A DNA stretch of 64,000 nt, from positions 1,184,001-1,248,000 of the forward strand of contig CAXXQS010000001.1 of NCBI GenBank assembly GCA_963674735.2, read 5' to 3'. The DNA comes from Myxococcota bacterium. GTDB lineage: Bacteria; Myxococcota_A; SURF-8. Both the position numbers and the translations under genes were made by a program. Positions 1-64,000 of this stretch are shown piece by piece. The notes beneath the pieces are model-generated. The model was not told the origin of the DNA, did not search any database, and worked only from the letters and a program-made list of their open reading frames with translations. The stretch's first letter is position 1, and each line of letters opens with the position of its first letter.

Positions 1-581
1 AGGATTGCATCCACACACTGGCCATAACTGGCGCAGTCTTCGTGCTCGGCGCAGTCAGTTACTTCCTTCGGGAGGTTGAGAGTCTGGCACATGTTCATGC
101 AATCGCCGAGCGTCCCCGAGTCGTCGGGATAACATTCCAGGTACTTTTCGCAGAACGGCAGGCATCGGCCTGAATATTCGATATCCATGTCGCCGTCGGG
201 CGTGTCGCCGTCGGGCGTGTCGCCGTCGGGCGTGTCGCCGTCGGGCGTGTCTCCATCTGTGGTGTCACCATCTGGCTTATCGCCGTCGGTATCAATCGCT
301 TTACAGGCGTTGATATAGCATACTTGTCCATCTGGGCAGCGCCGGAATTCCGCCCAGCCCGAAGCATCCGATTTGCAGATTTCGACCACCAGGTCGTCGC
401 CCGGACGACAGCGCAGCGCTTCCGGCTCGCAAATCCCGCTGCCGCCATCGGTCTTGTCCTGATCGCCGTCGATTATGTCGCCATCTCCCGCTGAATCATC
501 AGAGGACTCGTTGCAACCGATCATTCCGATAAGCAGGAGAAGAAAAAACGCCAATGCCAGATGTTTTTTATGCTTTAACAT
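1..581 (-). CDS. Cys-rich lipoprotein with Asp-Gly-Asp repeat linkers (3' end runs off window)
   Basis: Not in ORF track because it has no stop in the window. Read manually from ATG 581: MLKHKKHLALAFFLLLLIGMIG-C (lipobox), NESSDDSAGDGD..., Cys-rich segments, (DGDTP)n, frame open to base 1. Confidence 0.85.
   Translation of the reverse strand, partial: MLKHKKHLALAFFLLLLIGMIGCNESSDDSAGDGDIIDGDQDKTDGGSGICEPEALRCRPGDDLVVEICKSDASGWAEFRRCPDGQVCYINACKAIDTDGDKPDGDTTDGDTPDGDTPDGDTPDGDTPDGDMDIEYSGRCLPFCEKYLECYPDDSGTLGDCMNMCQTLNLPKEVTDCAEHEDCASYGQCVDAI
188..251. repeat. 15-bp tandem repeat (TGTCGCCGTCGGGCG x4 plus partial) encoding DGDTP on the minus strand
   Basis: Four exact consecutive units, in frame within the lipoprotein, with degenerate units adjacent. 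Confidence 0.95.
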
Positions 582-1104
582 GTCAGTCTGTTCCCCAATT
601 ATCCAACGAATACCAGCCTTCATCGTCTACATCATATCCGTCGACGATGATCGTGCAAAACCCAGGCTGTAATGTGTCGGTAATAATTTCCTCAACTTGC
701 GCTTTCCCGCTTGGCGGGTTGTCGTGTTTATCTGTCCCCTGAATTGTATCCTATTTCTTACAAGTCTGCATGGCCATGTTTCCCATCACGAAACAAGACC
801 GTGGCACGCCCTTGTTTCGTTCGGCCTTTAAAGACCGGCCACCCGACTGCCGGAGCCGCGCGCCAACATGGGACCTCTCCCATGGCCACCTCACCCGGAC
901 GCGAACCCTGCCGCAGGAGTGCAGTTCCATCGACAATCATATGAGAATCCTAATTCGAAAGTCGCGACCCGGCTCCGACGCGTGGACATTTGCAAACCGC
1001 ATAACTTGTGCTATGTTTGGGCTTCATATTGTTGAACGACGTCAACGTGACACTCGAACAACTTCGCTTTTGCGAAAATGAAATTTCAATCAAAGGAAAC
1101 ACGA

Positions 1105-1641
1105 ATGTCGATCATCAGCTTCGGTGAGTACAGCGACGAGCATGGCTACCATGTGCTCGATGAACGGATCATGAGGGGAAGCGCCGGGATTATGCTGTTG
1201 CTGGGTTCAATCGCTTCCATCAATGGATTTATCCTGAGAAACTTCGCCATCATTCCCTATTTTGCGGGTTTCTTGGTGCTGAACTTTTCAATCGGGATCT
1301 TCATCAATCCCAAATTCGCGCCAACGGTATTCATCTCCAGATTGTTTCACTTCAGACAGAATGTTTTGCCCATCGGCGCGATTCAGAAAAAATTCGCCTG
1401 GAGTCTGGGCTTGGGTCTATCTACGGCGATCTTCGCGATGTCATTTCCCTTGCTGACCGACCCCACATGGTTCGAACCCGTCTGCATGTTGTGCCTGATT
1501 TGTTTGTTATTTCTGTATCTTGAAACCGCCTTCGGCATCTGCGTTGGTTGCCAATTGTACTTTCTCGGAATTTATCTGAAACTCATCAAAAAGCCGGAAA
1601 TCACCCCGAACTGTATGGGCAATTCCTGCAGAACTGATTGA
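1105..1641 (+). CDS. DUF4395-like membrane protein
   Basis: DER..R.SAG near the N-terminus, several TM segments, QKKFAW.LG and LETAFGICVGC motifs. RBS AAGGA precedes ATG 1105. Confidence 0.75.
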   Translation: MSIISFGEYSDEHGYHVLDERIMRGSAGIMLLLGSIASINGFILRNFAIIPYFAGFLVLNFSIGIFINPKFAPTVFISRLFHFRQNVLPIGAIQKKFAWSLGLGLSTAIFAMSFPLLTDPTWFEPVCMLCLICLLFLYLETAFGICVGCQLYFLGIYLKLIKKPEITPNCMGNSCRTD

Positions 1642-1693
1642 GCAAGAAGGCCGGGAAAAAATCACCCGATCTTGCTGTTAAACGGGTTGTACG

Positions 1694-3013
1694 CTACTCA
1701 ACTCGTTCCGGGACACCGCGAATCAGCCTCTTGACAAGCAGAATGAACACACCTGTCAAGGCTAGATTGAGGGCCAAAGACAGCATCGCTACCGTTACGA
1801 TTGGACCGCCGATGCCATAACTGAGGCTTAAAACAAGAATGCCCGCTCCAACTTCACCGCGTGGCCACATCCCGATTGCTACGCCTAGCCTGTGTCGCCA
1901 GTGCGCCTCCTGGCGATAGCAGAAAGCCGGGAACATTTTTCCCAGATTGCTGATGATCGTGACGATCAACACGTGCATTAGAATCATCCCCCACGACATT
2001 CCAGGCTGACTCGCCGTAACAGTGGTTTGATAGCGTGCTTCCGAACTTCCTCCGTGAATCTCCGGGAAATCGACGGCAGTGGAAGGAGCCGCAGCATGTA
2101 GGATTTCGTTGCTGGGTGCTGGATGTTGTGCATCATCGTTAGCAAAAATAGCTGGCATACTCAACCCGACCAAGACCATAAAGACCGCCGATACTAGGGT
2201 TGCTGCGGCTTGTTCAACCGGGCGTTCCAGGATTGTATGCAACTCATGCTCAACACTTTCAGCCTCTTCCGTTTTCGACATATGCCGGGGTCTTCCGATG
2301 CATCCAAGTACGAAGGCGGGCAGCAGGACTTCGATATGAATCGGGACGGATGGATCAACGATTTTACTGCCTGCATACAGCAGTTCGCTTATCCCGACGA
2401 TTATCGCCGAATATGCCAGCACCCATCCCCAGGTCACCGGGATGCGAACTCGATGAAGCCAGATATAGGCCGAAGTGAGAAAAACCACCATAACCACGAC
2501 AATCAAGCCCAATTGCCAAGCAAGACCCACCATAAGCATTTTTAGTGGAATCATAAGCAAGACGGTGTCGAGATCATCGAAAATAGCAAGGATGCGTGCT
2601 TTTTTGAATAGCCATGTCGCCCCAAGTCCGGCCGCGGCCAGCATGCTGAATAAAACACCGGCGGAGGTTGGAGCGGCGAAGCGCCCCGCCAAAAGCGTTT
2701 CTGTCCAGGCATCGAAATTTGACCATACATCAGGAGGGAGCATAACAAACACAAAATAGCCGGTAACGAAAATCCAGGGGAACGAAGCTGCGGTGAAGGC
2801 GACGACGTAATCCCAGCCATATTTACTCAATTGCGACTTGTCGATATGAAACTCGAAGCCGACGTGGATCATGATAAAGGCGAGTCCGATCATTGTCGCC
2901 ATACGGATCAATGTTGCGAACGTGTCGTAGTTCTCTCCGAATAGGGAAGGCAGGATCTGCGAAAGGGCCAGACCGGCAAATAGCAATACGGAATACAGAA
3001 ATACTTTCTTCAT
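1694..3013 (-). CDS. Cation/proton (Na+/H+) antiporter family protein
   Basis: About 12 TM segments with APTSAG, AIFDDLD and MWPRGEVG motifs typical of CPA transporters. Confidence 0.8.
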   Translation of the reverse strand: MKKVFLYSVLLFAGLALSQILPSLFGENYDTFATLIRMATMIGLAFIMIHVGFEFHIDKSQLSKYGWDYVVAFTAASFPWIFVTGYFVFVMLPPDVWSNFDAWTETLLAGRFAAPTSAGVLFSMLAAAGLGATWLFKKARILAIFDDLDTVLLMIPLKMLMVGLAWQLGLIVVVMVVFLTSAYIWLHRVRIPVTWGWVLAYSAIIVGISELLYAGSKIVDPSVPIHIEVLLPAFVLGCIGRPRHMSKTEEAESVEHELHTILERPVEQAAATLVSAVFMVLVGLSMPAIFANDDAQHPAPSNEILHAAAPSTAVDFPEIHGGSSEARYQTTVTASQPGMSWGMILMHVLIVTIISNLGKMFPAFCYRQEAHWRHRLGVAIGMWPRGEVGAGILVLSLSYGIGGPIVTVAMLSLALNLALTGVFILLVKRLIRGVPERVE

Positions 3014-3049
3014 GATCGCATTCCCCTATTTTATCCATTATTTACTGAA

Positions 3050-3058
3050 ATTATAGCA
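3050..3058 (-). promoter_or_regulatory. Extended -10 sigma70 element (TGCTATAAT) for the antiporter
   Basis: Perfect TGnTATAAT about 36 nt upstream of the ATG in an AT-rich stretch. Confidence 0.6.
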
Positions 3059-3441
3059 CCTTGCTTCACTTATCGCGATTGAAAAAGCCGGAAACTTGTC
3101 GGGGAGTTGAAGAAAAACGATAGGGCAATGACTGAACTCTCACGACTGGCGGCGCTGATCAGTCCTGGGGTGCTATGGGACAAGCGAAGTTTGTTCCACT
3201 GGAAAAGCGCTAAGCCCGGAGCCCGACGGAGACGCGCTACGACTTTGTAATCCCTCGATACGGCTTGCGTGGCAACCCGACTCGGAATGACCCGGCTCCG
3301 ACGCAAAAGGGGAAACAACGAGCGAAAGAATCCGTTTCACCGCTAACCCTGAGTGATTGCGCGAAGCGGAATCGAATCGAAGGGTCAGACGTCGAAAAAA
3401 AACGTGTTCCAACGTAGAGGGAGGCCATTTGTCGATGGGGA

Positions 3442-4020
3442 TCAGATCCGCAGTTCGGCCGTGACGACGCTCTGGAAGTGGAAGGAGCCGTTGATGTCGT
3501 GGTTGCCGAAGAACTGAGGCGCAATCGAGGTTTCGAGCCCCAGATAGAAGAAATCGAGGATGCGGAAGACCACCCCGGCGTCGGGTTCGACGATCATCGA
3601 ATGGGTGCTGTAGAGGGTGTCGATTTCGCGGTCCAGTTCGGTACGCACCCAACCCACCGAAAGCCCCACATAGGGCTGCACCCAGTCATCGAGGAAGGTA
3701 TAGCGAAACGCGCCAAGCAACGAGAACTGGCTGTAAATACCCTGCAAATCGTTACCGTCGCCGTCGTAGAGACTCAGGCGACCTTTCAGCAGCAAGTGCC
3801 AGCCGGGCGCGACGCGGTAGCCGCTCATCAAGCGGGCCGAGCCCCCGTGGCGGATGGCGTCCTCACCGTTGACATACAGGAAGCCGTAGCCCGGCGCGGC
3901 GGAGAAGGTCCAGTCGCGCGGGTCGGTGTCGTCCCAGATCGGATCGTAGTCCTGCGCCCAAGCCTGACCGGCCAAGCCGGAGAGCATGAGAAGGATAAGC
4001 ATAAGGTGGCAAAATCGCAT
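3442..4020 (-). CDS. Outer-membrane beta-barrel domain protein
   Basis: Signal peptide (AQA-WA-Q), alternating beta strands, QPYVGLSVG strand motif. Confidence 0.65.
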   Translation of the reverse strand: MRFCHLMLILLMLSGLAGQAWAQDYDPIWDDTDPRDWTFSAAPGYGFLYVNGEDAIRHGGSARLMSGYRVAPGWHLLLKGRLSLYDGDGNDLQGIYSQFSLLGAFRYTFLDDWVQPYVGLSVGWVRTELDREIDTLYSTHSMIVEPDAGVVFRILDFFYLGLETSIAPQFFGNHDINGSFHFQSVVTAELRI

Positions 4021-4258
4021 ACAAAACCGTCCTTTACGAATCCAGTGAGGTCTTGGATATAGCAGAAAGTGAGTCTGAACACAAGCCGATTTTGTCAGCG
4101 CTTGACGCGCCGTCGTTGCAAGGGCTACAATGCCCCGATCATGGGCCGGACATCCGCTGCGGGTGGCAATGTCAAGTAACGAAAAACACGCGCTTTCGGC
4201 CGGTTCCGGTGAATAATCTCACCGGCGCTCTGTCGAATGTCTTAACTGGGCGTTTTGT

Positions 4259-4855
4259 GTGATGGATCTGAAGGAAAGAGAGCTGATTCAACGCTGCCGG
4301 GACGGGGACCGGCGCGCCTTCGAGATTCTGGTGAAACGCTACCAGCGGCGGGTCTTTGGCATCGCATTCGGCATCGTGCGCGACACGGAAGAGGCGGCCG
4401 ACGTGGCCCAGGAGGCGTTTTATCGGGCCTATAAAAACATTGCGGGTTTCAAGGGAAACAGCTCGTTTTATACCTGGATCTACCGGATCACCGTCAACCT
4501 GGCTTTCGATCTCGCCAAGCGTCGCGCCCGTACCCAGACCGTCGAGCATGATGAAATGCGGCGCGGAAACGAAGAGCAGAGCGATTGGCGCGCGCTGCAA
4601 CCGGATGTCGAAAATCCCGATCGCGCGTTGGTCTCGAAAGAACTGGCCGAGCGTGTATCGGAAGCCATGGCGCGGCTTTCGGAGACCCATCGGGCCGTTT
4701 TGGTCCTCCGAGAGATTGAAGGGCTCACCTATGAAGAGATTGCGCGGGTGATGAACAGCAGTCAGGGGACCGTGATGTCGCGGTTGTTTCACGCACGCAA
4801 GAATATGCAAAAGATGTTGCACGGCTATTTACGGAACGGAGGCGGAGACGCATGA
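4259..4855 (+). CDS. ECF RNA polymerase sigma factor (RpoE/SigW-like)
   Basis: AFEILVKRYQ, DVAQEAF, FYTWIYRITVN, EGLTYEEIA and GTVMSRLFHAR region 2/4 motifs. Confidence 0.92.
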   Translation: MMDLKERELIQRCRDGDRRAFEILVKRYQRRVFGIAFGIVRDTEEAADVAQEAFYRAYKNIAGFKGNSSFYTWIYRITVNLAFDLAKRRARTQTVEHDEMRRGNEEQSDWRALQPDVENPDRALVSKELAERVSEAMARLSETHRAVLVLREIEGLTYEEIARVMNSSQGTVMSRLFHARKNMQKMLHGYLRNGGGDA

Positions 4856-5340
4856 GTTTCGATGCATCCGACAAGCGAAACACGTTGCAGCGCTACCACG
4901 ACGGCGAACTGGATCCGCAGAGCGTCCACGAATTGGAGCGCCTGCTGGCTCGGGATTCCGAGTTGAAAGACGAACTGGAGCGCCTCGAAAAGCTGCGCGA
5001 GGGATTGCGGCGCGATTCGGAAACCGCCCTGGAAGCCTTCCACGAACCCAACTTCACCGCCAATCTGATGCAACGCCTCGACGCGGAACCGGTGTCCGGC
5101 TGGTCGCGTTTACGTGCCGCGCTGAATCTGAAAGGCCTTGTGGCGGCGGGCGGATTGGTGGGCTTGACGTTGGTCGCCATGGCGATTTTCGGAGGGGATT
5201 TCGGGGACAAACGGCCTGCCATCGGCGAAAATCCCAATGATTGTGTGGTGGATCGCATCGAAAACGTCCGTTCCACCTCGGTGGTGTTTGAAACGAAGAG
5301 CGATGAAGAACCGGTAACCGTGATCTGGGTTTACGAGTAG
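4852..5340 (+). CDS. Putative transmembrane anti-sigma factor
   Basis: Overlaps the sigma stop codon. LQRYHDGEL N-terminal anti-sigma-like motif and one TM helix. Confidence 0.75.
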   Translation: MSFDASDKRNTLQRYHDGELDPQSVHELERLLARDSELKDELERLEKLREGLRRDSETALEAFHEPNFTANLMQRLDAEPVSGWSRLRAALNLKGLVAAGGLVGLTLVAMAIFGGDFGDKRPAIGENPNDCVVDRIENVRSTSVVFETKSDEEPVTVIWVYE

Positions 5341-5354
5341 CAAGGGCGCATGGA

Positions 5355-5822
5355 ATGAACCGCGGAAGTTTTTACAACTTGATGATCATTCTGACGGGCG
5401 TCCTGCTGTGGACGACCGGGTTTGAGTCTGTGGCGCTTGCCGACGACAGCCGCCATCCGGTTGTCACCGAGGTGCAGGTCATCTACGCATCGAAACAGGG
5501 ACACGAGGTGGACCCGAAAATCGGCGACGTACAAAAGCGTCTGGCCGATCTGTTCGACTTCAGCACCTACCGTCTGTTGGGCAATCACCATCAAAACGGT
5601 CATTACGGCAAGGCGGTGAGCGTCGACCTGCCCGGCGAGCGGCGGCTTACCCTCAAACCGCTGGGTAAAGACGACGACCGGCGCATCCGCCTGCATGCCG
5701 AAATCGCCGACCTGATCAATACCGAACTGCGCCTGAAAGACGGCGGCATGATGATTCTCGGTGGGCCGCGTTACGACAAAGGCGTGCTTATTCTAGTGAT
5801 TACTGTCACGGAAAAAAGCTGA
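5355..5822 (+). CDS. Secreted/periplasmic hypothetical protein
   Basis: Signal peptide, and third gene of the ECF operon. Confidence 0.7.
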   Translation: MNRGSFYNLMIILTGVLLWTTGFESVALADDSRHPVVTEVQVIYASKQGHEVDPKIGDVQKRLADLFDFSTYRLLGNHHQNGHYGKAVSVDLPGERRLTLKPLGKDDDRRIRLHAEIADLINTELRLKDGGMMILGGPRYDKGVLILVITVTEKS

Positions 5823-5888
5823 TCTCCCACCTATTTTCCGTAAATCGTCACAAATCGGCGAATTCTGCGAAAAACACGCCTGTACACC

Positions 5889-5916
5889 TTGCCGTTCGGC
5901 GCGAGGCGGGTACAAT
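5889..5916 (+). promoter_or_regulatory. Putative sigma70 promoter of the lpt operon (TTGCCG-N16-TACAAT)
   Basis: Near-consensus -35/-10 ending 6 nt before ATG 5923. Confidence 0.55.
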
Positions 5917-5922
5917 GACGCC

Positions 5923-6504
5923 ATGACGACACGCATCCTTTCATCTCGTCTCTTATCGGCGGCCCTGCTGGGTGGCCTGCTGCTTTTGTGCGCGCGTCCC
6001 TGGCTGGGCGACCGGGCGGTTGCCCGACCCGCCGGTCCGGCTCCCTTGGAACGTCTGCGTGTGGAGGGATTAAGCGGTTCGTGGCCCGTGGAAGGACAGG
6101 CGCCTTTGAGTTTTCAGGCCGAGCGAGGCGAGACGCAGCCCGGCGAAGAACGTTGGCTGCTACAGGGGATTTCCATTCGCTGGGAATCGTCCGCTCTGGG
6201 ACGTATCGACCTGCAGGCCGAAAGCGCCGACTGGCAGCGCGAAAGCGGGGACATCCGCCTGAGCGGCCGTCCGACCTTCACCTTCGCGCAAGGTGGGCGT
6301 TTGGCCGGTGACGACCTGAACTTGTTTTTGAATCCACGACGGTGGCGGCTGAAAGGCAACGTGCGCGGGCGCATCGGAACGCTTGAACTGGTCGGTCGGC
6401 AGGTGGAGGGCGGATTGGATACCGAGACCTTTACCGTGCTTGAGCCACGGGTGCAAGTGAACATCGAGGCAGATAACACGGGCGAAAGGACCGAAGCACC
6501 ATGA
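5923..6504 (+). CDS. lptC: LPS export protein LptC-like
   Basis: N-terminal anchor and beta-jellyroll-like composition. Lies directly before lptA/lptB; sequence is divergent. Confidence 0.6.
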   Translation: MTTRILSSRLLSAALLGGLLLLCARPWLGDRAVARPAGPAPLERLRVEGLSGSWPVEGQAPLSFQAERGETQPGEERWLLQGISIRWESSALGRIDLQAESADWQRESGDIRLSGRPTFTFAQGGRLAGDDLNLFLNPRRWRLKGNVRGRIGTLELVGRQVEGGLDTETFTVLEPRVQVNIEADNTGERTEAP

Positions 6505-7061
6505 CGCGATTTCCCCATGCCGAAACACCTAAGCTGAAGGCGCTGGTTTGGCTGTGCGCCTTGGGTTTTCTGCTCGGCGGGTTAGACGGCTGGGCCGCTG
6601 AGACGCCGGTCGGGTTTCGTTGGAATGCCGATCTGCCGCTGGAAGTGCGCGCCGATACACTCGAAATTGCGCAGGCGGGCGAGCGGGTGGTCTTTCACGG
6701 ACAGGTGCGCGCCGTGCAGCCCGATGTGCGGCTGGCCTGCGATACGCTGACGATCCGCGCCAACGATCGAGGAAATATCCAAGCATTGACGGCCGAGGGA
6801 AGGGTGGTGCTCACGCGCGCCGAGTGGCGAGCCGAGGCGTCCAAGGCCGATTACGATCACCAGGCCCAAACGCTCACGCTAACCGGTGCGCCGCGGGTCC
6901 ATTATCGCGGCAACCGCCTTCAGGGAAACCGCATTGTCGTGCATCTGACCGATGGCCGCGTAACGGTGGAGCAGGCCAAAGGACAGTGGCGCTTGGACGA
7001 ATCAACAGTCGAACCCAGTGGTTCACCCGTGACGCCAGCGGCCGCGTCCGGGAAGCCGTGA
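6501..7061 (+). CDS. lptA: LPS transport periplasmic protein LptA/OstA
   Basis: Signal peptide; PLEVRADTL, VFHGQVRAVQ, LTLTGAP and LQGNRI motifs; synteny. Confidence 0.82.
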   Translation: MTRFPHAETPKLKALVWLCALGFLLGGLDGWAAETPVGFRWNADLPLEVRADTLEIAQAGERVVFHGQVRAVQPDVRLACDTLTIRANDRGNIQALTAEGRVVLTRAEWRAEASKADYDHQAQTLTLTGAPRVHYRGNRLQGNRIVVHLTDGRVTVEQAKGQWRLDESTVEPSGSPVTPAAASGKP

Positions 7062-7068
7062 GGCCGAT

Positions 7069-7911
7069 ATGTCCGTTTCAACGATTCCGATCGCTCCAGC
7101 ATCCCCCGCTCCCTGCCTGATATGCCGGGATCTTCATTTCACCTATGGTCGTCGTCCCATTTTAGACGGGCTGTCGTTGCAGGTTCCAAAGGCTTCCATC
7201 GTCGGCTTGCTCGGCTCAAACGGTGCTGGAAAAACCACGTGTATTCAAATTGTTGCCGGATTGCGGCAAGCCTCCTTAGGGTCGGTGGAAGCGTTTGGAC
7301 GAACGCTCGACGGCTTGTCGTTATCCCGGCGGGCTCGATTGGGACTGGGCTATCTGCCGCAGGAACCGGCCCTGTTTCGGCGGCTGAGCGTCGCCGATAA
7401 CCTGAAGTTGGTTCTGGAGGAATTCGGCTGGCCCAAAGACGAGCGTGACGATCGGCGGCAGGCGTTGTTGGCGCGTTTCGGTCTGGAACACCTGCGGGAT
7501 CAAATCGCCGGAAGCCTGTCCGGTGGAGAGCGGCGTCAACTGGAAATCGCGCGCACCATGGCCACCGATCCGCGCCTGATTCTGGTCGATGAGCCGTTTA
7601 CCGGGGTCGATCCGCTGGGTATTCGTCGTTTACAGGACGAATTGCGTCGTCTGGCCGATGACGGAGTGGCAATTTTGCTGACGGACCATAACGTTCGAGA
7701 AACGTTGAAGATATGCGATTTCGCTGTCATTTTGGACGGCGGCCGGGTGCTCTGCGACGGTCCTCCCGAGGCCGTGGCGCAGCATCCTCAGGCGCGTCGT
7801 TGTTACCTCGGACCGGATTTTACGTTGGACAGTCCGTCTGCATATGCTAAAATAATGCCAACAAGCGAAGATGAGGGCTTGGAAAGTAAAAGAAAGGACG
7901 ATTCGGGGTAA
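7069..7911 (+). CDS. lptB: LPS export ABC ATPase LptB
   Basis: GSNGAGKTT, GYLPQE, LSGGERR, DEPFTGVDP, LTDHNVRETL and YLG motifs. Confidence 0.93.
   Translation: MSVSTIPIAPASPAPCLICRDLHFTYGRRPILDGLSLQVPKASIVGLLGSNGAGKTTCIQIVAGLRQASLGSVEAFGRTLDGLSLSRRARLGLGYLPQEPALFRRLSVADNLKLVLEEFGWPKDERDDRRQALLARFGLEHLRDQIAGSLSGGERRQLEIARTMATDPRLILVDEPFTGVDPLGIRRLQDELRRLADDGVAILLTDHNVRETLKICDFAVILDGGRVLCDGPPEAVAQHPQARRCYLGPDFTLDSPSAYAKIMPTSEDEGLESKRKDDSG
7825..7853 (+). promoter_or_regulatory. Internal sigma70 promoter for rpoN within the lptB 3' end (TTGGAC-N17-TAAAAT, with TG extension)
   Basis: Good consensus and spacing, about 60 nt upstream of the rpoN ATG. Confidence 0.55.
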
Positions 7912-7914
7912 TAT

Positions 7915-9408
7915 ATGGCGTTGAAGCTTGAACTCAACATGAAGCTAAGTCAGCAGTTGGTGATGACACCCCAACTGCAAATGGCGATCAAGCTTTTGCA
8001 GATGACCCAGATGGAATTAAACCAGATGGTGGCAAACGAACTGGTTGAAAATCCCACCCTGGACGAAAACGAAGACGAAAATTACATCCCCGACCCACCG
8101 ACGGTCGATAACGAGGGCAACGGCCAGGAACAGGCCCAGCCGGTGAGCGATCTGGGTGACAGCGATCAAATCGTGGCCCACGATTTGCAAAAGACATTGG
8201 ATGAGGCGCAGCCCAAGCAGCCCGAGATGGATTGGGACAACTACTTCGAAAGCTACATCGATGGACCATCCGACATCATGCCGCGCGATACCGGTGGCGA
8301 AGACCGGCCCGGTTTCGAAGAGTTTTACGCCAAAGAGTCCACCTTATATGACTATCTGATGTGGCAGCTCAAATTCTCGACCTTGCCGCGTGATTTGCAG
8401 GACGTAGGCGAGGAAATCATCGGAAACATCAACGACGATGGTTACATGGCCGATATCGGCTTGGAAGATCTGGCTCACCAGATGGAACGTCCCCTGAAGG
8501 AAATCGAACGGGTCCATCAGGTGGTTTTACGCTTCGATCCTCTGGGAATCGGGGCGCGTGATTTGCGTGAAGCGCTTTTCGTACAGTCGCGATTCGGTGA
8601 AAACCGCCATGCTCTGGCTAGCCAGATGATCGAAAAGCATTGGAATCTGGTTGCCAAACGCAATATTCCCCGCTTGGTGCAAACGCTGAAAGTAAGCCGT
8701 GCCGAGGTGGAAGAGGCCATGCGTGCCATCACCCGTCTCGACCCCAAGCCCGGCGCAAAGTATTCAAACGGACGCGCGGAGTACATCACTCCCGACATCT
8801 ACGTTTACAAAATCGGCGACGATTACACCATCGTGCTTAACGAAGACGGCCTGCCGCGACTGCGCGTCAATCAGTACTATCAGCGCGCCCTGCAGGATAA
8901 AAGCAGTCCGACTGAAACGCGCGATTACATCAAGGGTAAGTTGCGGTCGGCTTCCTGGCTGATTCGCTCCATTCAGCAGCGCCAACGCACCATTTACAAG
9001 GTGGCGGAGTCGATTATCAGCAAACAGCGTGAGTTTCTGGATGAAGGCGTCGATCGGCTCAAGCCGATGGTGCTCAGAGACGTAGCCGAGGATATCGGCA
9101 TGCACGAGTGCACGGTCAGTCGTGTCACCACCAACAAATACATGCATACCCCGCAGGGGATTTTCGAACTCAAATATTTCTTCAATAGCGGTATCGTCAA
9201 CAGCGAAGGCGAAGGAATCGCCTCAGAGACGATCCGTACCAAAATCCGCCAGCTTGTTGAAAAAGAAGAACCGCGCAAGCCGCTGTCCGATCAGAAACTG
9301 GTTAGCCTGCTCAAGGCTGACGGCGTGGATGTCGCTCGGCGTACCGTGGCTAAATACCGAGAATCAATGGGTATATTGTCTTCTTCAGGCCGGCGAAAGA
9401 CATTTTGA
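7915..9408 (+). CDS. rpoN: RNA polymerase sigma-54 factor
   Basis: QQLVMTPQLQMAIKLLQM region I, HECTVSRVT HTH, and RpoN box ARRTVAKYRE. Confidence 0.98.
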   Translation: MALKLELNMKLSQQLVMTPQLQMAIKLLQMTQMELNQMVANELVENPTLDENEDENYIPDPPTVDNEGNGQEQAQPVSDLGDSDQIVAHDLQKTLDEAQPKQPEMDWDNYFESYIDGPSDIMPRDTGGEDRPGFEEFYAKESTLYDYLMWQLKFSTLPRDLQDVGEEIIGNINDDGYMADIGLEDLAHQMERPLKEIERVHQVVLRFDPLGIGARDLREALFVQSRFGENRHALASQMIEKHWNLVAKRNIPRLVQTLKVSRAEVEEAMRAITRLDPKPGAKYSNGRAEYITPDIYVYKIGDDYTIVLNEDGLPRLRVNQYYQRALQDKSSPTETRDYIKGKLRSASWLIRSIQQRQRTIYKVAESIISKQREFLDEGVDRLKPMVLRDVAEDIGMHECTVSRVTTNKYMHTPQGIFELKYFFNSGIVNSEGEGIASETIRTKIRQLVEKEEPRKPLSDQKLVSLLKADGVDVARRTVAKYRESMGILSSSGRRKTF

Positions 9409-9423
9409 AAGCGAGGCCGCGAA

Positions 9424-9885
9424 ATGCCTGTCACGATAAAGGATTTGCTCGATACGGCGACGATCGACGCAAACCTGGAATCGTCTTCGAAAACGGAAGT
9501 CATCGAGGTGCTGAGCCGTCTGTTGGTGGCGGCGCACCCGTTCCTGGATGCGGTGGATGTCGCTAAAAGGATTCAAAAACGCGAACAACTCGGTAGTACC
9601 GGTATCGGTGGCGGCGTTGCCATTCCGCATTGCAAAGCGCCGGGCCTCGACCGGGTGGTTTGTTGTTTCGGACGGAGCGTCAAGGGCATCGATTTCGAGT
9701 CGGTCGACGGCAAACCGGCCCACCTGTTCTTTCTGCTGGTCGCACCCGAAGACGCGGCGGGCACTCACCTGGAAGCGTTGAAAACCATTTCCATGTTGTG
9801 CCACCAACCCGCTTTTATCGAGCGGGTGATGGCGGCGGAAGATGCCGAAGGCATTTTCGAAGTCATGAAAGCGGAAAGCCCATAA
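9424..9885 (+). CDS. ptsN: PTS EIIA(Ntr)
   Basis: REQLGSTGIGGGVAIPH signature, directly after rpoN. Confidence 0.92.
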   Translation: MPVTIKDLLDTATIDANLESSSKTEVIEVLSRLLVAAHPFLDAVDVAKRIQKREQLGSTGIGGGVAIPHCKAPGLDRVVCCFGRSVKGIDFESVDGKPAHLFFLLVAPEDAAGTHLEALKTISMLCHQPAFIERVMAAEDAEGIFEVMKAESP

Positions 9886-9906
9886 AAGAATAGTGAAGGA
9901 GCGGCC

Positions 9907-10875
9907 ATGATCCTGCTGACGGTCGGAGACCTGCTGGAGATCAAGGATCAGCCCATGGGGCTGAAGCTGCTGGCGGGTGATGCCGGTCTGGGTCGTCGTA
10001 TCAGCCAATACCGTATTCAGAAATCCGGTCTGACGCTGACGGGGTTGTACGAGAACGTCCACGAAGGGCGTATTCAACTTCTCGGCCAGAACGAAATGGA
10101 CTACCTGGATTCACTCCCCGCCCTGCGCCAGAAGGAAGTGTTGAAGGGCGTGGCCGGCAAAGGGGTTCCCTGCTTCATCGTCACTCGCGGACTCAAACCG
10201 CCTGCGGCCCTGCTGGAGCTGGCCGAGGAAGAGGGAATTCCTGTTTTGCAGAGCGACGAGATTTCGTCCGCTTTCATCATTCAGCTTCATCATTTCCTTG
10301 AATTCAACCTGGCCGCCTCGACCACCGTGCACGGTGTTTTCATGGACGTGCTCGGGGTCGGCGTGCTGATTATCGGCATCAGCGGCGTGGGTAAAAGCGA
10401 ATGTGCTTTGGAACTGTTGTTGAAGGGGCACAAACTGGTAGCCGATGATGTGGTCCAGGTCCGTCGCGCCCATGCCAACGTCTTGTGGGGGAGCTGTTCC
10501 CCGGTGGTGCAGCATCACATGGAAGTGCGCGGGCTGGGTATTCTCAATGTCGCCGCTTTGTTCGGTGTGACGGCCGTGCGCGAACGCAAACGCATCGAGG
10601 TCGTGTTGGAATTGGTGGAATGGGACGGCTCGGTCGAGTACGATCGCCTGGGCCTGGAACACAAAACCTATACGATTCTCGACATCGAGGTGCCGCTGTT
10701 GACGGTGCCTGTCTCTCAAGGGCGGAATACGGCAGCCATTGTGGAAGTGGCCGCCCGCAACTTCCTTTTGCAGGAAAAGGGAATCGACACGGCCTTGAGC
10801 TTTCAGAAGAAAATCAATGCCGATCTGATCCGCAAACGATTGCGAGGCAACCCAGTCGATCGCGAAAAGAACTGA
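9907..10875 (+). CDS. hprK: HPr(Ser) kinase/phosphorylase
   Basis: HGVFMDVLGVGVLIIGISGVGKSECAL, LVADD and MEVRGLGI motifs. Confidence 0.96.
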   Translation: MILLTVGDLLEIKDQPMGLKLLAGDAGLGRRISQYRIQKSGLTLTGLYENVHEGRIQLLGQNEMDYLDSLPALRQKEVLKGVAGKGVPCFIVTRGLKPPAALLELAEEEGIPVLQSDEISSAFIIQLHHFLEFNLAASTTVHGVFMDVLGVGVLIIGISGVGKSECALELLLKGHKLVADDVVQVRRAHANVLWGSCSPVVQHHMEVRGLGILNVAALFGVTAVRERKRIEVVLELVEWDGSVEYDRLGLEHKTYTILDIEVPLLTVPVSQGRNTAAIVEVAARNFLLQEKGIDTALSFQKKINADLIRKRLRGNPVDREKN

Positions 10876-10893
10876 ACCCGAGGGGAGGGCGAC

Positions 10894-11751
10894 GTGCGCA
10901 TTATCATCGTGACGGGATTGTCGGGAGCCGGAAAGACCACCGCGATCCGGGCCTTTGAAGATCGTGGTCTCTTTTGTATCGACAATCCGCCGGTGACGCT
11001 CATCCCGGATCTGATCAAATCGATGGATAGCGCCGACAACCCGGTCGATACCGTCGTTTTGGGAATCGATACGCGTGAATTGAGCTTTCTGGCCGATTAC
11101 GGCCGGGTAGCTCTCTCGCTTAAAGAGGCGGGGCATCGCCTGGAAATCGTGTTCCTCGAAGCGCGCGACGAAATCCTGATTCGTCGTTTCTCGGAAACGC
11201 GGCGGCGGCATCCCCTGGCGGGAGTGGATATTCGTGTGGCCTTGGAGCGTGAGAAAGAGTTGTTGAGTCCTTTACGGGCGCAAGCGACGACCTTGATCGA
11301 TACCTCAACGATGACGGTGCATGAACTCAAACACCGGGTGCAGACCTTCGAAGACGCTGCCTCCGACAAGCGCACGTTGTCGGTGACGCTTATGAGCTTT
11401 GGTTTTAAGTACGGTGTTCCGCTCGAAGCCGATCTGGTGTTCGATGCGCGGTTTCTTCCGAACCCTTATTTCATCGAAAATCTGAAGCCGAAAACGGGCC
11501 TGGACGATGAGGTTTTCGACTATGTAATGGGGTTCGAGGAAAGCGGCAAATTATTGGATCACTTGGAAAGCTTGTTGATGTTTTCCCTGCCGCTTTTCGA
11601 GCGCGAGGGTAAAACCTATCTGACGGTGGCGGTCGGCTGTACCGGCGGCAAGCACCGCTCGATCTCGATGGTGGAAGCGCTCAACGCCTTTTTCAAAGAA
11701 AAAATGCCGGACTATCTGGTTTTTGTTCGTCACCGGGATATCACCCGTTAA
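10894..11751 (+). CDS. rapZ: RNase adapter RapZ (YvcJ/YhbJ family)
   Basis: GLSGAGKT, SFGFKYG, DARFLPNP and GCTGGKHRS motifs. Confidence 0.96.
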   Translation: MRIIIVTGLSGAGKTTAIRAFEDRGLFCIDNPPVTLIPDLIKSMDSADNPVDTVVLGIDTRELSFLADYGRVALSLKEAGHRLEIVFLEARDEILIRRFSETRRRHPLAGVDIRVALEREKELLSPLRAQATTLIDTSTMTVHELKHRVQTFEDAASDKRTLSVTLMSFGFKYGVPLEADLVFDARFLPNPYFIENLKPKTGLDDEVFDYVMGFEESGKLLDHLESLLMFSLPLFEREGKTYLTVAVGCTGGKHRSISMVEALNAFFKEKMPDYLVFVRHRDITR

Positions 11752-11778
11752 GTGGCGTTAAATGGACGGTGAAGCTGA

Positions 11779-12498
11779 ATGATCGGTATTTTGTTGATTA
11801 CACACAACAATCTCGGGGAAATCCTGTTGCAGAACGCGCAGCAGATCGTGGGCGCGCAGCCTCAGATTCGAGCAGTCTCGCAGCGGCCCGGCTCCAGCTT
11901 TCAGGTGTTGTACAACCGGGTCGGCCGTGAAATCGCCGAGTTGGATGGGGGGCAAGGGGTGCTGCTGATGGTGGACATCTTCGGCGGTACGCCCTCCAAT
12001 GTCGCGCAGGGCTTCGTCGAAGAGCGTCGCCACGCCATGATCACCGGGTTGAATATGGCGATGCTGTTGAAAGTGCTGGAGTCCGACCGCCAAAACCTTT
12101 CGATTGGAGAACTGGCCCGGGTCGCATCGGTGTCGGCCAAGAACAGCATCAAAATCCATGCCGGTCCGGCCTGTGAATTGGCGGAGCAACCCGAAGCGGC
12201 TTCGGACGATGAATCGCTGGGCCATATCGAGGAAGCGCAGATCGATGTGGAAGTGATGAACGCACTGGGGTTACATGCCTCGTCGAGTGCGAAGCTGGTG
12301 AAGGTCGCCAGCCGTTTCAAGGCAGAGATCTTTTTGGCGAACGAGGAGATGGAAGTCAATACCAAATCGATTATGGGCGTTTTGATGCTGGGAGCCGCCA
12401 AGGGGACACGCTTGACTTTGCGGGCCGTCGGAGACGATGCCAGGATGGCTTTGAAGAGTATCGGTGAATTGTTTAAAAGTAAGTTTGGTGAAGAGTAG
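11779..12498 (+). CDS. Fused PTS EIIA(Man-type)-HPr protein
   Basis: N-half has IGILLITH, DIFGGTPSN and ITGLNMAM (EIIA-Man). C-half has NALGLHA, KSIMGVLMLGA and KFGEE (HPr). One continuous frame. Confidence 0.9.
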   Translation: MIGILLITHNNLGEILLQNAQQIVGAQPQIRAVSQRPGSSFQVLYNRVGREIAELDGGQGVLLMVDIFGGTPSNVAQGFVEERRHAMITGLNMAMLLKVLESDRQNLSIGELARVASVSAKNSIKIHAGPACELAEQPEAASDDESLGHIEEAQIDVEVMNALGLHASSSAKLVKVASRFKAEIFLANEEMEVNTKSIMGVLMLGAAKGTRLTLRAVGDDARMALKSIGELFKSKFGEE

Positions 12499-12507
12499 CA
12501 GGGGAGA

Positions 12508-14289
12508 ATGTCATTGAGCACGGAAAAGTCTGAAAAAGGCGTCATCCTGCATGGCATCGGCGTTTCACCTGGCATTCGGATCGGCCGGGTCGAAGCGATC
12601 GAATACGAAAAGCTGAAAGTCCCTTGGAGCGAACTGGCCGGAGAACAGGTCGAGTTGGAGGCGGCGCGCTACGATCAGGCTGTGACGCGGGCCATCGACC
12701 AGTTGGAACGACAAAAACGGCGAGTCAATCGTCACAGCAGCGAGGAACACTACTTCATTCTGGAAGCCCACCAGTACATGTTGAAGGATGATATGTTGGC
12801 GGCCGAGCCGTCGAAACTGATTCGTGACCATCACTTCAATGCGGAATGGGCGCTCAAAATCACTCTGGAACGGCTGAACGATAATTTTTCCCGGATGGAT
12901 GGCGAGATGGCGCGCAAGCGCATCACCGATCTGGCGGATGTCGGTAGGCGGGTGATGGAGAATCTGATGGGTGTGCGCCGCCGCGCGCTAAACGACATCC
13001 GGGCCGACTCGATTCTGGTGGCCCATACGATTACACCCGGCGATGCGACGCATTTCTATTCCCATCCGGTACGCGGATTCGCGTTGGAAGTCGGCGGAAA
13101 AGCGAGTCATATCGCGATTGTGGCTCGTTCGATGGAGATCCCGGCGGTGCTCGGACTGGAAAATCTGCTTACCGTGGCCAAGCAGGGCGATTGGCTGGTG
13201 ATCGATGGCTCACGCGGGCTGGTCGTTGTAAACCCGGACGCGGAGCAGCTCGATCGTTATCGCAAGAAGGAAGCCAGTTACGACGATTGGAACGAACGTC
13301 TGCACGTCAACCGTGACCTCCCGGCCGTTACCCAGGACGGCGTTCGTATTGTGCTGAAGGGTAACATCGAATCCGTGGAAGAAACGCCCACGTTGGCCGA
13401 GCATGGGGCGGAAGGGGTGGGGTTGTTCCGCACGGAATTCATGTACATGGATCGGACTCGTCCCCCCACCGAAGATGAGCATTACGCCTATTACAGACGT
13501 CTGGTGGAATCCTGCGACTGCGGGCCGGTGACCATCCGCACCATGGATATCGGAAGCGACAAATATCCGGCCTACTGGCCATACGTCGACGAGGCCAATC
13601 CGGCGCTCGGTTGCCGGGCTATTCGGGGCATTGCCCGCGATCGCCAGTTTTTCGTCGATCAGATCCGCGCCATCTATCGGGCCGGTGTGCATGGAGATGT
13701 CAAGCTGCTGCTGCCGTTCATTTCGGGGGTTGCCGAGGTGGATGACGTTAAAGTGTTACTTGAGGATGTGCTGAAAAACATGCGTGAAGAAGGGGCTGAG
13801 TTCAATCCGGATATTCCTCTGGGAGTGATGATCGAATTGCCCTCGGCCGCTATCGTTTCCGACCATCTGGCTACACGAGTCGATTACTTCTCCATTGGCA
13901 CGAATGATTTGATTCAGTACACGCTGGCGGTGGATCGGGATGCCGATCAACTTTCCACTCTATACAATCCCCTGCATCCCGCGATCTTGCGGATGATCAA
14001 GATGACCTGCGACCATGCCGCGCGGGTTCCGATCCCGGTGGCGCTTTGCGGCGAGATGGCGTCGGAGATGGAATACACCTTGCTGCTTTTAGGACTAGGT
14101 TTGCGTGAGCTGGATATGCCGGCCTCGGCCATTCCGTCGGTCAAGGAGATCATCCGGGCCTCGACCTTGGCCGAAGCGCGCGAACTGGCCGAACGAGCGT
14201 TGCTTTGCCAAACCGCCGACGAAGTGGAGGACGTGGTGTTCCCCTATATGGCCCACCGCTTCCCGTCTTTCTTCGAAGACATCGATTGA
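12508..14289 (+). CDS. ptsI: PEP-protein phosphotransferase, enzyme I
   Basis: GIGVSPG, SHIAIVARS (phospho-His), GLFRTEF, SIGTNDLIQY and CGEMA motifs. Confidence 0.96.
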   Translation: MSLSTEKSEKGVILHGIGVSPGIRIGRVEAIEYEKLKVPWSELAGEQVELEAARYDQAVTRAIDQLERQKRRVNRHSSEEHYFILEAHQYMLKDDMLAAEPSKLIRDHHFNAEWALKITLERLNDNFSRMDGEMARKRITDLADVGRRVMENLMGVRRRALNDIRADSILVAHTITPGDATHFYSHPVRGFALEVGGKASHIAIVARSMEIPAVLGLENLLTVAKQGDWLVIDGSRGLVVVNPDAEQLDRYRKKEASYDDWNERLHVNRDLPAVTQDGVRIVLKGNIESVEETPTLAEHGAEGVGLFRTEFMYMDRTRPPTEDEHYAYYRRLVESCDCGPVTIRTMDIGSDKYPAYWPYVDEANPALGCRAIRGIARDRQFFVDQIRAIYRAGVHGDVKLLLPFISGVAEVDDVKVLLEDVLKNMREEGAEFNPDIPLGVMIELPSAAIVSDHLATRVDYFSIGTNDLIQYTLAVDRDADQLSTLYNPLHPAILRMIKMTCDHAARVPIPVALCGEMASEMEYTLLLLGLGLRELDMPASAIPSVKEIIRASTLAEARELAERALLCQTADEVEDVVFPYMAHRFPSFFEDID

Positions 14290-14578
14290 TTCAGACGAAA
14301 TATGGGTGAGCGGATGTCCGTCCCCGCGTGTTTCGGCACGTCTGTCAACCTATGACGTTCAGGGGTTGGATGGAGCTGTTTGTGTATGCATATGAGACGT
14401 GTTTATGCGTGTAGGGTTAGCTGTTTACAAGTTTTACTACTTGATTTTTGATCTAATTAATGTATGCTATACGACCATAATCGATAGCCGCAGCAAAGCT
14501 CGGCAGCCACTTTATTACGGGGGAATGTCAGCGAAAACAGGTGTGTTTTCGTTTTGTGTTGATGTTTAACGGAGGATT

Positions 14579-17179
14579 GTGAGTGTTATGGACGCTTCTA
14601 GTTGGGTTGTTCTGAAGTTCGGCGGTACAAGTGTTTCATCCAGAGAGCGATGGGAAACCATTCGGGATATCGTACAGGATCATATTGAAAACGGACGACG
14701 GCCCTTTGTCGTTTGTTCGGCTTTATCCGGTGTTTCAGATGAGCTGGAAAGCCTGTTACAGGGCGTTATCGAGGGGAGTCACGAGGCGATTTTAGCTGAT
14801 ATCCGTCAACGCCATCTCGATTTGGCCGTTCAGTTGGGGGTTCAGCCTGAAAGTACCTTGCTTCCGCATTTCGAGCAGCTTTCGCGCCTCGTGATGGGAG
14901 CCTCACTGATTCAGGAAGTGAGCCCGCGTTTGCATGCCAAGGTGATGGCCTATGGCGAATTGTTGTCGACGAGTCTGGGGGCGGCGTTTCTCAATTGTTG
15001 CGGGTTGAATGTAGACTGGATCGATGCGCGTGAACATCTGGTTTCGGATAGCCGGAAACTGACACGCGCGCTTCAGCGTTATCTATCGGCGCATTGCCAG
15101 TTCACGCCGGACGACGTCATGCAAAAAGATATGGCAAGTCGTTCCGCTAACTGCATTCTCACGCAGGGTTTTATCGCCTCCGATCCCAACGGCGATACGG
15201 TTCTTTTAGGACGCGGCGGGTCGGATACGTCGGCCGCTTATTTTGCCGCCAAGCTTCAGGCGGAACGTTGCGAGATCTGGACGGATGTCGCCGGTATCTT
15301 CTCGGCCAACCCGCGCATGGTTCCCGAGCCGTTTCTGCTGAAAAGGCTGGATTACGATGAGGCCCAGGAAATCACCAGTTCGGGAGCGCAGGTGTTGCAT
15401 CCGCGTTGCCTGGACCCGGTGAAACAGTATCACATTCCTCTGCATATCCGCTGTACGCTCAACCCGAAGTTGGAAAGCACGGTGATCGGCGACTTCGACA
15501 GCTCCGACGAGGCACGTGTCAAAGTGATCGCGGCCAAGTCCGGGGTTACGTTGATTTCAATGGAAACCATGGGAATGTGGCAGGAAGTGGGTTTTCTGGC
15601 GCGGGTGTTCGACAAATTCAGCGAGCATCGTTTGAGTGTTGATCTGGTTTCCACCTCCCAGTCCAACGTTACGGCGTCCCTCGATCAGGTGGCCAATGCA
15701 CTGGATCCCGCCAGTATCGAGGCCTTACTTGAAGATTTGCAGGAGGTCTGTGCCGCGCGCGTGATCGGGCCCTGTGCGGCCATCTCGCTGGTGGGGCGCA
15801 ACATCCGCAGTATCATGCACGAACTGGGTCCGGCGCTGAAGGTTTTCGGCGAGCACAAAATCCATCTGGTATCCCAGGCCGCCAACGATCTCAACCTGAC
15901 GTTCGTGGTGGGCGAAGACCAGGCGCAGCGGCTGGTTCGTGAGCTGCATGCGCTGTTGGTGCAGAAAAAGCTGGAGGCTCCCAAGGAAAACCAAACCGAA
16001 GAACGCGAGATGGAGGATGATGAGGTTTCCGGTGCGCACGTTTGGTGGCGGAAACGGGCCGATGAGCTGCTGGATATGGCTCGGGACGAAAGCCCGCTGT
16101 TTGTCTACGATGAGGAAACGCTCGATGAGGCTGCAGAGTCCTTGTTGGCGATGTCCAATGTCGAACGGATCTTTTATGCCATCAAAGCCAACGCTCACCC
16201 GGATATTCTGAGCCGTTTTTACCATGCCGGGATCGGTTTCGAATGCGTTTCACCGGGCGAACTCGATCATATCGTTCGACTTTTTCCCGATCTTAAGGGG
16301 CAATCCGAACGTATGCTGTTTACACCGAATTTCGCTTCGGGTGAGGAATATCGGCACGGCTTCGAGCTGGGGGCATCGGTAACCCTGGACAATCTCTATC
16401 CTTTGGAAGCTTGGCCGAACCTGTTCAAGGGGCGGGAAATCTTTGTTCGCATCGATCCGGGGAAGGGTCGCGGTCATCACAAACACGTGAAGACCGCCGG
16501 GGAGCATTCCAAATTCGGCATTCTGCCTACCCAGATTCCGCGCTTGCTGGACGCGGTGAAAAAGGCCGATGCGCGTATCGTCGGTTTGCATGCGCATACC
16601 GGCAGCGGCATTTTAACCTATGACGCCTGGATCGATACCGCTCGTTTCTTCACCTCGTTGCTTGAACAGCTTCCCGATGTCCGTCATATGGATCTGGGGG
16701 GCGGCTTGGGGATTCCCGAACGGCCGGGGCAGCCGGTTTTGGATACGGTTGCAATCAACGAAAGTCTGAGACCGATTCGGCTGGCTTATCCCGAGGTGGC
16801 GATCTGGCTTGAGCCTGGACGGTATCTGGTGGCGCGTGCCGGGGTGTTGCTGGCCAAGGTAACCCAGGTTAAGGAAAAACGTGAGACGGCTTTTGTGGGA
16901 ATCGATGTCGGGATGAACACCTTGATTCGCCCGGCTCTATACGGAGCTTATCATCGAATCGTGAATCTCAGTCGCCTGGATGACACGCGTCGCGAAACGG
17001 TCAACGTGGTCGGGCCAATATGTGAAACGGGTGATACGCTCGGATATAATCGTGCCCTCGCGCCGTCCCAGGAAGGGGATATTTTGCTCATCGCCACTGC
17101 CGGTGCATATGGGCGCGTCATGAGTTCCAGTTACAATATGCGTCCCCCGGCTGCGGAAAAAATGCTGGCGCGACGTTAG
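14579..17179 (+). CDS. Bifunctional aspartate kinase / diaminopimelate decarboxylase (LysAC type)
   Basis: KFGGTS, LGRGGSDTSA and ACT domains, then YAIKAN (PLP Lys), HAHTGS, EPGRYL and GPICETGD. Confidence 0.95.
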   Translation: MSVMDASSWVVLKFGGTSVSSRERWETIRDIVQDHIENGRRPFVVCSALSGVSDELESLLQGVIEGSHEAILADIRQRHLDLAVQLGVQPESTLLPHFEQLSRLVMGASLIQEVSPRLHAKVMAYGELLSTSLGAAFLNCCGLNVDWIDAREHLVSDSRKLTRALQRYLSAHCQFTPDDVMQKDMASRSANCILTQGFIASDPNGDTVLLGRGGSDTSAAYFAAKLQAERCEIWTDVAGIFSANPRMVPEPFLLKRLDYDEAQEITSSGAQVLHPRCLDPVKQYHIPLHIRCTLNPKLESTVIGDFDSSDEARVKVIAAKSGVTLISMETMGMWQEVGFLARVFDKFSEHRLSVDLVSTSQSNVTASLDQVANALDPASIEALLEDLQEVCAARVIGPCAAISLVGRNIRSIMHELGPALKVFGEHKIHLVSQAANDLNLTFVVGEDQAQRLVRELHALLVQKKLEAPKENQTEEREMEDDEVSGAHVWWRKRADELLDMARDESPLFVYDEETLDEAAESLLAMSNVERIFYAIKANAHPDILSRFYHAGIGFECVSPGELDHIVRLFPDLKGQSERMLFTPNFASGEEYRHGFELGASVTLDNLYPLEAWPNLFKGREIFVRIDPGKGRGHHKHVKTAGEHSKFGILPTQIPRLLDAVKKADARIVGLHAHTGSGILTYDAWIDTARFFTSLLEQLPDVRHMDLGGGLGIPERPGQPVLDTVAINESLRPIRLAYPEVAIWLEPGRYLVARAGVLLAKVTQVKEKRETAFVGIDVGMNTLIRPALYGAYHRIVNLSRLDDTRRETVNVVGPICETGDTLGYNRALAPSQEGDILLIATAGAYGRVMSSSYNMRPPAAEKMLARR

Positions 17180-17268
17180 CCCATAAGTGATGGAAAATAG
17201 AACAGAATCAGGGCTGTGAGTGTTCCGTTTCCGAGAGGACGGACGGTGCTCGACTCTGTTTGCATGTT

Positions 17269-17296
17269 GCCGGGAAGGTCTTCTTCCCGGCTTTTT
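17269..17296 (+). terminator. Rho-independent terminator after the lysAC-type gene
   Basis: GCCGGGAAG-gtctt-CTTCCCGGC followed by TTTTT. Confidence 0.7.
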
Positions 17297-17474
17297 CATC
17301 TGTAGCTGCTTCTCAAATAAAATATCTTCGGATTATCGGATTGTGTTTGTGTGTTTTGACTGGCATAATGTCCCCGGGAAAAGGTAGTAAAACAATTTGT
17401 ATCATCGTTTCGCATGTTAGGGTGATTGTATGTAGGCAATCATCTTTTTGTGCGGCTGCTTTTCGAGGGCTAAC

Positions 17475-20327
17475 GTGGCGAACGTCTTGGTTGTCGATGA
17501 TGAGCGAGGAATGCGCACAACTCTGCAGCGTTTTCTTCAAAACGACGGACATGAAACGCAAACCGCTGAGGATGCCGTTCAAGCGTTGAAGTTGATGGAT
17601 GAAACCGTTTTTGACGTGGTGGTTTCCGATATTATTCTTCCGAAAATCAGCGGTGTTCAACTCTTGCAGATGATTCGGGAGCGAGGGGAGAACGTCAAGG
17701 TTCTGTTAATTACCGGAGAGCCCACCACCGGAACGGCCGTCGAAGCCGTCCGCGCCGGGGCGTTCGATTATCTGGCAAAACCGGTTTCGGGACGTGATAT
17801 ATGCCGGGTGGTCAATGCCGCTTCCAAGATCAAGCAACTCGAAGATCAAAACGAAAACTACCAGAAACATCTTGAGAAACTGGTGGAGGAACGAACTCAG
17901 CAGATTCGCCGATATTCCGAGCGGTTGACGCATATCGCGATGGATACCAAATTGTTTGGGATCAGCAAGACGGTCGATCATCTGGCAGAACGGGTGATGA
18001 CGCTTCTATCTGAAAACGTGGGGACAAAAGGAGGAGGCCTGTTTCTGAAGGAGGGGAATTGCCTGCGTCTCGTATACGCTATCGATGCGGGGCATCAGAA
18101 AAATGTCATTCCCTATCCGCCACCCGCACAGACGATTCTGCATCATGTTTGTGAAGAGGGCAAAACCCTGATCTACGACGACATCGACCAACTTGAAGAC
18201 GTCTGTCCTTCCGGGTGGTCCGGGTATCGGAACGGATCCGCCATGGCCATTCCACTGGTCGATTCCCGAAAAGACTTTTGTGGGGTGGTGACGTTACACA
18301 ATAAAATCGATCCTCCCTTCACGGCTCAGGATGCCGAACTGGGAGATATCATCATTTCTCACAGTATCGAAGCAATCAAAGTGATCAAGTTGAACCATTC
18401 GTTGAAAATTTCGGAAGATAAATACCGAAAAATCAGCGATGAAAGCCTAACCGGCATATTTATCCAAAAAGACTCGAAAGTCGTATATGTCAATCCCAGG
18501 TTGGGATATATGCTGGAGTGTGCTCCGGAGGAAATACCCAGCCTGATTGGAACGTCATTTCTCGATTTTATTTATGAAAGCGATCGTGCACTTGTCGAGA
18601 AACGTTCACGTGAACGCCTTGCTGGATTGGCTGTCCCGGCCAATTACGAAATTCGTATGCGCAGCCGTTCCGGTCGCAAAATCTGGTGCGAACTTCTGGC
18701 CTCCGTTATCGAGCACGAGGGACAACCGGCCATCATGGGGCATTTGATCGACATAACGGATCGGAAAGAGACGGAAGACGCGCTGATCCGAAGCAAGGAA
18801 CGTTATCGTTCCTTGATAGAGAACGCCCCGTTGGGCATTATCTCTGCCGATTTTAATGGAAACATTCTGAGTATCAATCCCGCCCTGCTGCAGATTTTGG
18901 GAAGCCCGTCGAGAGAGGCCGCGAGTCAGATCAATATGCTTACGTTCCCGAATCTGGTGGAGTCGGGTGTTTCGGCCGATATCCGTAAATGTCTGGATAC
19001 CGGTCTCTCTTTCGTTTCGGAGCATGGCTATCGATCTAAATGGGGGAAAGAATCCTGCTTGCGTTACCACATCCGGGCACAGCACGATAGCGTTGGAAAC
19101 ATCAGCGGTGTCTTGGCCATGGTTGAGGATATCTCCGATGCGGTTGCGGCGGAAGAAGAACGCAAAAAGCTGACGGCCCAGTTACAGCAGGCCCAGAAAA
19201 TGGAGGCCATCGGACGTTTGGCGGGTGGAATCGCGCATGATTTCAATAACCTGCTGACTGGCATCACCGGAAATGTGTCGCTCGCTATGTTGGATCTCGC
19301 TACTGAAGATCCCATGCAGGAGGCGCTGGATGAAATTCAGGAAGCCGCTTCGAATGCGGCCGGGTTGACACGCCAGTTACTCGCTTTTTCGCGCAAGCAG
19401 ATTATGGAAATGAAAAGCGTCAATCTGAACGACCTGGTACAAAACCTGTTTCGTATGATGCAGCGCTTGATCGGTGAACATATTGAAATTCGAATGGAAC
19501 TGGTTGACGATATCCCGAGTATTAAAGCGGATCCGGTGCAGATCGAACAGATCATCATCAACCTTGCCGTTAACGCACGCGATGCCATGCCTGAGGGCGG
19601 GAAACTGTTATTCAAAACCGAAGTGGAAACCATTGTTGATTCCAGCGAAAGCGAAGATGAGCGCAATCAGTTAACCCCAGGGTGCTATGTGGTTTTCAGT
19701 GTGACGGATACGGGTTGCGGTATCGATCTGAATCTACAGCCTCATATTTTTGAGCCGTTTTTCACGACCAAAGAGAAGGGCGAGGGAACCGGGCTTGGGC
19801 TTTCGACGGTATACGGGATTGTGAAGCAGCATAACGGTGCGGTTCGCCTGAAATCTGATTTAGGTGAAGGCTCTTCCTTTCGTATTTATATTCCCGCCAC
19901 GGAAGGAAAAACGGAACACAAGGCAAGTGCGAACAAACCCGAGAATATGCCGCACGGCAATGAAACCATTCTCATGGTTGAAGACGAACGTGTCGTGCGA
20001 GATATGACTCAGAAACTACTGACACGCATGGGGTACGACGTTCACTCCGCAAGCAATGGTTTGGATGCGCTGGCTCTGATCAAAAAAAATTCCCATGTAT
20101 TTGACCTGCTCCTAACCGATGTGGTGATGCCGGAAATGAACGGACGTGAGTTGGCGGAAAAAGCACGGGAATTGATCCCCGATGTGAAGGTCATATTCAC
20201 TTCCGGATACACCGACGACATGATTCTGCAGCACAAGGTTTTTGAAGAATCGGTTGACTTCATCGGCAAGCCTTACTCCCCTCTCGAAATGACGCGAAAA
20301 ATCCGCTCGGTATTAGACCGTAAATAA
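17475..20327 (+). CDS. Hybrid sensor kinase REC-GAF-PAS-PAS-HisKA-HATPase-REC
   Basis: GTG start after GAGGG. VLVVDDE, GGIAHDFNN, NARDAM, FFTTK..GTGLGL and a C-terminal receiver. Confidence 0.92.
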   Translation: MANVLVVDDERGMRTTLQRFLQNDGHETQTAEDAVQALKLMDETVFDVVVSDIILPKISGVQLLQMIRERGENVKVLLITGEPTTGTAVEAVRAGAFDYLAKPVSGRDICRVVNAASKIKQLEDQNENYQKHLEKLVEERTQQIRRYSERLTHIAMDTKLFGISKTVDHLAERVMTLLSENVGTKGGGLFLKEGNCLRLVYAIDAGHQKNVIPYPPPAQTILHHVCEEGKTLIYDDIDQLEDVCPSGWSGYRNGSAMAIPLVDSRKDFCGVVTLHNKIDPPFTAQDAELGDIIISHSIEAIKVIKLNHSLKISEDKYRKISDESLTGIFIQKDSKVVYVNPRLGYMLECAPEEIPSLIGTSFLDFIYESDRALVEKRSRERLAGLAVPANYEIRMRSRSGRKIWCELLASVIEHEGQPAIMGHLIDITDRKETEDALIRSKERYRSLIENAPLGIISADFNGNILSINPALLQILGSPSREAASQINMLTFPNLVESGVSADIRKCLDTGLSFVSEHGYRSKWGKESCLRYHIRAQHDSVGNISGVLAMVEDISDAVAAEEERKKLTAQLQQAQKMEAIGRLAGGIAHDFNNLLTGITGNVSLAMLDLATEDPMQEALDEIQEAASNAAGLTRQLLAFSRKQIMEMKSVNLNDLVQNLFRMMQRLIGEHIEIRMELVDDIPSIKADPVQIEQIIINLAVNARDAMPEGGKLLFKTEVETIVDSSESEDERNQLTPGCYVVFSVTDTGCGIDLNLQPHIFEPFFTTKEKGEGTGLGLSTVYGIVKQHNGAVRLKSDLGEGSSFRIYIPATEGKTEHKASANKPENMPHGNETILMVEDERVVRDMTQKLLTRMGYDVHSASNGLDALALIKKNSHVFDLLLTDVVMPEMNGRELAEKARELIPDVKVIFTSGYTDDMILQHKVFEESVDFIGKPYSPLEMTRKIRSVLDRK

Positions 20328-20416
20328 ACGACGAAAAACCTTGCCATCAGGGCATAGGCGCGTTTCAATAGTCGGCCGTCACCGCATCGGTAACGGAAAC
20401 CGGACAGGTAGGTTCA

Positions 20417-21346
20417 ATGATAGAGTTTGAAAATCGTTTGAGCAAACGCTGGCGACATCTGAAAAAATGGGCGCGACGTACACATGCCGAGGCTTTTCGC
20501 GTATATGATCGGGATATCCCGGGCTTTCCTTTCTTTGTGGATTGCTATGGTGATGCCGCCGTCGTGCAGATTTGGGCTCGTTCCTCTGAAACGGAAGAGA
20601 AGGAACGCATTTCCGAAGATGAGGTGGTGGCAGTTGTGGCGCGTGTGATGGAAATTTCTCCGCAACACGTCTTTTTAAAAACGCGCCAACGTCAGAAGGG
20701 GGCGAGTCAGTACGAACGTTTGGCCCGGCAAAGTGTGGAGCGCTGCGTTAAAGAGGGCGATCTGCAATTTATCGTCAATCTTTCGGATTATGTCGATACG
20801 GGCCTGTTTTTGGACCATCGTCCGACCCGCCGGATCGTTCGTGATATGGCGGCCGATTTGCGTATTCTAAATACATTCGCGTACACCGGCTCGTTTTCCG
20901 TTGCGGCGCTGGCCGGAGGAGCCAAGCAGGTTACCACCCTGGATATGTCGAATACATACCTGAACTGGACTCTGCGAAATCTGCAATTAAATCAGCTCGA
21001 TGAAGCACGGCACCGGTTTGTGCGAGAAGATGCCATGGTATGGCTTGGAAAACAAAAGCAATCTGCCGATTACGATTTGATCATTCTCGATCCGCCGTCG
21101 TTTTCCAACTCGAAACGCATGCGCGAAAGTTTCGATATTCAGCGCGATCACGCCGAGCTGATCCGACGGACGCTACGGCTGCTGAGACCGGGAGGAAAAT
21201 TGTTGTTTTCGGCCAACCGGCGACGTTTTCGCCTGGACCCCATGCTTGCGGAAATCGCCAACATAACCGATATTACCAAGCAAACGACTCCCGAAGACTT
21301 CAAACGGCGTCCGCCGCATGTGGCCTGGTGGATCGAAATCGCTTGA
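20417..21346 (+). CDS. SAM-dependent rRNA methyltransferase resembling the RlmK half of RlmKL
   Basis: FENRL...YDRDIP, QKGASQY, DTGLFLDHR, LNTFAYTGSFS and DPPSFSNSKRM motifs. Confidence 0.85.
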   Translation: MIEFENRLSKRWRHLKKWARRTHAEAFRVYDRDIPGFPFFVDCYGDAAVVQIWARSSETEEKERISEDEVVAVVARVMEISPQHVFLKTRQRQKGASQYERLARQSVERCVKEGDLQFIVNLSDYVDTGLFLDHRPTRRIVRDMAADLRILNTFAYTGSFSVAALAGGAKQVTTLDMSNTYLNWTLRNLQLNQLDEARHRFVREDAMVWLGKQKQSADYDLIILDPPSFSNSKRMRESFDIQRDHAELIRRTLRLLRPGGKLLFSANRRRFRLDPMLAEIANITDITKQTTPEDFKRRPPHVAWWIEIA

Positions 21347-21648
21347 GGCACATTTCTTCTGGCAACGGCACCGAGAGGAATTCTGAGAAATGTGTGAGGA
21401 AAGATTAGAAGCCGATATGTGGTTCCAATGTTAAATATTCTTAATCGGTCATGGTGTTGCTCGTGAAATATCGCTAACCAAGTGAGAACTTACATCAAAG
21501 AAAAATAAAAAATTACAAAAACACGCTTGACTTGTTGCTATCTATTTGGTAGCTTGCCTTAAATTATCGTCAATGTGTGGGGCGCAACTTTCTTGTCTTT
21601 CTTGTGTTTCGAGTAAGTAATAGATACACGGGTTGATGGAGGGATGTA

Positions 21649-22017
21649 ATGACCGTCGCCGCAATTGTTGTTGACAATTCAATTCCGGTTGTCGGCTTCA
21701 CTGAGAAAGCCCTGAAACGTTTGGGTTATCAGGTTTCGGCCGCCAACGACGGAGAAGAAGCGGTCATGCTCTGCGAGGAGCATCGTAATCGCTTCCAATT
21801 GGTTGTGGCCGATGTGTTTCGTTCGGGGCGCGACCATCGGGCCATGATCGCGCGCATGCGACATACGCAGCCGGGGATGAAGGTTCTTTATACCTCGGGA
21901 GTTTCGGCGGATGTCTTGCATGAATATGGAGTGAGTCTAGGGGAGGACGAGCTTCTGGAAAAGCCGTTCACGTTGCAAGACCTAAATCAGAAGTTGTCCA
22001 AAATTCACAATAGCTGA
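21649..22017 (+). CDS. Single-domain response regulator (degenerate)
   Basis: Receiver pattern VVDN...LVVADV...LYTSG...EKPF, with RBS GGAGG. Confidence 0.75.
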   Translation: MTVAAIVVDNSIPVVGFTEKALKRLGYQVSAANDGEEAVMLCEEHRNRFQLVVADVFRSGRDHRAMIARMRHTQPGMKVLYTSGVSADVLHEYGVSLGEDELLEKPFTLQDLNQKLSKIHNS

Positions 22018-22100
22018 TTTCTTTCCCCGGATTGCAGATCGAACGAATCTATACCTTGCCCCGTAGTAGGGAAGGCCTGGATAAGAGTCAATAACCGAGG

Positions 22101-22442
22101 TCAGTTAAATCGAATGCGGGCGTGCTCTTCGCACAGGCTGCGAACCTCCAGCGCCCGCACCTGCTTCCAACGTCGTTCGTCCATATAGCAGTAAAAAGCG
22201 GCCGTGTACCCCGGTCGAATCACGGTTGTTCCAACCGGGGTAATCCCATCAAGCCGCTCGTTGCCCGCCTCTGTTTCAAGCTGAAATCCGCCGTCGATTT
22301 TCAGATCGCGATCCGTGTGGTTGGTCAGACGGATTTCCAGGTTTTGATCCATCATTTTCAGGCCGCAGCAGGTCTTGAACGCCAGGACGTCTTCGACATC
22401 GGAATTCATCTGCACCTGGATAACCAGGGATTTCTCACCCAT
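22101..22442 (-). CDS. Hypothetical protein with a CC motif, last gene of the thiolase operon
   Basis: Start overlaps the thiolase stop. 113 aa. Confidence 0.65.
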   Translation of the reverse strand: MGEKSLVIQVQMNSDVEDVLAFKTCCGLKMMDQNLEIRLTNHTDRDLKIDGGFQLETEAGNERLDGITPVGTTVIRPGYTAAFYCYMDERRWKQVRALEVRSLCEEHARIRFN

Positions 22443-23646
22443 CGTATTGGCCGATGATCGAAATGCTGCAGACGTTCATGAATGGAAATCCGCCCAGGTT
22501 GTGGGTCAATCCGTAACGCGGATTTTCGAGCTGACGTTCTCCGGCGCGTCCCTGGAACTGCAGATACATCTCGTAGATCATGCGCAGCCCCGAGGCTCCG
22601 ATGGGATGGCCGAAACATTTCAAACCGCCATCCACCTGGCAGGGAACACCGCCTCCGCGTAAATCGTAAAAGCCATCCATGATGTCGTTTACAGCGTGCC
22701 CGCGTTCGGAAATATGCAGGTCTTCATAGGTAACCAACTCGGTGATGGAGAAGCAATCGTGCAGTTCCATCATGCTGATTTCACGGCGCGGATCGGTGAT
22801 GCCGGCTTCTTTGTAGGCGCGCTCGCTGCATTTGTCGGTGGTCATGAAGTGCGAGCCGTCCCACTCGTTGTAACCCATTTCCTCACCGTTTGAGAGTGCC
22901 AGCTGCAAGGCTTTGACCGTAATCGGGTTTTTGATCCCCATTTCGCGTGCTTTTTCGACGGTGGTGACGATGGCGCAGGCCGAGCCGTCGCTGACCCCAC
23001 AGCAGTCGAACAATCCCAGCGGGTGGGCAATGATGGGAGCAGCCATGACTTGTTCTTCGGTGACGGCTTTGCGCAGATGCGCTTTCGGATTCAGAACGCC
23101 GTTGGCATGGCTTTTCGCCGAAATGTGGGCCATGGCGCGTTTGATGTCCTGATCTTTGACTTTGTGCTTGGCCGAGTAAGCCGAGGCCAACTGAGCGAAG
23201 GCTCCAGGGGCCGAAAGATTGGGATACCACAGCCAGTTGAGCGAGCCCGCGCCCGATCCCGGATTGGGCAGGCCGCCGTATCCGGTGTCCTTCAATTTCT
23301 CTACACCAAGCGCCAAGGCGACATCGTAAGCACCTGATGCTACCGCGTAAACCGCACCGCGAAAAGCTTCGGTGCCGCTGGCGCAATAGTTTTCAAGCCG
23401 TGTACCAGCGATGAATGGCAGGCGCAACGCGCGTGAAAAACCCAGCGCGCTTTTCCCGATGCTGATCTCTTCCATACAGACGCTGAACCATCCCGCTTCG
23501 ATGTCGTCGCGGTCAATCTTGGCGTCTTCCAAAGCTTCGACAAAAGCTTCCACCATCAGATTTTCCGGCCCGGCATCCCATCGCTCGCCGAAACGTGTGC
23601 AGCCCATACCGATGATCGCCACCTTGTCTCGAATTCCCGTGGCCAT
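22435..23646 (-). CDS. Thiolase family protein (SCP-x/HDCF type acetyl-CoA acetyltransferase)
   Basis: ATG 23646 after GGAGGA. ENYCASG, ELHDCF, GHPIGASG and HNLGG motifs. Confidence 0.92.
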   Translation of the reverse strand: MATGIRDKVAIIGMGCTRFGERWDAGPENLMVEAFVEALEDAKIDRDDIEAGWFSVCMEEISIGKSALGFSRALRLPFIAGTRLENYCASGTEAFRGAVYAVASGAYDVALALGVEKLKDTGYGGLPNPGSGAGSLNWLWYPNLSAPGAFAQLASAYSAKHKVKDQDIKRAMAHISAKSHANGVLNPKAHLRKAVTEEQVMAAPIIAHPLGLFDCCGVSDGSACAIVTTVEKAREMGIKNPITVKALQLALSNGEEMGYNEWDGSHFMTTDKCSERAYKEAGITDPRREISMMELHDCFSITELVTYEDLHISERGHAVNDIMDGFYDLRGGGVPCQVDGGLKCFGHPIGASGLRMIYEMYLQFQGRAGERQLENPRYGLTHNLGGFPFMNVCSISIIGQYDG

Positions 23647-23651
23647 TGTTT

Positions 23652-24903
23652 TCCTCCTTAGAATTTGAAGAGTTTGGCGATGAGTTGGGATTTCATGAGG
23701 TCGCCTGCGATTTTGAGTTTTCCTGACGTGTAGGCGGTCATGGGATTTAGTTTTCCGGCGGTCATATCGAGGAAGTCCTGTGCGCTCATGGCCAGGGTGG
23801 TGGTGGGGTTGGGGTGTTTTCCTTTTTCGACGGTGAGGGTCTGGTCTTTGACGGCGACGAACCATTGTCCGCCGTTGTCGCCTGCGAGATCGTACTGGAA
23901 GACGGCGTCGATACCGGCGGCTTTGTCTTTTTGGAAGACGTTCGGCATTTGGGCGAAGATATCGGCGGCGGAGGCCGCGTCGGCGTTTTTAGCGGTCTGC
24001 GGGGCGTCGCCGGTGGAGGCAGCCATCATGGGGGCCATAGCGGCGGTCAAGTTCGGGTATTCTTCGGCGTTCTCCATGGTGGCGATGCGGCTGTACTGGT
24101 CGCGCACCTGTTCGGGTGTAGGGGCGGTATCCGCCGTTCCGAGCATGGCTCCCGGTCCGGTGACGATGGCGGAGCGGGAGAAGTATCCGCCGCCGGCGTT
24201 GAGGATTTCACCGGAATGGCTGCAGTCCTCCGAGCAGAAGTACAAAACTGCCGGGGCGACGTTCTCCGGCTCGAGCCGGGCCAGCAGGTCGGGCGGCAGA
24301 AGGCCTTCGGTCAGGCGCGTGGCGGCGATGGGGGCGACGGTGTTGATGTGGATGTCGTAGCGCGCGCCTTCCTGTTTGAGGGTATTCATGAAGCCGATGA
24401 GGCCCATTTTGGCGGCGCTGTAGTTGGCCTGGCCGAAGTTTCCGAAGAGTCCGGCGGCGCTGGTGGTAAGCACGATGCGGCCGTATTTCTGTTCTCGCAT
24501 GTGGGCGAAGGCGGGCTGGGTGACGTAATAGGCGGCGTCGAGATGGACGCCCAGAACGGCTTTCCAGTCGCTTTCGGCCATTTTCATGAAGGATTTGTCG
24601 CGCAGGATTCCGGCGTTGTTGATGAGGATATCGAGGCGTCCGAAGGCGTCGATGGCGGCTTTGACGATGGCTTCGCCGCCTTCTTTGCTTGCAACGGAGT
24701 CGTAGTTGGCGACGGCCTGTCCGTCGAAGGCGCGGATTTCCTCGACGACCTTGTCGGCGGCGCGGCTGGAGGTGCCTGAGCCGTCGGCGGCACCGCCCAG
24801 ATCGTTGACCACCACCTTCGCGCCGCGTCGCGCCAGCTCAAGCGCATACGCGCGCCCCAAGCCCGCCCCGGCCCCCGTCACCACCGCCACACGGTCGGTG
24901 AAG
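23652..24903. repeat. Copy 1 of a 1252-bp direct repeat (SDR+SCP2 block plus downstream RBS)
   Basis: Matches 26395-27646 at a constant offset of 2743, with about 16 substitutions counted by eye. Confidence 0.97.
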
Positions 24904-26387
24904 TCCTGGTCCGGGCCGACTTGCAGCGCGGCCTGCGCTGCGTCGATCGGGGAGGCTTTCCAGAAATACCCGGTAAACCCGCGTTCCGAATCGGTGTAAC
25001 GTTTGCGGAATACCATTTCGACCGGCTGACCGACGAATACATCATCCACCTTGCAATCGGTGAAATCGGCCATGAGACGCCCCCCTTGAGGGAACTCTAC
25101 CATTCCGTAGACGCTCGGCGGATCGACCGAGACGGCCAGCAGATCGCCGGTGAAGCTTTTGACACGGGCGGGAGCGTCGGCGAACTCGCAGTCATCTTGA
25201 GTGTATACCGCGTTGCAAGACGGATTGACGCAGATGTCCATCTTGGGGAACTGGCGTGTTCCGCATTCACGACAGACTCCGCCCACAAAGCCGAGCAGCA
25301 TTTTCCGTTCACGCCATAAAGTCGACATGGCGGTTTGCGTGGGAGCTTCGGCACGAATGCCCATTTCGGTTTGAATCATGTCTCGGAATTTGAGGAATTT
25401 CTGGTAGTTGTCGCATTCTTCTTTTCGTTCGAGCGACCCGCGAATGCCCATGCGAGGTGCCAGTCGTTTAATCGCGTCGGTGGCGCGGAAGAGCAGGGCA
25501 TCGGCTCCCTGGCCGAAACCGACCAGTAGCACCGTCTCGCCAGGGCGCAGGTCGGGTAGAACCTGACCCAACATCACGAGCGGATGAGCCGCACCGGTTT
25601 CGCCGCAGACCTCATGCAGGTTGTCCTCCACACGATCCAGGTTGAAACCGATTTTCTTGGCGATTTTGCGGTGTTCGGCCTTAAAAAAACAGGGATAGAC
25701 CACGTGATCAATCTCAGCTGGGGCAATCGAAAGCTTTTTACACAGTCCTTCAACCGCTTGAGGGATGATTTTGCCGTAGCCTTCATCCCGCACCCAGCGT
25801 TCTTCCCACATGTAGTCGATGTCTTTTTTCGTGCCGCGGTAGTGATCGACGAAATCATGCGCCACCGAAAAACTGCCAAGGTATTCGGCAATAACGTTTT
25901 CCGTTCCGACGGTCACGGCCGCCGCGCCGTCGCCGAACCATAACTCGTAGAAATAGGCTGACTTGGACATGCGGCGATCCGACGCCACAACCATCATATT
26001 ATTTCGTTCACCGGATTTCACGGCATCCAGTGCTCCAATGAGTGCGCTGGTGCCGCAACGCAAGGTCGTTCCGTGGTCCTGGGTGAGGATTTCATCTTTC
26101 AGATTGCAACAGGCCTTCACCATTCCTGCGCAACTACGGTCGCTGAAAGGCAGAGTGGTCGAGCACAAAAGCAAGCCGTCGATGGTTTGTTTGTCCATGC
26201 CGCGCAACGTGTCGCGCGCAGCCGCTACCGCCATGGTCAGGGCATCTTCGTCCCAATTGCAAAAGGAACGCTCGCCCTGGGCGACCATCACGATTGCGGG
26301 AGCGAACCAGCCCATATTCTGTACGACACTCATGCGGTTGAGACGCAGGCGCGGGATGTAGCCGCCGTAGGAGGTCAGTCCGATCAT
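23658..26387 (-). CDS. Four-domain fusion: HMG-CoA-synthase/KASIII-like + DUF35 (Zn ribbon/OB fold) + SDR dehydrogenase + SCP2
   Basis: YGGYIPRLRL, DEDALTMAV and GDGAAA; CRECG...CVNPSC; TGAGAGLG, NNAG and YSAAK; LNPMTAYTSGKLKIAGD. Confidence 0.9.
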   Translation of the reverse strand: MIGLTSYGGYIPRLRLNRMSVVQNMGWFAPAIVMVAQGERSFCNWDEDALTMAVAAARDTLRGMDKQTIDGLLLCSTTLPFSDRSCAGMVKACCNLKDEILTQDHGTTLRCGTSALIGALDAVKSGERNNMMVVASDRRMSKSAYFYELWFGDGAAAVTVGTENVIAEYLGSFSVAHDFVDHYRGTKKDIDYMWEERWVRDEGYGKIIPQAVEGLCKKLSIAPAEIDHVVYPCFFKAEHRKIAKKIGFNLDRVEDNLHEVCGETGAAHPLVMLGQVLPDLRPGETVLLVGFGQGADALLFRATDAIKRLAPRMGIRGSLERKEECDNYQKFLKFRDMIQTEMGIRAEAPTQTAMSTLWRERKMLLGFVGGVCRECGTRQFPKMDICVNPSCNAVYTQDDCEFADAPARVKSFTGDLLAVSVDPPSVYGMVEFPQGGRLMADFTDCKVDDVFVGQPVEMVFRKRYTDSERGFTGYFWKASPIDAAQAALQVGPDQDFTDRVAVVTGAGAGLGRAYALELARRGAKVVVNDLGGAADGSGTSSRAADKVVEEIRAFDGQAVANYDSVASKEGGEAIVKAAIDAFGRLDILINNAGILRDKSFMKMAESDWKAVLGVHLDAAYYVTQPAFAHMREQKYGRIVLTTSAAGLFGNFGQANYSAAKMGLIGFMNTLKQEGARYDIHINTVAPIAATRLTEGLLPPDLLARLEPENVAPAVLYFCSEDCSHSGEILNAGGGYFSRSAIVTGPGAMLGTADTAPTPEQVRDQYSRIATMENAEEYPNLTAAMAPMMAASTGDAPQTAKNADAASAADIFAQMPNVFQKDKAAGIDAVFQYDLAGDNGGQWFVAVKDQTLTVEKGKHPNPTTTLAMSAQDFLDMTAGKLNPMTAYTSGKLKIAGDLMKSQLIAKLFKF

Positions 26388-26394
26388 GTTCAAG

Positions 26395-27646
26395 TCCTCC
26401 TTAGAATTTGAAGAGTTTGGCGATGAGTTGGGATTTCATGAGGTCGCCTGCGATTTTGAGTTTTCCTGACGTGTAGGCGGTCATGGGATTTAGTTTTCCG
26501 GCGGTCATATCGAGGAAGTCCTGTGCGCTCATGGCCAGGGTGGTGGTGGGGTTGGGGTGTTTTCCTTTTTCGACGGTGAGGGTCTGGTCTTTGACGGCGA
26601 CGAACCATTGTCCGCCGTTGTCGCCTGCGAGATCGTACTGGAAGACGGCGTCGATACCGGCGGCTTTGTCTTTTTGGAAGACGTTCGGCATTTGGGCGAA
26701 GATATCGGCGGCGGAGGCCGCGTCGGCGTTTTTAGCGGTCTGCGGGGCGTCGCCGGTGGAGGCGGCCATCATGGGGGCCATGGCGGCGGTCAAGTTGGGG
26801 TATTCTTCGGCGTTCTCCATGGTGGCGATGCGGCTGTACTGGTCGCGCACCTGTTCGGGGGTGGGGGCGGTATCCGCCGTTCCGAGCATGGCTCCCGGTC
26901 CGGTGACGATGGCGGAGCGGGAGAAGTATCCGCCGCCGGCGTTGAGGATTTCGCCGGAATGGCTGCAGTCTTCCGAGCAGAAGTACAAAACCGCCGGGGC
27001 GACGTTCTCCGGTTCGAGTCGGGCCAGCAGGTCGGGCGGCAGAAGGCCTTCGGTCAGGCGCGTGGCGGCGATGGGGGCGACGGTGTTGATGTGGATGTCG
27101 TAGCGCGCGCCTTCCTGTTTGAGGGTATTCATGAAGCCGATGAGGCCCATTTTGGCAGCGCTGTAGTTGGCCTGGCCGAAGTTCCCGAAGAGTCCGGCGG
27201 CGCTGGTGGTAAGCACGATGCGGCCGTATTTCTGTTCTCGCATGTGGGCGAAGGCGGGCTGGGTGACGTAATAGGCGGCGTCGAGATGGACGCCCAGAAC
27301 GGCTTTCCAGTCGCTTTCGGTCATTTTCATGAAGGATTTGTCGCGCAGGATTCCGGCGTTGTTGATGAGGATATCGAGGCGTCCGAAGGCATCGATGGCG
27401 GCTTTGACGATGGCTTCGCCGCCTTCTTTGCTTGCAACGGAGTCGTAGTTGGCGACGGCCTGTCCGTCGAAGGCGCGGATTTCCTCGACGACCTTATCGG
27501 CGGCGCGGCTGGAGGTGCCCGAGCCGTCGGCGGCACCGCCCAGATCGTTGACCACCACCTTCGCGCCGCGTCGCGCCAGCTCAAGCGCATACGCGCGCCC
27601 CAAGCCCGCCCCGGCCCCCGTCACCACCGCCACACGGTCGGTGAAG
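26395..27646. repeat. Copy 2 of the 1252-bp direct repeat
   Basis: Matches 23652-24903. Confidence 0.97.
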
Positions 27647-27687
27647 AGGATTTGACCTTTCGCATTCTCCGACGACAACGACGCCAT
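26401..27687 (-). CDS. SDR (MFE-2-like 3-hydroxyacyl-CoA dehydrogenase) with C-terminal SCP2 domain
   Basis: ATG 27687 after AAGGAGG. TGAGAGLGRAYA, VNDLGG and GNFGQANYSAAK motifs, then SCP2 tail. Confidence 0.92.
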   Translation of the reverse strand: MASLSSENAKGQILFTDRVAVVTGAGAGLGRAYALELARRGAKVVVNDLGGAADGSGTSSRAADKVVEEIRAFDGQAVANYDSVASKEGGEAIVKAAIDAFGRLDILINNAGILRDKSFMKMTESDWKAVLGVHLDAAYYVTQPAFAHMREQKYGRIVLTTSAAGLFGNFGQANYSAAKMGLIGFMNTLKQEGARYDIHINTVAPIAATRLTEGLLPPDLLARLEPENVAPAVLYFCSEDCSHSGEILNAGGGYFSRSAIVTGPGAMLGTADTAPTPEQVRDQYSRIATMENAEEYPNLTAAMAPMMAASTGDAPQTAKNADAASAADIFAQMPNVFQKDKAAGIDAVFQYDLAGDNGGQWFVAVKDQTLTVEKGKHPNPTTTLAMSAQDFLDMTAGKLNPMTAYTSGKLKIAGDLMKSQLIAKLFKF

Positions 27688-27933
27688 GTCGACCTCCTTG
27701 AGTGTATGGATCGCAGAACAACCCCTGTAAGGAACATCCCCGGTCGAATCGGACGTGGAGCATGAACGCGCTTCCGAAAATGGAACGCCCGAGACATTAT
27801 TATATTTGGAAACTGACCGCATTGTAGTCATTGAGCGGATTCATGTCAACGATCGCCGAGAAATATTGACGATTCCTGCTTTCACGGCTAATCTTCAGCC
27901 TGAAATGAGTTGGTTTTCCAATGAGGTAAAGCG

Positions 27934-30801
27934 ATGAAGTTGAAAAAGTTGTTTGCGATGCTGTGCTTGGTCGTTCTGCTACCGATTATCACTATCGGGT
28001 GCTCATCTACCTCCGAAGAGTCATCCTCGGATGGCGATGCGGACAATCCTGAAGGTGAAACGACTTTTACGCCTCCGTCGGCTTGGACCGTGCTTATTTC
28101 CGAGAGCGCTCCCTGGCCGGTACGAGCTGTTGCCGATGATGTGGTGGGTTATTTCAATGACATGGGGCTGGAAACCGAGTTGCAAGCCACCGACGTCGCA
28201 CCCGATTGCGAAAATGGCAAGGGCGTGGTGGTTTTTGTCGGGGATGGCTTGGGCGATGCGACTTTCGAAGGTGATGCGACCGATCAGACCTTTCGCATTT
28301 GGGAAACCCGTTGTGGTGATGGCGTGAAGGTGGAGTTGTCGGGTGGTGGACTGCTGGGGCGTCAGTATGCCGGGTATGAATGGCTGCATGCGCTGGGACT
28401 GCGCTTTTTTCACCCGGAAGAGGAGTATGTTCCTGACGCGCCGGTTTGGCCCGTTGATCTTCTCCAGCGACAGCACACTCCCGCGTTTAAATGGCGCAGC
28501 ACCAGTTTGCATCTCACTCATCCGCTGGAATTGGGCGATGTATTCAGCCTGAAGAACGAAGACTATCTGCAAGACGCCCTGAATTATATCGACTGGCAAA
28601 TCAAGAACGGGGCGTCCTATGGGCATGGTGGTGTCGCCATCTCCGATAACGACCATTACGGGCACGAACGCGGCTTTTTCAGGAGTGCCGGTATTACGTT
28701 GTACAACACCCAACAGGGGAGCAAACCGCTGATCGACCCGGACGACCCACGCAGCCCCGAGCAGCAGATCACCGATGCCATCGATGAAAAGATGGGGGAT
28801 GATCCCGACAACTATCCGGAGTTCTTCAGCTTCAGCTTTAATCCAACCGAATTTACGGAGATGGAAGATACGGTTGTCGTGGAGCAGATGACGCTGATTG
28901 CCAATTACATGGCCCAGCATTATCCGGATGTCGAACTACAGACAACCAATCACGGGACGGCAGGCGAGCCTACCCCCAATTACGGGGTGCGTTACTTCGA
29001 TCTGCCGAAATTCGCTCCCGACAATCTAGGGGTGAAAATCCATACTTTGATGTTCTACGATCTTTTCCGCCCTGCGCCGGTCTATGGTAATGAGAACTTC
29101 AATTATTTCTATGATTTCATGGAAGAAGAGTACCAAACACGCAAGCTCTGGTATTTCCCCGAAGCGGCCTGGTGGCTGACCTTCGATAACCAGGTGCCGT
29201 TGTATCTGCCGATCACCATCGAGGCGCGCGACCGCGACATACAGGGGATCAAGCATATGCTCGACGGCAAGCTTGAAGGTCATCGAACCTTCGGGTCCGG
29301 GCACGAATGGGGATATTGGCAAAACGAATACTGCCCCTTCCGCATGGCGATGGATACCGACTATCGCTATACCGATTGCCTGCACGATATGACGAGCCCG
29401 ATGGGCGAAGCGGCTGCGACAGTCCAGAAGGTGATGGAAGACTTGATTATTCAGCAGGAAAACGAGTTTATCTATGGGGATATTCTGCGCTACCTCGTTG
29501 GCGTCGATCCCGAAACGGAGGCGGCTTTGCAGGTGGGTATCGAATTCCATCCCATGCCTCCGACACCGGCCCAGATCATGAAATGGGAAGCGGCGGATAT
29601 CGAGGCTTTCCAGACGGGCCCGGCCAAGCAACTACAGGATATGGACGACAACTACGCGGCGTTGGTCGAGCGTTTGAACGCCGTGGCAGAGCAGGTGCCC
29701 GAAAAGGGCTTGCCGTGGTTCAACGAAATCCTGGACGGCGTGGAAATAACCGGGCTGCGCGCGCGTCATCAACTTCAGGCTTACTCGGCCCTGGCAACCT
29801 ACAGACAGTCGCAGCTTGAACTCTCGGCCGATTTGGATCAACAGGCGAAAGACCTGTTCGACCAAGCGAAGGCGACCACCGCCGACGCCCTGGTGGTGAT
29901 CGAGCGGCGCGAGCAGGGATTCCGTTATCAACCCTTGGAGCGCGCCATCGGTGGGGGTGAGGACTGCGACAGCGACGATAACTGGTCCACCTACAACTTC
30001 CGCGTGCACTGCCGCACCCATACCGCTTATTACTGGAATCGCATCGATAAACTGGTTGAGAACGAGTTGTTCGCTACCGACAAGGCCGTGTCGATTCCCG
30101 ATACGCTGTTGACCCTGGATCAACCCCTGGTGGTATCGATTCTCGATCCGGCGCTTAGCAACGTGCAAGTCGATTTCGGTGACGGCGCAAGCGAAGGCGG
30201 CAGCGAATTCAGCCACAGCTATGCGGCAACGGGCGTTTATCCGTTGACGATCACCGGTGAAAATGGCGGTCAGGCCTTTGAGTTCGAAACGCGGATTGCG
30301 GTTGTCACCGAGGAAAAACGGACCGGTTTTTCCGGCAAGGTTATCAGCCCGGAAGGTATGGATCTCGTGGAGTCGGTGATGCCGGGTGTGGTGTTCGGGT
30401 TTGCGGGCGATAACACCCCGATCCTGGGATTTACGGCGGATTCGGATGGCAATATTCTGCCGGATCAGTTTGTCGAGCTGGTGGCTGGCGACGCGGAACG
30501 GTCGTTTGATGGAACCATCGATCTGATGAATGTGCCGATCATCAGCAAGTCGGATGCCGCGATTCTATCTTACATTGTTGTGGCCAACGGAAGCGCCGAG
30601 CAAGACGATGCTGCGCAGCCCTTGGCGGTGGCGGGCGAGATGTCCATCGAGTCCATCGTGCAGGCCGTGGTGGTGGTCGGGGGCGGGGCTTTCGATGAAG
30701 AAGGCTCACGCAACCTGGTCGCCAGCACTTTGGGATATACCCCGGATACGCTTCCGGCCACGGTGCCGTTCCAGATCGATTATACGGTGCAAGCCGACTA
30801 G
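27934..30801 (+). CDS. Large lipoprotein of unknown function with a PKD-like domain
   Basis: Lipobox ITIG-C, SDGDAD linker, acidic composition, and VDFGDG...HSYAATGVY.LTITG PKD motif. Confidence 0.8.
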   Translation: MKLKKLFAMLCLVVLLPIITIGCSSTSEESSSDGDADNPEGETTFTPPSAWTVLISESAPWPVRAVADDVVGYFNDMGLETELQATDVAPDCENGKGVVVFVGDGLGDATFEGDATDQTFRIWETRCGDGVKVELSGGGLLGRQYAGYEWLHALGLRFFHPEEEYVPDAPVWPVDLLQRQHTPAFKWRSTSLHLTHPLELGDVFSLKNEDYLQDALNYIDWQIKNGASYGHGGVAISDNDHYGHERGFFRSAGITLYNTQQGSKPLIDPDDPRSPEQQITDAIDEKMGDDPDNYPEFFSFSFNPTEFTEMEDTVVVEQMTLIANYMAQHYPDVELQTTNHGTAGEPTPNYGVRYFDLPKFAPDNLGVKIHTLMFYDLFRPAPVYGNENFNYFYDFMEEEYQTRKLWYFPEAAWWLTFDNQVPLYLPITIEARDRDIQGIKHMLDGKLEGHRTFGSGHEWGYWQNEYCPFRMAMDTDYRYTDCLHDMTSPMGEAAATVQKVMEDLIIQQENEFIYGDILRYLVGVDPETEAALQVGIEFHPMPPTPAQIMKWEAADIEAFQTGPAKQLQDMDDNYAALVERLNAVAEQVPEKGLPWFNEILDGVEITGLRARHQLQAYSALATYRQSQLELSADLDQQAKDLFDQAKATTADALVVIERREQGFRYQPLERAIGGGEDCDSDDNWSTYNFRVHCRTHTAYYWNRIDKLVENELFATDKAVSIPDTLLTLDQPLVVSILDPALSNVQVDFGDGASEGGSEFSHSYAATGVYPLTITGENGGQAFEFETRIAVVTEEKRTGFSGKVISPEGMDLVESVMPGVVFGFAGDNTPILGFTADSDGNILPDQFVELVAGDAERSFDGTIDLMNVPIISKSDAAILSYIVVANGSAEQDDAAQPLAVAGEMSIESIVQAVVVVGGGAFDEEGSRNLVASTLGYTPDTLPATVPFQIDYTVQAD

Positions 30802-32807
30802 GCGGAAATCGCTTCGGTGCATTCGCTGAGCAATCCTCCCAGGCGGTCGCAATGCTTTTGCGGGGAGAGAATGATCAGAATATCGTTTACGCTTAGTTGG
30901 TCGTCGGGCGAGGGGTTATCGATCAGTGTCTCGCCGCGCTGAACGGCCAGGACGGTGACGCCGAAGCGCTTGCGGAAATTCGCTTCTCGTAAGCTCTTGT
31001 TTGCTATCGCGGAATCCGCTTCGATACGAAGAGTGAGGATTTCCAAATCGCGAATGGAAACCGGAAGATCGGACAAACGGGTGGGATTCACCGAAAGTTG
31101 TCGGAACATCTGGTAGGCGTCCGAGCGGGCGCTGGAAATGAAGGTTTCGATTTCGTTTCGTGGAATGAGGAATCGTTGGAGCACCCGGCTCAGGATTTCG
31201 ATCGAGGTTTCGTACTCTTCCGGGATCACGACGTCCGCCCCCAACTCGATCAGAGGCGCCGTTTCTGGCACGAAACGAGAACGTGAAATGACGAACAGAG
31301 CCGGGTTGGCCTGCTTGGCGGTGAATACGATCTGCCGGGTCGCAGTCGCGTCCGGTACGGCCACAGCCATCACGCGTGCATCACGCACGCGCGCTTCTTC
31401 CAATACAAGCGGATTTCCGGCATCCCCGAAAAAGATCGGTTCCCCCAATTTTCGCTCGCGGCGCACCGTCTCCGGATTCATTTCAATTATGACGTAAGGG
31501 ATGTTGAAGGATTTTGCGGCTTTGACGAGGTTTCGGCCATTCAATCCCAATCCCACTACGATGACATGGCCGTTCAGGTCGTGGTCGAGCGTTTCAGGGG
31601 TCTGAGGCAGTTGGGTGGACAAACGTCGGAAGCCGGGCATGTTCGCCAGACCTTCGGAAAGCGGTTTTCCCACGATCAGCCACAGGGGGGTAACAGCCAT
31701 GGTGATGATGGATACGGATAAAAACAGTTGATAGGTTCCGTGGCTCAGCAGATCGTAATGCAAACCGACGGCCGCCAGGACGAACGCGAATTCGCCGACC
31801 TGGTTTAGCGCCAGGGCGCTACGGCTAGCCACGCGAACCGGATAACCGAGAACCAGCCCGGTCAGGAATATTGCGGTAAATTTGGCGATGAGCAGTCCGG
31901 CTGTCACTCCGAGAATCAGCGGTACGTGATGAATGACATAGCTCATGTCGAGCAACATCCCGATCGAAATGAAAAAGAAACTGAGAAACAAGTCTCGGAA
32001 GGGAATGATATCGCCCGTGGCCTGATGGCTGTAATCGCTTTCCGAGATCATCAAACCTGCTAGAAAAGCTCCCAGAGCCAGAGACAAGCCCAGCCTGTTG
32101 AACAAAATCGCGACGGCAAAACAGATCGTGACCATCGAGAGCAGGAAAAGTTCGCGTTTGCGCGTGCTGGTAATCCAAAATAGCAGACGTGGAATGAGCC
32201 AACGGGTGCCCGCCAATACCATTAAGATGACCCCGCCGATTTTCATGAATGTCAGTAACAAGTGGCTGGAGTCGGCCGTTGGACCACGACCGGCCAAATA
32301 GGGTATCAGGAGCATAAACGGAACCATGACGAGATCTTGAAAGATCAGAATACTGAAGGACAGGCGTCCGAAAGGGGCATCTGCTTCCGATCTTTCCTGT
32401 AACAATTTCAAAACGATAGCCGTGGAACTCAACGCACCCAGCAACCCGAGCAGGATGGCGGTTCCCGTGTTTTCAAAGGTGAACGAGGCGAACAGGTAAA
32501 TGATTCCAAAGGTCAAAGTTACTTGAAGACCGCCGCCCAACAAAACAGAGCGGCCGATCTGCAGCAGATTCTTGAAAGAAAACTCCAAACCGATCGTGAA
32601 CAGCAAGAAAACCACGCCGATTTCCGCCAACATGCGGACTTCTTCGATACTTGCCATAAGCCCCAAACCGTGCGGACCGGCAACCGCTCCAACGGCCAGA
32701 AAACCGACAAGACTCGGGATGCGCAGACGGCTGGCGGCTAGTAGGACAACCAGCGAAAGAGCGAAAACGATCACGATATCCTGAAGAAGCGGCATGTCTT
32801 CGTGCAT
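30798..32807 (-). CDS. CPA2/Kef-type cation:proton antiporter with RCK-N and RCK-C domains
   Basis: AEIGVVFLLFTIGLEF, LSSTAIV, FQDL, GLGLNG and FGDA motifs, plus a TrkA-C domain. Start is approximate. Confidence 0.9.
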   Translation of the reverse strand: MHEDMPLLQDIVIVFALSLVVLLAASRLRIPSLVGFLAVGAVAGPHGLGLMASIEEVRMLAEIGVVFLLFTIGLEFSFKNLLQIGRSVLLGGGLQVTLTFGIIYLFASFTFENTGTAILLGLLGALSSTAIVLKLLQERSEADAPFGRLSFSILIFQDLVMVPFMLLIPYLAGRGPTADSSHLLLTFMKIGGVILMVLAGTRWLIPRLLFWITSTRKRELFLLSMVTICFAVAILFNRLGLSLALGAFLAGLMISESDYSHQATGDIIPFRDLFLSFFFISIGMLLDMSYVIHHVPLILGVTAGLLIAKFTAIFLTGLVLGYPVRVASRSALALNQVGEFAFVLAAVGLHYDLLSHGTYQLFLSVSIITMAVTPLWLIVGKPLSEGLANMPGFRRLSTQLPQTPETLDHDLNGHVIVVGLGLNGRNLVKAAKSFNIPYVIIEMNPETVRRERKLGEPIFFGDAGNPLVLEEARVRDARVMAVAVPDATATRQIVFTAKQANPALFVISRSRFVPETAPLIELGADVVIPEEYETSIEILSRVLQRFLIPRNEIETFISSARSDAYQMFRQLSVNPTRLSDLPVSIRDLEILTLRIEADSAIANKSLREANFRKRFGVTVLAVQRGETLIDNPSPDDQLSVNDILIILSPQKHCDRLGGLLSECTEAISA

Positions 32808-32910
32808 AACGGTCCCCGCAGTAGGAATTGTTTCACAAACTTGGATCGAGCTGAGAGTACTCCAATTCCGCTTTTGGAACAATCGAGGATTGCATTTTGA
32901 TGACAAGAAA

Positions 32911-34050
32911 CTAGCTTCGGGCGACCCGCATGGCCTCTGTTAAAGTCGCCAGGACGTCGTTCTGTTCGGTGTCGCGTAAGCCGGGATAAAGCGGAAGCAG
33001 AAGCCCGTGCTTCATGGCGTACTCGGAATGGGGGAGGGAAAGGCTTGAAAATTCATCGGCATACAAAGCCTCGTGATGGACGCAGCCCAGGCCCGGCATG
33101 GCGGCTATTCCGTGACCAAGCATAAATCGAATCACATTATCGCGGTGGACGGAGCTGTCCATCATTGCCTGGTAACTTTGCCAATTGCTGCGTGCCCACC
33201 CGGGTTCAAGCGGAGGCGAAATGCCGGACAAACCGGTCAGTTTCTGGGTGTAGCGTTCGGCCAGCCGACGACGTTCGAGGATGATCTTGGGGAGGCGCTC
33301 CAATTGCTCGCGGCCAATCGCGGCCTGGATGTCGGTCAGACGGTAGTTGTAACCCAGACGCTCGTAAGCCGGACCTTGAGGTTGAATCGTCATTCCATGT
33401 TGGCGCAGGCTACGGACGGAGGCATCCAGTTCGGGATCGTTGGTTGTGATCATGCCGCCATCGCCCGTGGTGATAACTTTACGTGGGTGAAAGGAAAAAA
33501 TGGCGATGTCGCCGTGAGGGCGTCCGATGGGTTGAAAGGAGTCTCCCAGTTTGACTTCGGAGCCGATGGCGCAGGCTGCGTCTTCCAAAACACGCAAATT
33601 GTGGCGTTTGGCGATGTCGAGCAACTGCGTCAAATCGCAGGGCATCCCGATTTGATGAATTGCGATGATGGCGCGTGTTTTCGCTGTGATGGCTTGTTCG
33701 ACAGCTTCGGGGTCGAGGTTTGGACTCTCGGGCTCGATGTCCACCAGGACCGGGTCGGCGCCGCAATAACGAACGGCGTTGGCAGTGGCGATGAAGGTGT
33801 AACTCGCCGTGATGACTTGGTCGCCTGGACCGATTCTCAGAGCCAAGAGGGCAAGATGCAGGGCCGCCGTACCGCTGGAAACCGCACAGGCATGAAGCGC
33901 CCCGACCCGTTTGGCGAAGTCGGCTTCAAAAGCCTCCACTTCGTTTCCCTGCATGACCCAGCCCTTGAGGATCGGTCGTGCCGCGGCCTGAACTTCGCGG
34001 TCGTCCAGGACCGGCCGGGTGATGGGAATGCGGATCGGTGTCTTGCTCAT
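32911..34050 (-). CDS. DegT/DnrJ/EryC1/StrS PLP aminotransferase
   Basis: SSGTAALHL, EDAAC, FSFHPRKVITTGDGG and GYNYR motifs. Confidence 0.93.
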   Translation of the reverse strand: MSKTPIRIPITRPVLDDREVQAAARPILKGWVMQGNEVEAFEADFAKRVGALHACAVSSGTAALHLALLALRIGPGDQVITASYTFIATANAVRYCGADPVLVDIEPESPNLDPEAVEQAITAKTRAIIAIHQIGMPCDLTQLLDIAKRHNLRVLEDAACAIGSEVKLGDSFQPIGRPHGDIAIFSFHPRKVITTGDGGMITTNDPELDASVRSLRQHGMTIQPQGPAYERLGYNYRLTDIQAAIGREQLERLPKIILERRRLAERYTQKLTGLSGISPPLEPGWARSNWQSYQAMMDSSVHRDNVIRFMLGHGIAAMPGLGCVHHEALYADEFSSLSLPHSEYAMKHGLLLPLYPGLRDTEQNDVLATLTEAMRVARS

Positions 34051-34071
34051 GGCGTCTCCGTCCGAGTGGGA

Positions 34072-35499
34072 TCAGGTTGTAGCTTCTTCCGTTTTCCAGC
34101 GAGCGCCGCGAGTTAGCCAGCCACGGAAGAACAAAGCCAGGAATGGTCCGGAAATGGCGAAAATACCCAGGAAGAACCACATGGCTGCGGGGCTGTCCCA
34201 GAAACCGACGGTATTTTCTTGCAAGCGCTGGCCGATATCTTCAGGCGACCAACGAAGAAGCATATGACCCGACATGGCGCTGACCACCGTTTTCGCCAGG
34301 AACCAGGGAACCATGGTCAAGCCCAAGTAGGTTCCCTCCTGGCCTTCCGGCGCAACGGCGGCGGTATACTCCGACAGCTTGGGTGACCAGATGATTTCGC
34401 CGACGGATAGTATAACCAGACACAAAATGGCCATGAGATAGTGCGCGTGGGCAATATTCGCACTGAACATTTGCCAAGGGAGAACCAGCGCGAAAAGCGA
34501 CAGCGCCGATATCATCGATCCGTAAACCAACATCTTGAAAATGTTGAACTTATTGGCGAAGGGAATGAAGAGAATCAGTCCGACTACGATAAGGAACGGG
34601 TTGATGGTGTTGAGTAAGCCGATGTTGGCATCAGTTCCGATGACGCGCAGCCAGTATTTCGGCATCAGCAAATACATGTAGGCGAAGACGGCACGGACAC
34701 CAAGTAGCATGGCGATGAGCACCGTCAGACGCCAGAAAGCCGATTCCGATACCACTTCTTTGGCAATCTGGAAGGGATTTTTGCGAACCTTCGGTGTGTC
34801 ATCGATGGGTTCCGGTTCGAGCTCTTCGTCTTCACCACGAAGTTGGTCTTCACGGTGAACCATCAGAAACGTGACACCGATACACAACACCGACATGACC
34901 GCACCGGTGGTGAAGATGTGGGAACTGGAAAAGCCGAGCCACAGGCGTACCATATCGATGAGGATACCGCCCGACATCGCGCCGACGTTCATAAACAAAT
35001 ACCAGAGGTTGAATCCGGCGCTACGTGACTTTTTGGTGGTGAAACGGCGATTGGCGGCCTGGAAAACCGTCTGAATCATGGCCATCAGCGGAGCCATTAG
35101 AAAGAATAGGATAGAAACGATGATGCCGCGATGAGGGACGGAGTCGGTCAGTCCCAAAAAGGCGACACCACCACGCAATAGTAGCATGCCGCCCATCGCC
35201 ACATAGATCGAGCGCTTGATACCCAGCCAGTCGGTGACCATCCCGGAGAAGAAGAGGAAGATGGTGGTGGCTGAGGTGAAAACCGTGACCACATAGCCCG
35301 CGTCGGTGTCCGACATGCCGAGATCCTCGGAGAGGAAGACGGCGGCGATGGTGATCATGGCGAAATAGACGGTGCAATCCAGAAAGTTGATGAATTGGAT
35401 ACCCCAATATTCAGAGCGGGTTTCCTTTAAAACTTTGAAATCCGTGAAATATTGACGGATCATTTCACCGGCTGTTCGGTTCTTCACCGCTTGGTTCAT
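34072..35499 (-). CDS. MFS transporter (POT/peptide-transporter-like)
   Basis: About 12 TM segments; DWLGIKRS, GFNLWYLFMNVG and GEIIWSPK motifs. ATG 35499 follows GAGGT. Confidence 0.85.
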   Translation of the reverse strand: MNQAVKNRTAGEMIRQYFTDFKVLKETRSEYWGIQFINFLDCTVYFAMITIAAVFLSEDLGMSDTDAGYVVTVFTSATTIFLFFSGMVTDWLGIKRSIYVAMGGMLLLRGGVAFLGLTDSVPHRGIIVSILFFLMAPLMAMIQTVFQAANRRFTTKKSRSAGFNLWYLFMNVGAMSGGILIDMVRLWLGFSSSHIFTTGAVMSVLCIGVTFLMVHREDQLRGEDEELEPEPIDDTPKVRKNPFQIAKEVVSESAFWRLTVLIAMLLGVRAVFAYMYLLMPKYWLRVIGTDANIGLLNTINPFLIVVGLILFIPFANKFNIFKMLVYGSMISALSLFALVLPWQMFSANIAHAHYLMAILCLVILSVGEIIWSPKLSEYTAAVAPEGQEGTYLGLTMVPWFLAKTVVSAMSGHMLLRWSPEDIGQRLQENTVGFWDSPAAMWFFLGIFAISGPFLALFFRGWLTRGARWKTEEATT

Positions 35500-35774
35500 G
35501 GCGACCTCGTTGGAGTTTTGTGATTCGATCAGGAGTCCGGCAAGGTGCGAAAAGCCTGGAATTGCATGAGATAGAGGCCACTCGCACCGCGCATGCACTA
35601 TCAAATAACGCAAAGTCGGCGGAATGTAAAGGGAAACCTGTCAAAGACGGTTGGAATGGTGTATTAAGGAAAAGGCGGATGTTGTGAAGAAGTAGCCGGT
35701 TTGTTATAATTGAAAAAGAAGTGTCTCACCTGTGAGGCGAGGATCGATATTCAGTCCTAATCGGGAGTCGGGAC

Positions 35775-36647
35775 ATGACAGATTCAGCCCGCGAAGCTAT
35801 TCTCAAAACGCTATCCGACATCAACAAACTACCGGCTATTCCGGAGGTTGTGGTACGGGTTCTTCAACTGGTCAATCAAAAGTCGGGTAATGCCGAAAAC
35901 TTGGCTAAATTGATAAACGAAGACCCGAGCTTAGCGGCCAATGTACTGAAATTGGTCAACTCGGCTTTGTATGGGGCCCAAGTCAAAGAGATTACTTCAA
36001 TCAAGGCGGCTGTCACGCGCCTCGGTTCGGCGGAAGTCAGTCGGCTCTGTATGTCGCTGGGTGTGGCGAAGGTGTTTTCCGGTATGGGGAGTGGCATTCG
36101 GCACAAAGAATTTTGGAAGCATTCATTAGCCGTCGGCATAGCGGCCCGGATGATTCAGAGCGAACGGGATAGTGCCGATGATTCTCTTGGGGAAGTCGTT
36201 TTTACGGCCGGTTTACTCCATGACGTAGGAGCGTTCATTCTGGATCAGTTTTTCAACGAATTGTTTGCGGAAGTACAAAAAGCGGTTAAAGAAGAAGACC
36301 GCAGTGCGTACGGCATTGAGTGGGAACGGCTGGGAATCGATCATGGCGAGGTCGGCGGGATTCTGTTAGGCCATTGGGGGTTGCCGGAAGACATCGTGGC
36401 GGCTGTCAGTTGGCACCACGCCCCCGAGAAAGCAAAGGATGAACATCGCCGAGTTGCCTATTTGATCTATCTGGCCGATCAGCTGTGCAACGAAATCGGT
36501 TTGAGCTTCGATTATGAGACCGCCGAAGAAGCCGTTCGCCCGGAAGCTCTCTCTGAATTGGGCGTGGACATGCTGGATCTCCCCCAGTTGACCGAACGTA
36601 TTGGGGAAGAGGCGCAAAAATCGGAAATGTTTTCAAGTTTGATTTGA
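35775..36647 (+). CDS. HDOD domain protein
   Basis: LPAIP, DPSLAANVLKLVNS, FWKHS, GLLHDVG and WGLP...HH motifs. Confidence 0.92.
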   Translation: MTDSAREAILKTLSDINKLPAIPEVVVRVLQLVNQKSGNAENLAKLINEDPSLAANVLKLVNSALYGAQVKEITSIKAAVTRLGSAEVSRLCMSLGVAKVFSGMGSGIRHKEFWKHSLAVGIAARMIQSERDSADDSLGEVVFTAGLLHDVGAFILDQFFNELFAEVQKAVKEEDRSAYGIEWERLGIDHGEVGGILLGHWGLPEDIVAAVSWHHAPEKAKDEHRRVAYLIYLADQLCNEIGLSFDYETAEEAVRPEALSELGVDMLDLPQLTERIGEEAQKSEMFSSLI

Positions 36648-36740
36648 AAGGCCCGAAGATTGCGGTCGGTTGCACAATCTTTTCTTGCTCCGTTGCGTGA
36701 AATTGTGTACTAACTAACACTCGGTCGGTTGGCCGGCCGT

Positions 36741-36827
36741 GGGGCTGTGGTGGAACTGGTAGACACAAGGGACTTAAAATCCCTCGCCCTTTCGGGTGTA
36801 CGGGTTCGATTCCCGTCAGCCCTACCA
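36741..36827 (+). tRNA. tRNA-Leu (anticodon TAA)
   Basis: GGGGCTG...CAGCCCT acceptor stem, GGGAC-TTAAAA-TCCC anticodon arm, long variable arm, GGTTCGATTCC T-arm and encoded CCA. Confidence 0.97.
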
Positions 36828-36839
36828 TTATTTCAAGCA

Positions 36840-36883
36840 AACCCGATGCTCCTACGTAAAAGGACATCGGGTTTTGTCGTTTT
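36840..36883 (+). terminator. Terminator after tRNA-Leu
   Basis: AACCCGATG...CATCGGGTT stem followed by a T-rich run. Confidence 0.65.
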
Positions 36884-37044
36884 GAAGAAGTCTCAATGGC
36901 AACGCTCAAGAAAATGATTGACAGTAAGAGGCGCAAGCTTTTACTGTTTGGTCGCTATTAATCAAGACGATTGGCCATAGATGCCACTGCTTGCTGAAGT
37001 TCTGCCGCTTCGTGTCATCGGCGCAAGGTAATAAAGACAAGGTA

Positions 37045-38484
37045 ATGCCTTCAAAACAGAAGATGAAAGAAACCGCATCGGATGCATCCCGGTCAAGCCG
37101 CAGTCGCCAATCCTTGATGCCCCGCCTTCTTGATCGAATCATTGCTCCGACGAAAGGTTGGAGTCGTCGTCAACTAATCGGAATTTATTACCTTCTCTTT
37201 ATCTTTCTGGTCGGTTGGGGAGTGTGCATCGAGCGATACGAGTTCTTTCCGTATTCGATCTTGAATGCGTTTCTTTCCGATATCGAAGGGTATGTCCAGG
37301 GAGATCCCGAAGGGACCAAGACGAGTCTTCTGCAAAAGCTATCCAACGACCTGAATTGGGTGCCACATCGGCTGTTGGTTGACTATACGATTTCAAACGA
37401 GCGCGACTATCGTCAGGTTGCGATCCCCTCGGTTCGTGCTCGCCGCGAACCCGCACGGGTGTTCCAATCGGAGCAGGCAACGCCGGGTTTTCGGGTGATC
37501 TATGGCACCTTCGATTTCGAGCGCGATATGCATGGTGCCATACTGTTGGATGAGAGCGGGCAGGTTGTTCATACGTGGGTCTTGCACGAAGGAAGGATCG
37601 AAGGCTGGGAAGATCTGGAGTTCCGGCCACCACAGCGAAAAGTACCCCATGGTTTCAGCGTTTTGCCGACGGGCTCCGTTGTTTTCGCCTTCGATCGGGG
37701 AGCCTCGCTCCAGAAGTTCGATTGGTGCAGCCAACGCCAGTGGGTCAGCATCGGACATTCGTACAGTCATAGCATCAACTTGGATGACCATGGCGCGCTA
37801 TATTGCGTCGGATCCGTGAAAGTGGATCAACAAAGCGGTAAGCTTTTAAAAACCATCTCGTTTTCGGATGTGATGGAGGCGAACCGTTCGACGGACATTC
37901 TCGGTATCCGCCAGAAAGACGCGCGGGATGGCTGGAATTGGCTGCATGACCCATGGCATTTCAACGATCTGGAACCGTTGTCGGCGGCTCTGGCTCCGAG
38001 CTTTCCGCAATTTAACGCCGGTGACCTTTTGGTGAGTGCACGTTCGATCAATGCTCTATTTGTGATGGATCCGGAGAGCCTGAAAATCAAATGGTGGCGA
38101 ATAGGTCAAACCCGCCGTCAGCACGATCCGGATTGGCAACCCGATGGCACCATTACAGTGTATGACAATAATATGCACAGAGGACTCAGCCGGATCCTCA
38201 AAATCGACCCGAAAACCTATTCCAGCACCGTGCTTTTCGATGGGAAGAATGAGAACTTTTATTCGAATATTCGTGGGAAACACCAGGTTTTGGAGAATGG
38301 GAACATCCTCATCACGATTCCGCAGCAGGGAAGGGTGATTGAGATCAATCCCCAAGGCGATGTGATGTTCGAGTTTTTGAATGTCTATTCGACGGAGCCC
38401 TCGAAAATGCTTCTTGTTTCGGAGGCGGTGTTTCTGCCCAAAGATTATTTTGCGTTCACCCAATGGCCGTCGTGCGGAAACTAG
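37045..38484 (+). CDS. Arylsulfotransferase (ASST)-family protein, membrane anchored
   Basis: SHS, DPWHFND, LLVSARS, QHDPD, ITVYDN and LENGNILIT motifs. Start uncertain. Confidence 0.75.
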   Translation: MPSKQKMKETASDASRSSRSRQSLMPRLLDRIIAPTKGWSRRQLIGIYYLLFIFLVGWGVCIERYEFFPYSILNAFLSDIEGYVQGDPEGTKTSLLQKLSNDLNWVPHRLLVDYTISNERDYRQVAIPSVRARREPARVFQSEQATPGFRVIYGTFDFERDMHGAILLDESGQVVHTWVLHEGRIEGWEDLEFRPPQRKVPHGFSVLPTGSVVFAFDRGASLQKFDWCSQRQWVSIGHSYSHSINLDDHGALYCVGSVKVDQQSGKLLKTISFSDVMEANRSTDILGIRQKDARDGWNWLHDPWHFNDLEPLSAALAPSFPQFNAGDLLVSARSINALFVMDPESLKIKWWRIGQTRRQHDPDWQPDGTITVYDNNMHRGLSRILKIDPKTYSSTVLFDGKNENFYSNIRGKHQVLENGNILITIPQQGRVIEINPQGDVMFEFLNVYSTEPSKMLLVSEAVFLPKDYFAFTQWPSCGN

Positions 38485-38586
38485 CTTGCCATTAAAGGCT
38501 ATGGGTGCTGATCAAAGCGGAAAACAAGCTATTCCATCGCCAATTACTTTTGATCGTTGACTCTCTGGGGCAATCTACAAGGAGGT

Positions 38587-39951
38587 TCAATCGGAGGTCG
38601 GTGCGGGGCCCTTCTTAAGTTTTTCCCGAAGTGTCTTGCGATCAATGCTCAAAATTTCCGCCGCGCGGGTTTTATTGCCCCCGACACTCTCCAAGACCCT
38701 GCGGATGTATTCCGTTTCCATCTCAGCTAGGGGACGGTCTAGGCCGCTGCAGCCGGGGAGGTCGGTGGGGCGCATGGTTGGCGGCAGATCGGGGGCGTCA
38801 ATCATTCCTGTATCGGTCATGGCCATGAGCCGCTGGACGAGGTTTTCAAGTTCTCGAACATTGCCCGGCCACATGTAACGTCGCAGCAAATCGAGTGCCC
38901 GGTCGGTGTAATCCGGTGTACCACGTCCCATTTCTTCGGCGTATTTAGCGCTATAATAACGAGTTAACAACAACACATCATCGCCCCGAACTCGAAGGGG
39001 AGGCAATTCGATATTGATCACGTTTAATCGATAATACAGGTCTTCCCTAAAGCGTCCGCTCTTTATCAGATCGGGCAAGCTCTTGTTGGTACCGGCCAGA
39101 ATTCGGACATCCACCTTTTGGGATTTTGCCGAACCCACCATACAGATTTCCTTTTCCTGCAAGACACGCAAAAGTTTGACCTGCATGGCAATGCTGGTTT
39201 CACTGACTTCATCCAGAAATATCGTGCCTTTATCCGCGGTTTGAAAGAAACCCGCTCGTGATTCCGTCGCTCCGGTGAATGCGCCTTTAACGTGACCGAA
39301 TAATTCACTTTCCAGTAGCGTTTCCGGGATGCCGCCACAGTTGACCGGCACAAAGGCATGAGAGGCGCGATGGCTCTGATAATGAATGGCGCGGGCGACC
39401 AGTTCTTTTCCGGTCCCGCTTTCCCCTGAGATCAAAACGGTGGCTTTCACTGCCGCAGCCTTGTTTATCGTATTGTAAACGGCCTGCATGGCAAGGGAGT
39501 TTCCGATCATTCCATCCGGTGTCTGGGAAGATTCCGGTCGTTGGCATAACCCCAGTATTCGTTGCTGGCGTCGGGCCATCACATCGGTGACGACTTCCAA
39601 CAACTCCTTCTTTGTGAATGGTTTGGCCAGGTACTCATCGGCTCCCAACCTGACGGATTCGACCGCACTATCGATGGAGGGATAGCCGGTGATCATGATG
39701 ACGCTGATTGTTTTATAGTTATCTCGGATATGACGGATCAGGTCCATCCCGTCGACTTCCGGCATTTTCAGGTCGGTCATGACCAGATCGATGGCCGTTT
39801 GTCTTAGCAGGTCGACGCCTTCCTGGACGCTTGAGGCGGTATAGATCGTATGGCCGAACGGGACCAAATGCCGTTGAATAAGCTCCAGGGCATCCGGGGA
39901 ATCGTCAACGGCAAGAATGGTGTATGTCTGCTTCGTATTATTCTTATTCAT
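38587..39951 (-). CDS. Sigma54-dependent response regulator (NtrC family)
   Basis: Receiver domain, GESGTGKE, GAFTGA, WPGNVRELEN and Fis-type HTH. Confidence 0.96.
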   Translation of the reverse strand: MNKNNTKQTYTILAVDDSPDALELIQRHLVPFGHTIYTASSVQEGVDLLRQTAIDLVMTDLKMPEVDGMDLIRHIRDNYKTISVIMITGYPSIDSAVESVRLGADEYLAKPFTKKELLEVVTDVMARRQQRILGLCQRPESSQTPDGMIGNSLAMQAVYNTINKAAAVKATVLISGESGTGKELVARAIHYQSHRASHAFVPVNCGGIPETLLESELFGHVKGAFTGATESRAGFFQTADKGTIFLDEVSETSIAMQVKLLRVLQEKEICMVGSAKSQKVDVRILAGTNKSLPDLIKSGRFREDLYYRLNVINIELPPLRVRGDDVLLLTRYYSAKYAEEMGRGTPDYTDRALDLLRRYMWPGNVRELENLVQRLMAMTDTGMIDAPDLPPTMRPTDLPGCSGLDRPLAEMETEYIRRVLESVGGNKTRAAEILSIDRKTLREKLKKGPAPTSD

Positions 39952-41590
39952 CGGCCTGTTGCTCGATTGGTAAATCAATCGTAAACGTTGTTCCTTCACC
40001 CGGCCCCGATTTCAGTTGAATTCGGCCATGGTGTGCTTTGATAATACCATGCACGACGGATAAGCCCAATCCCGTTCCCTGGTTGACGTCTTTGGTGGTG
40101 AAAAACGGGAGATAGGCTTTTTCCTTTACTTCGTCGGTCATCCCCATACCAGTGTCGGAAATTTCCATTCGGACCGTCTTCCGATCGGATACCGTTTTAA
40201 TCGTCAAGTTTCCGCCCTGGGGCATGGCATGGGCTGCATTGACGAAAAGATTGACGATGATCTGACGTACTTGAGTTTGATCCGCCGTGATGCTCGGCAA
40301 CTCCGGAGACAACTCCGTCTTGACTTCTATCGACTCATTGAGCAGGCGCCCTTTGAAAAACGAGATGACGTCACGAATAACCGTGTTTACATTCACCTTT
40401 GCATTCCGGGTCGGAACCTGCCTTGCAAAAATCAGCAATTTCTGGACGATTTCTCTCGCATGTAAAGACGCGGATTCGATTCGCTCGATATCGTGAAAAG
40501 CCTGTCGAGGCATGCCGTCGAGTTCTTTAAGTAGCTCGGCAAACCCCAGAACACCCGTTAGCGGTTGATTTAATTCGTGAGCCACACCGGCCGCCAACTG
40601 TCCGATGGTGGCCAAACGTTCGGCATGCTGAAGCTGTTCATACAAACGCTGTTGTTCTTTTTCGGCTTGTCTGCGTTGGATGATAATGGCTACTTCACGA
40701 GCGATCGAATCAATCAAATGTCGCTCTTCCATCAGAAACGGACCTTCGTCAAGCTCGGGGCGGGACTCGATATAGGTGACTTCGACGGCTCCACGCACCT
40801 CATCGTTGACCACGATTTCGGCGGACAGGTGAAATTCCGTTCGCAGAAATCCCGGAGTGGAATGTCTCACTCCATCAAAAATGATGCTGGCTTCGGTAAT
40901 TTCCGGATAGAGCCACGCCTGGGGAAGAAGAGAAACGATTCGCTCCAAGAGGTTCTTGAGCTTTCGCTGGCTGCCCGCCGCAAGGTTCGCGATTCCGTAC
41001 ATGCAAGTCAGTTCCTTGACCCTTTCGCGTAGTTCGAACTGCGAACGATTGTAAGAAAACGCAAGACCAAGTGAGCGACAGACATCCTCCAGCCGTTCGC
41101 TCGTTTCCTCTGTAAGTAATGACGATTCTGGAAAGGCAAGTAAAATGAACCCGCGAATTCGATTGCCGACAGGAATCGTCAACTGAAGAATCGAACGAAA
41201 TGCGCATTTTTCATTATCGAAACGAACCATGCAGGCCGACGTATCGACGGAATAGGGTTTATCGCCAAGCATTGCCTGCTCGAAGGGCAGTTTCAATACT
41301 TTTGGAAACGTCATCTCAAGGGAATCTTCCTGATTCACTGTTTCGCAAAAGAAAGCGGGGGTATGGCCGCGACTGGCGTTGGAGTGAAACATTTTCGATC
41401 TTTCGACGTAGGCGATTTCGACAACATCGCATGAAGCGAAATCGATCAAACGTATCGAAATATCACGCAAAAGATCGAGGGTAATTCGGCCCATGGTCGA
41501 AAAAGACATGATATCGTTTGAGAGACGACGAAAGTCCTTCTTCGTTCGATTCATGAAACCAAATGTTTGTTTGTTTTTACCCATGACCAT
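39944..41590 (-). CDS. Cytoplasmic sensor histidine kinase (GAF-like inputs)
   Basis: GVAHELNQP, NAAHAM and FFTTK..GTGLGL motifs. Overlaps the regulator start. Start approximate. Confidence 0.92.
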   Translation of the reverse strand: MVMGKNKQTFGFMNRTKKDFRRLSNDIMSFSTMGRITLDLLRDISIRLIDFASCDVVEIAYVERSKMFHSNASRGHTPAFFCETVNQEDSLEMTFPKVLKLPFEQAMLGDKPYSVDTSACMVRFDNEKCAFRSILQLTIPVGNRIRGFILLAFPESSLLTEETSERLEDVCRSLGLAFSYNRSQFELRERVKELTCMYGIANLAAGSQRKLKNLLERIVSLLPQAWLYPEITEASIIFDGVRHSTPGFLRTEFHLSAEIVVNDEVRGAVEVTYIESRPELDEGPFLMEERHLIDSIAREVAIIIQRRQAEKEQQRLYEQLQHAERLATIGQLAAGVAHELNQPLTGVLGFAELLKELDGMPRQAFHDIERIESASLHAREIVQKLLIFARQVPTRNAKVNVNTVIRDVISFFKGRLLNESIEVKTELSPELPSITADQTQVRQIIVNLFVNAAHAMPQGGNLTIKTVSDRKTVRMEISDTGMGMTDEVKEKAYLPFFTTKDVNQGTGLGLSVVHGIIKAHHGRIQLKSGPGEGTTFTIDLPIEQQADE

Positions 41591-41661
41591 CCTGAAACTC
41601 ACCTCAGTGTCGAGTCAACTTTAGCTCAAAGTGGTTGAAATTACAATTATTCTAAACCTGT

Positions 41662-41696
41662 AAAAGAAAATCGGCTGCCCGCTATCAGGCAGCCGA
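41662..41696 (-). terminator. Terminator after the dehydrogenase gene
   Basis: TCGGCTGCC/GGCAGCCGA stem, followed on the minus strand by TTTTCTTTT. Confidence 0.7.
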
Positions 41697-41719
41697 AAAA
41701 AATACCGATTATCTTGTTG

Positions 41720-43003
41720 TCAGGCTTTGCCACGCAGTCTGGCCGCTTGGGCGACGCGCTCAATGGCGATCATATAGGCCGCATCCCGCATGTATAAACC
41801 GCGCTTCTCGGCAAGATCCGCAATGGCGTTGAAAGCTTGGGTCAGTTTTGTGTCCAACTTGTCTAGAACTTCATCTTTCTCCCAGTAGTAGTTCATATTG
41901 GCTTGCACTTGTTCGAAGTAGGAGCAAGTTACGCCACCGGCGTTGCACATGAAGTCTGGAATAACATAGATGCCGCGCTCTTTGAGTACAGCATCGGCTT
42001 CGCGAGTGGTAGGTCCGTTCGCCCCTTCGGCAACCAGCTTGACTTGTTTGCTGATTTTCAGAACGGTCTCGGCATTGAGTTGGTTTTCAAGAGCGCAGGG
42101 AACCAGGATATCAACCTCCTGCGAAATCCAATCCTCACCGGGAAGGATTTCATAGCCTGCGTCTTTGGCTTTGTCTTTGTCGATCGCTCCGTAGCTGTCT
42201 GTTATGGAAATCAGGAAATCGGGGTCGACACCGTCCCCATTGCGATAGGTATAAGCGGTGTTGTCCTGTTCGTCCCAACAAGAAACGCACAATGCCCTGC
42301 CGCCGTATTCACGGAATAGTTTCGCCGCGAACTGTGCGACATTGCCAAAACCCTGAAAGGCCGCGGTCATGTTCTTAACATCGAGATTCAGCCTTTTCAG
42401 TGCTTCGCGAACACAATACATTACCCCGAATCCGGTGGCTTCGGTGCGTCCCAACGAGCCGCCCATGCCAATCGGTTTGCCGGTGATAAAACCAGGATAA
42501 TGGCCACCTGCGAGCGTTTCATATTCGTCCAGCATCCACATCATGTGCTGGCCGTTTGTCATCACATCCGGGGCCGGAACATCCAAGACCGGTCCGACAT
42601 TCCGGAAGACCTGTCGGATCCAACCTCGGCAAATCTGCTCTTGTTCGGCTGGGGATAGCTTGCGCGGGTCGCAAATCACGCCGCCTTTGCCGCCCCCAAG
42701 CGGGATGTCGACTACCGCACATTTCCACGTCATCCAGGTCGCAAGGGCGCGAACGGTATCGACGGTTTCTTGCGGGTGAAATCGAATGCCGCCCTTGCAG
42801 GGGCCGCGCAGGTCGTTGTGTTGAATGCGGAAACCACGAAAAACACGTTTGGAACCGTTGTCCATACGGACTGGAATCGTGAAATGAAACTCCTTCGCCG
42901 GCCAGCGGAGCAGTTCGCGTGCGCCGTGCTCCAATCCAAGCATGTCGGCGACGTGATCGAATTGTGCCTGGGCCATTTCGAAGGGGTTGAATTCTTTGCT
43001 CAT
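41720..43003 (-). CDS. gdhA: Glu/Leu/Phe/Val dehydrogenase, probably glutamate dehydrogenase
   Basis: GPCKGGIRF, GGGKGG, DVPAPD, GRTEATG, QGFGNV and EGANGP motifs. Confidence 0.9.
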   Translation of the reverse strand: MSKEFNPFEMAQAQFDHVADMLGLEHGARELLRWPAKEFHFTIPVRMDNGSKRVFRGFRIQHNDLRGPCKGGIRFHPQETVDTVRALATWMTWKCAVVDIPLGGGKGGVICDPRKLSPAEQEQICRGWIRQVFRNVGPVLDVPAPDVMTNGQHMMWMLDEYETLAGGHYPGFITGKPIGMGGSLGRTEATGFGVMYCVREALKRLNLDVKNMTAAFQGFGNVAQFAAKLFREYGGRALCVSCWDEQDNTAYTYRNGDGVDPDFLISITDSYGAIDKDKAKDAGYEILPGEDWISQEVDILVPCALENQLNAETVLKISKQVKLVAEGANGPTTREADAVLKERGIYVIPDFMCNAGGVTCSYFEQVQANMNYYWEKDEVLDKLDTKLTQAFNAIADLAEKRGLYMRDAAYMIAIERVAQAARLRGKA

Positions 43004-43074
43004 GTTTCTCTCCATATTCAATCGAGCATTTTACAGATAGAAGCCGGACTGAGCTTTCGCGGGAGGAAATGCTT

Positions 43075-43419
43075 TCATCGGTATTCTTCGCAATGCCACA
43101 CACCGGAAGATGATTTCGGTAACTTGCAGTCAGCTCGATTGTCACAATTGGCACACAACCCCAGAAGATGAACATTTTCCGATCTTTTTTCGGTTTTCGG
43201 GGTAGGGGGTTCTTTTACTGCCAATTCACGTGTAGGCAAGGAACAGCATTGGTAGAGTTCGCACTGAATGATGGGAACAGAGGTTTCCGCCAATATTCCG
43301 CACTCATCCTGGTAGGCGCAATTGGCGCACACTCCGGAATTGATCAATACATTTCTGTCTGTCTTACAGGGTTTATCCGCATTGTGCGCCCTAGCTTCCG
43401 CTTTATTTCCATTTGTCAT
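43075..43419 (-). CDS. Small protein with two CxNC-x5-C...CExY repeats
   Basis: ATG 43419 after AAGGAGG. GVCANCAYQDEC...QCELY and GLCANCDNRADC...HCEEY. Confidence 0.8.
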   Translation of the reverse strand: MTNGNKAEARAHNADKPCKTDRNVLINSGVCANCAYQDECGILAETSVPIIQCELYQCCSLPTRELAVKEPPTPKTEKRSENVHLLGLCANCDNRADCKLPKSSSGVWHCEEYR

Positions 43420-43477
43420 TGTGAAAACCTCCTTCAAGTCCTTGGGGGCTGTTGATTTGCCCTTTTCTCTGACATAG

Positions 43478-43493
43478 AGCATGAGCCGTGCCA
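43478..43493 (-). promoter_or_regulatory. Sigma54 (-24/-12) promoter TGGCACGGCTCATGCT
   Basis: GG-N10-GC with a TGGCAC core, about 60 nt upstream of the Cys-protein/gdh operon. Confidence 0.75.
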
Positions 43494-43614
43494 ATATGTA
43501 AATAACGGACAGCCGACAGACTGTTGGGCATACATGCCTGAAAATACAAGCAATAATCGTGTTTGCACGGTGCTCGAAGGATTTGAACGACTTTCAACGA
43601 ATGAACGCTTATCT

Positions 43615-43647
43615 GGGGAGTATTTCCCCGCCGGGGAGAAATTCCTC
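43615..43647. promoter_or_regulatory. Tandem palindromic enhancer-like sites GGGGAGTATTTCCCC / GGGGAGAAATTCCTC
   Basis: Two imperfect inverted repeats 18 nt apart, 120-155 nt upstream of the sigma54 element. Confidence 0.6.
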
Positions 43648-43823
43648 GCTTTGGGTGATATTGGCTGTAGTCTATAAATTACCCTGAATTTAAAAATCAA
43701 TAATCAAACCAAGGGGCTCTGATCAAGAAATCACCTTGATGCTTGATGTTGTGCATCTGGCGTAGACTTTGCTTCCATGTTTAGCGTGGTAGAATAGACG
43801 CACCAAAGTAGAGGTTCGCGAGT

Positions 43824-46772
43824 ATGACGGAATTAAATATAGTGCAGCATCGTTTTGACTCCTTCCGGTCTTTGATGCCTCATCGCATCCGGGAGATTCT
43901 TTTAGTTTCAAGCGTCTACGACGCGTATGTCCTGGAAGAGGATGGTGGGCTTGAGGAGCGGATTTGGGAACAGTATATGGAACACGGTTTGTCTTCGGTG
44001 CCTCGGATTCGCAAAGCAAGCTCTATCGAGGCGTCGTTAGCAATTATCGAGAATGAAACCGTTGACCTGGTTCTAACCATTGTTCATGACGATGACGATC
44101 TTGCCTTGGAACTGGCTGGAAAAGTAAAAGCATTAAAACCGCAATTGCCGGTCGTATTTTTGATTACCGACCCAATGATGCTTGAAACCTACACGAATCG
44201 GCGAGTTTTGCCGATGGATCGCGTTTTTTTGTGGCAAAACGATCCCTCGCTTTTACTGGCCATCGTTAAAAACTTCGAAGACCAGTTGAACGTGGCGCAT
44301 GATACGAAAACCGGCAAAGTCCGTGTGATCTTATTGGTGGAAGACTCCGTTTCGCACTACTCCTTGTTTTTGCCGATGATGTACACGGCGATTATGAAAC
44401 TGACACGACAACTGATGGACGATGGCCTCAATCATCTGCACAAGCAACTGAGAATGCGTTCCCGTGCCAAGATCATTTTGGTTGACAATTTTGAAGATGC
44501 GCTACGCGTGTACAAGGAATACCAATCCTATCTACTGGGAGTTATCACCGATGTCCGTTTCTGGAGCCAGGGAGAGTTGGACGCTGAAGCGGGAATCAAG
44601 CTGGCCAAGCATTTTCGTGAAGGCTTGCCGGAATTGCCTATTTGTATTCAATCCGCCGAGCCCGACAAGAATCGAAAACGTGCGATTGATCTGGACGCCC
44701 ATTTTCTCGATAAAAGCTCAAACCATCTTTTAGATGAATTGGAATGCTGGCTGATGGAATTCATGGGTTTCGGCGATTTTATTTTTCGCAACGATCAGGC
44801 GGAAGAAGTTTGCCGAGCCAATTCCCCGCGAGAGTTGATGAAATGCCTGGAAACCGTTCCGATTGATGTCGTGGTTCAGCATGCCAGGCATCAGGACTTT
44901 TCGCATTGGATGATGGCTCGAACCGAGATCAAGATTGCAGAGCGGCTCTATCCTGCGCGAATTGATGATTTCGCCGAGATGGAAGGTGTCCGTCGCTTTC
45001 TTATCCAGGTGATAGGGACAGAGCTTGACGAAAAGCAAAGCGATGTGGTGACCGTCTATTCACCCAGCAAAGACCCGAACGCGTTACGGTTTATGCGGCT
45101 GGGTGACGGCTCTTTGGGAGGGAAGGCAAGAGGCATCAGTTTCCTGCGGTATTTGTTGGCTCGACAGGAGATCCGGCTAGAATTTCCCGATGTTTTAATT
45201 CAAATCCCGTCGGCGCTTGTTATCTGTTCCGACATCTTCCAGCAATTCATGCACAAGTACGATCTTTGGGAATTTTGTTTGAACGAGAAGACAGAACACA
45301 TCGACATACAGAATCGCTTTCTTGAACTTCCCGACCCGCAGGAACTTGCAGAGAATCTTACCAATTACCTCAAGCATGTTACGGTGCCCCTGGCCATTCG
45401 TTCCTCAAGTATTTTGGAGGACTCCCGGAATCTTCCGCTTGCCGGACTGTACTCCACATTTATGCTGCGTAACAATGAAGAGTCCCTGGACGCTCGCTTG
45501 GCCGCACTGCTAAGAGCCATCAAGTTGGTTTGGGCCTCGACTTTTGGGGATGATCCCAAGGCTTATTTCCAACAAACGCCCTATCATCTGAGGGATGAGC
45601 GGATGTCGGTGGTGATCCAGAATCTGGGTGGTGATCGGCATGATGATCATTTCTATCCGACGTTTTCCGGTGTGGCGCAATCGCACAATTTTTATCCGAT
45701 TTCGTACATGAAACCGGAGGATGGAGTTGTTCAAATTGCGCTCGGATTGGGTAAGACGGTTGTCGAAGGTGGGCCGATCGTTCGCTTTTGCCCTAAATAT
45801 CCACAGATTTTGCCGCAGTTCGTAAAAATAAGAGATTGGCTGTATTTTACACAGAAATACTTTTATGCACTAGACATGAAATGTGTTTCCTCTAGCCAAA
45901 CAAGTCCTATTAGCGACGATGATCTCCGGCAGTTACCCATCGAAGTTGCGGAGAAACACGGAGTACTTCAGCATGTGGCATCCGTCTATCAAGGCGATAG
46001 CGATTTGCTTGTCGATAGCTTCTTTTACGAGGGCCCACGTATTATCACCTTTGCAAAAGTGCTACGCGACCCCAAACTGCAATTGGGAAAATTGCTGGGT
46101 AAAATCATGAAAGATTCGGAAAGTGCGATGCGCACACCCGTCGAGATTGAGTTTGCCGTTGATTTGGGACACAATGGCAAACCCATATTTTATCCGCTTC
46201 AGCTTCGGCCGATGACGTCCAAACGAAAATGGGAATCCGTTCAAATCGACAAAGAAGCGATTGACAAGGCAATCTGCTATTCCAATCAAGCTCACGGAAA
46301 CGGTGTCATTGACAGCATCTGCGATATCGTATTTGTAGCACCCGAAGAATTCGATAAAACAAAAACCCGTGAAATCGCCATGGAGATCGGGACTATTAAC
46401 CGACAGCTTGTCGAACAGAATCGACCCTATTTACTGATTGGTTTCGGACGTTGGGGGTCGGTAGACCCATCCATGGGGATAGGAGTAAAATGGTCGCAAA
46501 TCTCCGGGGTCAAAGTAATGGTCGAAGTAGGGTTGCCGGATTTCAACGTGGATCCTGCTCAAGGTACGCACTTTTTCCAAAATGTGACGTCGTTGAATAT
46601 CGGTTGCTTGTCGATTCCAAATGAAACGGAATCCCGTCTTGATTGGGAGTGGTTGCGGAAACGATCCGTCAAGCAAATCACAGCCCATCTAAAGCATGTT
46701 CGACTGAACGACCCATTGGAGATCCGTATTGACGGGCGAAAGGGTGAGGCGGTTGTATTGCACAACACCTAG
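43824..46772 (+). CDS. Receiver-like domains fused to a PEP-synthase/PPDK N-terminal (ATP-grasp) domain; uncharacterised
   Basis: EILLVSS.YD and VILLVEDS receiver-like segments; GSLGGKARG, AIRSSSILEDS, AGLYST, EIEFA and LQLRP; C-terminal GRWGS and QGTHFFQN. Confidence 0.85.
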   Translation: MTELNIVQHRFDSFRSLMPHRIREILLVSSVYDAYVLEEDGGLEERIWEQYMEHGLSSVPRIRKASSIEASLAIIENETVDLVLTIVHDDDDLALELAGKVKALKPQLPVVFLITDPMMLETYTNRRVLPMDRVFLWQNDPSLLLAIVKNFEDQLNVAHDTKTGKVRVILLVEDSVSHYSLFLPMMYTAIMKLTRQLMDDGLNHLHKQLRMRSRAKIILVDNFEDALRVYKEYQSYLLGVITDVRFWSQGELDAEAGIKLAKHFREGLPELPICIQSAEPDKNRKRAIDLDAHFLDKSSNHLLDELECWLMEFMGFGDFIFRNDQAEEVCRANSPRELMKCLETVPIDVVVQHARHQDFSHWMMARTEIKIAERLYPARIDDFAEMEGVRRFLIQVIGTELDEKQSDVVTVYSPSKDPNALRFMRLGDGSLGGKARGISFLRYLLARQEIRLEFPDVLIQIPSALVICSDIFQQFMHKYDLWEFCLNEKTEHIDIQNRFLELPDPQELAENLTNYLKHVTVPLAIRSSSILEDSRNLPLAGLYSTFMLRNNEESLDARLAALLRAIKLVWASTFGDDPKAYFQQTPYHLRDERMSVVIQNLGGDRHDDHFYPTFSGVAQSHNFYPISYMKPEDGVVQIALGLGKTVVEGGPIVRFCPKYPQILPQFVKIRDWLYFTQKYFYALDMKCVSSSQTSPISDDDLRQLPIEVAEKHGVLQHVASVYQGDSDLLVDSFFYEGPRIITFAKVLRDPKLQLGKLLGKIMKDSESAMRTPVEIEFAVDLGHNGKPIFYPLQLRPMTSKRKWESVQIDKEAIDKAICYSNQAHGNGVIDSICDIVFVAPEEFDKTKTREIAMEIGTINRQLVEQNRPYLLIGFGRWGSVDPSMGIGVKWSQISGVKVMVEVGLPDFNVDPAQGTHFFQNVTSLNIGCLSIPNETESRLDWEWLRKRSVKQITAHLKHVRLNDPLEIRIDGRKGEAVVLHNT

Positions 46773-46817
46773 CTGATTTTGGGGATTGCTTCAGGTGTTT
46801 ATGCAAGTGAGAGCAGC

Positions 46818-49304
46818 CTAGTCGAAAATCAGGCGTAAGGTTGTGATGTGCCGTTTGATTTCCACCGTCAATGTCTGGTTGTCGACATCTAGCGGATGCA
46901 GGTCCTGCTCCAACGCCGTGCATTTGTAGGCGTGTTTCATTTTTCGTCCCGGTATGGAAACTTGCACTGACTGTGATTGGGCTGCATACGAAAGGAGACG
47001 GACAATTAATCCGCGTTGGTCATCGGCTTTTTTGACCGTATCCACTCGAACGTCGGGGGAGTCGACTTCGATCAGTCTCGTTGCCATACGATCGTAGAGC
47101 GCGGCATTGGGATCGATCCAGCCGGGCTTTAACACGGCATCCGCCGTCTGGGCCATGCGATTATCCCGCCAGTCTCCCGTTTCGGTGAACCATACGGCGT
47201 AATCGAGTGTTTGCAAGTCATCTTCACGCCCCGAAGCCGGATGCGCCGGGATCGGAAGAAACCGAAATGCACGTTCGGATGGGGTGTTGCGCATCGCCAC
47301 CCACTCCAGCATTCCCTGGCTATCGGCCGAGAAACTCGCCGGAGCAAAGACGGCTGCCGCCAAGCCGTGCGGACGCAGGGCATCCTTAAAATGCAGAAAG
47401 CTTTGTGCCGACCAGAAAGTAGGAACAAACAGCTTGGTCAACGGTCGTGCCACCACGCCGCCCGGAACGTCCATGATCAGGGAGGCTGGTTCGATATCCG
47501 CCGAGAAACGCACCGTGACCGTCCGACGACGAAGCGGGGTTCCAGTGATCTGCATGCGTACAACCGGACTATCATTGCGAATCCACAGTTTGCGTGTAAG
47601 TGGAACGCCTTCGAGCTCACCGGCGATCGTGACTTCGAGTACGCTTTCTTTTTTTAAAACCGTGATAGCGGCAACATTTTCGCTACTGCGCTCTTTGATG
47701 TGAAAGCGTCCCCCGGCAAACTCCTGCCCCATACGCCACAAACCACCGGAATCGACATAGCTCACGGCATCGTTTCCCAATCCGAGCATATATTCGCAAC
47801 CGTTCGGGGTTTTCCAGGATGTAAGACATCCGCCTTTGTCTTCGTCGAGTCGAAGTTTCATAAACGGTGTCGTGACTTCGAGTACACTGTCTTCCTGGCA
47901 CCATTCGGGCGGATTCGGATGTGCTTGTTCAACTGGCTTTGTCAGAGCGGCTGCTGTCGCTCGCATGGCATTTTTAACAAATTCATCGGCCTGCTTCAGC
48001 CACACACGCTGTTCTTTGTTGCAAACCCGGTCGGGAGCGGTTCCAGTGATGAAATCGTGATGGTTGCTGACGACGGCGATATCCCAGGCAGGGGTCAGAT
48101 CTGGATAGTCGGTGGAAGTATGATCGACTATATCGCTCTGGTTTTCACGAACGATCCGAAGCTTTTCTTCCAACAACAAATCTTGAACCAACTGTTTGCA
48201 CTGTATTTTCAATTCGGTACGTGACGCATAGTAGCCCATCCAGTATGGATTAGGGTCGAGTCGTAAAGTCGGCAGTTTTTCTCGATGAAACGAAACAAGA
48301 TCCAGGTAGTCGTCCAACGCACCGATGGTCAAATAGGTTCCGGTATCGGCATAGCGCTCACGGTTGTAGCGATTCAAAAGGCCATGCAACCCCGGGATCG
48401 GACCGTTGAAGTCCATTCCAATCGGGCAAAAAAGGTAAGGAGTGGCCGATATCGAGTCGAGCTGTTTTTCGAATTGGGTGATGCGGCGTGCAATGTGCCT
48501 TTCGGTACGAATGGGAAAACCGAACAGAATGCCCATCCACTTGACTGGACCCAGGTAGACTAGGTTATCGCCCTGGAAATATGTTTGTGGATTCCAGTGA
48601 CACAACACCTCCGAACCGTCCGGACCCTGCCAGACAAAGTCCAGTGTTTTAAGTTCGTCGTGTAACAGGCTGGCGCTGCTGCCGGGCCTCGGGTAATACC
48701 AGCCGGGGCGGTAATCGCTGCCGGGAAAGTTCATGCCGTCGATACGAGTGATGGCGGCATAGGGAATTCCAGCCGCTTCCAGAAGCGACGGCACGGCGGG
48801 GGAATGTCCGAAACCATCGGGAAAATACGCCATGCGTGGTCGCTGGGTCATTCCGTTATCGTGCAACCAGGATTGTCCGCGTAGGTAGTCGCGCAGGATC
48901 ACTTCCGTACTTGGGAGGTTGGTGTCGGGGGTGGTCATGCCGCTGCCGGTCAGTCGAATCCGACCGTTGTTGATGTATTTGCGCAACCTGTTTTGTTGCT
49001 CGGGGCAACGCTCCCAATACATTTTCAAGAAAAACAGACACTCGATGCTGTAAACGCGCTTCGGTTCCTGATCGAGCTGTTCGAGTGCGTTATCGAGAAT
49101 GCGCTTGATACGAAACCGGAAATATTCTTCCGAGGTGCAGAGCCAATTCGGATCCCAATGGCTGGTTTCGGCGAAAACGATCACCCGTCTGGCATCGTCG
49201 GGAATGCCCAAACGCTGACGAATGCAACTTTCATTCTCCACAGCTTGCTTCGGCTGGTGGGTAACGGTTCCGACGCGCGAGAAAATAGTGGTTGTCGATG
49301 GCAT
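46818..49304 (-). CDS. Glycoside hydrolase family 38 (alpha-mannosidase-like)
   Basis: SHWDPNW, PDGFGH, F.WQGPDGSEV, HHDFITGT and VKKADD..GLIVR motifs. Confidence 0.82.
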   Translation of the reverse strand: MPSTTTIFSRVGTVTHQPKQAVENESCIRQRLGIPDDARRVIVFAETSHWDPNWLCTSEEYFRFRIKRILDNALEQLDQEPKRVYSIECLFFLKMYWERCPEQQNRLRKYINNGRIRLTGSGMTTPDTNLPSTEVILRDYLRGQSWLHDNGMTQRPRMAYFPDGFGHSPAVPSLLEAAGIPYAAITRIDGMNFPGSDYRPGWYYPRPGSSASLLHDELKTLDFVWQGPDGSEVLCHWNPQTYFQGDNLVYLGPVKWMGILFGFPIRTERHIARRITQFEKQLDSISATPYLFCPIGMDFNGPIPGLHGLLNRYNRERYADTGTYLTIGALDDYLDLVSFHREKLPTLRLDPNPYWMGYYASRTELKIQCKQLVQDLLLEEKLRIVRENQSDIVDHTSTDYPDLTPAWDIAVVSNHHDFITGTAPDRVCNKEQRVWLKQADEFVKNAMRATAAALTKPVEQAHPNPPEWCQEDSVLEVTTPFMKLRLDEDKGGCLTSWKTPNGCEYMLGLGNDAVSYVDSGGLWRMGQEFAGGRFHIKERSSENVAAITVLKKESVLEVTIAGELEGVPLTRKLWIRNDSPVVRMQITGTPLRRRTVTVRFSADIEPASLIMDVPGGVVARPLTKLFVPTFWSAQSFLHFKDALRPHGLAAAVFAPASFSADSQGMLEWVAMRNTPSERAFRFLPIPAHPASGREDDLQTLDYAVWFTETGDWRDNRMAQTADAVLKPGWIDPNAALYDRMATRLIEVDSPDVRVDTVKKADDQRGLIVRLLSYAAQSQSVQVSIPGRKMKHAYKCTALEQDLHPLDVDNQTLTVEIKRHITTLRLIFD

Positions 49305-49442
49305 GACGTTCTCACCTTTGTTGACTGTCGCTCTATATGCCAGACTGAAATCCTTAGCTCTTATGTAATGTTAACGTAATGTGCGGTGGACTCTATGCGT
49401 GTCGTCATTTTTCACCGAAAGGAAAAAGCCAACCGAATTGGT

Positions 49443-50150
49443 TCAGCGCTTTAAAGAAGCCCGTACCGGCGCATGGTCGGGCGAATAGCACTCCACCTTT
49501 TCATTTTTCGATATCTCCGTTAATTCAAGTAGTTGCGAAAATAGTTCCGGCAATTCACGCCCGGCATGAGAACGAGCCATCCAAAGTGGCAGCATTCCTG
49601 CCATATCGATGCTGAATTGATAACGAACCTGCACGCGCCGACCGTCATCCAGAGATCGCATTTGCCAACTGCCCCGGTTATGGCTGACCCGTACGATTCC
49701 GGGGCGCTCACAGGGGCCCAACTCCGGTTTGGATTGGTAACGCACCCAGCGGACTCCATCCGTCTCGCCCCATTTCACCAGTAAAACGAAGTCCCGATCG
49801 TCGATGACGGGCAAGTTAAGGTGCTGATATAATAATAGTTTATTGTGGCCACAGCCAAGGATGTCGATGGTGCTGACCCGGTTGATGTTTCCGGGGTGGC
49901 GGCGATAGTCGAGCAATGCTTTCATGAATAAATCTGCCGATGTATCCAAAATAGCTTCTGCGGCGATGCGCACCTGCTTGGGGTCGTGATGTCGGTATAC
50001 GTTAACCCCGGCCCGTTCGAAAATGGACTCGAAACCGACTGATTCCAGGGCCACCCCCAATGGCGTACATTCAGCATCACCAGGAATGCGTGCAGAAGAA
50101 GCAACCGTCGCCAGCATGAGAAAAAGTACCAGCGAGACAATGCGAGGCAT
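49443..50150 (-). CDS. START-domain (lipid-binding) secreted protein
   Basis: Signal peptide; LPVIDDRDFV, GSW and IDMAGMLP.W motifs. Confidence 0.7.
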   Translation of the reverse strand: MPRIVSLVLFLMLATVASSARIPGDAECTPLGVALESVGFESIFERAGVNVYRHHDPKQVRIAAEAILDTSADLFMKALLDYRRHPGNINRVSTIDILGCGHNKLLLYQHLNLPVIDDRDFVLLVKWGETDGVRWVRYQSKPELGPCERPGIVRVSHNRGSWQMRSLDDGRRVQVRYQFSIDMAGMLPLWMARSHAGRELPELFSQLLELTEISKNEKVECYSPDHAPVRASLKR

Positions 50151-50552
50151 GATACAACTCCCGGACCAAACAGCACACCATCAGCATCCGCGCAACACAT
50201 AATCGGGTTCGCGTGATCAACGGTACCGGTCATGCACAAAGGTCCCCAGGACGAGCGCGTGTTGAAACTTCGGTTGCAAGGAAACGTAATTTCGAACGCG
50301 ATGGGGGCCAAAGGCGGAAATCCACTCTTTAATACTAGCGTTATGGTGTCTTACTTGCAAGCGCTTTTACGGTTATCATCATAATTTACTGCCGAGATTT
50401 GGAAGGAAGGGTGCAAGCCCAAGTAGGGCTGACGCTGAAATAGTGGATAAACTCCATTATTTAACGATAATTTCGCTTGTTTCGTCGCGTCGTTCCCGTT
50501 AGCATTTGCGATATGCAAATGAATGACACTCGATCGCTTTGCCGGAGGTTTC

Positions 50553-53198
50553 ATGCCTGTCATCAATCACGGCCATCTCATCACTTATATCATCCTGACG
50601 ATTTTGAGTTTTTCTGCTTGTTCGGATGGAACGTCAAACCAGTCTGAAAACGGGGATACGGACATCGCGGAATCGGATGGGGACTCCATTCCCGACGGAG
50701 ATCGTTCGAACGATGACGGTGATTTGGATGAAACAATGCCGGAATGTCATATCGACACCGATTGCGAGGATAGCGAAGTCTGTCACGAGGGTCAGTGCCG
50801 GGAACCGGTCTATCCGGCCGTCTCCGAGTTCGCGACAATCCGTGCCAATTATGAACTGAACAGTGAAAACCTGCTGGTAAATGGACGTACCATAACACCG
50901 GCCGGCGAAGCCGTTTTCGTCGGCGTGCAGCCTAACCGTCTAGCGTTGACGCCGGACGGAAATTTCGCTGTGGTCAATGAAGCTACCTGGGGAACTCGCG
51001 GAGGCAAAGCAAACCGGGGAAATTATGCACTAAGAGTTGTGGATTTGAGCAGCATGGAGGTTGTGGATACACAATCTCCACCCACGAACGCCGTTTGGCA
51101 TGGGTTGCATTTGCAGGCTGGAAGTCCGCTGACAGTGTGGACGACCGGAGGGAAAGACAACCGAATTCATGAGTTCGAGCTTTCAACAGAGGGGCACCTG
51201 CTATTCCGCCGTTCCATCTCGATAGACGGTTGCTACACCACCGACATCTTACTCGACGCAGCCGGTCAAACGGCTTATGTGACGTGCTTGAAAAGCTCGA
51301 CCCTCGCACTGAGCGGCAGCGTGCAGAAAGTCGATTTGCAAAGCGAGACGATCCTCGCTAAAACGTCCCTTGCCGGTGCGTTTTACCTGGGGCTTTCTCC
51401 CGACGAAAGCGATTTGTGGGTTACCAGCATTGCAACCGAAGTCCGCCCGGCAGAAGGCGACACCGTAACCATTTTCGACGCGACGGATCTTGGTTTCAAA
51501 CAATCGGTCCACGTTGGTTTGGGCGCGGAGGGAATTCAGATCGTATCGGAACGCAACGAGGTTTTTGTGGCTTGTAATCGCAGTGACGACATATACGTGC
51601 TCGACCTGCAAAGCTATGCGATCAAAGAAAGCTTGTCCCTGCACGAAGACACGGCCCCTCTCAAAGGCATGTATCCGGTACGCTTATGGGTCGATTCCGA
51701 CAGCCACCGGCTTTACGTGGCCGCCTCACATGAAAACGCCCTTGCCGTTATCGATCTGGCAACAAAGAAAACCCTCGGTTTCATCCCCACCGGCTGGTAT
51801 CCGAACGATCTGGCCCTGACTCCCGATGGAACGTCGTTGATTGTCTCCAACGGTCGTGGAACCGGCGATGGCCCGGCCGACTACCCCGGCCCCGGTGTCG
51901 CAGGACCGGGGCGTAATCTGCGAGGAACCATCTCGAAGATCTCTCTGCCCAACGATTCGGAATTGGTCGATTACACCGAACAAGTTGCCTTGAACAATAA
52001 CCGGCAGGCGCAGTTCTTCGATTTTTCCAACGGTAATGATACGCCCTTGCCAAGTCCCGATGCGGATCCCATACCCAGTGAGAAAATCAAACATATTTTC
52101 TTTATCCTGAAGGAGAATTTCAGCTACGACTGCGCCTACGGCGATTTTGAGCGGGGTGTCGGAAACCCGGATTACTTACTGTGGGGTGAAGATATTCTAC
52201 CCAACCAACGCAAACTGGCGCGCGAGTTCACGCTGTTTGACAATTTTTACTGTGAAAGCGACAGCAGTCTGGATGGGCACCAGTGGGCGGCGGCGGGTAT
52301 CGAAACCGACTTCAATGAAAAATACAACTGGCATGCATCCGATTTCGGTACGATTGCCTGCTCGTTGACCCCCGGTACCGCCCCGGAGTCGGATTACATT
52401 CTGCCGCATCTGATCAAGCAGGGGATCGATGCTTTCGGTTTCGGCGGCATAGAGAACTTCGGAGCCGAAAGCCTGACGGTATACGCCGAAAATCTCATGC
52501 CAGGATACGAATGGAACACGGTGCCAGACGTCACCGATGTCTCGCGGGCGGAATTGTTCCAGGAAGAATTCGCCCGTCGTCTTGAAGAAGGGACCATCCC
52601 GAGTTATTCATGGATTTTCCTCGGTAATAACCATGCTTTTGGACTGACGGTGGGAGAACCCATCCCGGAATATTGGGTTGCCGAAAACGATTTGGCAGTC
52701 GGGATGGTGATCGATACGATCGCTCGAAGTTCCATATGGGAAAACTCCCTGATTTTCATCACCGAAGACGATGCGCAGTCCGGCAACGATCATATCGACA
52801 AACACCGCTGTCCGGCTCTGGCTGTGGGGCCGTATGTCAAGCGAGCCTATCTGTCGAGCGTTTTGTATACGATCAACAATTTCCATAAAACCGCTGAGTT
52901 GTTGCTTGGCAGCGGGCCGATGCATCGGCTCGACAATCGCGCTATCGGCATGTACGACATCTTCACTGCGCGTCCCGACCTGACCCCATATGAGGGTGTT
53001 CTCGACGAGGTGCCACGCACGATTTACGAAGGCCCCGAAAACAGTCTGACCCGCATGAGCGCCCGAATGGACTGGTCGGCCATCGACCGCAATCCCGACG
53101 CAAACGAACTGTATTGGCGTTATCGCAAAGGTAGCGAGCCGCCACCGGCCAGCGTGTACTATCGGTATAGAGAATTGGAAGAAGAAGACGAGTACTAA
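50553..53198 (+). CDS. Lipoprotein with YncE/YVTN beta-propeller and phosphoesterase (alkaline-phosphatase-like) domain
   Basis: Lipobox FSA-C and DGD linker; IPTGWYP, KHIFFILKEN.SYD, SLDGHQW and EDDAQSGNDH motifs. Confidence 0.85.
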   Translation: MPVINHGHLITYIILTILSFSACSDGTSNQSENGDTDIAESDGDSIPDGDRSNDDGDLDETMPECHIDTDCEDSEVCHEGQCREPVYPAVSEFATIRANYELNSENLLVNGRTITPAGEAVFVGVQPNRLALTPDGNFAVVNEATWGTRGGKANRGNYALRVVDLSSMEVVDTQSPPTNAVWHGLHLQAGSPLTVWTTGGKDNRIHEFELSTEGHLLFRRSISIDGCYTTDILLDAAGQTAYVTCLKSSTLALSGSVQKVDLQSETILAKTSLAGAFYLGLSPDESDLWVTSIATEVRPAEGDTVTIFDATDLGFKQSVHVGLGAEGIQIVSERNEVFVACNRSDDIYVLDLQSYAIKESLSLHEDTAPLKGMYPVRLWVDSDSHRLYVAASHENALAVIDLATKKTLGFIPTGWYPNDLALTPDGTSLIVSNGRGTGDGPADYPGPGVAGPGRNLRGTISKISLPNDSELVDYTEQVALNNNRQAQFFDFSNGNDTPLPSPDADPIPSEKIKHIFFILKENFSYDCAYGDFERGVGNPDYLLWGEDILPNQRKLAREFTLFDNFYCESDSSLDGHQWAAAGIETDFNEKYNWHASDFGTIACSLTPGTAPESDYILPHLIKQGIDAFGFGGIENFGAESLTVYAENLMPGYEWNTVPDVTDVSRAELFQEEFARRLEEGTIPSYSWIFLGNNHAFGLTVGEPIPEYWVAENDLAVGMVIDTIARSSIWENSLIFITEDDAQSGNDHIDKHRCPALAVGPYVKRAYLSSVLYTINNFHKTAELLLGSGPMHRLDNRAIGMYDIFTARPDLTPYEGVLDEVPRTIYEGPENSLTRMSARMDWSAIDRNPDANELYWRYRKGSEPPPASVYYRYRELEEEDEY

Positions 53199-53288
53199 GG
53201 CACAGGGCAGGGTATTGGTGCCGAATGCTCCCTGGACCAGCTAGCCACTGAAAATGGATGAGATTACATTCGATTCTGGGATTCAACC

Positions 53289-53331
53289 AAAAAAATCGGG
53301 GCGCGTCGGATGAAAAATACGACGGCCCCGA
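53289..53331 (-). terminator. Terminator after rhlE
   Basis: CGGGGC..GTCG/CGAC..GCCCCG stem followed by T7 on the minus strand. Confidence 0.6.
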
Positions 53332-53359
53332 AGCAAATCAGACTGTGTAACTTAAACGT

Positions 53360-54706
53360 TTACCCGCGTGACGGTCTGGGAGCGGGTTTCGAGGAGTTCG
53401 GTCCCCTGCGGCGGCGGGGGCGATAGCCACCTGAGCTATTGCTGCGGCTGGAACTTCCCGACTGGCCGTCGCGACGCGGATTGTCGGACGTGCGACGCGG
53501 TGAACCGCCTTTAGATTCGGTTGGTTGGGGGCGTGTTGCGGTCGTCACAACAGGCCGTGGCGTCTTCGGGTCGCTATAGCGGATCTGCGGATTTTTGTGC
53601 ACATCGATGCGGCGACGGATGAGGCGTTCAATCGAATGAAGTAGCGGTCGTTCGTCATGACCACAAAACGAGAATGCAATCCCCGATGCCCCGGCGCGGC
53701 CGGTCCGGCCGATGCGATGAACATAGGATTCCGGCTCGTTGGGCAAATCGAAATTGACCACGTGTGTGACCTGATCGATATCCAACCCGCGCGAAGCGAT
53801 ATCCGTAGCAACCAGAACCCGGGAGACTCCGCGTTTGAAACTATCCAACGCTTGCTCGCGTTTGTTTTGCGATTTGTTGCCATGGATGGCCGCAGCCGCA
53901 ATGGAAGCATAAGCGAGCTTGCGGACGACTTTGTCGGCCCCATGCTTGGTTCGCGTGAAAACCAGTGTTCGACTCATCGAGCGGTCGTTGAGCAGGTCGA
54001 CGAGCAGCCCGATTTTTTCCGGTCGCTCGACGAAATAGACGGACTGGTCGATGCTTTCAACCGTGGTTGCCTGCGGAGTGACGCTTACCGTAATCGGATT
54101 ATGCAGAATACCTTCCGCAAGTTGAACGATACGGGGCGGAAGAGTCGCTGAGAACAGCAGGGTTTGACGTTTCGCAGGGATCGCCTTGACCACTCGGCGG
54201 ATATCGTGGATGAACCCCATATCGAGCATGCGGTCGGCTTCGTCCAGCACAAAGTACTCGATCTCCGAAAGATCCACATACCCCTGGTTCATCAGGTCGA
54301 GCAGACGTCCGGGAGTAGCGACGAGAATGTCGACTCCCGCTGTGAGGGCGCGTGTTTGCGAGTACTGATTGACGCCTCCGAAAATCACGGTGGAATGAAA
54401 ACCCGAACTTTGTCCGAAATCGGTAAAGCTTTGTCCGATCTGAGAAGCCAACTCGCGGGTCGGTGCCAGAGTCAGAACACGAATTCGTTTTTTTCCACGT
54501 CTGCTGCCGGATTGGAGCATGCGTTGAAGAATCGGGAGTGCGAAAGCGGCGGTTTTACCGGTACCGGTTTGGGCGCAGCCCATCACATCTTTGCCGTCTA
54601 AAACGGGAGGAATTGCTAACTCCTGGATTTTCGTCGGGTTTTCGTACCCTTGTCGTTTGACGGATTGAAGGAGAGAGCCGGAAAAATGAAATTCCTTGAA
54701 ATTCAT
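53360..54706 (-). CDS. rhlE: DEAD-box RNA helicase (RhlE-like)
   Basis: [21 protein letters not shown] and HRIGRTGR motifs, with a basic Arg/Ser tail. Confidence 0.88.
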
Positions 54707-55359
54707 AAAAAAGTGCCTATTCTAACCTTGATTCGTTCAAGGAAAACGGCAAACGTAGCCTGCATCGATGAATATCTGGGGAGAATTAGTTAGCCCAGAG
54801 GCGTGAGAGTTCACGCGAATTCGCTGGAGGGTCGCCTGCGACTCGATACTTATACATTCAATTGATACGAAAGTCAACCTAAATATGCCTGCAAACGAAC
54901 AAATCAATGAATGACTGCTGGGATCGATAGTCACGAATTGGTGAGAATTCGATGCCTCCTGGTTCGGTGAGATTAATTAATCTAGTAATATCATTAAATT
55001 ACCCTGGTGTGCAAACGTCTCTGGGTTGCTGATTTAAAGAGAAAAAGGCAATGGGTAGGATTTCTTATTTTAAAATAGGCCATTCAAAAGCGAGCAAATT
55101 ACTTGTAGGTCGAGAAACTGAACCCGCATTTCGCCTAACATTAAGAAAATAATTGGAAAAAATTAAAAAATGTCTTGCATATTTGTTTCCGTGCTTGTAG
55201 GCTACTAGCGGTTCTTGGTGACGACATTTAGCCGGTCATGTTCTCTTCGATTATTCAATAGGTAATCCCCAACAAGATAACATCAACCGTATTTACTGTT
55301 CCTCACCTTTACGGGAATGGTCCCGGGACCAAGTAATTTGTGCTGAAAGGACGAATAGA

Positions 55360-55623
55360 ATGCAGAACAAACTTTATGTGGGTGGTTTGGCTTGGGCTAC
55401 GGACAATGCCGGCTTGGAAAAGTATTTTTCCTCTTACGGAACCATCGAAGAAGCCAAGGTCATCACGGATCGTGAAACCGGTCGTAGCCGTGGCTTCGGC
55501 TTTGTCACCTTCTCGGATGAAGCTGACGCCCAAAAAGCGCTGTCCTTGGACGGAAGCGAGTTGGATGGCCGGACCTTGAAGGTCAACATTGCTCAGGACA
55601 AGCCGCGCCGCGATCGCTGGTAA
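55360..55623 (+). CDS. RRM RNA-binding protein
   Basis: RNP2 LYVGGL and RNP1 RGFGFVTF. Confidence 0.95.
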   Translation: MQNKLYVGGLAWATDNAGLEKYFSSYGTIEEAKVITDRETGRSRGFGFVTFSDEADAQKALSLDGSELDGRTLKVNIAQDKPRRDRW

Positions 55624-55709
55624 AACCGAAAAGCCTTCACCGGCTTCTTGGATCTCGGGAATAAATTGATGCCGCTTCGGCGTATCTAAGTTCTCAGAGC
55701 ACCAGAACA

Positions 55710-55753
55710 AAAAGAAAGCACGAGCGAATTTTGGTTCGCCCGTGCTTTTTTTT
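55710..55753 (+). terminator. Terminator (possibly bidirectional) after the RRM gene
   Basis: AAAGCACGAGCGAA...TTCGCCCGTGCTTT stem with T run and a preceding A run. Confidence 0.75.
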
Positions 55754-55836
55754 GTCATCATTTAAAATCAGTTGCGCGATTTTGCCAGATCGATTATCAA
55801 AACCGGAAGACTTTTTCCGAAATCGCTTCGATTACA

Positions 55837-56313
55837 CTAGCCGAGACGTTTAACGAGATTTCCCACTATCTTTCCGTATCGTAAGCACTCTTCGCGAGCG
55901 CCGTCATCCGGCGCGCCGACGCTGACCGGTCCGTAATGATGTCCCTTCCAGGAGCCTTGGACCACCATGCCGTGGACCAACCAGGCTTGCAGAATGCTCT
56001 GAATCGTGGTTTCGTTACCACCGGCCAGGTTTCCCGAACTGCTGAACGCTCCTCCGACTTTGCCTTCCAGGCGTCCGAATCGTTTGACGCTGGTATCGAT
56101 GAATTGTTTGACTTCCGCAGCCATGACTCCGAAATAAGTCGGACTGCCTAGAATAATGCCATCGGCGTCATCCAGATCGTCGAGAGTTGTGTCGGATAGC
56201 TTTTTCACGATAACATCGATATCATCGACGCTCGAAACACCTTCTTGAATCAAGTTCGCCATTTTTTCGGTGTTGCCTGTGCGGCTGTAATAACTGATCA
56301 GAACTTTTTTCAT
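55837..56313 (-). CDS. Flavodoxin / WrbA-like NAD(P)H oxidoreductase
   Basis: YYSRTGNTEKMA, GSPTYFG and GGNET motifs. Confidence 0.9.
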   Translation of the reverse strand: MKKVLISYYSRTGNTEKMANLIQEGVSSVDDIDVIVKKLSDTTLDDLDDADGIILGSPTYFGVMAAEVKQFIDTSVKRFGRLEGKVGGAFSSSGNLAGGNETTIQSILQAWLVHGMVVQGSWKGHHYGPVSVGAPDDGAREECLRYGKIVGNLVKRLG

Positions 56314-57317
56314 TACTGACTCCGTTTCGATTTACCTGTTTTAATCGGGATCATACGTCGCTCGCGAGCCGAGCGATATAAAGCATCGATAACATCCATG
56401 TTCCGAATGGCATCCTCTACTGGCCAGCGCGGGTCGCGCTGTTGCTGGACGGCTTCCATGAAGTCGAGGATTTCGAGTGAGTAGGGATTAGCTCCGGGGA
56501 TTTCAAGTCGTTCGCTTGATTGATTGTTTTCTACAAGGATCGTGGCGCTTTCCATCCTGGGAGACCAGGGTGCGTTCAGAACGATCCTGCCTTTCGTTCC
56601 GACGATTTCGGCCCGGGTTCGGGACGACGTCTCCAAACTGCAATCGATCTGGGCCAGCACGCCGTTTTCGAACTGCAAGATGCCATGCAGACTTAGGTCG
56701 ACATCGGAACGAATGTCGACCGCGGAAACGCGACGAGGTTCTTGCCCGGTGATAAAGCGAGTGAAACTGACGCCATAGCAGCCGAGGTCCATGAGAGCGC
56801 CGCCAGCCAGATCATGGCGGTATTGCACGGCCGATGGGTTGTCCAATGTATGCGAAAAAGAAGCGTGCAAGCTTTTGATTTCCCCGATGGATTCGGATTC
56901 AAGAAGTTCGAATACCTTTTCATAGATAGGGTGAAAGCGATACATGAACGCTTCCGCGACGGGGATTTTGGCTTGACGAGCGGCATTCGCCACTTGACGT
57001 GCTTCGGCCGCATTTGCTGTGAACGGCTTTTCACATAGTGCCGGGACTCCGGCTTCGATAGCTGCCAAGGTCCATTCGGCGTGTAGGCTGTTGGGGAGCG
57101 GGATGTAAACGGCGTCTACCTGGTTTGAGTCGAGTAGGTCCTGATAGGAACCATAGGCAAAGGGTACGGCGCGTTCGGCCGCCCAGTCATAGGCGCGGGA
57201 TTGATCTCGTGAGGCGACGGCGATCACTCCGGTTTGAGGAATGCTTGAGATCGCTTTCACGAATGTATCTGCGATGTTGGCAGTGCTGAGGATGCCCCAG
57301 CAAAAAGGTCGTGCCAT
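56313..57317 (-). CDS. Gfo/Idh/MocA oxidoreductase
   Basis: WGILSTANIA, YIPLPNSLH, CEKP, EAFMYRFHP and GGALMDLGCY motifs. Confidence 0.93.
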   Translation of the reverse strand: MARPFCWGILSTANIADTFVKAISSIPQTGVIAVASRDQSRAYDWAAERAVPFAYGSYQDLLDSNQVDAVYIPLPNSLHAEWTLAAIEAGVPALCEKPFTANAAEARQVANAARQAKIPVAEAFMYRFHPIYEKVFELLESESIGEIKSLHASFSHTLDNPSAVQYRHDLAGGALMDLGCYGVSFTRFITGQEPRRVSAVDIRSDVDLSLHGILQFENGVLAQIDCSLETSSRTRAEIVGTKGRIVLNAPWSPRMESATILVENNQSSERLEIPGANPYSLEILDFMEAVQQQRDPRWPVEDAIRNMDVIDALYRSARERRMIPIKTGKSKRSQ

Positions 57318-57340
57318 GTTTCAATCCTTTCCGGGGGCGA

Positions 57341-58249
57341 TTAGCTTCCAAGTATTCGCGGAATGACAGCTCGCCTGCCCGTATAGCGCAGATAGGTAAT
57401 GTCCGGTTCGCCAAGTGCGATTACGGCATGAATCTTTTCACGATCGGGTATGCCGATCCGTCGTGCAATCGATGGATCGTGTTTCATGGCTTCAACGGCG
57501 AATCCAATCAGGCAGCTTCCATATCCCATCGTGTGCGCAGCCAACATGATGTTTTGTGCCGCCAAGCAAGCGTCTTCCGTGGGACAGGAACCGCCGGGCT
57601 CACTGCCGATCAGAATTACGGCTGGGGCCCCGTGGAACAGGCGGTCGCGACCGGTAAGTTCGTTTTCCCTCAAGGCGCGTTCCACATCGGCGAAGTAGTC
57701 ACGATAGTAGATGTCCAAAGCGTTTCCCATTGTCGCTTTGGCCAGCAGGCGAAAGATGGAGTTTGCGGCTTTGCGGTTCAAATTGCGGAAGAAATCGGCG
57801 ATGATTCCAGCCAATGTCTCGACTGCGGCGCGATCGGGAAGAATGGAAAATGTCCAGAGTTGGTCGTTCGATCCAGAAGGCGCGCTGGTCCCGATACGCA
57901 CCAAATCTTCGAGAACAGTCCGAGGGACCGTGGTTTTCTGATAACGGCGGCAGGAGCGCCGTGAGTACATCAGGCGAACTAATTCAGCCGTTTCACTTTC
58001 GCCCGGTTTGATCGGCTTCTGGGGTACGTCGATGGTGGACAAAGATAAAGCCGTTTCGTCAATGAAAGGAACCTGAATGGCATCGGCGGGACAAACGGCC
58101 GCGCACTGTCCACAGCCGATGGAGGAATCGCGTGCCATCTGGGCTTTTTCGCCGTAAATTCCAATGGTATCCTTGGGGCAAACCTGTGTGCATGCTCCGC
58201 ATCCGATACAGCGTACAGGGTCGATGATAATGCGTCCTGTTGAACTCAT
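57341..58249 (-). CDS. Nitroreductase with N-terminal 4Fe-4S ferredoxin domain
   Basis: CIGCGACTQVCP and SIGCGQCAAVCP; RRSCRRY, APSGSN and GYGSC motifs. Confidence 0.92.
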   Translation of the reverse strand: MSSTGRIIIDPVRCIGCGACTQVCPKDTIGIYGEKAQMARDSSIGCGQCAAVCPADAIQVPFIDETALSLSTIDVPQKPIKPGESETAELVRLMYSRRSCRRYQKTTVPRTVLEDLVRIGTSAPSGSNDQLWTFSILPDRAAVETLAGIIADFFRNLNRKAANSIFRLLAKATMGNALDIYYRDYFADVERALRENELTGRDRLFHGAPAVILIGSEPGGSCPTEDACLAAQNIMLAAHTMGYGSCLIGFAVEAMKHDPSIARRIGIPDREKIHAVIALGEPDITYLRYTGRRAVIPRILGS

Positions 58250-58345
58250 GAGTGCCTCACAACTTATGGGAAATGGAAAACTGAGTTTCGCGAAAACGAA
58301 TTGGATTATTCAAGCAATACTTATACAATCACGCATATATATTTG

Positions 58346-59377
58346 TTATGAATGATACTTTCTTTTTTCTCTGAAAAGCAACCCGATAAAAAATGGGCCG
58401 CCGATTAATGCCGTCAAGATGCCGACGGGTAACTCGGTAGGCGCAAAAATCGTGCGCGCCACCGTGTCGCAGATTACAAGAAATCCGGCTCCAGCCAACA
58501 GACAAGCAGGCATCAGGATGCGATGGTCCGGGCCGATGAGAAAACGGACGGTATGTGGCACGATCAGCCCCACAAATCCGATTGGTCCCGCCACCGATAC
58601 GACGGCAGCGACGATCAAGGAGGATGCTCCGTAGATCATGCGCGGCGACTTGACCACATCGACTCCTCTAACATGAGCCATGTAAGATCCGAAACTGAGC
58701 TGGTTGAGGTCGGAACTTTTTAGTAGAAGAACGCCGCCACCAAGCAGCCAAAACGGCAAAACACCCCAGACTGCGTCGAAACCGAGGATATCCAAGCCGC
58801 CCATCAGCCAGCGGACCATACGGTAACTCTCAGCAAAATCGGCGGCATAATGGACAAACAAAATCATGGCCGAGAAGAAAAAACTTAGGGAAATACCGGC
58901 TAGAAGCAGAATGTGGGTTGGTAGTTGGTTCCGGGTACGGGCCAGTGAGTAGACGAGAAAAACGGTTCCCAACGCTCCCAGGAAAGCGAAAGCGGCGGTG
59001 GTGGAGATGCCGAACAGGCTGATGTCCAATCCCAACTTGATGGCCAACACCGCCCCCAGCGACCCTCCGCTCGAAACTCCCAGAGTATAAGGTGTTGCGA
59101 GGGGGTTACGAAGGAGAGCTTGAAAAGCCGCACCGGCTATAGCCAAACCTCCGCCTGTCAGCGCGGCGAGAAGAGTTCGCGGCAGGCGCATGGCAAACAA
59201 AATGTTGGCATCGAGATTGTTTGATATGTTTTGCCAGTGGCTTAACGCTTTTTCCGGATCGATAGCAACCGAACCGACAAAAGGCGAAATGCAGAGAGCC
59301 AGACCGGCGAACAGGGCAAAGGGAAGGAGTTTGATTATTGTCCGAGGGAATCCCCGAGAAGTCATCAATCCCCTCAT
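58346..59377 (-). CDS. FecCD/BtuC-family ABC permease
   Basis: RLPR, RNPLATPYTLGVSSG, GPIGFVGLIVPH and ELPVGI motifs. Confidence 0.93.
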   Translation of the reverse strand: MRGLMTSRGFPRTIIKLLPFALFAGLALCISPFVGSVAIDPEKALSHWQNISNNLDANILFAMRLPRTLLAALTGGGLAIAGAAFQALLRNPLATPYTLGVSSGGSLGAVLAIKLGLDISLFGISTTAAFAFLGALGTVFLVYSLARTRNQLPTHILLLAGISLSFFFSAMILFVHYAADFAESYRMVRWLMGGLDILGFDAVWGVLPFWLLGGGVLLLKSSDLNQLSFGSYMAHVRGVDVVKSPRMIYGASSLIVAAVVSVAGPIGFVGLIVPHTVRFLIGPDHRILMPACLLAGAGFLVICDTVARTIFAPTELPVGILTALIGGPFFIGLLFREKRKYHS

Positions 59378-60159
59378 TTCGCTTGCGGAACGACAAAAGG
59401 TCGATCAGTGTCGGGATGGCGACCGGAAAGAACTGAAATTCCGAAATAACGTTCGACCGTGGTGGGCGTGATAAGCGTTTTCGGCTCTCCTTGTGCGGCA
59501 ATACGTCCTTTATCAAGTAAGAGAATCGTATCGCAGAATTGAGATCCCAAGTTAAGATCATGGGTTACGGCAATGATGGTCAAACCATGCTCGTTGTTGA
59601 GACGTCTGAGAACATTGTAAATGTGGACTTGGTGTCGTAAATCGAGAGATGATGTGGGCTCGTCCAGTAGTAAAATATCACTTTTTTGTGCCAAGGCTCC
59701 CGCCAAAACAACTCTCTGTTTTTCACCTCCGGATAGTTCCATCACCGAGCGATGGGCTAAATCTCCGACGTCGGTTTGGTCCATGGCCCACGTAACGACT
59801 TCGTCGTCATCACGGTGAGACTTGCCGAGTAGTCCTTCGTAAGGGTAACGTCCCATTCGAATGAACTCTTCAACTGTATAAGGAAAGGGAAAACTGAAAT
59901 TCTGAGGAACAACGCCGATTTTTGTTGCGATATGTCTGCGTGTATAGTCAGCTAGCGGACGGCCTTCGAGCTTAACACTTCCATGTGAAGGGAGCAAATA
60001 GCCGGAAAGAAGCTTGATCAAAGTTGATTTTCCGGATCCGTTAGGACCGATCAGTCCGAAAAAACGCCCTTTTTCCAGTGACAAGGATATCGAATCGATA
60101 ACGGTTCGCTGGTGATATGAGAAAACAAGGTTGCGTACTTCCAGAAGCGTTTGGCCCAT
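59374..60159 (-). CDS. Fe-siderophore/cobalamin ABC ATP-binding protein
   Basis: GPNGSGKST, MGRYPY, LSGGEKQR, DEPTSSLD and HDLN motifs. Confidence 0.93.
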   Translation of the reverse strand: MGQTLLEVRNLVFSYHQRTVIDSISLSLEKGRFFGLIGPNGSGKSTLIKLLSGYLLPSHGSVKLEGRPLADYTRRHIATKIGVVPQNFSFPFPYTVEEFIRMGRYPYEGLLGKSHRDDDEVVTWAMDQTDVGDLAHRSVMELSGGEKQRVVLAGALAQKSDILLLDEPTSSLDLRHQVHIYNVLRRLNNEHGLTIIAVTHDLNLGSQFCDTILLLDKGRIAAQGEPKTLITPTTVERYFGISVLSGRHPDTDRPFVVPQAK

Positions 60160-60379
60160 AATAATTCGTACCGTCGTTCCACTGGTTAAACTTGAGGGGA
60201 CGATACTCCCAAAGGTGCCTTCACGTCAAGCTTCGGAAAGAAAACTCTGAATGACGGCTCATTCAAAATACTTGTAATGACTAAGAAAAATGGAAAATAA
60301 GGTGTTGCTGGAGAAGATGTGTCGAGGTACAATGTTGATAGGGATTCTTCTTTGTACCTCTCTCTTGCGGATGCTGAAA

Positions 60380-60769
60380 ATGACAAAGCGGATTATGATC
60401 GTTGACGATGAACCGGATGTACAACTCTTTCTCACAACGCTTTTGGAAGACCATGGGTTTGAGACTATTACCACAGAAGGGCGTCCTATTTTGGATGTTG
60501 CACGCGAAACAGTCCCCGACCTGATCTGCATGGATGTTGTGATGCCCAGACAGTCGGGCTTGTCTCTATTTCTGGGCATGAAAAAAGACCCGGAGCTCGA
60601 ACACATACCGGTGATTATGCTGACGGGCCTAACACATGGAGAAGCTTTCATCCGTGACAATCTTAAACGCCTTGATCCTGCCGCAGAATCGGTTGCTCCG
60701 GATTGTGTCGTTGAAAAGCCGATCCAAATCGATTTGTTGCTCAACCGAATTCATGATCTGACTGCATGA
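60380..60769 (+). CDS. Single-domain response regulator
   Basis: IMIVDDE, PDLICMDVVMP, IMLTG and EKP motifs. Confidence 0.88.
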   Translation: MTKRIMIVDDEPDVQLFLTTLLEDHGFETITTEGRPILDVARETVPDLICMDVVMPRQSGLSLFLGMKKDPELEHIPVIMLTGLTHGEAFIRDNLKRLDPAAESVAPDCVVEKPIQIDLLLNRIHDLTA

Positions 60770-60773
60770 AAGG

Positions 60774-62612
60774 ATGAAGATGTCGGGACAGAATCCGGAA
60801 CTCAAGCGTTGGTTAAGTGAAAAGTTGTTTAACGCTGCTCCGGTGCATATTGCTGTTATCGATCGAGATTTTAATCTCGTGCATGCCAATCATTCCTTTG
60901 AAACCACCTTTGGTGCCTGGCGGAATCGCAAATGCTACGAAGTCTACAAAGACCGGGACTCCGTTTGTTCACGTTGTTTCGCCGCTCCAACTTTTGATGA
61001 CGGCATTCCGCGGGTCGGTCACGAAACCGGCGTCAACGATGATGGTCGGGTAACGCATTATCTCAAGCACACGATTCCCGTCAGACTCAGTTCCGGGGAA
61101 GTTTCGTATCTGGTGGAAATTTCGACAGACGTAACGGCGATGGAGCGATTGAAGCAGGAAAACGAGTTGTTTTTCGATCGGGTTCCCTGCGACATGGCGA
61201 TTCTCGACCGAAACATGCGTATTGTCCGTGCCAATCAGCAAATCATCGAAAAATTCGGACACACGGAAGGTCGGCGCTGTTTTGAGGTTTTAGCGAATCA
61301 TGATCGCCGCTGTGACGATTGTCCTGCTCATCGTACCTTGGCGGATGGAAACATTCATACCGGGCATTCGAAACTGATCGATGCAAGTGGAAATCCCGTT
61401 TATCTTCAAGTAACGACCATGCCGGTTAGTTTCGAGGAGGATGAACCCACTCACGTGCTCGAAATGGCGGTGGACATCACCCGGCCTACGTTGTTGCAGG
61501 AGGAACTGAAAATCGCCCACTTGTTCCTTGAAACAACGGTTGCAACTTCGATGGATGCTGTTGTTACCATGAACGAGAAACGGGATATCACCATTATGAA
61601 TCCAGCAGCCAAGCGTCTTTTTCGGCTCGCTGATGGTGAAATATTGGAAGGGCACAAAGTCGCGGCGATGTTGCCGGATGGTTTCTTCGATGAAATTCTG
61701 AAGCGCGATAAACATGTTTATCTCCCTGATACGTTTTTGAAGTTGCCGGATATGGAGCCGATTCCCGTCAGACTTGTGGGAGCCAAGCTGATACACGAGG
61801 GGCGCCTGCTGGGTGTGGGCATGTTTATTCAGGATCAGCGCCGTCTCAAGCAACTGGAAAGTGAGAAATTGGAGGCGGAACGTCTGGCTGCCGTGGGACA
61901 AACGGTTGCCGGTCTGGCTCATGGGGTAAAGAATCTGATTACCGGCCTTGAGGGCGGTATGTACATGATGAGCACCGGACTAAAAAAAGACAATCGCAAG
62001 CGTATCGAACGCGGTTGGTCCATGCTTGATCGAAATATCGCCAGAGTGTCGAAATTTGTTAAGGATTTCCTCAGTTTTGCTAAAGGTCGTTCCATAACCG
62101 CAGCCCCTTGCGATCCGGCATCCGTTGCCAAAGAAGTTGTCGATCTCTATGCGGCCAAGGCACACAATGAAAAAATCGAGCTGCGGCTAAACGTAAAAGA
62201 CGAGATCTTTGAAGCCAATCTTGACTATGAGGGGATGCATGAATGTTTGACCAACCTCGTTGGGAATGCAATCGATGCCTGCCTGATGAGCGAATGCAAT
62301 CACCAACTGATTGTGACGGTTGAAGTTGAGGATGGCCCGGATGTGCTTCTTTTTCGGGTTTCCGACAACGGATGTGGTATGGATTACGAAGTTAAACAAA
62401 AAGTATTTACGACATTTTTTACCACCAAGGGCCTGGGAGGAACGGGACTTGGTTTGTTGATGACGCGCAAAATCGTGCAAGAACACGGCGGGACGATCGA
62501 GTTGGACTCGGAACCCGGTGTGGGCACGACTTTTACGATACGGTTGCCGCGTGCGCGGCTTCCGAAAGTGGCCCAGGAATCCGATCCGCCATGCGCCGGA
62601 TTGGAAACCTGA
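60774..62612 (+). CDS. PAS sensor histidine kinase with Cys-motif PAS domains
   Basis: Three PAS-like domains; GLAHGVKN, NAIDAC and FFTTKG..GTGLGL motifs. Confidence 0.92.
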   Translation: MKMSGQNPELKRWLSEKLFNAAPVHIAVIDRDFNLVHANHSFETTFGAWRNRKCYEVYKDRDSVCSRCFAAPTFDDGIPRVGHETGVNDDGRVTHYLKHTIPVRLSSGEVSYLVEISTDVTAMERLKQENELFFDRVPCDMAILDRNMRIVRANQQIIEKFGHTEGRRCFEVLANHDRRCDDCPAHRTLADGNIHTGHSKLIDASGNPVYLQVTTMPVSFEEDEPTHVLEMAVDITRPTLLQEELKIAHLFLETTVATSMDAVVTMNEKRDITIMNPAAKRLFRLADGEILEGHKVAAMLPDGFFDEILKRDKHVYLPDTFLKLPDMEPIPVRLVGAKLIHEGRLLGVGMFIQDQRRLKQLESEKLEAERLAAVGQTVAGLAHGVKNLITGLEGGMYMMSTGLKKDNRKRIERGWSMLDRNIARVSKFVKDFLSFAKGRSITAAPCDPASVAKEVVDLYAAKAHNEKIELRLNVKDEIFEANLDYEGMHECLTNLVGNAIDACLMSECNHQLIVTVEVEDGPDVLLFRVSDNGCGMDYEVKQKVFTTFFTTKGLGGTGLGLLMTRKIVQEHGGTIELDSEPGVGTTFTIRLPRARLPKVAQESDPPCAGLET

Positions 62613-62791
62613 AGTCAATTTGGGGATCTGAACGAGGTTTCTACAATCTGAACCGGGCTATTTGTACTCTTCGAGCACGAATCTTTGATGCCGCGGCATT
62701 TGCAGCGTAACCGTCGATCGGTGACGATACGTCGGTGCGTTGTTGCGAATAAGAGGACTTGGGTTTTCCACTCCTCGGAAGGAGGCTTGCC

Positions 62792-63250
62792 ATGGCGAAA
62801 GCGGGAGATGTCACCATTTTAGTGGTGGACGACGAGGCAGACGTGCGGGAGTATCTGACAGCTTGTCTGGAAGATCACGGTTTCAAGGTTGAAACGGCCG
62901 TGAACGGAGAAGACGCGCTGGAGAAGATGGAGTTGCGTGTTCCCGATCTGGTAACTCTGGATTTGGTAATGCCCGGCATCTCCGGCGTTCGAGTCCTCAG
63001 GCGAATGCGGAGATCACCGAAACTTGCCGAGGTTCCGGTTATTTTAATCACCGCGTTTGCGCATCATAGCGATATTTGCGGAGAAATTCGAGAACTGATG
63101 GCTGTTCCGATCAAGTATCGCCCGCGCAAACTGATGGAAAAACCGATTACTCCGCAAAAACTAGCGACAGCGATTGCCGATACGCTGAATGTTGATATGC
63201 TCGTCACGCTCGGCGACTCCCATACGGACTTTGATGTAACAGGAGTCTGA
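62792..63250 (+). CDS. Single-domain response regulator
   Basis: RBS AAGGAGG; ILVVDDE, PDLVTLDLVMP and EKP motifs. Confidence 0.9.
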   Translation: MAKAGDVTILVVDDEADVREYLTACLEDHGFKVETAVNGEDALEKMELRVPDLVTLDLVMPGISGVRVLRRMRRSPKLAEVPVILITAFAHHSDICGEIRELMAVPIKYRPRKLMEKPITPQKLATAIADTLNVDMLVTLGDSHTDFDVTGV

Positions 63251-63281
63251 AAAAAATAGCCCCGCAATAAGCGAGGCTATT
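63250..63281 (-). terminator. Terminator between convergent genes
   Basis: AATAGCCCCGC/GCGAGGCTATT stem, with a T run on the minus strand. Confidence 0.7.
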
Positions 63282-63304
63282 GGGTTAGCGAAGGGGATTA
63301 CTTT

Positions 63305-64000
63305 TCAGGGGTTGACTGTTTTGCAGCAGCGAGCGCCGATCCAAGACGCTTCATCGTTCCAACTGCGCGATATGCTGGAATTGCATTGAAGGGAACCGCT
63401 GCCTGAGAAGGCAGAACCACCCATGATATATTGATTCGGTTGGCTGTAATTCCCGTTTGTCGTCCATTCCCAGACATTTCCGGACATGTCGAAGTGACCA
63501 TAAGCGTTAGTGCAGCCCGAAAGGGATGCGGTATTGCGGACGCTTTGGCCTCCGTTCGCGTTTCCGTAATCGGCTCCATTACAGGTTAGGCTTTGATAGC
63601 TGTCGCCATACGGGTAGGCATTTTCGCCGTTCATCGAGCAGGAAGCCATCCAATCATTTGGTGAACAAAGAGATTTCCCTGCATTTTCACAGGCTTTCTT
63701 TGCTTGATCGTGAGTCATCCAACGCGAAGGAGCGACACCGGAGACCGAACAGGCCGTCGGATCGGTGATCGAGCAGAAGAAATCGCTTCCTCCGGACCCG
63801 CCGAAGCAGAACCAATAATCATCCTCACTTTGACCGCGGTAATTCCCATTGCAGTCGGAGTTACCCGAAATGACCATTTCGTACTTATCGATGCAGCGGT
63901 TGGTGCAGGGGATGCGCACCATATCGGAGTGTCCCGGACAGTCTCCCGGATCTTGGTATAGGCTAGTATCCGGCTGGTGTTCGCAGGTTCCACTGCTGCA
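63305..64000 (-). CDS. Cys-rich protein with C-terminal formylglycine-generating-enzyme (FGE/SUMF1)-like domain (5' end outside window)
   Basis: Frame open from base 64000. IDKYE, AKKACENAGK, YPYG, FDMSGNVWEW and GARCC motifs. Confidence 0.85.
   Translation of the reverse strand, partial: CSSGTCEHQPDTSLYQDPGDCPGHSDMVRIPCTNRCIDKYEMVISGNSDCNGNYRGQSEDDYWFCFGGSGGSDFFCSITDPTACSVSGVAPSRWMTHDQAKKACENAGKSLCSPNDWMASCSMNGENAYPYGDSYQSLTCNGADYGNANGGQSVRNTASLSGCTNAYGHFDMSGNVWEWTTNGNYSQPNQYIMGGSAFSGSGSLQCNSSISRSWNDEASWIGARCCKTVNP

Follow-up and report, generated by a model that had tools for sequence, protein, structure and literature searches.

A bacterial operon putatively encoding an R-specific hydroxyacyl-CoA dehydrogenase and thiolase assembly on an inactive HMGS-DUF35 scaffold

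Results

Gene organization of the operon

Four co-directional ORFs occupy positions 22101–27687 on the minus strand of the 64,000-nucleotide stretch of Myxococcota DNA analysed here (hereafter the window). According to the ORF list and their Pfam domains (Table 1), they encode a free SDR-SCP2 protein, a four-domain fusion, a thiolase, and a small protein, which agrees with the operon proposed in a preliminary description of the same DNA. The genes are closely spaced, with 13 nt between the first and the second, and the thiolase stop codon overlaps the start of the small gene (ATGGGTGA). The stop codons that follow both SCP2 domains lie in TAAGGAGG, which doubles as the Shine–Dalgarno site of the next gene, and the free SDR-SCP2 gene has AAGGAGG 6 nt before its ATG. 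A sigma-70-like promoter candidate is located upstream of the first gene but is treated as a consensus match only, because the region contained three promoter-like sites and chance alone would give 2.8. The ATG at 26387 is the likely start of the fusion because 16 orthologues start with MIG.TSYGGYIP.

Table 1. Features of the operon and its surroundings in the window
Feature	Position	Strand	Evidence or remark
Sigma-70-like promoter candidate, TTGACA-17-TACAAT	27821..27849	-	11/12 consensus matches; ~130 nt upstream of first gene
Free SDR-SCP2 protein, 428 aa	26401..27687	-	adh_short 8.5e-43, SCP2 2.2e-19 (Pfam)
Direct repeat copy 1: free SDR-SCP2, stop codon, fusion-gene Shine–Dalgarno site	26395..27646		Sequence comparison
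Four-domain fusion, 909 aa	23658..26387	-	ATG 26387; ORF list: TTG start 26393, 911 aa
PhlA/HMGS-like thiolase-fold domain, ~aa 1-340	25368..26387	-	Alignments to 9skh_A, 5m3k_A, 6esq_I
DUF35 domain, ~aa 350-482: zinc ribbon + OB fold	24942..25340	-	OB_ChsH2_C 1.4e-8, zf-ChsH2; 6esq_E 1.8e-8; PhlB 5m3k_B 1.6e-4
Fused SDR domain, ~aa 496-790	24018..24902	-	D529, S643, Y656, K660
Fused SCP2 domain, ~aa 820-909	23661..23930	-	SCP2 3.8e-19 (Pfam)
Direct repeat copy 2: fused SDR-SCP2, stop codon, thiolase Shine–Dalgarno site	23652..24903		Sequence comparison
SCP2-type (HDCF) thiolase, 402 aa	22435..23643	-	Thiolase_C_1 1.3e-27, Thiolase_N 1.8e-13 (Pfam)
113-aa protein without assigned family	22101..22442	-	ORF; no Pfam/NCBIfam match

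Domains of the fusion, thiolase, and small protein

The fusion matched ACP_syn_III_C and ACP_syn_III of Pfam, which represent the HMGS/KAS III fold, as well as zf-ChsH2 and OB_ChsH2_C (DUF35), adh_short (8e-42), and SCP2. Among solved structures, its N-terminal half was related to PhlA (9skh_A, 2.3e-35; 5m3k_A, 1.1e-33), archaeal HMGS (6esq_I, 7.7e-20), and archaeal DUF35 (6esq_E). An alignment showed that the catalytic Cys, His, and Asn of HMGS are replaced with Leu109, Pro232, and Glu263, respectively, and that the Glu alone is retained (E39); P232, E263, and E39 are invariant across 16 orthologues. With three of the four catalytic residues gone, this domain, aptly called a pseudo-HMGS in the preliminary description, is predicted to be catalytically dead. 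The DUF35 zinc ribbon is intact, and its four cysteines (C372, C375, C386, and C391) are all invariant in 16 orthologues. The same architecture was found in more than 120 proteins of approximately 910 aa with 59 to 66% identity. A structure model of the whole fusion (pLDDT 61, pTM 0.38) was too poor for placing the domains.

Both SDR modules possess the catalytic Ser-Tyr-Lys residues and an Asp marking NAD(H) use, and they are very close to the human and yeast MFE-2 dehydrogenases. The matches to 2et6 (1.2e-136) and human 17β-HSD4 (1zbq, 1.9e-92) bear out the resemblance to MFE-2 pointed out earlier. In SDRs, an Asp at the end of β-2 leads to a preference for NAD. The similarity to MFE-2 and this single Asp suggest that the SDR is an MFE-2-type (3R)-hydroxyacyl-CoA dehydrogenase, including its probable stereospecificity, cofactor, and direction.

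The thiolase retains all its catalytic motifs (C87, H295-D-C297-F, and G345-H346-P) and scored 672.7 bits against NCBIfam NF004810 (cut-off 403). Its solved relatives included 7yvy (3e-52), 6esq_A (3.9e-49), BbsB (7pxp_C, 4.2e-39), and PhlC (6.5e-19 or weaker), and both the HDCF motif and the 6esq_A match uphold its earlier assignment as an HDCF thiolase. The score against the BbsB model of NCBIfam, 136.6 bits, was far short of the cut-off of 750. The 113-aa protein had no family match in Pfam or NCBIfam; its structure model is an Ig-like β-sandwich, in which the conserved motif AFKTCCGLKMFDQNLE was modelled with low confidence. It may be a subunit, as the preliminary description suggested.

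Direct repeat of the SDR-SCP2 modules

A 1252-bp direct repeat, which is not mentioned in the preliminary description, spans the two SDR-SCP2 modules. Its copies are 98.7% identical, with 15 synonymous mismatches and one Ala/Thr difference among 16, so the free SDR-SCP2 gene is a near-copy of the C-terminal half of the fusion. Contigs from public runs contained the own variants of each copy with 0 differences. Between the two copies, pS was 0.050 and pN was 0.0011 (pN/pS ~0.02), which indicates that both are under purifying selection.

In 61 loci, the identity between the two SDR copies of the same genome ranged from 60 to 99.8%. On a tree of 122 sequences, the free or fused state changed at least 26 times, and the free and fused copies were sister leaves in 18 of the 61 genomes; forcing all the free copies into one clade cost 1191 lnL units (p-AU 0.00023), and the conversion tracts were mosaic in pattern. 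These patterns suggest that recurrent gene conversion homogenizes the two modules and keeps them interchangeable.

Conservation of the operon and its hydratase in relatives

A relative is encoded in 252 species genomes. We kept 80 loci for synteny counts, in which the denominators are the loci judgeable for each gene. The operon was conserved across these loci in the architecture and synteny search that the preliminary description had proposed: the SDR gene was present upstream in 62 of 64, 70 of 71 had an SDR within the fusion, and in 57 of 58 the thiolase gene lay downstream. In 56 of 59 loci, a homologue of the MFE-2 hydratase-2 ended fewer than 400 nt before the SDR, and in 56 of 60 it was in frame with the SDR; locus L017, for example, matched MFE-2_hydrat-2_N (1.6e-22) and MaoC (2e-21) in Pfam. 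The free SDR-SCP2 protein of the window corresponds to residues 292–708 of a 708-aa protein from a sister genus (63% identity), an orthologue that contains hydratase-2. The earlier statement that the operon has no hydratase is thus true in the window but does not extend to its relatives; judging from these orthologues, the absence reflects a loss confined to this genome or lineage, and the domain appears to have been lost through a rearrangement with its breakpoint at the SDR start.

Among the relatives, 35 loci further possess an acyl-CoA dehydrogenase gene downstream, where 4 kb or more of sequence is available in 49, and 32 possess a TetR regulator gene upstream, where 4 kb or more is available in 54. 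Genes for AMP-forming acyl-CoA ligase (18 loci), crotonase (8 loci), and CoA-transferase III (7 loci) also occur. These conserved neighbours do not point to sterols, and the sterol link proposed earlier found no backing. No hydratase, acyl-CoA dehydrogenase, ligase, or TetR gene adjoins the operon in the window, and its catabolic context is borrowed from the relatives. The rest of this genome contains three unrelated MaoC paralogues. Ordinary S-specific β-oxidation enzymes are already present, with four strong 3HCDH_N matches.

Discussion

We consider that the operon of this sulfate-reducer-type bacterium rather probably encodes an R-specific hydroxyacyl-CoA dehydrogenase/thiolase assembly for β-oxidation, built on a dead-HMGS/DUF35 scaffold. 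It would perform the final two steps of the β-oxidation cycle via (3R)-hydroxyacyl-CoA, with peroxisome-type stereochemistry. By homology to complexes of known structure (archaeal, PhlACB, and MucABC) and to the Pseudomonas fluorescens pair that was assayed, the inactive HMGS-DUF35 relic most likely binds and holds the neighbouring thiolase; the matches to 6esq_A, 6esq_I, 6esq_E, and PhlA 9skh_A lend weight to the analogy with thiolase/HMGS/DUF35 and PhlABC complexes that the preliminary description had drawn. The fused dehydrogenase and the lipid-binding SCP2 would be tethered beside the thiolase active site, where exergonic thiolysis could drive the otherwise unfavourable oxidation of 3-hydroxyacyl-CoA with NAD. 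Since MFE-2 dehydrogenases act as dimers, the free SDR-SCP2 most likely dimerizes with the SDR of the fusion; alternatively, it may provide additional dosage or be what remains of a truncated hydratase gene. In the relatives, where the SDR partner bears hydratase-2, pairing of the SDRs would bring hydratase, dehydrogenase, and thiolase together in one assembly, whereas in the genome of the window hydration would have to be supplied by one of the three MaoC paralogues elsewhere. A fatty or branched acyl-CoA is the expected substrate. The earlier interpretation is, overall, partly supported.

What speaks against a catabolic role is that the one archaeal system of thiolase/DUF35 and R-specific SDR studied serves synthesis, as its report describes: the KT/DUF35 of Sulfolobus acidocaldarius binds an R-specific SDR (ACR) and MaoC-HCD and drives condensation (bioRxiv 10.1101/2024.07.05.601840). 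The ordinary S-specific β-oxidation enzymes of this genome and the lack of a hydratase, acyl-CoA dehydrogenase, and ligase beside the operon also count against it. In a biosynthetic operon, the thiolase would condense acyl-CoA and acetyl-CoA, and the tethered SDR would pull the unfavourable Claisen step through reduction of the 3-ketoacyl-CoA, yielding (R)-3-hydroxyacyl-CoA. This product would go into storage polyester or into fatty-acid synthesis without ACP, on the model of the archaeal complex of thiolase, DUF35, reductase, and dehydratase. We regard this as unlikely, although the top solved relatives of the thiolase are archaeal biosynthetic thiolases (7yvy and 6esq_A) and the operon stands alone in the window without an acyl-CoA dehydrogenase or ligase. 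Asp529 lies at the β-2 end, as in NAD-dependent MFE-2 dehydrogenases, whereas the archaeal reductase is described as strictly NADPH-dependent (bioRxiv 10.1101/2024.07.05.601840). The operons of the relatives hold acyl-CoA dehydrogenase, acyl-CoA ligase, and TetR genes, and enoyl reductase is absent among their 12 commonest neighbour clusters. Moreover, the sole assayed bacterial pair of dead HMGS and thiolase, as reported, cleaved acetoacetyl-CoA and made none (PMC12960953).

Specialization for bulky substrates, such as 2-methyl-branched, steroid-like, or aromatic-derived acyl-CoAs, was the idea of the preliminary description and appears about equally doubtful. Its analogues would be peroxisomal MFE-2/SCPx, the DUF35-containing enzymes of steroid side chains (Shy/Sal, ChsH2/Ltp2), or BbsAB/BbsCD of toluene breakdown, and it fits the two SCP2 domains per operon, the SCP2-type thiolase, the presence of BbsB and BbsD (7pcs_B, 4.2e-33) among the solved relatives, and the DUF35 partners that reports on bile-acid side-chain cleavage describe for thiolase-fold enzymes (PMC12329534, PMC11321319). 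However, no steroid, aromatic, or fumarate-addition genes adjoin the operon or occur among the 12 commonest neighbour clusters of the relatives, the nucleophilic Cys that the Ltp2/Sal aldolases lack is present in the thiolase, and the score of the thiolase against the BbsB model falls far below the cut-off.

It is improbable that there is no assembly, with the fusion serving only for co-expression and the free SDR-SCP2 being a redundant remnant of a truncated hydratase-SDR-SCP2 gene. Homology is the basis for interaction among the operon proteins, and the hydratase breakpoint at the SDR start would suit a remnant; nevertheless, every solved or assayed thiolase/HMGS-like/DUF35 trio in the reports cited here forms a complex, the dead domain is invariant at many positions in 16 orthologues and so needs a non-catalytic role, and purifying selection on both SDR copies is strong. 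A Friedel–Crafts C-acyltransferase of secondary metabolism like PhlACB/MucABC is very improbable, even though PhlA outscores archaeal HMGS for the N-terminal half, since the thiolase retains the HDCF and GHP motifs reported as lost in PhlC and MucB (PMC12960953) and matches PhlC weakly, PKS/NRPS genes are absent nearby in the window, and the fusion partner is a β-oxidation dehydrogenase.

Comparison with known systems

The operon shares an MFE-2-like SDR, an SCP2 domain, and an HDCF thiolase with peroxisomal MFE-2/17β-HSD4 and SCPx, as well as hydratase-2 in the relatives. By contrast, the order in the relatives is hydratase-SDR-SCP2 instead of SDR-hydratase-SCP2, SCP2 is attached to the dehydrogenases and not to the thiolase, there is an additional dead-HMGS/DUF35 scaffold, and hydratase-2 is absent in the window. 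The tufA and tufB genes of bacteria are reportedly duplicates that evolve in concert through gene conversion. The SDR-SCP2 modules resemble them in that paralogues within a genome are closer than orthologues between genomes and the tracts are mosaic, but here the converting partners lie 2.7 kb apart within one operon, one forming a stand-alone (or hydratase-fused) gene and the other making up the C-terminal half of the four-domain protein.

The archaeal thiolase/HMGS/DUF35 complex (6esq), whose structure is said to date from 2018, shares all three folds with the operon. It differs in that here HMGS appears inactive and lies on a single chain with DUF35, the second enzyme is a dehydrogenase, and breakdown is likelier than mevalonate synthesis. 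In the S. acidocaldarius complex, too, a thiolase/DUF35 core binds an SDR of R specificity together with a hydratase/dehydratase of the MaoC type, but in the published account (bioRxiv 10.1101/2024.07.05.601840) the parts are separate proteins, the reductase is NADPH-specific, and the complex has neither an HMGS-like subunit nor SCP2 and functions in synthesis.

The preliminary description called the system undescribed, which does not hold for its core: Liao et al. (Nat Commun 2026; PMC12960953) report approximately 1,000 "minimal" bacterial HMGS-ACAT-DUF35 loci and the P. fluorescens complex PfACAT/HMGS-DUF35, in which a dead fused HMGS-DUF35 accompanies an intact thiolase assayed as active, with thiolytic activity only. 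The SDR-SCP2 extension was not found in the literature searched; the supplementary lists of PMC12960953 may contain such loci. The core scaffold was thus already published in 2026, and this extension of the 2018–2026 complex is widespread but apparently unstudied. As in PfACAT/HMGS-DUF35, the HMGS-like and DUF35 domains form one chain without the catalytic residues, the adjoining thiolase keeps Cys, HDxF, and GHx, and, as in the minimal loci, PKS/NRPS neighbours are absent. Unlike those described there, the present fusion retains the Glu of the E-C-H-N tetrad and extends into an MFE-2-type SDR and SCP2, with a second SDR-SCP2 gene ahead of the fusion and a family-less small protein after the thiolase. 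Whereas the PfACAT complex is viewed in that report as an evolutionary intermediate without a pathway (PMC12960953), the operons of the relatives here point to β-oxidation.

Operon organization

Four closely packed genes lie on the minus strand at 22101–27687. AAGGAGG stands ahead of the gene 1 ATG, the stop codon of each SCP2 reads TAAGGAGG, which doubles as the ribosome-binding site for the next gene, and the gene 4 start is overlapped by the thiolase stop. Together with a consensus-like promoter, these signals point to one predicted transcription unit. An Rfam scan of 21500–28200 gave no match at E ≤ 1. The flanking genes encode regulators, a PKD-domain protein, and a cation antiporter and are unrelated to the operon.

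Features of the operon and its promoter
Feature	Position	Strand	Basis
Gene 1, SDR + SCP2, 428 aa	26401–27687	-	Pfam SCP2 2.2e-19
Gene 2, HMGS/KAS III-fold + DUF35 zinc-ribbon/OB + SDR + SCP2, 909 aa (counted from the ATG used by 16 orthologues)	23658–26387	-	Pfam and PDB matches; SCP2 3.8e-19
Gene 3, thiolase, 402 aa	22435–23643	-	Domain and motif matches
Gene 4, small protein, 113 aa	22101–22442	-	
Consensus-like promoter, TTGACA-17-TACAAT	27849–27821	-	Consensus match, 11/12

Divergent from the operon promoter, 27934–30801 (+) encodes a 955-aa protein with a weak PKD domain as its single Pfam signal, which fills the position of the hydratase domain and TetR gene in relatives. A lone 122-aa receiver protein (21649–22017, +) is convergent on the operon's end. 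The window also encodes a hybrid sensor kinase of 959 aa (17448–20327, +) that carries GAF, PAS, and two receiver domains, and an 866-aa ORF (14579–17179, +) combining amino-acid kinase and ACT domains with a PLP-dependent Orn/DAP/Arg decarboxylase, apparently a fusion of aspartokinase with a diaminopimelate-decarboxylase-like enzyme.

Catalytic state of the encoded enzymes

Pfam and PDB matches agree with the preliminary description in placing HMGS-like, DUF35, SDR, and SCP2 domains in one fusion polypeptide. The best PDB match of its N-terminal half was PhlA (2.3e-35), followed by archaeal HMGS (7.7e-20) and the DUF35 chain 6esq_E (1.8e-8). The label pseudo-HMGS also holds: in alignments to solved structures, Leu109, Pro232, and Glu263 stand where HMGS has its catalytic Cys, His, and Asn, and Glu39 alone of the four residues is retained. 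In an orthologue alignment, the four Cys of the DUF35 zinc ribbon are invariant. The thiolase does carry the HDCF motif ascribed to it; C87, H295-D-C297-F, and G345-H346-P were invariant in 17/17 sequences, and its closest solved relatives are the archaeal thiolases 7yvy (3e-52) and 6esq_A (3.9e-49), with BbsB next (4.2e-39).

The SDR domain matched human 17beta-HSD4 (1zbq) at 1.9e-92 and yeast MFE-2 (2et6) at 1.2e-136, and its Ser-Tyr-Lys residues (S643, Y656, and K660) are invariant among orthologues. Asp529, which follows beta-2 in the segment VVVNDLGG, is common to this SDR and to human and yeast MFE-2. We take an Asp at this position to be a mark of NAD(H) use, which suggests NAD(H) as the cofactor. 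Judged by these residues, the thiolase and the two MFE-2-type dehydrogenases with their lipid-binding domains look active, the HMGS domain looks dead, and DUF35 looks intact. An AlphaFold model of the whole fusion, built from a 16-row alignment (mean pLDDT 61, pTM 0.38), was unusable for domain arrangement.

Conservation and gene context in relatives

The four-domain architecture recurs in >120 proteins of ~910 aa with 59–66% identity, whose sources, where named, are Desulfomonile, Desulfobacterales, Desulfatiglandales, and similar bins. A relative is encoded in 252 species genomes; we surveyed the best 80 of their loci, and the counts use loci with enough flank as denominators. Among 31 genomes sampled from the window's phylum, eight had an HMGS-DUF35 relative. 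In 62/64 loci the gene immediately upstream of the fusion encodes an SDR (with SCP2 in 54 of the 62), the fusion itself contains SDR in 70/71 and SCP2 in 66/71, and a thiolase follows it in 57/58. The small protein was found ≤2 kb from the thiolase in 21/51 loci. In three loci (L029, L072, and L080), a further SCP2-like stretch (query residues ~312–428) lies between the fusion's own SCP2 and the thiolase and may represent an additional SCP2 gene or domain.

The gene context of the relatives is catabolic and of the beta-oxidation type. An acyl-CoA dehydrogenase lies downstream in 35 loci (49 have ≥4 kb downstream) and a TetR regulator upstream in 32 (54 have ≥4 kb upstream); other neighbors are an AMP-forming ligase (18 loci), a sigma-54 activator (10), a crotonase (8), and a family III CoA-transferase (7). 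None of these six is adjacent to the window operon. A role in sterol or steroid processing, put forward in the preliminary description, was dropped, as no supporting genes were found around the window operon or among the 12 commonest neighbor clusters of the relatives.

A hydratase-2 domain upstream of the SDR in relatives

The operon had also been described as lacking a hydratase, which is true of the window but not of its relatives. In 56/60 loci, their upstream SDR gene is extended in frame by 228–471 open codons (mostly 277–331). In the sister genus, the N-terminal domain is identified by Pfam as MFE-2 hydratase-2 N-terminal plus MaoC, and a homologue of this domain ends <400 nt upstream of the SDR in 56/59 loci; in one genome the hydratase is a separate 303-aa gene. 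The window holds no hydratase-2 remnant. Homology of its operon to the sister genus begins exactly at the SDR and stops at the small gene; beyond these limits the flanking sequences are different. No hydratase-2 orthologue was found elsewhere in the window's genome (best match, 28% identity). That genome contains three further MaoC genes, along with S-specific dehydrogenases of the ordinary kind. Hydratase-SDR-SCP2, followed by dead HMGS-DUF35-SDR-SCP2 and then thiolase, is therefore the norm of the family, of which the window's genome has a truncated form.

Recurrent gene conversion between the two SDR-SCP2 modules

The two SDR-SCP2 modules of the window form a 1252-bp direct repeat (23652–24903 and 26395–27646) with 16 mismatches, of which 15 are synonymous and one is Ala/Thr (pS 0.050, pN 0.0011). 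The variants of each copy occur with 0 differences in contigs from public runs, which are possibly the window's own sample; these are de Bruijn contigs, broken at the repeat edges with ~30-nt overlaps, and do not bridge the repeat. An assembly artefact was ruled out because the differences between copies are almost all synonymous, reads-derived contigs contain the variants of either copy, and 62/64 loci keep the two-copy layout. Separately, 150 bases in the HMGS-like domain (25626–25777) are skipped by one contig in each of two runs of one sample. These contigs have just 30 letters on their shorter side, and the skip is probably an artefact of the graph or else a minor variant.

Within one genome, the upstream and fused SDR(-SCP2) copies are 60% to 99.8% identical (61 loci), whereas each relative's copy is about 55–63% identical to the window's. 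A tree of 122 SDR cores requires at least 26 changes between the free and fused labels and places the two copies as sister leaves in 18/61 genomes, with support of 64–100. A single ancient duplication followed by independent divergence was rejected by the AU test: the constrained tree with all free copies together was 1191 lnL units worse (p-AU 0.00023). Sliding identity revealed mosaic pairs; those of loci L017 and L061 match almost completely across the SDR core and SCP2 but diverge in between, and in L047 and L064 near-identity is confined to the first 500–650 bp. Both signs expected of concerted evolution, clustering within genomes rather than with orthologues and mosaic tracts, were found, and the two modules undergo recurrent gene conversion with one segment resistant to it.

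Residues ~241–300 (free-protein numbering) form the stretch that most often differs between copies (44 loci). Position 248 is Tyr in 41/44 upstream copies and Phe in 29/44 fused copies; positions 243, 280, and 281 likewise hold copy-specific residues. Possibly this segment reflects different functions of the copy linked to the hydratase and the copy linked to the scaffold. Repeated homogenization of the modules inside and outside the fusion serves as a clean natural marker of required compatibility and predicts that the two pair specifically.

The small protein

The 113-aa protein belongs to no Pfam or NCBIfam family. In 18 aligned orthologues, M12, S14, F22, C25, C26, D32-Q-N-L-E36, Y84, D88, and W92 are invariant, and a profile search against 1.84 billion representatives yielded 63 clusters with E ≤ 1e-10; in longer relatives such as P0136, no further domain was recognized. 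The predicted model (pLDDT 83.7) is an Ig-like beta-sandwich, with its lowest confidence at the most conserved motif. Its top match was ApaG by Foldseek (E 4e-3, TM 0.43) and archaeal pilin and FlaF/FlaG beta-sandwiches by VIA-align (Z 8–9.5), generic matches to a common predicted fold that indicate no function. The protein was found in 2/301 genomes, the window's and one of the same family, and all copies found by tblastn in the fetched loci directly follow the thiolase of the operon. One may reasonably guess that it acts as a subunit or adaptor. In four metagenome bins (L041, L045, L061, and L030), the gene is split into two frames, from either an assembly frameshift error or decay.

Proposed mechanism

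Solved and assayed relatives suggest that the dead HMGS-DUF35 half binds the thiolase, in which case the fused dehydrogenase would work beside the thiolase. Exergonic thiolysis pulls the unfavorable NAD-dependent oxidation in textbook thermodynamics, and it would do so here. The second SDR protein probably pairs with the fused SDR because MFE-2 dehydrogenases are dimers, and in relatives this SDR-SDR pairing would draw the hydratase into the assembly. The operon family could encode a bacterial equivalent of the trifunctional beta-oxidation enzyme made from entirely different parts, a joint reading that we hold tentatively and with more doubt than confidence. It would consist of an MFE-2-like protein (hydratase-2, SDR, and SCP2) and a scaffold protein (dead HMGS, DUF35, SDR, and SCP2) that pair via their SDRs and so unite hydratase, dehydrogenase, and thiolase in one channelling machine. 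A homotypic pairing interface would be the reason why recurrent conversion keeps the SDR-SCP2 module interchangeable. On this view the Ig-like protein would count as a new subunit and the window's genome as a natural minus-hydratase variant.

The main rival is that the enzymes run in the synthetic direction. A preprint describes an archaeal thiolase/DUF35 pair that makes fatty acids with a bound reductase, which is R-specific and NADPH-dependent (bioRxiv 10.1101/2024.07.05.601840). The ketoacyl-CoA reductase of the archaeal KT/DUF35/ACR/MaoC complex is NADPH-specific; Asp529, shared with MFE-2, would suggest NAD(H) for the window SDR.

Comparison with known systems

The preliminary description called the complex undescribed. 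This no longer applies to its core, as a 2026 paper presents a dead-HMGS-DUF35/thiolase pair together with assays (PMC12960953), but it stands for the SDR-SCP2 extension: a full-text literature search found no paper on this extension, the hydratase partner, or the gene conversion. Liao et al. 2026 report ~1,000 bacterial loci with dead HMGS, DUF35, and thiolase, to which they could assign no pathway (PMC12960953). Here the scaffold is fused to a beta-oxidation dehydrogenase, and in relatives hydratase, acyl-CoA dehydrogenase, and ligase adjoin, so these orphan complexes gain a concrete, testable job, which we propose to be anaerobic fatty-acid breakdown in Desulfomonilaceae- and Syntrophales-type bacteria.

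The window proteins share with the Pseudomonas fluorescens PfACAT/HMGS-DUF35 pair the HMGS-like and DUF35 domains in one chain, the loss of catalytic HMGS residues (three of four, Glu39 being kept), and a thiolase with a nucleophilic Cys (C87), HDxF (HDCF), and GHx (GHP). The known pair forms a thiolytic complex, as the window proteins may. The PhlACB/MucABC Friedel-Crafts acyltransferases, according to the same paper, have a thiolase-like subunit without HDxF (PMC12960953), whereas HDCF is invariant here. The archaeal thiolase/HMGS/DUF35 mevalonate complex contains a competent HMG-CoA synthase, unlike the window's domain with its replaced Cys, His, and Asn. From MFE-2, the window proteins have an SDR domain, predicted to be a (3R)-hydroxyacyl-CoA dehydrogenase, with the catalytic Ser-Tyr-Lys and C-terminal SCP2 domains (2.2e-19 and 3.8e-19); hydratase-2 (double hot-dog) in the same protein is missing from the window but present in its relatives.
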